Below, in pieces: positions 1 to 64,000 of a DNA stretch of 64,000 bases. The DNA lies in assembly GCF_016432865.1 (NCBI RefSeq), contig NC_067400.1:632834001-632898000 (forward strand), read 5' to 3'. The DNA is from Antechinus flavipes. Its lineage: Eukaryota. The position numbers and the translations under genes were made by a program. Positions within the stretch are counted from its first letter, which is position 1, and every line of letters begins with the position of its first letter. The notes under the pieces were generated by a model. That model was not told where the DNA came from. It did not search any database and saw only the letters and a program-made list of their open reading frames with translations.

Positions 1-1259
1 CCATCTTTTTAATGCCGAGATATTATTGCTGTGTGACAATGACATGGATTTCAACTATGTGAAATTTAACAAAAGGGTAAACTGAGGCTGATTCTGAGTA
101 TTTATGAGCAGGGCCATGCTACTCATCAATAAGAGGATTAATGACTTGCCTCCATTTATGCCAGAAACTCCAAGCAAAAGGACAGTTCTCCTTCTAGACT
201 TTTTAGGGAGTTTAAAAAGCCGAGCCACATCTCGGGATTGGGGCAGCATGATTAGTTCCAGAGTTGAGGTGCTGAGAACGACCCCATTGGTTAGAAGTTT
301 GATAAAGGAGGAAGTGGGTTAGTAACGATCCTCCTTCTTCTCTCATGGGAGAAATGCTCATTGTTTGAATCCCTTGGACAGCAAACCAAAGGCCCTTGAA
401 GGAAAACTTGGCTCGACTTCCTTGCTTCGATTCACATTCTCCAAGGTTAACAGAATTCTCTGAAGCAAGATTACATCGGTAATTAGCAAGGAGGCTGGAT
501 TTCTAAAAATAATCCATTGCTGGCCAGTTGAGAAGAAACTCGTTCAATTGTAAGTAGGATCAGTAAGAAAACCATACAGGATCCATCTTAATCTCAGAGC
601 ATCTCGGAGCCCTGGAAAGGCTTGCGGTGTCAGTGGGTGTTTGTGGGTTGTAAGGTGCCACCAAAAAAGAATCCAAAGAATAGGAATGGAAAGCACCAGT
701 TAGGCAGAGAAGGTGAGGGTGGGCACATGTTAGGCCGGGTTGGGGGGGGGGGTGACAGCTGGATAGTCAGAGTCTCCCTCCGAGGTCAGCGGAAATAAGA
801 GGTCTCCAGGACGCTCTCCTGGACTGTTCTCCATGTGCTGACCTTAATGACACAGGATGGGCAGCGACAAACGGGTTAAGATCTGCAGCTTTGGTATCAT
901 GAGCCCAATTCTGAGGAAACTGCGCAGTCAAGGTCATGCGCGTGAGTCTCCAAGGCCCAGTAACAGTGAGACACACCGAAAAACAGCACAAAATGGGGCC
1001 CATCTAAGGGACTTCCCGGGAGCTGCCGGTCGGGGGAGTTTGGGGGTGCGGGGCTGATTTACATCGGGGCCTTTCCCTCAAATAAAAAACAAAAGGAGGA
1101 GGAGGAGATCCTGGAACACGCCCTGGATCCCGAGGAGGACCAAGGCTCCCCTTCTCTTCTCCCTTCCCCCGAACTTTGGCCTCTGGAACCAGTGGGTCTC
1201 ATTTGCCAGGGGGAGCCTTCGCATGCTGGGGTAGGGACCCCCTATGTCACCCAGGCTCT

Positions 1260-2000
1260 AGGTTATTCTCAAAGCTGAGACGGTTTTAGCCGGACGTGGG
1301 ACGTGTCGCAGCCTCTCAGAGCCACAGGGGAGAGGGGGCCTGGAGGGGAAGGAGCAGCGCCCATGCCCCGCGGCTGCGGCGCCACGTCTTTTGCGCTCTG
1401 GGGGCTGGGCTCCGGCGGGGGGCCGCTCCTCCCGCCTCTGCGAGCAGAAACACGTGATTGGCGGCGGTGCCCGGAGAGCCTTCCGCACTTTTTGCCCCCC
1501 CTCCCCCGCCCCCACGGCCGGGCTCCGCGCAGGTCCAGCTTGCTGACACTGCCCCCCTTCTCCATCCTCCCTGCCGGTAACGTGCCTGCAAACATGGACT
1601 GCTCCGCGGCCCTCCCCTAAGTGTGCGGCCGTGCGGAACCTTTCCGGGACCCGTTGTGTTCCCAGGGCTCAGCCCGCACTCAGAAAAGGGCCGCCCGGCG
1701 GCCGCCAGTGACACCGCGTCCTGCCCGCCCGCCCGCCCGGGAAAGCGAGGAGGCCTTGGATGGGCGGCTGCCCCCGAGCCCCGCGATGGGCGGCTCGCAC
1801 CAGCACGCCCCCCTCCCCCGCCCCCCACCGGAGAGGGAGCCAAGTGACTTCCTGCCTGCCCACGGGCTTCCGGAAGCCGGGGGCGGCGGCGGCCGCTTCA
1901 GAGCCCTCCCTCCGTGACTCCGTTTGCCTAGTTTCCTAATTTGCCGGTTTCTCTGCGCGTCCTGAGCGCTCCTGCTCACGAGGGTCTCTCTGCCTCGGGC
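1260..2000. promoter_or_regulatory. CpG island with housekeeping-type promoter motifs, gene not identified
   Basis: Dense CpG; E-box plus CCAAT CACGTGATTGG at 1451-1461; palindromic ETS site CTTCCGGAAG at 1867-1876; several GC boxes. Confidence 0.6.
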
Positions 2001-2108
2001 TCTGGGAGGCTTCCTTGTGATTGTTCAGGGCGCTTTCTCCCTTTCTCTAGACTGTCTCTGACCGTTCCTGTAAAATCTGTGCCTCTTGCACAGATTGTGT
2101 GAGTGTGT

Positions 2109-2184
2109 GAGAGAGAGACAGAGATAGAGACAGAGACAGAGACAGAGACAGAGACAGAGACAGAGACAGAGACACACACACACA
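2109..2184 (+). repeat. (GAGACA)n microsatellite
   Basis: Direct inspection. Confidence 0.95.
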
Positions 2185-2404
2185 GAAGCCCCTCATGGTT
2201 AGAGGGTTCCAAGCAGTCTCGGATCGAGTCTAGCTGCCAGCTCAGTCTCTGTCTCAGCCTCCCAGAACCCGTCTCCGTGTGTCCCTCTGTCCATCCCTGT
2301 GTGTCCCTCTGTCCATCCCTGTCTCTCTCTCTCTCTCAGACGCCTGGACCGTTATTCCCTTTCCCTCTCCAGTCGTTATCCCTGCTCTATAGGTGACCCT
2401 GCCT

Positions 2405-2612
2405 TGGACCAAGGCGGCTCGGTGGGTAGCGCCCTGGGCCGGAGTCAGGAAGTCAAGTTCCAATCTGGCCTCCGGCACTTTCACCCACGTGAGGGCGGGC
2501 GAGTCGCTTGCCTCAGTTTCCTCATTTATAAAATGGGGATCATAGGAGCCGCTACCTCACCGGGCTGTCCCGAGGACCAGATGGGACCGGTCTGCAGCCC
2601 TTAGCAGTGGCT
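2405..2612 (+). mobile_element. MIR (CORE-SINE) relic
   Basis: GGAGTCAGGAAG...GCCTCAGTTTCCTCATTTATAAAATGGGGAT...CTACCTCACCGGGCTGT core signature. Confidence 0.65.
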
Positions 2613-3482
2613 GGCCCCGGGTCAGAGCTCCCCACCTCAGTGTTGGTGACTCCCGCCATTGCCGGCCCTGCCCCCCAGGACTGCCTGGCCCGACAGCCGC
2701 CGGGATTCCTGCCTTTTCCCTGTGCCGCCCAAAACCCGGGTCAGGAGCTAGCACAAACAGCGTGGACTCGGGGCTGCCTCCCAGCTCCTGCCTTTGGCAG
2801 CCCCTCCCCCACGCCCCCTCCCCTTCCCTGCCCCCACCCTGGGGCAGACCCCGACCCCTCCCACAGCATCAGCCCTTCCTCTAGGGCCGCAGAAGGGGCT
2901 TCCCAAAGCCTGCAATCTCCAGGCCCCGGGATCAAAGCCAAGCTCTGTTTAGCGTTCAGGCCCTTGGCCCCTGCCCAGTCTCCTCCCCCATCCCCATACG
3001 AGATGCAATGAGCCCAGCTGCCCTGTGGCCAGAGGCTCTATTTCTGCTTCTGGGGGCCGCCCTCCCACATCTCTGCCCCCGGCAGCATCCTGTGGCTCGC
3101 CGGGAGCCCCCAACCCCCGTTCCTGCTCCTTCCTTCTGTCTGCTTGCTTCTTCTCCCGTGCAGCCCCCTCCCCGGCAGCTTGGGACTGTCTCGGGCGCTT
3201 CCTTCTGCACCCTGGGGCCGGCGCACGTGCTCAGGACTGGCCAGGTCTCGGTCGGCTCTGGGGGCTGGGCCCTGAGGAAGACCAGCGACCCCGCCTCTGG
3301 GAAGGTTGCAGGGGGGAGACGCATTAAAGACCTTCATCGTCCCCCCCTCTCCCACCTCCCCCCACAAGAAGAGGAGGGCGCCCCCAGTCCCCGGAAGCCC
3401 CCGAAGGGGCAGGAGTCCAGGTCCCCGCGGCCCAGCTTCCTCTCCCACGGGCGAGCTTTCCGAGGGAGCCCAGTGGCCCAAA

Positions 3483-3495
3483 GGGACTTTGGCCC
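3483..3495 (-). promoter_or_regulatory. HNF4-type DR1 site upstream of the A1BG-like gene
   Basis: GGGACTTTGGCCC, reverse complement GGGCCAAAGTCCC, one mismatch from the HNF4A consensus GGGCCAAAGTCCA; about 290 bp upstream of the ATG. Confidence 0.45.
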
Positions 3496-3782
3496 TTGCA
3501 CAATCACAGGGGTCAGGCCCCGGTCGGGAAGCAATCCCGAGGGGCTGGCAGGCCGCCCAAGGCTAGCCAGCCTGGGACAGCTAACAGCCATCGGGGCCAC
3601 CCCGCCGCCCTCTCCTCCCTCGGTGACCCGAGAGCCGCCCGTCCCCATTGGCCACAGGAAGCGTGAGGTGGGCGGGGGGCGTGGAGCTCCCAGTCCCTCT
3701 TTTAAGACTTGCCACCCATCCCCAGAGCCGGAACCTTCCTGCAGAGAGACCCTCGGGCCCAGACGGGGAGAAGGAAGGCGCC

Positions 3783-6700
3783 ATGGTCTCCCGGCTGGCG
3801 GTTCTGCTCCTTCTAGGTGAGGCCAGGGAGCCCCGTGGAGGCCATCCTTTCCTGCCCCTATGGCTTCCCCGTCTTGGGCAGCCGGGGAATGGGTGACAGG
3901 CCGCCTTGTCCCCGCCGCCGGGACCTGTCCCGGGCACGGCCACCTCAGCCTTCTCCACTCAGCACCCCTGGCCCCACTCCGGCAGGGCCCCCAAACCCAA
4001 CCCCAAACCGGAGCTCCGAGCTCTCCTTCCTCCTCGGTCACCCCATGCTCCCCCGTCCCTGCAGCTTCGCCCAGGACGCTGTCCACACCTCCGGCGGGCT
4101 CCCCGCAGCTCGGCCTCTGACCTTCCTCCTTCCCGGGTCTCCCTCCTCCCCTGGGAACTTCTTCCCCTTTGGGGGCTTCCCAGGCCGCCTCCCTCCTGCT
4201 CTGCCCAGATCCCTCCCCAGGCTGGACACCTTTGGGGCGATCTGACCCCGGCACTGATCTCCCTAATTCGCTCTGGCTCAGGGCCCACCTTCTAGGAACT
4301 TTGTCACCTGTAAAACGGGAAGATAATAGTCCCCGAAATGGTCACAAGGAAGAACTTCCCAAGCCCACCTAGTGCTTCCCCTCTTCCTGCCCTATCTTTT
4401 CATTTAAACTCCCAGTGACTCTATTCTATCCCATTCCCCCAGGGCTTTGGCTGGACCCACACACGGAGGGGGAGGCAGCCGTATGTGAGTGAGTTCTTGA
4501 GATCCTGAACCACAAACGCAAGGGGAGCCAAGGGGACTGGCGGGGCCCAGGGGGACAGAGGGACAGTGGGGACCCAGGGGGACAGAGGGACTGCGGAGGC
4601 CCAGGGGGACAGAGGGACAGCGAGGACTGAGGGGGGCAGAGAGACAGAGGGACTGCAGAAGCCCAGGGGGACAGAGGGACAGTGGGGACCCAGGGGGACA
4701 GAGGGACAGTGGGGACCCAGGGGGACAGAGGGACTGTGGAGGCCCAGGGGGACAGAGGGACAGCGAGGACTGAGGGGGGCAGAGAGACAGAGGGACTGCA
4801 GAGGCCCAGGGGGACAGAGGGACAGTGAGGACCCAGGGGGACAGAGGGACTGTGGGGACCCAGGGGGACAGAGGGACTGTGGAGACCCAGGGGGACAGAG
4901 GGACAGCGGGACTGTAGAGGCTCAGGGAGACAGAGGGATGGGGGGACCTGAAGGACACAGAGGGCCTGGAGGGCCGAGGGAGGTGGAAGAACACAGAAGT
5001 GGGGCAGAGGGACTGAGGCACAAGGGGAGGGGCCCAGGTGGGGCTAAGAGGCCTCCTCCAGGCCCTGAAATGGGCTGGAGGAGGGCCACATTGCTGCCCC
5101 GACCAAGAGCTTGGAGATGCCTTTGGCCGAGCAGAACCTGCAGCGCTCGGTCCTTCTGTCCAGCCACCCTTTGACCCCAGACCTCCCCTCCCTCCGTATT
5201 TCCCCAGACACGGCTGCCCGGGCCCTTGCTCCAAGCAGCCTGCAACTCAAACTCCCTCAGCTCCAGGTCACCAGGTAGCTCGGTGGAGAGAGACGAGGGC
5301 CCGGAGACAGGGGGATCTGAACTCAAATTCCACCTCAGACATTTAACTAAGTGTAGGGCCCTGAGCGACTCGCCACCGTCTGCTCAGCTTCCCGGACTGC
5401 AAACCGGGGCCAACGATGGCGTCTGGCCTCCAAGGTAGTCGTGAGGATCAAGAGATGATTTTTGGGAAACAGATGTTCCTTTTCTTTCCTTCCTGCCCAG
5501 TCTGGGCGTTCCGGGGTCTAGGTTCCCCCATCCCCCCAGCTCTATATCGAAAGGTTCCACAGGCTCTCGCATTGTCTCGATTCGACACGGTTTCAGGTTC
5601 CTGCTCGGACCCGGCACGGCACCTGGCATCCAGTCCCAATAATTATAACTAACATCAGATGGCACCTACTCCGGTCCGGGCACTAAGTGCTAAACACTTA
5701 ACAAATAGCATCTCATTTGATTCCCATAACAACCTCGAGAGCTAAGTGCTGTTACTATCCCCGTTTCAACGGCCGAGGAAGCTGAGGCGGGCAGGGGCAG
5801 ACTCTTAATCAATTCTCTGGGAAATCTTACAGATATAGACACAACTCCTAAGATCTGGATAAAGCCTGAATCCGCATCCACGCCCTGGGCCAACGTATCC
5901 CTTCAGTGCCTGTCGATTAATATTCTGGGAAGTACGTTCGAGCTGTTGAAGGATGGGAAACGCTTCGCTTCGCTTCCTATCCTTCATCCCATTGTCACGT
6001 TCCCACTGGGGCCAGTGACAGCGGACAACAAGGGCACTTACCAGTGCCACATCCAAAAGAAAAAAAGCTGGAGTTTAACGAGTGCCCCGGTGGAGGTGAC
6101 GGGGACAGGTGAGCGGGGACAGGGCTCGGGCTTCGGAAAACTAGTTCTAGACCCTGGAGCCAGAGGCAGGGGGACCACTAACCGCAGGCTGCCTCCCACC
6201 ATCCCTTGCCCGTCCCCAATCTCTTTTTCTCTTCCTGCTTCTTTCTCTCTCCATGTGTCTGCGTCTCTCCTGCCTGTTTCTCTGTCTCTCCCTCCTCTTG
6301 CTTTCTCTCTTGTCTGTCTGCCTCCATGTCTTTCTGTCTCTCTGCGTCCTTCTCTCTGCCTCCCTGCCTCTTTCTGTCTCTATATCTCTGTCTCTGTCCC
6401 TCCTGTCTCTCTTCCTGCCCTCTTGATTTTTTTTCTGCAGGAAAGCTGCATGATGGGAAGGAAAGGAGTCCAAAAATGGGAGTGCAGAGCTCTGGGTTCT
6501 GGTTCTGGCTCTGTCCCAAACGCTGTATGTCCCTGTGAAAGTCCCTTTCCCTTTTTGTGCCTCGGTTTACCCAAGTGTAAAGTAAGGAGCCAGGAGGCAG
6601 TCAGATGTAGTCACTGTGTCAGTTGGTTTGGTTCGCTTGCTTTCCTAAAAGGAAGCGTGCGGAAGGAGCGGATAGTGCAGTGTGATTTCCCACGTAAAAG

Positions 6701-9700
6701 GAGCGTGGGTAACAAATCCCCCAATAGTGACCCCAGCTCGCAGCCCATTGGCAGAGATCTCTCTGGACGGATGTAGACAGTCACAGGTGGCCACCCGATT
6801 TCTTCTCCCCTCCCCCCCCACAATACAAAGAAGGAGTAAGGGGCGGAGGGAGCGACCTCCATGAAGCTTCCCGCCTTCCAGCTCTTCCTCAGGCTCCTTC
6901 CCCCTTCAGTTTCCTCATCTGCTGCTCCAAGGTTGTGAGCACAGACATTGTAGGTTCTCAGATATTCTGGCGTTCTGTGATCCTAACAGAGCCCCTCCCA
7001 GCACCCTCCGTCAGGACTGAGCCCGGACCTTGGATCCTCCACGGCGTGGACACTCAACTGCACTGCCAGGGGCCACTGCTGGACATGACCTTTGACTTGT
7101 ACCAAGAAGGAGAGCAGAAGCCTGTGGCCAGCTCCCTCCCCCCGGAATCAGAAGCCACCTTTCTCATTAAGAGCCCCGGAAACTACACCTGCCGCTACCG
7201 AGCACCCACAGCGGCACCCACGGCGGGCTCAGCGCCCAGTCAGACCGTCCACTTTGTGGTGCCAGGTAAGGGGGGAGCGAGGCAGCGGGGCTCGGGGCCG
7301 GAGGGGGGACGCACGCTCGTGGCAGGGAGACGCGGTTCCAAGCACGGAGCTCCCAAAGGCCTGGGAGGAGCTGAGGCAGGGACTTACAGGGAGCCCCAGG
7401 AGGAGACGCTGAGTGACCAGAGGGAGCAAGGCTAGCGGATACCTGGGGGGCTCCCTCGGAGCTTCAAATCCCCTGAGACTCCCGGCTCATCTTCACAGGC
7501 ACGTCTCCCTCCCGGCCTGACCCTGGCTACCCACACGTCCGATCCGCCAGACTTTGCTCAGACTCCCCCTCCCGCGGCTTTTGGCCCGTGTGGGCCACTC
7601 TGCCCCCCTCGATTTCGTAGACCCGGGGTTTCTGCTCCCCTCTCCTCCCTCCACAAGGGCACCTTGGGGTCTCCTCATGCAGCCCCCAGAGGCCCCGAGG
7701 TGGATGCCCGGTGGGGGGGGGCTGAGGCTGGCATGGACGGCATCTCCTGTCTGATTTCCCATCCAGATTCCTTGCCAAAACCTTCTTTCCAAATTCGGGA
7801 GGATGATCTGATCTTCAGGCCCGGAGCATCCGTGACCTTCCGGTGCCGGGGAAAGTTCCCGGGGCTGGCCTTCGAGCTGTACAAGGACGGGAAGGAGGTC
7901 TTTGTGTCCCACTTGTCTTCAACGGACCCTCTGCATATCGACTTCCACCTGGAGGACCTGAAACCCGGGGCCGGGGGCAAATACTACTGCCGCTACCGCT
8001 TCAGAGACGGGCCGTCCATCTGGTCGGAAGACAGCTCCTCCGTGGAGCTCATCCTGACCACAGGTGAGGGGGCCGGGGAAGGGCCCCGGGGGAGCCGGCA
8101 TCTGGGCCCTCACTTCCCGACCACTCCGTACTGATTAAGCACCTACCGCGTGCCAGGCACCGTGCTGAGCACTGGGGAAACAGAGGGAACAGACCCCTCT
8201 GCTCTAAAGGGAGAGCAACAAATAGTCGAGTAGACTGGGCCCAGTCGGGGAAGGGGCCTGCCCAGGCTCACACAGATGTCAGCCGGGGAGCCATACCCAG
8301 GGACGGCGCAGCAAACCCAGAGCCCCGGGTTCAAGACTCAGCAGAGAGCTGCTCTCACCTCTGCCGACCCGCAGTCCCTCTTTCTGAACCTCGCGCCCTC
8401 CCAGCATTCCCCGTCGTGCCCTCCCAGCATTCCGCCTGGGGGCATTGCCTGCCCCAGCCCCTGGCCCCCGCCTCAGCGATCCTCTGCCCGGAAGGGTCTG
8501 GGTGGGTCACTGTGTGGGAAGGAGGCCCCCGAAGTCTCGCTGCCCCCACGATGCGCTTAGGAACGGGACCTCGGGAGGGTGGGTGGGCTTCTCCTCGCCC
8601 TCAGCTCCCTTGCGGCTTCCGGGACAGGCCAGCGGCAGGAAGGCAGGTACCGTGGACAGCTCTGCGGAGAACTCCCCTCCCCCCTCCCCTTCTCTCTCCG
8701 CTCCCCCTCCGTGCTGTCTGCCTGGAGGGGCCGCGGGTTCAGGCCACTACCATATGTGGGGGGGGAGGGGGCGAGAGGGGGACGCTGCAGGCTCACCGGG
8801 CACAGATCTGTCCTCCCTTTCTCAGCCAAGTCCTGGAAAATGCTGCCCAGGCTCGCGGCCTCCCTCCCCTCCTCTCTCGCTCCCCCTGCCCTGGGGGATG
8901 GGCTACCTCGGGTCACTCCGCCCCCCTCTGCAAAGCCAGGCGCTCGCTTCTCCACTTCTCTGCGGTCTTGGACCCTGCCCACCACCCTCTGGGTGGAGGT
9001 CTCCTCTCCGGGCTGCTCCCGATTCTCAAACAGATGGACACACAGAGAGATAAAGAGACAGAGACAGACAGACAGAGATAAAGAGAATAAAGAGACTCAG
9101 AGACAGACAGAGATAGAAAGAAACAGATGGACACAGAGATACAGATAAGCAGACACATAGAGATAAAGAGACACAGAGACAGAGATAGAAAGATAGAAAT
9201 AGATGGACACAGAGATACAGATAAGCAGACACATAGACAGAGATAAAGAGACACAGAGACAGACAGAGATAGAAAGAAATAGATGGACACAGAGATACAG
9301 ATAAGCAGACACATAGAGATAAAGAGACACAGAGACAGAGATAGAAAGATAGAAATAGATGGACACAGAGATATAGATAAGCAGACACATAGACAGAGAT
9401 AAAGAGACACAGAGACAGACAGAGATAGAAAGAAACAGATGGACACAGAGATACAGATAAGCAGACACATAGAGATAAAGAGACACAGAGACAGAGATAA
9501 AGAGACACAGAGACAGACAGAGATAGAAAGAAACAGATGGACACAGAGATACAGATAAGCAGACACATAGAGATAAAGAGACACAGAGACAGAGATAGAA
9601 AGATAGAAATAGATGGACACAGAGATATAGATAAGCAGACACATAGACAGAGATAAAGAGACACAGAGACAGACAGAGATAGAAAGAAACAGATGGACAC

Positions 9701-12132
9701 AGAGATACAGATAAGCAGACACATAGAGATAAAGAGACACAGAGACAGAGATAAAGAGACACAGAGACAGACAGAGATAGGCAGATAGAAACAGATGGAC
9801 ACGGACAGAGATATAGATAAGCAGATACATAGATGGACACACAGATATAGAGACAGACAGCTAGAGATAGGCAGATAGAAACAGACGGACACAGACAGAG
9901 ATACAGATAAGCAGACACATAGATAGGCAGACAGATGGATGTATAGACAGACATGTAGACAGGCAGACAGACATATAAAGTTAGATACAGATACAGACAG
10001 ATAGAGGCAGATAGATGGATAGATGGATATGGATGGATAGACTGACAGTAAGACAGGCAGGTGGTAGACAGATAGACACAGACAGATAGAAACAGATGGT
10101 ATTGATGGACAGACAGACAGATTATGACAATCAGCCTGGGTCTCCCCTCGGAGCTTGTCATGCATCACCCCTATGCTCCCTCTTGCAAGCTTTCCCAGTT
10201 GTGCCAAAGGCCCTACCATCCTTCCAGGCTCCCAGGTTTTCTGGCTTCATCTCCCTCTCTCCTCACATCCTCAGTTTGTTGCCCCATCTTGCCACTCTTG
10301 CCTTCCCAGCAGCTCTCTCCCTCCTGCCCCCTTCTCTCCCGGACTCCCCTGTGGCCCGGATCGTTGCCCCCGCCGCCCGGCCGCTGTCCCAGCCTCCGGT
10401 CTCTCCCTGCTCCAGGCCGTCCCCCCCCTTGCAGCACTTTCCTGAGGTGCAGGTCAGACATGCGAGTCGCTGTTCAACCCTGGGATTGCTATGGTCTAAT
10501 GAGATGAAATTCGCTCTAATTAACCCCCAGAGCCCTCTCTCCTCCTGGTAAGGCCCTTCACAGAGGGTCCCCAGCTGCTCCCTGCCGTCCAGTCCGAGGG
10601 ACCCCTTTGTCCCTCGCTGAAAGCTCCCCCCACTCCCGGTGGCTTTGCCTTCCTCGACTTCCTAACTGCTGCGTCCGTTTTCCACGCGCGTCTCCTCCCG
10701 GGAAAGGAAGATCCCGGGAAGCAGGAGCGCTTTCATTCCCTGCCTGGCCGTAGTAGGCAGACAGTAGGTGCTCAGTAAATCCTTGCTGGTGGTTGATGGG
10801 GTTAGAATCCGCTAAAAACTGCGGAGCGGGTATGATAATGGCAGCTCCCATTTACTTTGCGAATCGCTCGGCATGTTCTCTCTTCCTTCCCAAAGCCCTT
10901 CGGGAAACAGCCGAGTCTGTAAGTGACTTGGCTAAGGGCACGCGGCTACTTTGTTCCAGGAAGCGTTCCCGCCGGGTCCCAAGTCAGTGCTCTGTCCGCG
11001 ACTTCATGCTGCCCCCTCCTTCAGAGGGACCGGGCATCCCTGGGCCTCTGCCCCCTCATTCATCAAAGGGGACGATGAAGGAGAAGCAGAGGCCCCCGTC
11101 GGCCCCAGGGCAGGCTTGGGCCCCACCCCCAGCTCTGCTGCGTTTTCCAGGGGTCCCCCGGCCTCGGCTTCCCGGCGTTTTGCCGCTCTGTGAGACGGTC
11201 CTGAGTTCATTATCGGAACGGCCTTTCCCGACCTCAGAGTTTTATGTTCTAGGCTCCCTTCCAACTCTATGATTTTCTGTTACAGCTCCCCCCCCCCCCT
11301 CCCCCGACTGCACGTTCTGCGTGCTAGGGCCCTGCTCCCCACCCCACCCCCGGCTCTGGCTTTGCCCCTCCCCCGCTCCTGCAGCTAACACCGGTGGCCT
11401 TTTCTGTGTCTAGAAACCCTGCCCAAGCCGACCCTGTGGGTCCAGCCCCCGGACGCCGTGATCGCTCCCGGGACCAACGTGACCCTGCGGTGCCTGGGGG
11501 CCCGGCCCAACGCCAGGTTCGCCTTGCTGAGGCAGCACAGCAGCCGGCCCCTGCAGGTCCTGAGCGTCCCCGGCCCGGAGGCTGACTTTGTCCTCCGCGA
11601 GGTCTGGGACTTTCACTCGGGCAATTACAGCTGCCTCTACTTCGAGACCGCCGCCCCCTTCGCCGGGGCCCCAACGAGCGACTACGTGGAGCTCGTAGTG
11701 GATGGTGAGGGGGAGGGCCCACGTTTGCCAGGGCGTGGGGGGAGGGACGATATCTGAAGAAGCCAATGGGTGAGGAGGGGCGGGGTCCCTACGGCCACGT
11801 GGGCCGATGGAGTCTGGGTTCGAGGCGGGACGGGAAAGCCACCTTAAAGCTCGTCTCCCAGGAAAGGCCCTTAAGGACGCCAGCCCATTCCCCTGGGGAG
11901 GTCCCGGAGCAGGAGCCTGCGTGGGCCAGAGCTGGGGAAAGCCTCCTCCCCCTGCACTTCATCTCACGGCGGCCTGGTCTCGCCGGCGGGCTCCCCCGGC
12001 ACCGGGCCTCCCAGAGCCTCAGCTTGGGCCTCCTGGAGCCTCAGTTTCCTCCTCCGTGAAAGGGGGGTCACACATGCTGCGGCTTTAGGCTTGCTTGCTT
12101 TTTTTTTTTTTTTTTTTTTAGAAATATCCTAG
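3783..12132 (+). CDS. Secreted Ig-superfamily glycoprotein, alpha-1B-glycoprotein / DM43-DM64 (venom-inhibitor) family, four Ig domains, 408 aa
   Basis: Spliced exons 3783-3816, 4443-4484, 5833-6108, 6990-7265, 7767-8063, 11414-11704, 12122-12132, all GT-AG and all junctions phase 1, total 1227 nt. Split signal peptide MVSRLAVLLLL-GLWLDPHTEG. D1 YIDTTPKIWIKPESASTPWANVSLQC...GPVTADNKGTYQC...SAPVEVTG; D2 EPLPAPSVRTEPGPWILHGVDTQLHCQG...FDLYQEGEQ...GNYTCRYRAP; D3 ...GGKYYCRYRFRDGPSIWSEDS; D4 ETLPKPTL...GNYSCLYFETAAPFAG. These match my recollection of opossum DM43/DM64 domains motif for motif. AATAAA at 12279-12284. Orthology to A1BG versus a paralogue cannot be settled from this window, so no symbol is given. 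Confidence 0.88.
4545..4940 (+). repeat. About 27-bp minisatellite (CCCAGGGGGACAGAGGGACTGTGGGGA-type) in A1BG-like intron 2
   Basis: Unit starts at 4546, 4573, 4600 and onward; imperfect copies. Confidence 0.9.
5272..5490 (+). mobile_element. MIR-family SINE relic
   Basis: tRNA-derived head remnant, CTGAACTCAAATTCCACCTCAGACATTTAACTA and GTGAGGATCAAGAGATGA, a form typical of marsupial MIR-like SINEs. Confidence 0.55.
5655..5810 (-). mobile_element. MIR-family SINE relic
   Basis: ATCTCATTTGATTCCCATAACAACC...GAGGAAGCTGAGGC, the reverse of the MIR core. Confidence 0.55.
9020..10110 (+). repeat. Purine-rich compound tandem repeat (GACACAGAGATAGATAAGCA-type) in the A1BG-like D3-D4 intron
   Basis: Higher-order repeats of AGAT/AGAC motifs; produces spurious S/L/C-rich minus-strand ORFs. 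Confidence 0.9.
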
Positions 12133-12444
12133 GAAAAACTAGAACCTCGGGAACGAGTGAATTATCGTGGCTGGAAGCCGAGATCCCCAGAACGCAGGAC
12201 GGAGCCCGAGCCCCACAGCTCCTCAAGAACAATGACAAACACAAGAGCTTTTCCCCGGCCTATTAATCAGCCTCGGAAAATAAAAGTGATTTGCTCTTTC
12301 TAGGCAGAGGTGCTGAATTTTGGGGGGTGGGAGTAGACCCCGAGGGATGGAGCCTAGTCCCCTGGGAGGAACTGAAATCAGCAGCCATAGGCAGGGCCAC
12401 CTCCGGGTCAGCAGGGACAGCGCACAACATGCTCTCCAGCCAAG

Positions 12445-12720
12445 AAGCGTTTATGCAGCGCCCACTGTACGCCAGGCACTGGACCCAGCTTGGGGGACAC
12501 CCAAAGCTCTGGCCTGAAGGAGCTCATGATATAAAGGGGGCCCTTAGACGAGGAGCCAAAGTACACGTTCAAACCAGATATAGGGAGGATCATGGGGGAA
12601 AAGCACAGAGCAGAGGCTGGCATTCAAGGGTGTGAGGGGGGGCAGGCTTCCTGGAGGAGGGGGGATTTTAGCTGGGACTTAGAGAGAGGGAGGTGAGTGA
12701 TTAGAGCACAGGAGGGAGAA
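12445..12720 (-). mobile_element. L2 LINE 3' relic
   Basis: GCGTTTATGCAGCGCCCACTGTACGCCAGGCAC...AAGGAGCTCA...GGCTTCCTGGAGGAGG signatures. Confidence 0.55.
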
Positions 12721-12802
12721 CCATGGGGGAGGGTGCAAGACAGATGCACACAGCCAGCAGGTCCAGTTAGTGTGGGCCAGCCTGTGGTGGGCAGCCAGGA
12801 AG

Positions 12803-13075
12803 ACACTGGAAAGTGGGGGCTCAAGCTGGCAGGCCCCTCGGGCCGGAGGAGAGGCTGGAAAGTGGGGGCTCAGGCTGGCGGCCCCCTCGGGCCGGAGGAG
12901 AGGCTGGAAAGTGGGGGCTCAGGCTGGCGGCCCCCTCGGGCCGGAGGAGAGGCTGGAAAGTGGGGGCTCAGGCTGGCGGCCCCCTCGGGCCGGAGGAGAG
13001 GCTGGAAAGTGGGGGCTCAGGCTGGCGGCCCCCTCGGGCCGAAGGAGAGGCTGGAAAGGGGGAGCTCAGGCCGCG
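12803..13075 (+). repeat. 49-bp minisatellite, about 5.5 copies
   Basis: AGGCTGGAAAGTGGGGGCTCAGGCTGGCGGCCCCCTCGGGCCGGAGGAG at 12852, 12901, 12950, 12999. Confidence 0.95.
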
Positions 13076-13229
13076 AAAGCTTGTATTTCAGAGCGGGTGG
13101 CTTTTGCACTGCAGGGGGCCGACCCGAGGCTGGACCAGAGGGGATACCTACAATTAGCATCCCCTTCGAGTCTCCTGACAGCCCCAATTCCATCTGAGAG
13201 GACTGAGGCAAACAGGGTCGCACAGCTCC

Positions 13230-13620
13230 TCGAGCTGCCCGACTCCAGGCCCCGCGCGGGGAGGATGGCGGAGGGACACGTCAAAAGGAAAAATCTATCC
13301 TGGGTGCGAGTGCCGACGAAGGCCCGCCCCTGCGCTGTCACTCATCACCCGGGATCACGCCTCGTACGGCCAATCAGGCCCCTCCCTTAATCTTTTTCTG
13401 CGCAGGCGCATATCATGGGAGCCACCGTGGGCTAACAAACTCTGCGGCGAGGCCCGAGAAGCCCCTCCCCACCCCCTACAAAAGAGCCATCGCGCGCGTG
13501 CGCGCAGGCCGCGCGCTCGTTTCCTAGGGAGCCCACGTGGCCGCGCGCTTCCGCAGCCTGGGCTAGGACCCTGGAGCTGCAGGGCCACTTGAGGGAAGCC
13601 CAGGCAGAACGGCCACGCGC
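13230..13620. promoter_or_regulatory. Orphan CpG-island promoter between the 3' ends of the A1BG-like gene and ACP4
   Basis: CCAAT 13370-13374, NRF1-type TGCGCAGGCGCA 13399-13410, E-box CACGTG 13534-13539, many CGCG runs. Confidence 0.6.
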
Positions 13621-14138
13621 TCCCTGCCCCCCCTCTGGCCTCCCTTTTCCTACCAGGGAAAGGGGGTGGGAGACCCTCTGGGGGGTCAGGGTCTTTCTTG
13701 GAAGGCACTGGGCCGTTGCTGACCTTTCCCAGGACTCAGTTTCCCCAAACGGACACGCGGTTTTCCTGGGCTCAGGAGGGTCCTCAGCCCTGGGGGGCTC
13801 ACTGGAGATTTCTCCTGCCCACAGCTCCTCCCCAGCACCTAGTTGGCCCCTGGCAGGGGGACCGACCGGGGCCACCACTTTGTGTTCTCTGACTGTTGTG
13901 GGCGTGAGGCTGCGTGCAGGGGGGTGGGGCTCAGATTGAGGGGCACCTCCCATCAAGCGCTTCATTAAAGCTCTCATTAGGAGGGCGCACCCCGAGCCCC
14001 CAAAAGGAAGAGCCGAGGGGGTCCCCGAGGCAGGGCCCCCAAACACACACGGACACCCCCTTCCCAGACTTCATCAGGTTTATGCTTGGAGCCGAGGCCG
14101 GCCCGCACGAGCCCTCCAGCCGGGCGTCTCCGCCCCTC

Positions 14139-17889
<3,751 letters not shown>

Positions 17890-18269
17890 GGCCGCCCTTC
17901 TTGGCACCTGAGCACACGGATGGGAATGAGCCGCTCGCCCGCTCCGGCTCCCTCCCACCGCCTGCTGCCCGCCCCACCCAGTCATTACCTCCCCAGCGCC
18001 CCAACCCCTAATCATTGCCCACAGGCTCAAGTCCGGGCGGCTCCCGGAGGCAGGAGGCCGCCCCCAGACTGTCTCTGCAGCCGGCGAGAAACCCGACAGA
18101 CCGACGGACGGACGGATGGACACGCCGGGGGCTGGGCGCAGAGCCGCAGGCAAACATACACACGGACAGATGGACAGGGGCAGGCAGAAAGACACTGATG
18201 GATCTGGAAGGAGAGAAAAACGGATGCAGGGGCACATGGACGGGGACAGATCATCTGCTAACATCCAGA

Positions 18270-20530
18270 TGGACAGACAAATGGCAAGAGAGACAGACAG
18301 AAGGGCAGCCAGATGGACAGACAGATGAATGGGAAGACAGAAAGATGAATGGGCAGACAGATAGAAGGACAAGAGATGAATGGGAAGACAGATAGAAGGA
18401 CAGACAGGTGAATGGGAAGATGGACAGAAAGACAGCAGATGAATGGGAAGATGGACTGAAGGGCAGGCAGGTGAATGGGCAGAGAGACAGAAGGACAGAC
18501 AGATGAATGTGCAGACAGACAGGAGGACAGGCAGATGAATGGGTATACAGACAAAAGGACAGACAGGTGAATGAGCAGACAGACAGAAGGATAAGCAGAT
18601 GGATAGACAGATGAATGGGAAGAGAGAAAGATGAATGGGCAGACAGACAGAAGGACAGGCAGGTGAACGGACAGATAAATGGGCAGACAGACAGAAGGAC
18701 AGGCAGGTGGACAGACAGATGAATGGGAAGACAGAAGGACAGGAGATGAATGGGAAGATGGACTGAAGGGCAGACAGGTGAATGGGAAGAGGGACAGAAG
18801 GACAGACAGATGAATGAGCAGACAGACAGAAGGATAGGCAGATGGACAGACAGATGAATGGGCAGACAGACAAAAGGACAGACAGATGAATGGGCAGACA
18901 GACAGGAGGACAGGCAGATGAATGGGCAGACAGACAGGAGGACAGGCAGATGAATGAGCAGACAGACAGGAGGACAGGCAGGTGAATGGGTAGATAGAAG
19001 GATAGACAGATAAATGGGCAGACAGACAGAAGGACAGGCAGATGGACAGACAGATGAATGGGAAGACAGAAAGATGAATGGGCAGACAGGCAGAAGGACA
19101 GGCAGGTGAATGGGAAGAGGGACAGAAGGACAGGCGATGAATGGGAAGACAGACAGTAAGACAGGCAGATGAATGGGAAGAGGGACAGAAAGACAGAAAG
19201 ATGAATGGGCACACAGATAGAAGGACAAGAGATGAATGGGAAGACAGATAGAAGGACAGACAGGTGAATGGGAAGATGGACAGAAAGACAGCAGATGAAT
19301 GGGAAGATGGACTGAAGGGCAGGCAGGTGAATGGGCAGAGAGACAGAAGGACAGACAGATGAATGTGCAGACAGACAGGAGGACAGGCAGATGAATGGGT
19401 ATACAGACAAAAGGACAGACAGGTGAATGAGCAGACAGACAGAAGGATAAGCAGATGGACAGACAGATGAATAGGAAGAGAGAAAGATGAATGGGCAGAC
19501 AGACAGAAGAACAGGCAGGTGAATGGACAGATAAATGGGCAGACAGAAGGACAGGCAGATGGACAGAAAGATGAATGAGCAGACAGACAGAAGGACAGGA
19601 GATGAATGGGAAGATGGACTGAAGGGCAGACAGGTGAATGGGAAGAGGGACAGAAGGACAGACAGATGAATGAGCAGACAGACAGAAGGATAGGCAGATG
19701 GACAGACAGATGAATGGGCAGACAGAAAGAAGGACAGACAGATGAATGGGCAGACAGACAGGAGGACAGGCAGATGAATGAGCAGACAGACAGGAGGACA
19801 GGCAGGTGAATGGGTAGATAGAAGGATAGACAGATAAATGGGCAGACAGACAGAAGGACAGGCAGATGAATGGGAAGACAGAAAGATGAATGGGCAGATA
19901 GACAGAAGGACAGGAGATGAATGGGAAGACAGATAGAAGGACAGACAGATGAATGGGAAGAGGGACTGAAGAGCAGGAGATGAATGGGAAGAGGGACAGA
20001 TGGACAGAAAGATGAAGGGGCAGACAGACAGAAGGACAGGCAGATGGACAGACAGATGAATGGGAAGAGGGACAGAAGGACAAGAGATGAATGGGAAGAC
20101 GGACAGAAGGGCAGGCAGGTGAATGGGCAGACAGACAGGAGGACAGGCAGATGAATGAACAGATAGACAGGAGGACAGGCAGATGAATGAGCAGACAGAC
20201 AGGAGGACAGGCAGGTGAATGGGTAGATAGAAGGATAGACAGATAAATGGGCAGACAGAAGGACAGGCAGATGGACAGACAGATGAATGGGAAGACAGAA
20301 AGATGAATGGGCAGACAGACAGAAGGACAGGAGATGAATGGGAAGAGGGACAGAAGGGCAGGCAGGTGAATGGGAAGAGGGACTGAAGGGCAGGAGATGA
20401 ATGGGAAGAGGGACAGATGGACAGACAGATGAATGGGAAGACGGACAGAAGGGCAGGCAGGTGAATGGGAAGACAGACAGGACAGACAGATGAATGAGCA
20501 GACAGACAGGAGGACAGACAGATGAATGGG
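18270..20530 (+). repeat. 2.3-kb purine-rich compound satellite (GACAGACAGATGAATGGG-type) between ACP4 and NR1H2
   Basis: Continuous GATGAATGGG / GACAGACAG / GAAGGACAG motifs with longer internal duplications. Confidence 0.95.
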
Positions 20531-20779
20531 AACACGGCGTTCTGGGGGCACGTGCGGTTCCCGGTCCCTGCAGCCAGCGGACCCCCTGGGGCAGGAACAT
20601 GACAAACTTAGGTGAAGGAATGAATGACGTGTGTGGAGACCACGGGGCGGCCACTTCAGAACCCGGCCCCCCAAGGGGTGCCCTGGGGTCAGCCCCGCTG
20701 AGTGGCCCCCCTGGGCTGAGGCCCTCCGGCTCAGATCCCGACACCGCGCTGTTTTTAGCCCCTCCCCCCGCCCCAATCA

Positions 20780-21270
20780 GCGCACGGATTCCCACGTGGC
20801 CGGCAGCGCTGGCACGCTTGCGCACGGGGAGGGCCGGGGCCCAGACTCTGTCTCCCGCAGGCCGGTTTGGGAACTGTGGCGAGCCGGGTCTCCCACTGAC
20901 TCGGACGAGCGCCCACGAGGGATCTTCCGGGACGGTCAGGACCTTCTTCCGGGACGGTCAGGACCTTCTTCCGGGACGGTCAGGAGGAGGGGGGAAAATC
21001 ACTCAGACTCCGCCCCGGCTGCTGGAGCCGCGTATCACGTGCACTCCGCCCCAGCCGGGCCGGAAGTGACGCAGACCTGGGGTTGCCGGAAGAAGTGGCG
21101 AAGTTACTTTTCGCGGGGCGAGCTTTGGGGGGCGGCTCGGAGGCGGCGGGCGCGGGCAGGAGGCAGAGGACAGAGGGAGCGAGGGAGACGGGCGACCTTT
21201 CCAGGGCAGCCGCGAAGAAGAACTTCCCTACCCGGCACCGGAGCCGTGGCGTGCGCAGCCATGAACCGGG
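20780..21270 (+). promoter_or_regulatory. NR1H2 CpG-island promoter and non-coding exon 1
   Basis: CCGGAAGTGACGC (ETS/GABP plus CRE half-site) at 21060-21072, further CCGGAAG sites, donor CCGG|GTAAGG at 21269. Confidence 0.75.
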
Positions 21271-21816
21271 TAAGGGGGGAGGGGCACGAAGGGGGGAGGG
21301 TCCAGGAGGAGTCAGTGCGGGGGGTGGCGGGGCCGGGACCCCAGCTGGGGGGGCAGGAAAGGGGAGTTGGAGCAGAGGGCGGGGTGGGGTCAGGGGGAGG
21401 GGCAGAACTGGGATCCGGAGAGGTGGGCGGGGGGTTCTTGGCTACAGGAGAGCAAATTCGAGGAAGTCTGGGCTTCCAAGGGGGGAAGGGGAAGGGAGAG
21501 GGGAGGGGGTGTAAAGGAGTGCAGCGGGGGCGGGGAGGGGGGGTTCAGGACTGGAGAAAGACCTGGGCGGGGCTGGGATCCATAAGGGTGGGGGTCCAAG
21601 CTGCTGAAGGGCCAGTTCAGGAGGGCGGGGCCCCGTGGAAGCTCCTGGATCAGGGGGAGGGTCAGAGGAAGGGGCAGATTTGGGATCAGGAAGGGGGCGG
21701 GTGCAGGCTGCAGGAGGGGCCAGGTCAGTGATCCGAGGTCCCCGTGGGGGATCAAGCCCTCTTTTTCCCCTCTGGGGCTCCCCCTCTTCCTCAAGGCTGG
21801 CCTGCGGTGACCCAGC

Positions 21817-24317
21817 ATGGCTTCCCCCGGGATCCTTGGCACCCCCGTGGCCCCAGCCCCTGCCCATGGTGAGTGCTGTTCTCTGCCCCCAAGCCAGGCC
21901 CCGGTCCCTAGGGGTGACTGAGGGGGCGCCCTTCAACGTGGGAAGTGATTGTCAGCCCAGAGTCACCCGGAGTGTCAAAAGCAGGATTTGAACTCGGCTC
22001 TGGGGTGCTGGAGCCCCTCCTCCTGTGCCCCCTAGAGGAGCGGAGGGCCGCAGTTCTCGGCCTGCCCCCACCCTCCCTAGGCTGCGTCAGGGCTGGGGGG
22101 CGAGTCCCTGGGGGCGGGGCGGCAGCCCCCCCAGCCTCTCCCTCTCCCCAGGTGAAGATGACGGGGCCTCAAAGTGTATAAAGGAAGAGGGACCCGAGCC
22201 GGGGATGACGGGGACCGCGCCGCCCAGCACCGAGCCCGACGGCCCCATCCCCGCCGCGGCGGCCGGCGAGGGCTCCGCCTGCGGCCTGGGTAGGATCCGG
22301 GACCCCCGTCCGCGCAGCCGCCCCGGGCCCGTGGGCCCCTCCCCCCAGCCCGGGCCCCGGCTCCCGCCTCGGCGCTCACCCCCACCCCTCCCTGCCCCCA
22401 CAGTGGAGGAGCCGGAGCCCGAGCGGAAGCGCAAGAAGGGCCCGGCGCCCAAGATGCTGGGCCACGAGCTGTGCCGCGTGTGCGGGGACAAGGCCTCGGG
22501 CTTCCACTACAACGTGCTCAGCTGCGAGGGCTGCAAAGGCTTCTTCCGGCGCAGCGTGGTGCGGGGCGGGGCCCGGCGCTACACCTGCCGCGGGGGCGGC
22601 GCCTGCCACATGAACGCCTTCATGCGCCGCAAGTGCCAGGAGTGCCGCCTGCGCAAGTGCCGCGAGGCCGGCATGCGGGAGCAGTGTGAGTGGGGGGCCG
22701 GGGGCCGGGGCCGGGCGCGGGCCGGGGCAAGTGCTCAGGCCCCGGCCTCTTCTCCCAGGCGTGCTGTCGGAGGAGCAGATCCGCAAGAAGAAGATCCAGA
22801 AGCATCAGCCCCCGGGCTCGGGGCCCGGCTCCGCGGCCGCCCCCGGCGCTCCCACCCCCGGGCCCGCGGGCTCCCCGGCCGCCTCCTCGGAGGCCCCCGC
22901 CGACGGCGGCAGCATCCAGCTGACGCCCGACCAGAAGCTCATGATCCAGCAGCTGGTGTCGGCCCAGCTGCAGTGTAACAAGCGCTCCTTCTCCGACCAG
23001 CCCAAGGTCACGGTAATGACCGCGCTGCCGTCCTGGGGGCGGGGCCAGGCCGGGGGCGGGGCCAGGCCCGGTCCGGCCCGCCTCACCACGCCTCTCCCCG
23101 CCAGCCCTGGCCCCTGGGGGCCGACCCCCAGTCGCGGGACGCCCGGCAGCAGCGCTTCGCCCACTTTACGGAGCTGGCCATCATCTCGGTGCAGGAGATC
23201 GTGGACTTCGCCAAGCAGGTGCCCGGCTTCCTGCAGCTGGGCCGCGAGGACCAGATCGCTCTGCTCAAGGCCTCTACCATTGAGGTTCGGCCAGGGCGCG
23301 GGCTCCTGACGGGGAGGGGGCGCTGGGGCTGCCGGAGGGCAGGCCCCCGAGGCTGCACTGCCGATGCCCCTGCTCTCCCCCCAGATCATGTTGCTGGAGA
23401 CGGCGCGGCGCTACAACCACGAGACGGAGTGCATCACCTTCCTGAAGGATTTCACCTACAGCAAAGATGACTTCCACAGAGCCGGTGCGGGGGGGCTGGG
23501 GGGAGGGGAGAGCCATGGGTAAAGGGCGGGCCTCTGGCGAGTGCCCACTGTGTGCCAACCCCCATGAATGCCTACTGTGTGCAGTCCCCAGCAAGCGCCC
23601 TCTGTGCGCTGTCCCTGACGCGCCTTCCCCAGTGAATGCCTGCTGTGCGCCGTCCCCATTGAGCGCCCACTGTGTGCCAACCCCCATGAATGCCTACTGT
23701 GCGCAGTCCCCAGCAAGCGCCCTCTGTGCGCTGTCCCTGACGCGCCTTCCCCAGTGAGCACCCACTGTGCGCCATCCCTGGCAAGTCATCCCCAGCGAGT
23801 GCCTGGAAGGCTCCCGGGGGCTGCGCCCCCCCAGAATGGAGCCGGCCAGCAGGCCTGCCCTCTGCCCCTCCCCCAGGCCTGCAGGTCGAGTTCATCAACC
23901 CCATCTTCGAGTTCTCCAGGGCCATGCGGCGGCTGGGCCTGGACGACGCCGAGTACGCGCTGCTCATCGCCATCAACATCTTCTCCGCCGACCGGCCCAA
24001 CGTGCAGGAGCCGGGCCGGGTGGAGGCCCTCCAGCAGCCCTACGTGGAGGCTCTGCTCTCCTACACCCGCATCAAGATGCCGCAGGTAGCGAGCTGCGCG
24101 GCGCCCCCACCCCCCGGCCCGGGCCGCGGAGGCCGGCCGCTAACGGCGCCTCCCTGCCCCTGTCCCCCAGGACCAGCTCCGGTTCCCGCGGATGCTGATG
24201 AAGCTGGTGAGCCTGCGGACGCTGAGCTCCGTGCACTCGGAGCAGGTGTTCGCCCTGCGCCTCCAAGACAAGAAGCTCCCCCCGCTGCTGTCGGAGATCT
24301 GGGACGTCCACGAGTGA
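21817..24317 (+). CDS. NR1H2: Oxysterol receptor LXR-beta, 453 aa
   Basis: Exons 21817-21868, 22152-22289, 22404-22685, 22759-23012, 23105-23284, 23385-23484, 23877-24085, 24171-24317 (1362 nt). C4 zinc fingers [28 protein letters not shown] ending [10 protein letters not shown]. Non-coding exon 1 donor at 21269. AATAAA at 24685 and 24709. Confidence 0.98.
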
Positions 24318-24847
24318 CCCGGAAGCGGCTCCCCCCGGGCCGGCCCCGGCGCTGCCCCTGCCCCTCCGCCCGGCCCGGCTCCACCGGCTCTCACGGGCTC
24401 CGGCCCCAAGGCCCACGGCGAGCTCCAAGGAGGGGCCTCGGTCACCGGGTGTTCCGAGGCCCTACTCCTGACATTGTCTTCCTGGGGAGGGGTGGGCGGG
24501 TCGTTAACCCTTGACCGTTGACCCCCGGCACTTACCTTTCCTGCCCTCCCCTGCTTACACAGCGCAATGCACCTTGAAGGGAAGGGGGTGACCCGACTCT
24601 GCCTGGGGTCCAGGGGGGCCCAGCCCTCGGGTCCTGTGGCCCCGAGGGAGATGAGAAGGCCCTTCCCCTCCACTCCTTTTATTTAATAAACAAACAAAGC
24701 AAAATCTTAATAAAAACCTCAAAGCCAGCGAAGCGAGTTCTGGTCAGTGCGTTCTGCCTCCCGGGCTGGGTAGAGCAGAGTGGGCCCGGGGAGGAAAGGA
24801 GCAGGACCAGCCCGCGGGCCTCTGTGTCTTTGGAACAGGCTCCATGA

Positions 24848-25505
24848 TGGGGAGGGAGGTCAGTGGCCCCCCAGGGAGCCTCAGGGGTGGGGAGGGAGGT
24901 CGCTGGCCCCCCGGGGAGCCTCAGGGGTGGGGAGGGAGGTCACTGGCCCCCCAGGGAGCCTCAGGGGTGGGGAGGGAGGTCAGTGGCCCCCAGGGAGCCT
25001 CAGGGGTGGGGAGGGAGGTCGCTGGTCTCCCGGGAGCCTCAGGGGTGGGGAGGGAGGTCGCTGGTCTCCCGGGAGTCTCAGGGGTGGGGAGGTCGCTGGT
25101 CTCCCGGGAGTCTCAGGGGTGGGGAGGGAGGTCGCTGGTCTCCCGGGAGTCTCAGGGGTGGGGAGGGAGGTCGCTGGTCTCCCGGAGTCTCAGGGGTGGG
25201 GAGGGAGGTCAGTGGCCCCCCGGGGAGCCTCAGGGGTGGGGAGGGAGGTCGCTGGCCCCCCGGGGAGCCTCAGGGGTGGGGAGGGAGGTCAGTGGCCCCC
25301 CAGGGAGCCTCAGGGATGGGGAGGGAGGTCAGTGGCCCCCAGGGAGCCTCAGGGATGGGGAGGGAGGTCAGTGGCCCCCCGGGGAGCCTCAGGGGTGGGG
25401 AGGGAGGTCGCTGGCCCCCCGGGGAGCCTCAGGGATGGGGAGGGAGGTCGCTGGTCTCCCGGGAGCCTCAGGGGTGGGGAGGGAGGTCTCTGGCCCCCCA
25501 GGGAG
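24848..25505 (+). repeat. About 38-40 bp G-rich minisatellite between NR1H2 and POLD1
   Basis: GGGAGCCTCAGGGGTGGGGAGGGAGGTCGCTGGCCCCCC units at 24874, 24914 and onward. Confidence 0.95.
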
Positions 25506-25589
25506 CCTGGTACACATACTGGGATTTCTGGGGTAACTGCTGTGTTTCTGAGGTTCCCTGAGGGCTCTTTCACCTGCTACTCTGGCAGT

Positions 25590-25930
25590 TTCCAGCATTG
25601 AGTAGGTGCTTACTGTATGCCCAGACACAGGGTACAGTGGAAGGCCAAAGCAGCCGGTGTTGGGCAGCTCATGAGAGAATATGTGATCAGTCCACAAAGG
25701 GATCTTAAGCACCTACTGTGTGCCAGACGCTGTGCTGAGCCCTGGGACAGAGGGCCAGATGGTTCGGCCTGAGGCTGTCTCTCCAGTTTGGAGCCGGGGA
25801 CAGAGGGAGGGGGCATTTAGGGTTAGGGCACAGGTGGTGGCCAAAGGCCTGTGAAAGGATTCCTTCCTTGGGGTGCACTAGGGTGATGCCCATTTTACAG
25901 AGGGGGCCACTGAGGCAAGCAGCCGACAGC
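25590..25930 (-). mobile_element. L2 3'-end and MIR fragments
   Basis: TTAAGCACCTACTGTGTGCCAGACGCTGTGCTGAG and CCCATTTTACAGAGGGGGCCACTGAGGC. Confidence 0.55.
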
Positions 25931-26009
25931 CTGGGGCCCCGGACGGGCCTTCTCTGCCTCAGGAACTGGGCTGGCTTTCCCAAGGCGGGACACTCCTTGG
26001 GCTCGGCAG

Positions 26010-26330
26010 CTCTACCCCAGAAACGGGGGCGGGGTTAGAGGCCCGAGGCGGGGTTAGAGACCCGAGGGCGTTACTGCGCCTCGGAGAAGGCTGGCTTTAG
26101 CTTCCGCCACGCTCAACATGGCGACCCGCGCGCTCCGTCTCCGACCCCCCCTTCTAGCAGAGCGACTGCGCCGGCGCGATGACGGGGCGGCCAATCAGGC
26201 CCCAGCCACGCTCACTATGGCCGCGCTCAGCGCTCTGCGCGCGCAGGGGTCAGAAGACTACAAGCGCCGGTGGCGGGAAACGCGAGCCCGGGAGAGAGGA
26301 GCCTAGGCTGCTCAGAGAGTGTGAGAGTGA
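26010..26330 (+). promoter_or_regulatory. POLD1 CpG-island promoter and non-coding exon 1
   Basis: GC boxes, YY1-like CAACATGGCG near 26114, CCAAT near 26190, E2F site TGGCGGGAAA at 26271-26280, donor at 26326, acceptor at 26494 one base before the ATG. Confidence 0.75.
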
Positions 26331-26495
26331 GTTGGGGCTGGGGGAGGAGGCGGGGGGAGGCCCGGGGGGGGGGGGGGGAGCCTTGGGCACAGGGTGAGAC
26401 CTGGAGGAATGGGACGGAACGGGAACGTTGGGGATGGACCCTGGGGGCCACTAGGGAAGGGGCCAGCCTGAGCCAGGCCCTTCCCGCCCCCCAGC

Positions 26496-35410
<8,915 letters not shown>

Positions 35411-36379
35411 CGGGCCCACTGTCAATAAAGCCTTCTCGCAGACCCCCTGTGTGCTTCTTTGGGGGGGAGGGAGGCCCCGCTGCCCACCCACGGGCGCAGG
35501 AGTGAGCCCCCGTCAGAGAGAACCGGGATGGGGCAGCCGGGGTATGGGCCGAGGCGCGGAGCGGCCCACTGGGGGCAGATGGCGGAGAAATCCCCTGGGG
35601 TACGGGCTCCTCGGGGGGCCCTGGAAGTGCTGTGACCCCCCAGCCGTGGGTGAGGGTCCCAGGAACCGCGCTCCACACGCCCCTGGCATTGGGACTGGAG
35701 TGTGGGCCATCAAGGGGGGGCCTTTTGTCCGCATCCCCACCCCCCACCCGTCCCTGGAGCAGCCTTGCTGCCTTCCTCCTGTGCTGAGACCTGGGAGAAG
35801 CTCCAGGGTCACAGAGCCCCCCTGCAGGTGGAAAGGCCGGAAGTGGCTCCCCTGGGCACGCCCATTTTACAGATGGGGAAACCGAGGCAGACAAGTTCTG
35901 CGCCACCTGCAGTGTGCCCGCCTTCCTGGCTAGCTAAGGGGCGGGGGGCCGGCCTCCGGCCCCTCTCCCCGGGCTAATGATGCCCTGACCAAGGGAAGCC
36001 CTTGGGGAGCTGGGAAGAGTCCGGTTAGGGGGTGGGGGTGCTCCCTGTGGCGGGAATCACAATCAGCAGGACCCAGGGGTCGTGTGGTCCTGGGCAAGTC
36101 TCTCACCTGGAAAGGGAGTGGGGCGGGGGTGGGGCTCCGAGTCAGGGGCGGGGCGCCCATCGGTCCGGAGCTGGGGACCTGCCCCGTTCCCCCTCCCTCC
36201 CCCCCCCCCCCCCCGCTCGCGCCCCAGTACTCCCCCCGCGCTCCCGAGGACGTCCGCGATTGAGACCCCCCAAAACAGCCGCGCGTCTCCGTGCATCGTA
36301 TGGCGGCTCCTCCCCCCGGGACCCCGAATTTTGCCTCAAGAGCCCCTGGGGGCCGCGAGCCCGCGCTGCCCTCCCAGCC

Positions 36380-36480
36380 CCCGTCACGTGACCCATTGAG
36401 CAATCCCCCATCGGCAGCCTCCCCCCGGAGGGGATTTTCGGTGAGGTCACCGGGCCCCGCCCCTCCCGTCTATAAGGTGA
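36380..36480 (+). promoter_or_regulatory. SPIB proximal promoter
   Basis: E-box TCACGTGAC near 36384, NF-kB-like GGGATTTTC near 36431, TATA-like TATAAG at 36471, about 60 bp before the ATG. Confidence 0.5.
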
Positions 36481-36529
36481 TGGGCAATGCCAGCCCAGAG
36501 CCAGTGCCAACCCCGAAGCCTGCCCCACC

Positions 36530-39500
36530 ATGCTCACCCTGGAGGCTGCGCAGTAAGTGAGGACCCCCGGGCTCGGGCTGGCGGCCTGGCCCTTTCTGGC
36601 CCTCTCTGGCCCGTGCCCCGCCCCCATGCTGCCTCCCCCTCTCCGCCCCAGCCTCCGGGGCCCTCCTGGTTCCTGGGTCTGCGAGTCTGCTGCTCGCGCT
36701 CTCTTCTCTGGCTCTCCCACTCTCTCTCTCTTTCCCTCCTTCCCTCCCTCCCTCTCCTTCTCCCTTCCCTTCCCTCCCTTTTTCTCCCTTCCTTCCCTCC
36801 CTCTTTNNNNNNNNNNNNNNNNNNNNNNNNNNNNNNNNNNNNNNNNNNNNNNNNNNNNNNNNNNNNNNNNNNNNNNNNNNNNNNNNNNNNNNNNNNNNNN
36901 NNNNNNNNNNNNNNNNNNNNNNNNNNNNNNNNNNNNNNNNCTCCCTCTTTCTCCCTTCCCTCCCTTCCCTTCCCTCCCTCCCTCCCTCTTTCTCCCTTCC
37001 CTCCCTCCCTCCCTCTCCCTCCCCTCCCTCTCCCGCTCTCACCTTTCCCGATCTCCTGACCCGACTGTCCCCTAGGTCTCCATTTGGCCCCGTTACTTTC
37101 CCCGGGTTGGGGCAGTTCCTCCCCCGCCCCCCACACTTTCTCTCCCACTTTCACTAACCGGCCCCGCCCCCACCCAGCCAGCCCTCTCCCACCTCAGCCT
37201 GTGCCCATGCAAATCTCCCCGGGATATTTCCGTGCAAGGCTCCCCCTGCCCCCTTCCTGTTGGGCTGGGCCCGGGGTGGGGGAGGGCAGGGCCGGGCTCA
37301 CCCCCTCTATTTGCAGCCCCGGGCGCCAGCCTCCAGCTCGGCCCCTCCGCAGGCCCCCAGTCTCCCAACTCCCCGCAGGATAAAGCCCGAGCCCGGGAAG
37401 TTCTGTCGGGCGGGAGTCTGGCGAGGATGCGGAGCCGGGACCCGAGGGGCGGATGGCGGGGCGCGGGAGCGAGAGCCGCGCGGGGCCTGGGGTACGCCGG
37501 CCGTGGGAGGGGGAACCAAAGGGTGCCGGGAGGACGTGGAGATGCGGGGAGGGGCGCAGGCTCCGGAGGGAAAGTGAGGGACGGGGACGGGCTGGGGGCG
37601 TGGGGGAAGGGAGCGACCGGTGCACTGGGGGAGGGGCGGGGGTGCAGGACCCGAGCGCCCCCGCCCCATCCCACCGTTCTCTGCTCTCGCCAGGTTGGAG
37701 GATTCCCAGTTTTCCTGCCAGGTAAGTTGATCTCGCACCCAGTGTCTGCCCATCCCATCTCGGGAGGACTCCTGCCCTCTCTCCCTCCCTCCCTTGCGGC
37801 TCCGCCAGCTACCCACCGTCCCCCCGCCCCCGCCCCCGCCTCCCGCTTCTCTCCTAATGGGGAGGGTGGCGTCCTGGGGCCGGTGGGCGCACCCGTGACC
37901 CTCCCGTGCCCTCCTCAGTACTCAGATGGGGTCTTCTACGATCTGGACAGCGGCAAGCCCCCGAGCTACCTGGAGCCCGAAGGCATGGTGGGTAAGTGCG
38001 CCCCGACCCCGGCCGCTGACCACCTGCGTTCTGGGGACCTAGCCCGCCCCTCCCCCCCCCCCCACTTTCCTCCACGCCCTTGGTCCCTGGCCAAGAAGTT
38101 CATTCTACTCACTTCTTCCTATGGCCTTTCCTCTCCCCTCCCCAGCCCCTTCCCCTCCCTCTGTGCCCCCATTTATTTCATCCCCATCACTCCCCCTCCA
38201 GGGACCTGTCGATAGCCCTTCCCCTCCCCACATATGCAAATGCTGCAGGCCGGGCGCTCCTCCCTCCCCACAATCACCCCTTTGTGCCAGGGCCCGGGGT
38301 GCCCGGCGGCCGGCTCAGGGCGCCCTTCCTGCCTTCCCAGACTCCCTGTGGGGCTGGACAGAGCCCCCACCCAGCCTGGCTCCGGCCTACGAGCCCTTCG
38401 ACCCCTCGGCGGCCTCCCTTGGCCAACTGCAGGGCGTCCAGCTCTCCTATCTGCCCGTGGGCTACGCCCCCGGGGGGCAGTTGGAGCCGGCCCCGGGCTC
38501 CGGGCTCGGCGCCTACCCCGAGGAGGACTTCAGGGGGCAGGTGAGGGGCAGGGAGCTGGGGAGGCCGCTCGGGCGGCCGGAGAGCAGGGACGGGGCCGAG
38601 CCCCCGAGACCCTCCTCGGGTCCCAGCAAATGGGGGGGGCGGCTCAAGGCTCTGGGAGAGGGAGGGGAGGGGGGCTTCCGGGGCTTGGGGAGGAGGGGGA
38701 GGGGAGCCGGGGGCCCACCAGCTCTGCCCTGCCCCCTCTCTGCTCCCAGTCGCAGGCCCCGTTCGCCCCCTTCCCCAGCCCGGGCTTGTCTGAGGATGAG
38801 GAGTTCCCGATGGACAGCCCAGCCCTGGAGGTGTCCGACAGCGAGGCGGAAGAGGGCCTGGCGGCTGCAGGGGAAGGCAGGGGAGCCGATGCAGGTAAGG
38901 GGGTGCTGTACATGGAGGGGGCAGGAGGGGGAGGGGAAGGGGCTGGTGCAGGTGGGGGGGTGCTGTACATGTGGGGGAGGGGAGCCGGTGCAGGTAAGGG
39001 GGTGCTGTACATGTGGGGGAGGGAGCAGGGGGAGGAGGGGGCGGGCAGCTATGCAGGCATGCTGGGAGGGGCTGACTCTCTGGGACCACGCCCCCTCTGA
39101 GTCGGAGGGCCCGGACCCAGAAGCAGTGAGCCCCCGTCCTACGTCTCAGCCCGCCCAGCCCACCGCCTGCTAACTCAGGGAACTGTTCCTGCGGCCAGCC
39201 TCCGTCGGCTCTGTCCCCTGGGCCCCGGTTCTTCCCCGGGGGCCAAACAATAAAACTAAGCCCGACGCCTGCTGTTGTTCCGGGGACGCTGCCCCCGTCA
39301 GCGCCCCCTCCCCGGCCCCGGGACCTCGGGCCCCCTCCCGGGCTCTCCCACCAGGACGTGTCCCTGCGGCTCCTTCTGGCTAGAACTCTGGGCGGGGCGG
39401 GGGAGACCGGGCAGAGTGGGAAGCAAAGCTGGAACAGCGCGGAGGGCTGCCCGCAGCCTCTCCGTTTAGCGGGTCACTCGACTTTGGCGTCTATTAAGCC

Positions 39501-39912
39501 GGAATAACCGGTCACCTGGGCCCCCGAGTCCCGGCCGGCGCCCCGTGTTCTCCCAGCCTTGGGCCGGGCAGGGGGGCCTCTCCCCGGGCGCCAGCCACCC
39601 TGCCCTCCCCTTCCAGGTGCCCGGAAGAAGCTGCGCCTCTACCAGTTCCTGCTGGGGCTGCTGACGCGGGGGGACATGCGGGAGTGCGTGTGGTGGGTAG
39701 AGCCGGGCGCCGGCGTCTTCCAGTTCTCCTCCAAGCACAAGGAGGCGCTGGCCAGGCTCTGGGGCCAGCAGAAGGGCAACCGCAAGCGGATGACCTACCA
39801 GAAGCTGGCGCGGGCCCTGCGCAACTACGCCAAGACGGGGGAGATCCGCAAGGTCAAGAGGAAGCTCACCTACCAGTTCGACAGCACCCTGCTGACCCCC
39901 CGGCGGGCGTGA
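36530..39912 (+). CDS. SPIB: ETS-family transcription factor Spi-B, 254 aa
   Basis: Exons 36530-36552 (MLTLEAAQ), 37694-37721, 37919-37991, 38341-38540, 38750-38894, 39617-39912 (765 nt). PEST region [11 protein letters not shown]; ETS domain [41 protein letters not shown]...[18 protein letters not shown] at 40942-40947. Confidence 0.97.
36807..36940. other. Assembly gap (N run) inside a CT-rich tract in SPIB intron 1
   Basis: 134 Ns. Confidence 1.
37207..37214 (+). promoter_or_regulatory. Octamer element in SPIB intron 1 (candidate B-cell promoter 2)
   Basis: Perfect ATGCAAAT followed by the NF-kB-like GGGATATTTCC; a second perfect octamer lies at 38234-38241. Confidence 0.55.
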
Positions 39913-39924
39913 GGGGCCCTGCGC

Positions 39925-40080
39925 CACAGCCCGAGGGTCCCGCGCCCCGGGGGAGCCCCCCCTGCGGCCCGAGGGTCCCGCGCCCCAGGGGAGCCCCCGC
40001 TGCGGCCCGAGGGTCCCGTGCCCCGAGGGAGCCCCCGCTGCGGCCCGAGGGTCCCGTGCCCTGAGGGAGCCCCCCACCGT
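39925..40080 (+). repeat. About 33-bp GC-rich tandem repeat in the SPIB 3' UTR
   Basis: GCCCGAGGGTCCCGCGCCCCGGGGAGCCCCC repeated 4-5 times. Confidence 0.85.
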
Positions 40081-41740
40081 GGCCCAGAGAGCTGTACCAG
40101 GGATCCCCCTCCAACCCTGAAAGGGCATCCCTGGCACCCCAGCTACTCCTTGGCACGGGGAGGGGAGGCTGAAACAGCCCCCTTCCCATCCGGGCTGAGG
40201 GAGCCGGCGCCAGTGTGCCCTGGCCCCGGATGGGCGAGTCCAGGGTGGGGGGGCAGGACGACTCAGCCCGACAAGCTCTGGGACTGTGGGGGGCCACAAG
40301 GGCCCCTGATCCAAGCACCTTCACCCCTGAGCCTCCCAACCCGGGCTGGACCCTCCTCCCTCCTCTCCCCCTCCATATCAGCATTGAGGCCCCAGGCCCT
40401 GGGACATCGCAGGGGGGGGAGGGGGGGTCCGCCGGGCCAGAGAGGAGGTGTTGGACCGGAGGGGTGGGAGGGGAGCAACGGGGGGACACACGCTCCAGGC
40501 GGACTCGGATTCGCGTCCCGGCTCTCCAGCCCTGACCTCCCCTGCCTGCCTCCTTTTTCAGCCACGGGGGTCCCCGGCAGCCTCAGTTTCCCCATGTGAA
40601 AAGGAGGACTTCCCCTGCCGCTCCCAAGTCTCCCTTGTGTGACCCTCTCTGTGCCTCAGGAGGGCCTAAGTTATTAGATGCCCCCAGCGGGGTGCGGGCT
40701 GTCCCTGAGGGCGAGGAGCACCCTCCGTCTGGGCGCTGGAGCACTCCCAAGTCTGAGCCCGGGGCCCCCCTCCTCCCTGGGTCGCCGGGTACAGGCCCTA
40801 CCCTTTGTCCCGAGAGCCCCTGTAGAGAAGGGCGGCCAGTCTCGGGCAGCCAGGACTGTGGGGCCGGCCCGGGAGCTGCCCCTGCCCCTGCCCGCCAGGG
40901 CCTCGGGGCCGCGGCTCACCCTGCACTCGAGGAACTTTGCAAATAAAACACGATGAACACTCTCGAGCCTGGGGTGTCGCTTTGGGGAACAGCCTGGGCA
41001 AGCCCCAGCGCTCGGGGGGGGGGGTGGGGGGCACCAGGGCGCTCGTCCCTCTGCCCTGTCTGACCCATGACCCGCGAGGACCAGGGGTGGGCGCCACTAC
41101 TGAGGCAAGCAGCGGAAGGGACTTGTCTCACGGCCAGGGCGGGTCTGAGGCCGGGTTTGAGCCACACCCGCTGCACCCGGAGCCCCTTGGCCCCAGAGCC
41201 ATTTCTAGCTCTTTCTCCGGTGACCCCCACCCCTACGGGGGTCTCTGGCCCAGAAATTCTAGCGCTGCTGAGCTCCCAGCCTGTGTCTCCCTGATCCTGC
41301 TCCTGGAGATCCCGCCTCAGTCTTGGCCCTCACTCTTTCCTCCTTCCTCCCTCTGTTCCTCCTGCCTGCTCTCTTCCTCTCTCCCCCTCCATTCCATCTC
41401 CTCCTCTCCGCTCCCTCTTCCCCTCCCTTTCCCTCCCTTTCTCATTCCTCCCTTTCCCCTTTCTTCCCTTCCCCTCCCCCTCCTCTCTTCCCCTCCCTTT
41501 CCCACCCCTTTCCTTTCTTCCCTCCTCCTCCCCTCCCCTCTCCCTCCCCTCTTCTCCCTCCCTTTCCCACCTCTTCCCCTCCTCTCTCCCTCCCCTCTTC
41601 TCCCTCCCTTTCCCACCCTCCCTCCTCTCCATCTCTCCATCCCTCTCCTGTTCTCCCCTCGCTCCCAGGCTCCTCTGCTTCCCTTCCCACCCTTGCTCGC
41701 CCCCCCATCCCCACCCAGAGAGAGTCTGCCCAGAGACCGA

Positions 41741-41770
41741 TGACGTCACGGAGCACGCCACCTTGGATTG
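41741..41770. promoter_or_regulatory. CRE palindrome plus inverted CCAAT upstream of MYBPC2
   Basis: TGACGTCA at 41741-41748 and GATTGG about 20 bp downstream, roughly 900 bp upstream of the MYBPC2 ATG. Confidence 0.4.
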
Positions 41771-42647
41771 GTCAAAGGCCCCGCCCGTTCTAGTGAAAGT
41801 TAAATGGGACTTTGGGTTTCTTTGGCTTCCCTTTGTTTTGTTTTGGGGAAGGCGGCCCCGGCTTGGGCCAGCCCCCGCAACTCTGCCCCTGCCCCCTGCG
41901 TGCTGGGCTGGCGGCCCTCCCTGCCACTTTCTCCGGGGCAGCCGGGGGCGGGAGCCAGGGCCGGGGCGCCTAGGCCAGGTGGCCGGACCACCGCAGCTGG
42001 CCTGGGATAAAAGGGCCGGGTGGGCCGTGGGGAAAGCCTGCGTTCACGTCCCGCTGGAGAAAGCGGGCTCCCCCACACAGAGGCCCCCTGGGCTGCCGGC
42101 CCTCCTCACTCTCCTGGGGAGACCTGCCCCTGCCCCCCGAGCCGGCCGGAGCTCGTTCCCGGCGTCCAATTTCTCTGAAGATCCCTGACTTGCAGAAAGC
42201 TGGGGCTGGGCCCCCCGGTCCTCTCCCCTCCAGAGACCAGGCCCGATGCCCTAACTTCCACCCCCTCGAGGCCCCAGTTGTCCTGGTCTCCCAGCCCTAC
42301 CCCCTAGCAAATAACCTGCTCCCGCAGCTCCCAAAGAATAGGACCGTCCCCTTCCTGAGGCCTCCCACAGAGTCCCAGGTGTCCGGACCCACAAAGCCCT
42401 CCCCCCTTCCCCTCCCCTTGCCTCAGAAACCAGAGTCTTGTGGCCTACGCCAGGAGCCCGGAGCCAGCCCCCCCCCCCCAGCTGTTATTTCTCGCCCTTT
42501 AGAGAACGCCTGGGGAATTCGGAGGGGGTGGGGAGGGGGAGCTGAGTCAGGCGTCTCCGGGGGCCTCCAGCCTCCTTAAAACCCTCCCCGGCCACCCAGC
42601 CTGGGCCCCGCTGTCTCAGGAGGGTTCCCGACCGGCCACAGACTAAG

Positions 42648-45600
42648 ATGCCCGTGCCCAAACCAGGTGGGGACGCCCAAGCTCTTCCCGAAGGGGACAC
42701 AGGCAGGGGTCTGCTCCAGCCCGGGGTCAGCAGTCAAGGGGGGAGGGAGCGAGGAGTACCACAGCGGTCTGGGGGAGGGAGATGGCCAAGGGCAGAGAAA
42801 GGAAGTCTGGGATTAGGGGAGGTTGGGGACTGAGGAGTGGAGAGGCCCCCTTCACCCCCCCTCTCCCACTCTTCCCCCCCCCCCCGCTAGGATGGGGGGG
42901 TTGGGGACTGACGAGTGGAAAGGGGCCCCGAAGCTAGGATGGGGGAGGGCTCCTTGGGTATGGGGAGTGGTAGACTAGAACTGGAGGAAAAAACCGGGTA
43001 CTGGGAGGGGGGCTCCGTGCATAAGGAATGGAAGGAAAAGGAGCCCTGGAGCTGGCATGGGGAGGGAGCCCCCGAGGAGGAGGGGAAGGCTCCCCATCAG
43101 GAACAGGGAGCCCCCTCGCACTCCGCAGGAGAAGGGGGTCCGAGCAGTGCTGGCAGAGAGTGCTTGGGTGGGTCCCGAGGGCTGGGTGCTGGGTGCTGAG
43201 CTCAGCGCAGGGGTGTCCAGTTACCTGACCCCAGATAAGCTAATTATACCCCAGGCCAGCCCATCCGAAAAAGGTCAAGAGCAGTTGGCCTGGGCTTGGG
43301 GGAGGTGAGGAGGGAGCAGAGGCTTTATTTAGGGGGATCCTGCTGGCCCTGCCCTCTGTCCCCGGAGGATGGGAGAGGAAGTGAGGGGAAGCAGGTGTCT
43401 GGGGGGAGGGGCACGAAAACGTCTGAGCCGTGCAGTCCTGGGTGCCGGGGGACAGCTGGAGGGAGGGGCTCCACTCGGCACCACGGGGTCCTTGAGGGCA
43501 CGAGGTACAGGGGACCAGGACTCCGGGGTGACCATGCCCCCTCCCTCCTCCCCACAGCTGCCAAGAAACCCGCTGCCAAAGCTAAGGATGCCTCCAAAGA
43601 GCCTGCCCCTGCCAAGGAGGCCCCTGCCAAGGAGGCTCCAGCTGCACCCCCCAGTGGTGAGGCCCCCCCAGGGCTGGGCCTGCCCTCCAGATGTCTGCAG
43701 ACCTCAGCTCCTTCTGGTTTCCCTGCAATTGCCTCTCCTCTCTGTTCTAGACTCCTCAGACTGCCACCTCTGTTCCTCATCCTCCTTTTCCCAGACTCCC
43801 TCTGACTGGGGGCGGGGGGCTGGCTCCCCTTCTGGTCCCTGGGCTTCTCAGATCTTTATCAGGGAATCTCTGTCTTCTGATCCTCCTTTCTCAGAACCCC
43901 CAAACTTTGGGGATCCCACTCCTCATGCTTCTTCCTATTCCTGAGCCCCCCGGACCTATGGGAACCAAGTTGTTCTGGGTAGTGGGACCCCAGACTCCAT
44001 CTCACCTGCAGGGGGACCGCGCTGTGATCAGGAAGACTTGGGTTCTGAGCTTCCTGCAGATGCTTGGCACCGGTGGGACTCTGAATGCCTCTCTGGGTCT
44101 CGGTTTCCCCATCTGTAAAATTAGGGGGTTCCTGGCCTTTGAAGGGCTCGGATTCTTTGATGCAGCTTTCCCCAGCTTCCAGATATCTGAGCTCTGTCCT
44201 CCCTTCCTCCCCTTTCCTTGCACCTAATTCTGTGGAGACCCAGCAGACTCGGGTGAGTGTGGAGCAAGGACATGAAGAGCCACCTCTTGGATAAAAAGGC
44301 CACTGGGTGCCCGCTTCAAGCTGGGAGAGGGGGGGTCTGTGCCCCTGACAAAGACCCCCTCGGCTTCTCCATCCCAGAATGCAATGAGGGGCTTCAGGCA
44401 GCCGGGGAGCCCTGGCCGTCTGTCCAGGAGTGGCCCATTGGACGCCACTCACTGTCCTGCCTTCCCACCCTCTGCTTTTGGAATCTACTCTAGCTGCCAC
44501 ATCCAGGAATCCCCTCATCTCCCTTTCCCTTCATCTAACTCCTCCCCCTCTTCTTTTCTCCCTCAAACCCCTTCCCCTCCTCCTCTTCTTTCCATTTCCC
44601 CTCCTCCAGTCTTTCTCCCTTCCCCTAGTCCCCCAGTATTCTAGTCTCTCCTCATCCCCCTCCTCTGATCCTCCTCTTTGACTCCCTCTCCTTCGCCATT
44701 CCTCCTCCATCTCTAGCTGTCTGCCACGGTGATCTGATACTTAATTGTGTAATAACTTCTGCCCTCATTATTAGCAAAGTACTCCATGATCCAAGGATTA
44801 AGGCAGGAGGATCCAAGAGGCCAATTCAGGTTCGAAGTCAGGAACGGCTTCCTCACAATTAGAGATAACCAAGGAAGGTAGTGAGCTCCCCATCACCAGA
44901 GGGTCTTCAATATGTGGAATGGCTGCCGAGCCCATCTGATCTTGCATTTGAGCTGTAGTCCCTGCTCCATCGCAGACAAAAGCCACCTGGAGACTGGCCG
45001 GGGTAGTTTTTGTCTTTGTAGCCTCTGAGTCACCTTGTAGCGATTTTGTATCCATTTCTACACAGCAGAACCTATACTTTGTAGCGATTTTGTATCCATT
45101 TCCACACAGCAGAACCTACCCTTTGTAGCGATTTTGTATCCATTTCCACACAGCAGAACCTACCCTTTGTAGCGATTTTGTATCCATTTCCACACAGCAG
45201 AACCTACCCTTTGTAGCGATTTTGTATCCATTTCCACACAGCAGAACCTACCCTTTGTAGCGATTTTGTATCCATTTCCACACAGCAGAACCTACCCTTT
45301 GTAGCGATTTTGTATCCATTTCCACACAGCAGAACCTATACTTTGTAGCGATTTTGTATCCATTTCCACACAGCAGAACCTACCCTTTGTAGCGATTTTG
45401 TATCCATTTCCACACAGCAGAACCTATACTTTGTAGCGATTTTGTATCCATTTCTACACAGCAGAACCTACCCTTTGTAGCGATTTTGTATCCATTTCCA
45501 CACAGCAGAACCTATACTTTGTAGCGATTTTGTATCCATTTCCACACAGCTGAATGGGAAGCTGTTGCCCTGGGTTACTTTGTATCAATCCAGAAACATC

Positions 45601-48600
45601 GTTGAGAGGGCTCTGAGCCGGGGCTGACCTGGTGCTTGTTGGCTGGTGGATGGAAACTGGGGGTCAGAGAAGGCCAGGAGCATTATTTTAGGAAAGGGGA
45701 AAATAAGGCTCAGTGAAGGTCGGAGGCCCATTCTCATTCTTCAAAGGAGGGAACTTAGGCAAGAGTGGACCAGGGATTTGTCCACTCTCTTCCCCAGTAC
45801 CCCTCCACCCCTTCCTCTACAGAAGAGTGTCTAGAGAGACCCAGTCTTATTCAGATTCAAATTCCAAGTCACCTTCCCTCTTAATTAATTCCTACCTGTG
45901 GAGGACATACTTGCTATATTTGTTTGCATATTGTCCTTCTCACCCCCAACCTACCAGTCAGCTCTTTGGGACCTGTTTTTGCATCCCTGGCCCTTGGCTG
46001 ACACATAGGAGGTGCTCAGTGTTTACCGACAGCCTCCCAGACCACTGGGCAAGGTGAGGGAGGGAGGTGTGGTCCTGAACCCTCCGCCAGTTCTCAGGAA
46101 CTGCCTCAAAGTAACCTTGCTCCCCCACCCCCTGCTCTCGGGCCAGCCCTGACTCAGACTGAGAGGCCCATTTATAACCCGAACCCTCCTAACCTTCTAG
46201 CAGAGGCTCCCCCTGAGGACCAGTCGCCCACGGCCGAGGAGCCCGCGGGGATCTTCCTGAAGAAACCGGAGACTGTGTCTGTGGAGGCAGGTGAGGAGGC
46301 CGAGTTCCCTGGGGAGGCCTCGGGCTTGGATCCCAGAGGGAAACCGAGGGCCTGGAAATCCAGGGGCCGGGACAGCCCGGGGGGAGGGGAGGTTGAGGTT
46401 CCCTGGGGGAGCCTTGAGGGGAGCTGCGATTTTAGAGATGGGGTCTGGGAGGCAGCAGCCTGGACCCCTCCCCGCCCGGATGTGCCCCTCAGGGGGTGAA
46501 GACCTTGGACCCCTGATGGTCTGCTTAACCCCCTTTCCCGCGGGCCCCAGGGAAGGACGTGGTGATCACCGCCAAGGTGAATGGGAAGGAGCTCCCCGGA
46601 AAGCCGGTCATCAAATGGTTCAAAGGAAAGTGGTTGGAACTGGGCAGCAAGAGCGGGGCCCGATTCGGCTTCAAGGAGACCCATGATGCACAGAGCAATG
46701 TGAGGCTGGTGGGGAGGGCTGGGGGGCCGGGCTGCAGGAGTGACAGAGAGCAGCGGGGAGGGCCGGGGGCGGGCAGCAGAAGTGATGGAGATGGGGGGTA
46801 GGAGGCCCGTCCGAGGCCAGCTCCCAGCCCTGGCTGCCCCCCTTTGCTGTGTGGTCTTGGCCACGTGTCCGAGGCTTCCTTTCCCCCCGGCACGGGGTTG
46901 GCAAACCGGCAAACCCACAGCACTGGGCTCCAGAGGAAACAACTCGCTTTCTCTCCCTGGGCTGCTTCCTCCTCCTCAGTGTAAAAATAAAATAAAAAAG
47001 GGCTTCCCAGGTGTCCCTGGGCGAGCCTGGGGGTCACCGGACGAGGCGGCGTCTTTGCCGGGAGGGGGAGTTCGGCTGGGCGGGCCACCTCCAAGCCTTG
47101 GCTCAGCTGCCCCTTCGCCGCCTCCTGGCCTTCTTGGCTCTGCCCCGAGCACTGGTGGGGGACGGTAACCTTTCCCCTCTGTGCCTGTCACTTGGGACGT
47201 TGTGGCAGCCTCCCAGGAAGCCCTGGGGCAGAGTCTACCTCGGAGACCCCGTAGTCAGAGTGACCCTGGGCCAGTCACCTCATGTCAGCGCTGGAGGTCA
47301 CTCTCTCGCAGAGAAGGTGCCAGCCTCCCCTCCAGGGAGAGGAGGGGGCCCCACGTGGGGGGGATGCTGAGCTCTGCCCCCCCCCCAGGTGTACACGGTC
47401 GAGCTGCATATTGGGAAGGTGGTGGTGGGGGACCGAGGGGACTACCGGTGCGAGGTCAAGGCCAAGGACGCCTGTGACAGCTGCAGCTTCAACATCGATG
47501 TGGAAGGTGCCGAGTCCTGGGCCGCGGGGAGGTGAGGGTGGGGGGAGGGGGGCGGGGATGCAAGGAGCTCAGGGGAGGGGCAAAGGAGGCCCCCACTCAC
47601 TGGCCTCCCCTCCCCTCCCCAGTCCCCAGTCAAGAAGGCGGAGGCGACAACATCCTGGAAAGCTTCAAGCGCTCGTGAGTGATGTGCCCCCATCCCTCCT
47701 CCCTCCTGTCCCTCCTGTCTCTCCACTCGCTCTGCCCAGGGGGCAAGGGCCTGTCAGAGGGGAGGAGGCCCCAAGAGGAGGGGAATCCCAGAGCCGGGGC
47801 CTGCGGGGATACTGAGGCCTGGAATTCCCATCAGGCCTGGCAGCGGGGTGGCCCTGGACAAGGCCCTTAATCCCATGTCCTCCTCTGTAAAATGGGTACA
47901 ATCCAAGCCAATCTCTCCCTCCCTCCGGGGACTACTGAGGATAAAAGGAGTCCTGTTTTCTAAGAACAAAGCCTCTAACAGTCTGCTCCCTTGGCAGAGG
48001 AGAGGGCAAGCCTGAAGATGCCGGGGAGCTGGACTTCAGCGGGCTTTTAAAGAAGAGGTGAGCCCCCACAGGCCCCTGCTCCTGTTCTGCCTGCCCAGGG
48101 CTGGGGTGGCAGTGACCCCCCCACCAGTCCTAGGAAGCTCATCTGTCAGCCCTTGGCCTGGTCCTCCCCTCCCCTCTCCCCCCTGCCTCCCTCCCCTCTC
48201 CCATCCTCCTCCCCACTTTCCCCTCCCCTCCCCTCTCCCCTGCCTTCCTCCCCTCTCCCACCCTCCTTCCCACTCCCCCCCCCCCCCCGCCACGAGCTGC
48301 CCCTGAGCCTCTGAGCCTCCCGGCTCCAGGGAGGTGGTGGAAGAGAAGAAGAAGAAGAAGAAGGACGACGATGACCTGGGCCTGCCCCCCGAGATCTGGG
48401 AGCTGCTCAAGGGGGCCAAGAAGAGCGAGTACGAGAGGATCGCCTTCCAGTACGGCATCACCGACCTGCGGGGGATGCTCAAGCGCCTCAAGAAGGCCAA
48501 GGTGGAGGTTAAGAAGAGCGCAGGTCAGAGCAGGGGATGGCCCGGGAGGGGGGAAACAGCTGGAGGGGGAAATGGCTGGGGAGGGGGAAACAGCTGGAGG

Positions 48601-51600
48601 GGGAAACAGCTGGTAGGGAAGCTACTAGGGAGCACAAGTGAAGCAGGCTGGTCCCTGGCCTCCTCCCCCTGAGCCCCTGCTTGGCCCAACAGCGTTCACA
48701 AAGAAGCTGGACCCGGCTTACCAGGTGGACAAGGGGAACAAGATCAAGCTGGTGGTGGAGATCAGTGACCCCGATCTGCCCCTCAAGTGGTACAAGAATG
48801 GCCAGGAGATCAAGCCCAGCAGCAAGTGGGTATAGGGGGCACGGAGGGGGTCCTGGCTGGGAGGCCCCGACCACAGGGAAGGGCAGAGTTGACAGAGGGC
48901 TGATAGCAGAGGACCTAGCAGGACCTCTCACCTGGGAGGCGGGGAGGGGTCCCCAGGCGGTGGGGCTCTCGTCCCACGGGATGGCCTTTGTGCTTCGGAG
49001 GCGGGGCCTGGCCCAGGGGCGGAGCTTGGGGATCTGGAGGCGGGGCCTGGGTCCGCGGGGCGGGGCCTGGTGCTCTGGAGGCGGGGCCTGAGTCCGCGAG
49101 GGCGGGGCTGGGGCTCTGGAGGCGGGGCCTGGCCCAGGGGCGGGGCTGGGGGATCTGGAGGCGGGGCCTGGCCCAGGGGCGGGGTTTGGTGCTCTAGAGG
49201 CGGGGCCTGGGTCCGCGCGGGCGGGGCTCGGCCACAGGGCCGGCCCTCAGCCTCCTGGCTGCGGGACCAGGTACGTGTTTGAGAACGTGGGCAAGAAGAG
49301 GATCCTGACCATCAACAAGTGCACGCTGGCCGACGACGCCGCCTACGAAGTGGCCGTCAAGGATGAGAAGTGTTTCACGGAGCTTTTCGTCAAAGGTGGG
49401 AGCCTGTGGCAGGCTGGGGGGGGCGCTGAGGGGCTCCAGGAGCCCCCCCCAACTCCCCCCACCGACTGTCCCTCCAGAGCCCCCCGTCCTCATTGTCACC
49501 CCCCTGGAGGATCAGCAGGTGTTTGTGGGCGACCGCGTGGAGATGATGGTGGAAGTGTCGGAGGAGGGAGCCCAGCTCATGTGGCAAGTGTCCCCAGCCC
49601 TGGCCCCGGGCTCCTGACCGCTCTGCCCCTGCCCTGCGCGCCCACGGGACCTCCCACTTTACCCCCTCCGTCCCGCGGGCCCCGACAGCCTCCCCGGGAG
49701 CCCCCAGCCGTGCCCTGGCCCTGAGCCCCCGCCCCCTCCCAGGATGAAGGACGACGTGGAGATGACCCGGGAGGACTCCTACAAGGCCCGCTACCGCTTC
49801 AAGAAAGACGGCAAGAAGCACCTGCTGATCTTCACCGAGGTCACCCAAGAGGACAGGGGCCGCTACAAGGTCATGACCAATGGTGGCCAGTGTGAGGCGG
49901 AGCTTATCGTGGAGGGTAAGGGCAGGGCCAGCGAGTGAGGGGCGACCCGAGGGAGCCAGAGGAGCAGCCACCGTCACAGGGTCCTCAAAGGGGCCCAGGG
50001 GGCCGGGGTTCGGAAGTCCTCTCTAGTCCGCGGAGTTAACCTCGCCCATTTATGAAGCGCCCACTGCATACGGGCCTATGCGCTCACTACTGGAGCAGAC
50101 AGACATTTCATAGACCAGTAGGAGGATTCTGTTTTAGGCCATGCACATTTATGAAGCACCTGCTGTGTATATGGCCCTGTGCTCGCTTGTGAGGGAGTCA
50201 GACTTTCCCTTATGAGATCTCTGCTCCCAAGGAGTGCGTCCTTTAGAAGCAGCCTTCCACTGAATTCAGGAAGCATTTATTAAGCACCCACGGTGTGCCG
50301 ATCCCAGGGCGGATGGAGCCGGGCCCTCTGGGGCTCTGGAGCCCGACGCCCGCCCTCCCTCCCTGCAGAGAAGCAGCTGGAGGTCCTCCAGGACATCGCG
50401 GACCTGACGGTGAAGGCTTCGGACCAGGCCGTGTTCAAGTGTGAGGTTTCTGACGAGAAGGTGACGGGCAAGTGGTACAAGAACGGCGTGGAAGTGCGGC
50501 CCAGCAAGAGGATCACCATCAGCCACAAGGGCCGGTGAGGGGCGGGGCCCCCGGCAGGGGCAGGCTGATCGCCCCGATGCGGGTGCCTGGCAGGACCGGG
50601 ACCCGGGGCTCTCCTCTGAGACTTCCGAGGCGCTGGGCCGGGCAGGGAGGGCTTCCCGGAGGAGGAGCAGGGGCAGAAACAGAAATGTAAAAATGGTGGC
50701 CTGGGGGGCGGGGGCGGGGCAGGTGAAGGCCACTGACTCACCTGGCTCCCCCGCCCACTCCGGGCAGACCGCCCTCCACCCCCCTCCCCGCTGGCACAGC
50801 GCCAGGTTACTTGCAAATCTCTTCATTTGCCTAAACCCGCGGAATAATCCCTCCCCCACCCCCCCATGTAAGGGAGCCGGAACCTGTGGTCAGCCACGTG
50901 GTCTGTCCTGTGGTCCGTCTGACCCCGGGCTCAGAATGGAGGGGGGGAGTGGTGGGGGTGGGGGGGCGGGACCGCAGAGGGAGCACTCCCCCGCCTCTCC
51001 GCTGGGTCCCCCTCTCCCCCTCCCCAGCCTCAGTTTCGTTACCTGTCATATGGGACGGGACACTTCGAGCCCCTGTTCCTGGAATCCACGATCCCACGTC
51101 CCCCCTCCAGGATCCACAAGCTGGTCATCGATGACGTCCGGCCCGAGGACGAGGGGGATTACACGTTTGTGCCCGATGGCTTTGCCCTGACCTTGTCGGC
51201 CAAGCTCAACTTCCTGGGTGAGGCTGACCCCCACCCCCGCCCCCATCCCTCAGTCACTGTCCGGCTCTGTTGCCGAGCCTCAGTTTCTTGTTCTGTCAAG
51301 TGGAAGGGGGAAGGACTGGGATGGAATTCCCCGATTTAGAGTCTGTTGCCTGGTATACAGCAGGGGCTTCATAAATGCTCCTCATTAGAGAGGAGTGAGA
51401 AAGGGCTGCCCACAGCGCTGGGAAAACTTTTAAAGAGGGTTGGGGGGGGAGAATTGTCCTGCCAAAAGTTGGCACAGAGGAGAGCAGCAGGGGCCATGGA
51501 CAGCGCCCTCCCCCCAGAAGCCTGCGGCCTTCCCGGGCACAGGTGCGAGTCATGGTGCAGCTCTCCCCTGCGCCCGGCTGTCAGGGACTCCTGAGGACAG

Positions 51601-54600
51601 GGGATGCGTTTGGGGGGGGGGGGCAGACTGCTGAGCCCTGGGGCGAGGCACTGAGCCCCGCAAGGGTGCGCTCTGGGTTTTCCTCACCGTGCCCCCCACA
51701 CACCCTGCCGGAAGGAGAGTGATGGGACTTGGGAATTGAAGAGCGTCCCTGGAAGGTGGGATGGGGACTCCCCCCCTAAGCAGGCAAGTCAGCATGCGCG
51801 AGTGAACACCTCCTGTGTGCCGGCACTCTGCCGAGGTCGGGGACGCGTATTGGCCGAGACTTTAAATCGAAAAGGGGCGAGAGAGAACCCCCAGCGGCTC
51901 CCCAGGGGCCTGGGCATGTTCCCCGATGTGTTCTGCTAACTTTTCAATGCAGGCGATTTCCTCCGTGATCGTGTGTATAATTATTTAATGGGGTTCCCAG
52001 AAGGGTGTCCCCACCCCGCCCACTTGATAGCTTCATGGGGGGCTGACAAAACGATGGTCCGAGACTAGGTTTTCCAGGGACCGGGCACCTGCCCCGGCCC
52101 TTCATGGCTTCCCGAGAAGCCGGGCGGAGGCCCCGGGCCGACGGCCGGGCGTCCCAGAGCTCCAGGAACCCCGGTTCCCCTTCTTCTTCCTGCCCGGCTT
52201 CTATCTTCCTTCTCCACTCTGGGAGGCCCCCAGAGAAAGCTCTGTTTCTGATAGCTTCCTCTCCTTCTCTCGCTCCCAGAGATCAAGATCGATTACGTGC
52301 CCAAACAAGGTTAGTGGTGCCGATGGGGGGCGGGCCCCAGAAGGGAAGGAGGCTCACGGGTCAGAGGCCTGGGGTTCCCATGATGGGGGGCTGGGGAGTC
52401 CCTTCATTTCCTGGGGCCCCAAGAGCAATAAGGGCTGGGAGTCCGCTCAGCTCCAGGGGGAGCAGTGACAGCAGCCCCTGAGGGGGCTCGGGCCCACATC
52501 CCCTCCCCCGGCCTCAGGGAGGCTGCCTTGGGCTTTCTGGGTGTGGGGGACCTAACTCTGTCTCCCTCTCCCAGAGCCCCCCAAGATCCACTTGGACTGC
52601 TCGGGAAACATGTCGGAAAACATCATCGTGGTGGTGGCCGGGAACAAGCTGCGGCTGGACGTGGCCATCTCGGGGGAGCCCCCTCCCACAGTCACCTGGC
52701 TGAAGGGGGACCAGGTGGGGGCCGCTCCCTCCCTGCTCCACCTCACTTGCTTTGGAAGGGGGTGCCAAGAACTTTGCTCACCTTGGGCCTATTTAAAAAA
52801 AGGAGGGGAGGGGGGAAGAGTGGGGGGTGGACTCTGGGGAAGCTCTGATCTCCTGCCCCTCCCTCCCCCTGGCTGCTGGCCCCGCAGCGGCAGGGAGGGG
52901 GACCCGGAAGCTGGGACCGGGGGGGTCTCCCCTTAAGGCCAGGGTGGACGATTCCGGGCAGCCGGACGGAGGACAGTCGGGGCGGCCGCGCTCAGAGCGA
53001 GGCTCCCGTCCCCTCCCCCAGGTGTTCTCCGACACCGAGGGCCGCGTGCACCTGGAGCAGAGGCCGGACAACAGCAGCTTTGTGATCGAGGGGGCCGAGC
53101 GGGCCGACGAGGCCCGGTACACCATCAAGGTCACCAACCCCGCGGGCGAGGACACGGCCTCCCTCTTCGTCAAGGTCGTGGGTGAGTGGCCCGGGACGGG
53201 GCTGGGGAGGGGTCTCTGGGCTCCCTAGGACTGACCCTCTTCCCCTCCCCAGACGTGCCAGACCCTCCCGAGGCCGTGCGGATCACGTCAGTGGGGGAGG
53301 ACTGGGCCATCTTGGTCTGGGAGCCCCCCAAGTATGATGGCGGCCAGCCTGTGACCGGTGAGTTACCCAAGAATCCCTCCTTGGGGTTCAGGCACAAACC
53401 CTCACCCAGCTCCTTGGTCCCGTCCGATGTCCTGGAGACCCCTGGGCTGATTTCTGCTCCCTCTGTGGCCCCCACTCCCGACAGGCGGCCCCCCGCCTGG
53501 TCCTTGGGGCCCAACTTCTGCTCCCTCTGTGGCCCCCACTCCTGGGGGGCGGCCCCCCCCGTCCTTGGGCCCCCTCTCCCACTGTGGCTCCCCCTCCACG
53601 CCCCCTGCCCAGCCCCGTGCTCTCTGCTCCTCGGCTTCGGCCACAGGCTACCTCATAGAGAGGAAGAAGAAGGGCTCGCAGCGCTGGATGAAACTCAATT
53701 TTGAGGTCTTCACGGAGACCACGTACGAGTCGACCAAGATGATCGAGGGCGTGCTCTACGAGATGCGCGTCTTCGCCGTCAACGCCATCGGCGTCTCCCA
53801 GCCCAGCGTGAACAGCAAGCCCTTCATGCCCATCGGTAAGGGGCCGGCCCGGCCTCGGTCTCCCCGTTTGCACTCGGGGAGCCCCTCCCCGGTGACCCCC
53901 CTCTCCGCTCCCCGCAGCCCCCACCAGTGAGCCGCTGCACCTGACGGTGGAGGACGTCACCGACACCACGACCACCCTCAAGTGGCGCCCCCCGGACAGG
54001 ATCGGGGCCGGCGGCATCGACGGCTACATCGTGGAGTACTGCTTGGAGGGCTGTGAGTGACCCCGCCCCGGCCTCAGCCACCACCTCCCGGGGTCCGGCC
54101 GGGGCCTGAAACCCACTTCTCTCTCCCACAGCCGAAGACTGGGTGGCCGCCAACACAGAACCCGTGGAGCGTTGTGGCTTCACGGTCAAGGACTTGCCCA
54201 CGGGGGCCAGGATCCTCTTCCGCGTGGTCGGGGTCAACATCGCCGGCCGCAGCGAACCGGCCACCCTCGTCCAGCCCGTCACCATCCGGGAGATCGTGCG
54301 TGAGTGAGCCCTGACCTCTCCCCAGCAGAGAGCAGCCACGCCGAGGCGGGGGGGGTCAAGAAGGGGGATCCAGAGTGGGGATCCAGAGGGGTCATCCAGA
54401 GGTGGGACCTAGAGGTGGGATCCAGAGGGAGGATCCAAAAGAGTCATCCAAGAGGTGGGATCCAGAGGGGAGATCTAGAGGGGGGATCCAGAGGGGTCAT
54501 CCCAAGGTGGGATCCCGAGGAGTCATCCAAGAGGTGGGATCCAGAAGGGTCATCCAGAGATGGGATCAAGAGGGGAGATCCAGAGGTAAGATCCAGAAGG

Positions 54601-57600
54601 GGGATCCAGAGGGGTCATCAAGAGGTGGGACCCAGAGGGGGATCCAGAGGAGTCATCCAAGACATGGGATCCAGAGGGATCATCCAGAGGTGGGATCCAG
54701 AGAAGTCATCCCCAAGGGGGGATCCAGAAGGGGGATCCAGAGGGGTCATCAAGAGGTGGGATCCAGAGGGGGATCCAGAGGAGTCATCCAGAGGTAGGAT
54801 TCAGAGAGGTCATCCAGAGGTGGGACCCAGAGGGATCATCCAGAGGTGGGACCCAGAGGAGTCATCCAAGAGATGGGATCCAGATGGGTCATCCAGAGGG
54901 GGGATCCAGAGGGGAGATCTAGAGGGGGGATCCAGAGGAGTCAAACAAGAGGTGGGATTCAGAAGGGTCATCCAGAGGGGGATCCAGAGGAGTCATCCAG
55001 AGGTGGGATTCAGAGAGGTCATCCAGAGGTGGGACCCAGAGGGATCATCCAGAGGTGGGACCCAGAGGAGTCATCCAGAGGTGGGATCCAGAGTAGTCAT
55101 CCAAGAGGTGGGATCCAGAGGGGAGATCTAGAGGGGGGATCCAGAGGAGTCATCCAAGAGGTGGGATTCAGAAGGGTCATCCAGAGGTGGGATCCAGCGT
55201 AGTCATCCAGAGGGGAGATCTAGAGGGGGGATCCAAGGAGTCATCCAAGAGGTGGGATTCAGAAGGGTCATCCAGAGGGGGGATCCAGAGGGGTCATTGA
55301 GAGGTGGGATCAAGAGGGGGGATCCCGAGGAGTCATCCAAGAGGTGGGATCCAGAAGGGTCATCCAGAAGGGGGATCCAGAGGGGGATCCAGAAGGGGGA
55401 TCTAGAGGAGTCATTCAAGAGGTGGGTTCCAGAGGGGTCATCCAAGAGGTGGGATCCAGAATAGTCATCCAAGAGGTGGGATCCAGAGGGGTCATCCAAA
55501 GGGGGGATCCAGAAGGGGGATCCAGAGGAGTCATCCAAGAGGTGGGTTCCAGAGGGGTCATCCAAGAGGTGGGATCCAAGAGGTGGGATCCAGAGGGGTC
55601 ATCCAGAGGTGGGACCCAGAGGTGGGATCCAGAAGGGTCATCCAGAGGGAGGATCCAAAAGAGTCAACCAAGAGGTGGGATCCAGAGGGGAGATCTAGAG
55701 GGGGGATCCAGAGGGGTCATCCCAAGGTGGGATCCCGAGGAGTCATCCAGAGGTGGGATCAAGAGGGGAGATCCAGAGGTGGGATCCAGAAGGGGGATCC
55801 AGAGGGGTCATCCAGAGGTGGGATCCAGAGGGGGATCCAGAGGAGTCATCCAGAGGTGGGATTCAGAGAGGTCATCCAGAGGTGGGACCCAGAGGGATCA
55901 TCCAGAGGTGGGACCCAGAGGAGTCATCCAAGAGATGGGATCCAGAGGGGTCATCCAGAGGTGGGATCCAGAGTAGTCATCCAAGAGGTGGGATCCAGAG
56001 GGGGGATCCAGAAGGGGGATCCAGAGGAGTCATCCAAGAGGTGGGTTCCAGAGGGGTCATCCAAGAGGTGGGATCCAAGAGGTGGGATCCAGAGGGGTCA
56101 TCCAAGAGGTGAGATCCAGAGGGGTCATCCAAGGGGGGATCCAGAAGGGGGATCTAGAGGAATCACCCCAAAGTGGGATCCAGAAGGATGGAATCCAGAG
56201 GGGGGATCTAGAAGGGGAATTCAGAAGGGGGATCCAGAGGAGTCATCCAAGAAGTGGATTCCAGAGGGGTCATCCAGAGGTGGGACCCAGAGGCATCATC
56301 CAAGAGGTGGGATCCAAGAGGTGGGATCCAGAGGGGGGATCCAGAAGGGGGATCTAGAAGGGGGATTCAGAAGGGGGGATCCAGAGGAGTCATCCAAGAG
56401 GTGGGATCCAGAGGGGGGATCCAAGGGGGTGGATCCAGAGGAGTCATGCAAGAGGTGAGTTCCAGAGGGGTCATCCAGAGGTGGGATCCAGAGGGGTCAA
56501 CCAAGAGGTGGGATCCAGAGGGGTCATCCAGAGGGGGGATCCAGAAGGGGGGATTCAGAGGAGTCATCCAAGAAGTGGGATCCAGAGTGGGGATCCAGAG
56601 GAGTCATACAAGAGAGGGGATCCAGAGGCATGGGATCCAGAGGGTTCACCCAGAGGTGGGATCCAGAGTGGTCATCCAAGAGGTAGAATCCTGAGGGAGC
56701 ATCCAAAGGGATCATCCAAGAGGGGGGATCCAGAGTGGTCATCCAAGAGATAGAATCCTGAGGGAGCATCCAAAGGGATCATCCAAGAGGGGGGATCCAG
56801 AGGTGAGATCCTGAGGAGTGAAATCCAGAGGGGCCAGAGGTAAGATCCAGAGGGGTCCATGCAGCCTCTCAGGGTTCCTTGACTGGTCTCCTTGAAGAGG
56901 GGACCCTCATCCTCACTAAGTCTGGTCTTGCCTACTTTGGTCTAAGACCAGGATGATGGCGGTTGCCTCTGGATGACCACTGATTTCTTGTGGTCCCCTC
57001 TGGATGACCTCTGACTTCTCATAGTAGCCCCCGACGACCGCCGACTTCTTGTGGTAGCCTGTCAGCAGACGCGACTGACTGGTTGGTTTGACCTCCCGCT
57101 GATAATGGCCACCATGAGCCAAAGCCAACCTCCTGAACCTCCACTGACCTCAGACTAGAGTCCCCACTTTCCATGAGTGAGCCCCCCTTCTTGGGACTCT
57201 GAACTCTGACCCCCTTCCCATCTCTCTTCTCTCGCCCCCAGAACAGCCCAAGATCCGGCTTCCGAGGCACCTCCGGCAAACGTACATTCGCAGGGTGGGC
57301 GAGCAGCTCAACCTGGTCATTCCTTTCCAGGTATGAAGCTCTCTGGAGGGGAAAGGGGGGGACAGAAGCCAGAGCGTCCCCTCACCTCTCCCTTCGTCCC
57401 CAGGGGAAGCCACGGCCCCAGGTCACCTGGACAAAGGGTGGGGCGCCCCTGGACACATCCCGTGTCAACATCCGGACGAGCGACTTCGACACCGTGTTCT
57501 TCGTGCGCCAGGCAGCTCGTACAGACTCGGGGGAGTATGAACTTAGTGTGCAGATAGAGAACATGAAAGACACGGCCATTATCCGGATCCGAGTTGTGGG

Positions 57601-60256
57601 TGCGAGACACGCGGAGGGGCCGGGGAGGGAGGAGCCGAGCTGGGGAGGCGGCCACAGAGAGGAAGCCTCATGATGGGGGGAGGGATGAGCTAGCTCAGCA
57701 TGGAGGGCAGGAGGTGAGAATGAGAGGAAGATGAGGAAGATGGAAGACCACCAGAGCTGGAGGTGGGGGAAGCAGAGGCTTCCTGAGGAGGGGGGAGCCG
57801 CGTCTGAGCCCCTGGCCCTCTCCAGAGAAGGCCGGGCCGGCAGAGAACGTGATGGTGAAAGAGGTGTGGGGCACTAACGCCCTGGTGGAGTGGCAGCCGC
57901 CCAAGGACAACGGCAACAGTGAGGTCACCGGCTACTTCATCCAGAAGGCCGACAAGAAGACCATGGTGAGGGAGGGCCGGGGCCGGAGGCTGGACCCGAG
58001 GTGGGAGGCTGGCCGGAGCCCGGCCTCTCCCCAAGTCCCTCTCTCTCCCTGCAACTCCCTAGTCCCCTCCTCCTGGCCACTCCCCAGCCCTCCCCTCTCC
58101 TCGCCCTTCCCCCCTTATTGCCACTCCCTAGCCCCCCTCTCCTGGCCACTCCCTAGCCTCCCCACCTCTCCTGGTCACTCCTCAGCCCCTCCCCTTCCAG
58201 GCCCCTCCCAGTCTCCTGGCCACTCCCTAGTCCCCCCCCTCCCCCTTCTTGCCCCTCCCTAGCCCCCTCCCCAATCCTCCCGCCTCCCCCCAGGAGTGGT
58301 TCACGGTTTACGAGCACAGCCGGCCCACCAGGTGCACAGTCTCGGACCTCATCATCGGGAACGAATACTACTTCCGCGTGTTCAGTGAGAACATCTGCGG
58401 GCTCAGTGACTCCCCGGGGATGTCCAAGAACACGGCCAAGATCCTCAAAACAGGTGGCGCGCCCTGGGCCAGCCCCGCGGGGGGCTCCGAGGGGTGGGGA
58501 GGGCTTGGGAGGTCCCCGCGGGCTCACCCCACTTCCCCCCTCCCCCCTCAGGGGGAGCTCCTGGCTGGAGGTGCCATGGCCCCATGGGGCCCAGAGAGGG
58601 GGCTCCCTGTCCATGGCCCCGCGGGTGATGAGCTTCCCCAGGGGGTCTGCCCCCGAGCTTTCTGGGCCAGCGCTACTTGTCCCTCCCGTGTACCAGGGGG
58701 GCTTGGGAGCAGACGGAGCCTTTATTCGGCCTTTGCAGCTGGGGGGGGAGCAGGCCCGTTCCAGCTGTCTCTCAGCCCAGCCCGGCTGGGCGTGGGGGAA
58801 GGGGGGCAGGAAGGGCCAGGGGCTGACCCGCCATCCCATCCTCCCTAGGGATCACCTTGAAACCTCTGGAGTTTCAGGAGCACGACTTCCGTTCGGCCCC
58901 CAAGTTCTTGACCCCGCTGCTGGACCGGGTGGTGGTGGCGGGGTACACGGCTGCCCTCTACTGTGCTGTGCGGGGGTTCCCAAAGGTGGGCAGAGGCCCC
59001 GGGACCGGGGAGGAGCTGGAGCGGGGGAGGGGAGGGTTCCGCCCAAGGAATCCGGGAGCCAGGGCCGAAGGCTTGCTGAGCTACTTACTGCCAGGGCCCA
59101 GTCCCCCACCCCTGCTCGGGGCCTCAGTTTCCCCCATTTACGAGGGGGGGTACGAGCTTCCAGGCCACGGCCAGCTCCCGCTCCAGCGGTCCGTGGCCGC
59201 GCTCCCTCTCGCCGCAGCCGAAGGTGGTCTGGATGAAGAACAAAATGGAGATTCATGAAGACCCCAAGTTCATCATGACCAACCAGCAGGGCATCCTGAC
59301 CCTCAGCATCCGGCGGCCAAGCCCCTTCGACGGGGGCACCTACTCCTGCCGGGCGGTCAACGAGCTGGGCGAGGCTCTGGCCGAGTGCAAGCTGGAGGTC
59401 CGAGGTGAGGGGGGGGGGCTGGGGGCGGCCAGAGGGCCCGGAGGCCGGGGGTCTGCGCTCCCATCCCGGCCCTGACCACCAGCAGCAGCGCCTTTAGCCC
59501 CTCTAGACCTGTCGCGTCCTCCTAAGGAGGGACGGCCGGGCCGGATGACCGCCTTGGAGGCTTTCCCTCCTTTTTGAAAGGCAGCTGGGGGGCACGATGG
59601 GGCCTGGAGCACTTAAGTGAGCCTGGGCGCAGCACTTAACCATGACCTCATCTGTAAAAGAGATGAGTAGCATCCATGACGCGGGCATCTAATGAGATGG
59701 CTGCAGACTGCTTGGAGGCAGAGCTGCAGGCCACGCGGCAGCCACCACGCGTGGCCCACAGGGCTGCGAGGACCTCGGCACGGGGAGCTCTGGGGGCTTC
59801 TCTGCCACAAGCGCTCTCCGCAGACTTGGGGCGCCTGGCTATAAGCCAGATGTCCTCTCTCTGCCTTGGACTAAATGGCCTCAAAGGTCTCTGCTTGACA
59901 CCGGAAAGAGCACCTTCGGGCCAGTCCCGGGACAGACAGACACGGGGAGGGAGCCTAGCCAGGAACCCACCGGGCCGAGGCGGGCAGCTGAAACCATCCC
60001 CCCGAGACAGGCGGCTCGGCCCGGGGCCACACCGGTGGCATCTGGGAGGGAGCTGCCCTATTTATAAGTGAGGAAACCACAATCCCGGTCCTCTGCCACC
60101 AATCCGTGGCATCCCACCCTCAGAGGAGGGACGATAAATCTGCGGCTGAAGGGACCTGGCCATTCCTCTCGGTCTGGGACTCAGTTTCAACATCTGGAAA
60201 ATGGAGATGCTATGCTCACACCATTTCCCTTCCTCTCCTCTCCAGTGCCGCAGTAA
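42648..60256 (+). CDS. MYBPC2: Myosin-binding protein C, fast skeletal type, 1145 aa
   Basis: 28 exons: 42648-42666, 43558-43656, 46201-46290, 46551-46699, 47389-47506, 47623-47674, 47998-48057, 48330-48523, 48693-48825, 49271-49395, 49478-49583, 49743-49915, 50369-50534, 51111-51217, 52280-52309, 52575-52714, 53022-53181, 53253-53357, 53647-53835, 53918-54052, 54132-54299, 57242-57330, 57404-57599, 57826-57965, 58294-58453, 58849-58985, 59218-59404, 60246-60256 (3438 nt). Pro/Ala linker, Ig and FN3 domains, M-domain [12 protein letters not shown], ends KLEVRVPQ. Confidence 0.97.
44830..44925 (+). mobile_element. CR1/L3 LINE 3' fragment
   Basis: TTCCTCACAATTAGAG...GTAGTGAGCTCCCCATCACCAGAGGGTCTTCAA resembles the mammalian L3/CR1 3' end. 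Confidence 0.5.
45035..45550 (+). repeat. 44-bp near-perfect minisatellite, 11.7 copies, in MYBPC2 intron 2
   Basis: TTGTAGCGATTTTGTATCCATTTCCACACAGCAGAACCTACCCT at exact 44-bp spacing from 45035. Confidence 0.97.
45850..46035 (+). mobile_element. L2 3'-end relic
   Basis: TTTTTGCATCCCTGG...GACACATAGGAGGTGCTCAGTG. Confidence 0.5.
48995..49215 (+). repeat. GC-box-containing minisatellite in MYBPC2 intron 9
   Basis: GAGGCGGGGCCTGGCCCAGGGGCGG-type units repeated about 6 times. Confidence 0.8.
50045..50300 (-). mobile_element. Clustered L2 3'-end fragments
   Basis: Repeated CATTTATGAAGCGCCCACTG / CATTTATTAAGCACCCAC signatures. Confidence 0.5.
54355..56860 (+). repeat. 2.5-kb purine-rich satellite rich in GGATCC (GGGATCCAGAGGGGTCATCCAAGAGGT-type) in MYBPC2 intron 21
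   Basis: Continuous degenerate 13-27 bp units; the source of the spurious DPE/GSRG ORFs. Confidence 0.95.
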
Positions 60257-60424
60257 TCCTTCCTAAGGGCGGCCAATGCCTCTCTTACCCCGCCCGGCTT
60301 TGTTGAAAACCTGAAGAACCTGACTCTGGACCTTCCTTTCTGGGGACACCCGTCCCTTCTCTAATTTATTATCAAACATGAGACTTGAACGATGCTTGTG
60401 GTTCCTGTTGTCAGTGTTTGCTTA

Positions 60425-61060
60425 TGTGAATGGATGAAAGAATGAATGGAGGGAGGGAGGGAGGGAGGAAAAAAGGAGGAAAGAAAGAAGGATGGAGGAG
60501 GGAAGAAGGAAGGAAAGAAAAAAAGAAAGGAAGGAGAAAGAAATGAAGTAAAGAGAAAAGAGAGGAGGGAAAGGATGAGAGGACAGGAGGAAGATAGGAA
60601 GGAAAGGAAGAAGAGAGGGTGGAAGGAAGAAAAGGAGGGAGAGAGGAAGAAAAGGAGGGAGAGAGGAAGGAAGGAAGAAGGAAGAAAGTGAGGAAGAAAA
60701 GGAGGGAGAGAGGGAGGAAAGAGGGAAGGGAAGGGAAGAGAGAAGGGAGGGAAGGAAGAAAGGTGGCAGGAAGGAGGAAAGAAAGGAAGTAGGAAATTTT
60801 CAAAGGAAGGAANNNNNNNNNNNNNNNNNNNNNNNNNNNNNNNNNNNNNNNNNNNNNNNNNNNNNNNNNNNNNNNNNNNNNNNNNNNNNNNNNNNNNNNN
60901 NNNNNNNNNNNNNNNNNNNNNNNNNNNNNNNNNNNNNNNNNNNNNNNNNNNNNNNNNNNNNNNNNNNNNNNCGGAAAGAGAAGAGAGGGAGGGAAGAGAG
61001 AAAGGAGAGGGAGAAAGGAGGGAGGGAGAAGAAATGGAGGGGGGACGGATGGAGGAGAGG
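60425..61060 (+). repeat. Low-complexity GA-rich tract containing an assembly gap
   Basis: GGAA/GAAA runs; N run at 60813-60971. Confidence 0.9.
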
Positions 61061-61440
61061 AGGATTCGGTGACTTCCAGGCCGGTGCTGCCGCCTCTCAC
61101 CCAGCCCTCAGGGTGGGCCCTCCGACCCCTCCTCCCCCAGGACGGGCGCCCCCACTCTGAAGGCTCAGCCCTTCGTTCTGACGTCCGGCGTCTTTATTAA
61201 TTTGTTATCCCGTTGGTCCCTGTCCAGGGAAGGTTCCTCTCTGACCCTTCCGTGTCCCGGGGAGGGGGGAGGGGGGCGGTATGTGCGTGTCCCCGGGCCG
61301 CTGGGGGGGAGGGGAAGATTGGAGTCTCCGGAGGTCGGGGAGCACTGGGGTGAAGGGCTCCGCGTGGGAGGCGGCAGTAACAGGCAGCAGCGTCTCACAG
61401 CTGGAGTGTCTGCAGAATTGGGGGAGGGGGCTCCTGGCCT

Positions 61441-64000
<2,560 letters not shown>

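What the first reader, a model, noticed from the sequence alone, without database searches (positions are those of the whole stretch)
3783..12132. Four-Ig-domain secreted member of the A1BG / DM43 / DM64 toxin-inhibitor family
Seen: a clean spliced ORF of 408 aa with signal peptide, four phase-1 Ig exons, four N-glycosylation sequons and no transmembrane segment. Known: A1BG and opossum DM64 (myotoxin/PLA2 inhibitor) have five Ig domains, DM43 (snake venom metalloproteinase inhibitor) has three, and human A1BG binds CRISP3. D1-D4 here track the DM64 domains as I recall them, but no fifth-domain exon is present before the polyA signal. Inference: a four-domain architecture intermediate between DM43 and DM64, possibly with its own ligand (venom metalloproteinase, PLA2, CRISP or endogenous ADAM/MMP). 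D1 looks the most diverged domain.
Basis: partly seen in the sequence, partly recalled or inferred. Interest (0 to 1): 0.7.

Follow-up and report, generated by a model that had tools for sequence, protein, structure and literature searches.

The report
Dasyurid A1BG lost its fifth domain
This is a carnivorous marsupial's only copy of the blood protein A1BG, kin of the opossum antivenom proteins; like the dunnart and Tasmanian devil versions it lacks the fifth Ig domain, and it likely binds the animal's own CRISP proteins rather than snake toxins.

Summary
The gene is real as described: seven exons, 408 aa, four phase-1 Ig exons, four sequons, no transmembrane segment. Spliced contigs from two RNA-like runs support it, including D4 joined to the short terminal exon. 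It is the single-copy marsupial A1BG/DM64 orthologue of a dasyurid. Its domains are D1-D4; no D5 exon or relic was found nearby or in the genome. The form is not unique: NCBI models for dunnart and devil are also 408 aa with four domains, while 9 of 10 non-dasyurid marsupial species seen have five. So D5 was lost in the dasyurid ancestor; this is a truncation of the five-domain form, not an intermediate between DM43 and DM64. Opossum oprin is also reported with four domains. The dasyurid branch evolved faster (65:24 changes against possum; one control gene 18:32), and both devil models point to a D4 frameshift. Likely job: plasma decoy binding CRISP proteins through D3, which is untested. D5 carries half of DM64's cross-links to its toxin, so DM64-like activity is doubtful. 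Modest interest.

The parts
3783..3816 (+). Exon 1 coding part: start codon and hydrophobic signal-peptide core
4443..4484 (+). Exon 2 (42 nt), end of signal peptide
   Evidence: the X7 loose end before D1 matches its 3' end at 29 of 30 letters
5833..6108 (+). Ig domain D1 exon (N46 sequon)
   Evidence: GT..AG joint to D2 in X7; only match in the genome, 38 candidates scored
6990..7265 (+). Ig domain D2 exon (N182 sequon)
   Evidence: joints in X7
7767..8063 (+). Ig domain D3 exon; counterpart of the human A1BG Ig3 that binds CRISP2; keeps the A1BG-type SST.P segment
   Evidence: spliced to D4 in X7; Ig3-CRISP2 binding from PMC11599453
8594..8646 (+). Minor cryptic exon end (donor at 8647) spliced to D4 in one run; its 5' end is unknown
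   Evidence: X6 contig of 373 nt; one contig in 1 of 2 RNA-like runs
11414..11704 (+). Ig domain D4 exon (N330 and N379 sequons), last Ig exon
   Evidence: covered without other letters by X6 and X7 contigs
11705..12121 (+). 417-nt last intron, where D5 lies in other marsupials; no D5 relic; ends in a poly-T tract and AG
   Evidence: frameshift-tolerant D5 profile best 25.7 against shuffle mean 23.8, max 32.1
12122..12132 (+). Terminal coding mini-exon giving EIS and stop
   Evidence: junction contigs in X6 and X7; dunnart ends EIS, devil EKS
12279..12284 (+). AATAAA, candidate polyadenylation signal; contigs continue past it

Best explanation
This is the single-copy dasyurid orthologue of A1BG/DM64, lacking the fifth Ig exon so that D4 splices straight to the terminal mini-exon; it is predicted to be a secreted plasma glycoprotein that likely works as a non-enzymatic decoy, binding the animal's own CRISP proteins mainly through D3. 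Shown: gene structure, splicing of D1-D4, orthology, domain identity, absence of D5, sharing with dunnart and devil, a faster-evolving dasyurid branch. Inferred: one deletion in the dasyurid ancestor; secretion into plasma; CRISP binding, carried over from human A1BG; tolerance of D5 loss because Ig3 alone is enough for CRISP binding; weak DM64-type myotoxin binding because D5 is gone.
For: Tree of D1-D3: window groups with devil and dunnart (100), inside the marsupial clade (100), which is sister to eutherian A1BG (95). Each of D1-D4 falls in its own mammal-wide clade (support 90-99); window D4 is 62-64% identical to possum and bilby D4 and 37-38% to their D5. Single copy: D1 finds only itself; the next D4 matches are at most 47% identical and about 8-11 Mb away among LRC-like exons. 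Possum D5 finds at most 46% identity, best E 1.6e-8, all 142 candidates scored, against 60-70% for D1-D4. Five-Ig models in 9 of 10 non-dasyurid marsupial species seen, none in 3 of 3 dasyurids. Human Ig3 alone binds CRISP2 at 13.8 nM and blocks its sterol binding; Ig4 does not bind (PMC11599453 passages). [quoted passage not shown] The D3 segment SST.P is kept from platypus to the window and changed in DM43b. The genome has 4 CRISP-domain matches, 3 with open frames. The koala orthologue is abundant in plasma and milk (PMC13511061; PMC5054531). The AlphaFold model of the dunnart protein, a stand-in 80-88% identical per domain, folds with mean pLDDT 86.9.
Against: I found no binding data for any Australian marsupial orthologue in the papers searched. 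Window D3 is only 26-33% identical to eutherian Ig3, and the SST.P segment is not shown to be the CRISP contact. Docking in PMC11599453 ranks Ig5 as a lesser CRISP contact, so its loss may matter. The dasyurid branch is about twice as long as diprotodont branches, which fits a changed ligand or relaxed constraint better than a kept role. The devil gene appears frameshifted in D4, and PMC5054531 did not find the gene in devil or wallaby transcriptomes. The tissue of runs X6 and X7 is not on record, and they come from one study.
Confidence: 0.55

Rival explanations
1. Relaxed constraint: the gene is becoming dispensable in dasyurids. D5 loss, the long branch and the devil frameshift are steps of decay, and no particular ligand is maintained.
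For: Devil models from two assemblies: one is 408 aa but flagged LOW QUALITY, the other runs off frame in D4 and stops at 347 aa. The +1 frame of the window's D4 gives nearly the same tail, with a stop 174 nt before the last junction, which would invite nonsense-mediated decay. Acceleration is spread over all four domains. All 5 coding differences tabulated in X4 and X7 change the residue.
Against: Frame, all 8 Cys, splice sites and four sequon positions are intact in window and dunnart. The gene is transcribed and spliced. No dN/dS could be computed. The devil lesion lies at a G run and could be a recurring sequencing error.
Confidence: 0.22
2. Venom or prey-toxin inhibitor adapted in carnivorous marsupials. 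Shortening and fast change retuned it, as in DM43 or oprin, to bind toxin metalloproteinases or phospholipases.
For: Didelphis relatives DM43, DM64 and oprin do this (PMC5037476; PMC8830425); oprin is reported with four of five domains. The dasyurid branch is accelerated while one control CRISP gene is not (65:24 and 55:25 against 18:32 and 24:22).
Against: No duplication as in Didelphis. D3 is 62% identical to DM64 but 46% to DM43b and lacks the DM43b-type change. D5, which carries 9 of 18 DM64-myotoxin cross-links, is absent. A search for dasyurid, snake venom and resistance gave 2 papers, neither on this subject by its listing. The 'DM43-like' database name is automatic.
Confidence: 0.17
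3. Artefact: a D5 exon exists but is missing from the assembly or lies elsewhere, and the four-domain form is a minor isoform.
For: The D4-terminal junction contigs fall just under the tool's bridging rule, and the loose-end and piece tables were cut (11 and 30 rows not shown). Koala has four-Ig splice isoforms of a five-Ig gene.
Against: No N in the region. Contigs of X5 and X1 lie along the last intron without a large insertion up to the masked repeat. An intact-looking ACP4-like gene closes the interval about 2 kb downstream. Dunnart and devil models from separate assemblies end the same way.
Confidence: 0.02

Closest known systems
Dunnart XP_074163989.1 and devil XP_031819958.1 / KAM9039431.1 ('venom metalloproteinase inhibitor DM43-like')
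   Same: Direct orthologues: 408 aa, D1-D4, terminal EIS or EKS, 77-88% identity per domain
   Different: The devil models indicate a D4 frameshift; the window frame is intact
DM64 (Didelphis, Q8MIS3) and five-Ig orthologues of possum, glider, tammar, koala, bilby, Dromiciops, Gracilinanus, Monodelphis
   Same: Same D1-D4 in the same order, 48-72% identity per domain
   Different: They keep D5, which in DM64 is the main myotoxin contact
DM43/DM43b and oprin (opossum metalloproteinase inhibitors)
   Same: C-terminally shorter family members; oprin reported with four of five Ig domains (second-hand)
   Different: DM43b has three domains, is sister to DM64 within Didelphis and has a remodelled D3. 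The oprin sequence was not retrieved; I recall it being a partial cDNA, so its domain set is untested here
Eutherian A1BG
   Same: Orthologous soluble LRC group-B protein (PMC6557307); same domain order
   Different: Five domains; 26-51% identity per domain; CRISP binding shown there, not here

Membership tests
A1BG/DM43/DM64 family | Tandem LRC-type Ig domains, one per phase-1 exon, with paired Cys | tested here: met
   best PDB sequence match OSCAR, E 4e-22; best fold matches PirB and LILRs
A1BG/DM43/DM64 family | Secreted: signal peptide, no TM segment, N-glycan sites | tested here: met
   hydropathy and sequons, alignment to the DM64 precursor; no signal-peptide predictor run
A1BG/DM43/DM64 family | Groups with DM64, DM43 and A1BG rather than other LRC proteins | tested here: met
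Canonical A1BG / DM64 | Five Ig domains | tested here: not met
   D5 absent
Canonical A1BG | Binds CRISP2/CRISP3 | not testable with these tools
DM43-type SVMP inhibitor (strict sense) | Three Ig domains and descent from the Didelphis duplicate | tested here: not met
   Four domains; outside the DM43b+DM64 clade; D3 46% to DM43b
DM43-type SVMP inhibitor (strict sense) | 1:1 inhibition of venom metalloproteinases | not testable with these tools
   Bench assay needed
DM64-type myotoxin inhibitor | D5, D3 and D1 contacts with Lys49-PLA2 | tested here: not met
   D5 missing; role of D5 from PMC8830425 passages; activity itself untested

The most novel reading that the evidence does not exclude
Loss of D5 plus roughly doubled protein change on the dasyurid stem marks an independent retuning of A1BG in Australia's carnivorous marsupials towards toxins of their prey or predators. 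It would parallel the DM43/oprin truncations in American opossums, with C-terminal shortening recurring in Didelphis, dasyurids, devil and perhaps wombat.
Probability: 0.17. Interest if true: 0.65.

Novelty: new variant of a known kind. Interest (0 to 1): 0.3.

Why it matters
The ligand and purpose of A1BG outside humans and opossums are open questions. Dasyurids offer a natural D5 deletion, and the devil possibly a D4 truncation or null. Comparing these with five-domain koala or possum protein would show which domains the ancestral role needs, and whether the 'DM43-like' label means anything in Australian marsupials. The architecture itself already sits in public gene models, so the gain is a comparative observation, not a new kind of protein.

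Tried and rejected
D5 relic: profile HMM, tblastn and a frameshift-tolerant alignment found none after D4. A weak match at 8439-8528 in the D3-D4 intron (39.8 against a maximum of 35.9 in 20 shuffles; best tblastn E 0.078) is in the wrong place and Pro/Gly-rich, so I took it as chance. Open AG..GT phase-1 candidates between 11705 and 14100: 19, of which 7 have spaced Cys, all at 13.2-13.5 kb and none Ig-like by eye. Paralogues: none. Rfam over the window: 0 matches. The dasyurid CRISP that could be fetched whole lacks the conserved CAP histidines (motif recalled, requirement), and the nearest canonical hit was a broken rodent model. A YccV-like Pfam hit at 54.3 kb lies in a tandem repeat and was rejected. 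Runs X1-X3 held small shares; X1, when laid, looked like DNA of a related animal and was not used as expression evidence. Contig depths (1414 spliced against 18 unspliced in X7; 24 against 6 in X6) are indicative only. The regex Ig count overcounts and was not used. Literature searches that found no account of a dasyurid four-domain form: 0 papers; 0; 15 of 374 listed; none of the 15 holds the A1BG term; PMC12866920 has 0 hits for the terms. Subscription journals and supplements were not seen. The earlier-findings index gave nothing.

Full report
Observation. Seven coding exons (3783-3816, 4443-4484, 5833-6108, 6990-7265, 7767-8063, 11414-11704, 12122-12132) join through GT-AG, phase-1 introns into 408 codons and a stop. 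The protein has two Cys per Ig exon, sequons at N46, N182, N330 and N379, and no 19-residue window above 1.26 hydropathy. All four domain exons hit Pfam Ig families. The best solved relatives are OSCAR by sequence and PirB and LILRs by fold (on the dunnart model, mean pLDDT 86.9). The region has no N.

Transcript evidence. Seven runs were listed and five were laid. X6 and X7 have no library type on record, but their contigs join exons at GT..AG, so I treat them as RNA. They belong to one study, which may be the assembly's source. One X7 contig joins exon 2, D1, D2, D3 and D4. In both runs a contig goes from 11704 to 12130 with eight letters between, the length of 12122-12129, which lies in a masked repeat. 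These contigs have 29-30 letters on the short side, under the tool's 31-letter rule, and the tables were cut, so a rare other isoform is not excluded. Unspliced contigs are also present, at lower depth. Contigs extend beyond the AATAAA at 12279.

What it is. The nearest proteins are dunnart (408 aa, ending EIS) and devil (347 aa; and 408 aa ending EKS, flagged LOW QUALITY). Possum, glider, tammar, koala, bilby, Dromiciops, Gracilinanus, Monodelphis and Didelphis DM64 have five Ig domains. The wombat models have three, on a 781-kb scaffold. That is 9 of 10 non-dasyurid marsupial species with five domains, and 0 of 3 dasyurids (one search listed 120 of 202 hits and scored only 7984 candidates). 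A tree of D1-D3 places the window with devil and dunnart (100), within marsupials (100), sister to eutherian A1BG (95), with DM43b and DM64 as Didelphis sisters (100) (24 sequences chosen by me, D4 and D5 left out). A domain tree of 65 domains gives five mammal-wide clades at 90-99 support and assigns the window's domains to D1-D4. A CRISP exon of the genome matches the named Antechinus protein over 42 of 42 residues, so the animal is a dasyurid, likely an antechinus.

D5 is gone. Possum D5 searched against the genome finds the window's own D3 (33%) and LRC-like exons (at most 46%), with all 142 candidates scored. Orthologous D1-D4 are 60-70% identical to possum. No relic scores above shuffles after D4. 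An ACP4-like gene on the other strand ends near 14.1 kb. Beyond it lie a nuclear receptor, a family-B polymerase, an Ets factor and a myosin-binding-protein-C-like gene; I recall this order as NR1H2-POLD1-SPIB-MYBPC2 on human 19q13.33. The gene is single-copy. The simplest history is one exon deletion in the dasyurid ancestor (inference). The terminal exon read in another frame gives N-I-L, close to the K-I-L tail of possum, tammar and koala. It may be the ancestral last exon shifted by one base; this rests on protein tails only.

Rate. Lineage-unique changes over D1-D4, with Monodelphis as outgroup, are 65:24 (devil:possum), 58:28 (window:possum) and 56:23 (dunnart:possum), and 55:25, 47:28 and 50:28 against Dromiciops. 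One control, a CRISP paralogue, gives 18:32 and 24:22. With Gracilinanus as outgroup, window against tammar (54:36, p 0.07) and bilby (47:29, p 0.05) are borderline. The dasyurid stem is 0.25, 0.27, 0.40 and 0.41 for D1-D4, so D1 is not the outlier. One control gene cannot separate selection from a lineage rate effect.

How it likely works. Family members are non-catalytic stoichiometric binders (DM43 1:1 with its metalloproteinase; PMC5037476 passages). Human A1BG Ig3 alone binds CRISP2 at 13.8 nM, Mg-dependently, and blocks its sterol binding; Ig1 binds more weakly and Ig4 not at all (PMC11599453 passages and Discussion). Human CRISP3 pulls down human and bovine A1BG (PMC3936225 passages). 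The window keeps D1 and D3, and D3 keeps a segment (SST.P) shared from platypus to bats but changed in DM43b. The genome has three open CRISP-domain exons among four matches. I therefore commit to a plasma CRISP decoy for which D5 is dispensable, at about 0.55. DM64-like myotoxin inhibition is less likely, since half of 18 DM64-toxin cross-links involve D5 (PMC8830425 passages). Decay is the main rival: the devil tail matches the +1 frame of D4, with a stop 174 nt before the last junction, and PMC5054531 (passages and section 10) found the gene only in koala among the marsupial transcriptomes it searched.

Against what is known. Marsupial A1BG-like genes and their kinship with DM43 and DM64 are published (PMC5054531; PMC6557307 abstract and passages, where only two devil exons were found). 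The koala protein is abundant in plasma (PMC13511061 passages). Oprin is said to hold four of five domains (the 1992 paper was not read). The searches listed under Tried and rejected found no account of a dasyurid-wide D5 loss; subscription journals and supplements were not seen.

Verdict. A real, expressed, correctly read gene. It is a family member and a lineage-specific structural variant already present in public gene models. The D5 loss, the long branch and the apparent devil frameshift make a small, testable comparative story. Interest 0.3.

Noticed in passing
P0003 / P0121 (devil), matching window 11490-11530: Devil orthologue appears frameshifted early in D4 in models from two assemblies (347-aa model; 408-aa LOW QUALITY model). 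It would give three Ig domains plus a stub, or a decayed transcript.
   Followed up: partly
P0124-P0126, P0013 (wombat): All four wombat models stop after D3. This is either a further independent truncation or an assembly gap.
   Followed up: no
window 5998, 6060, 6065, 6066, 7143 and one letter in exon 2: Runs X4 and X7 differ from the window at five coding sites, all changing the residue (T81M, K102E, K103N, S104G, P169R). The X7 loose end shows a sixth (G21A; my reading). Three restore the dunnart residue and lie in A or G runs, so they are alleles or assembly errors.
   Followed up: partly
window 8594-8646: Cryptic exon end spliced to D4 in run X6; low-depth contigs also cover about 8356-8578 in X6 and X7.
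   Followed up: partly
window 9086: AATAAA inside the D3-D4 intron at the start of a 1-kb purine-rich repeat; it could allow a three-domain transcript, but no evidence for one was seen.
   Followed up: no
window 14140-17890, minus strand: Intact-looking ACP4-like histidine acid phosphatase with an RHGxRxP motif, convergent with the A1BG-like gene.
   Followed up: partly
window 22000-60000, plus strand: Nuclear receptor, DNA polymerase B, Ets and myosin-binding-protein-C-like exons in the order recalled for NR1H2, POLD1, SPIB, MYBPC2. No aspartic-protease (NAPSA-like) hit among the ORFs scanned upstream of the receptor.
   Followed up: partly
L016 (G000:C4:214266685-214266807) and P0127-P0130, P0158: A marsupial CRISP paralogue conserved from Monodelphis to dasyurids lacks the conserved CAP histidines seen in turtle and primate CRISPs; a fourth CRISP match in the cluster has stops (L018).
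   Followed up: no
window 13380-13520: CpG-rich stretch with CCAAT and GC-palindrome motifs between the two convergent 3' ends, promoter-like; no gene assigned and no Rfam match.
   Followed up: no
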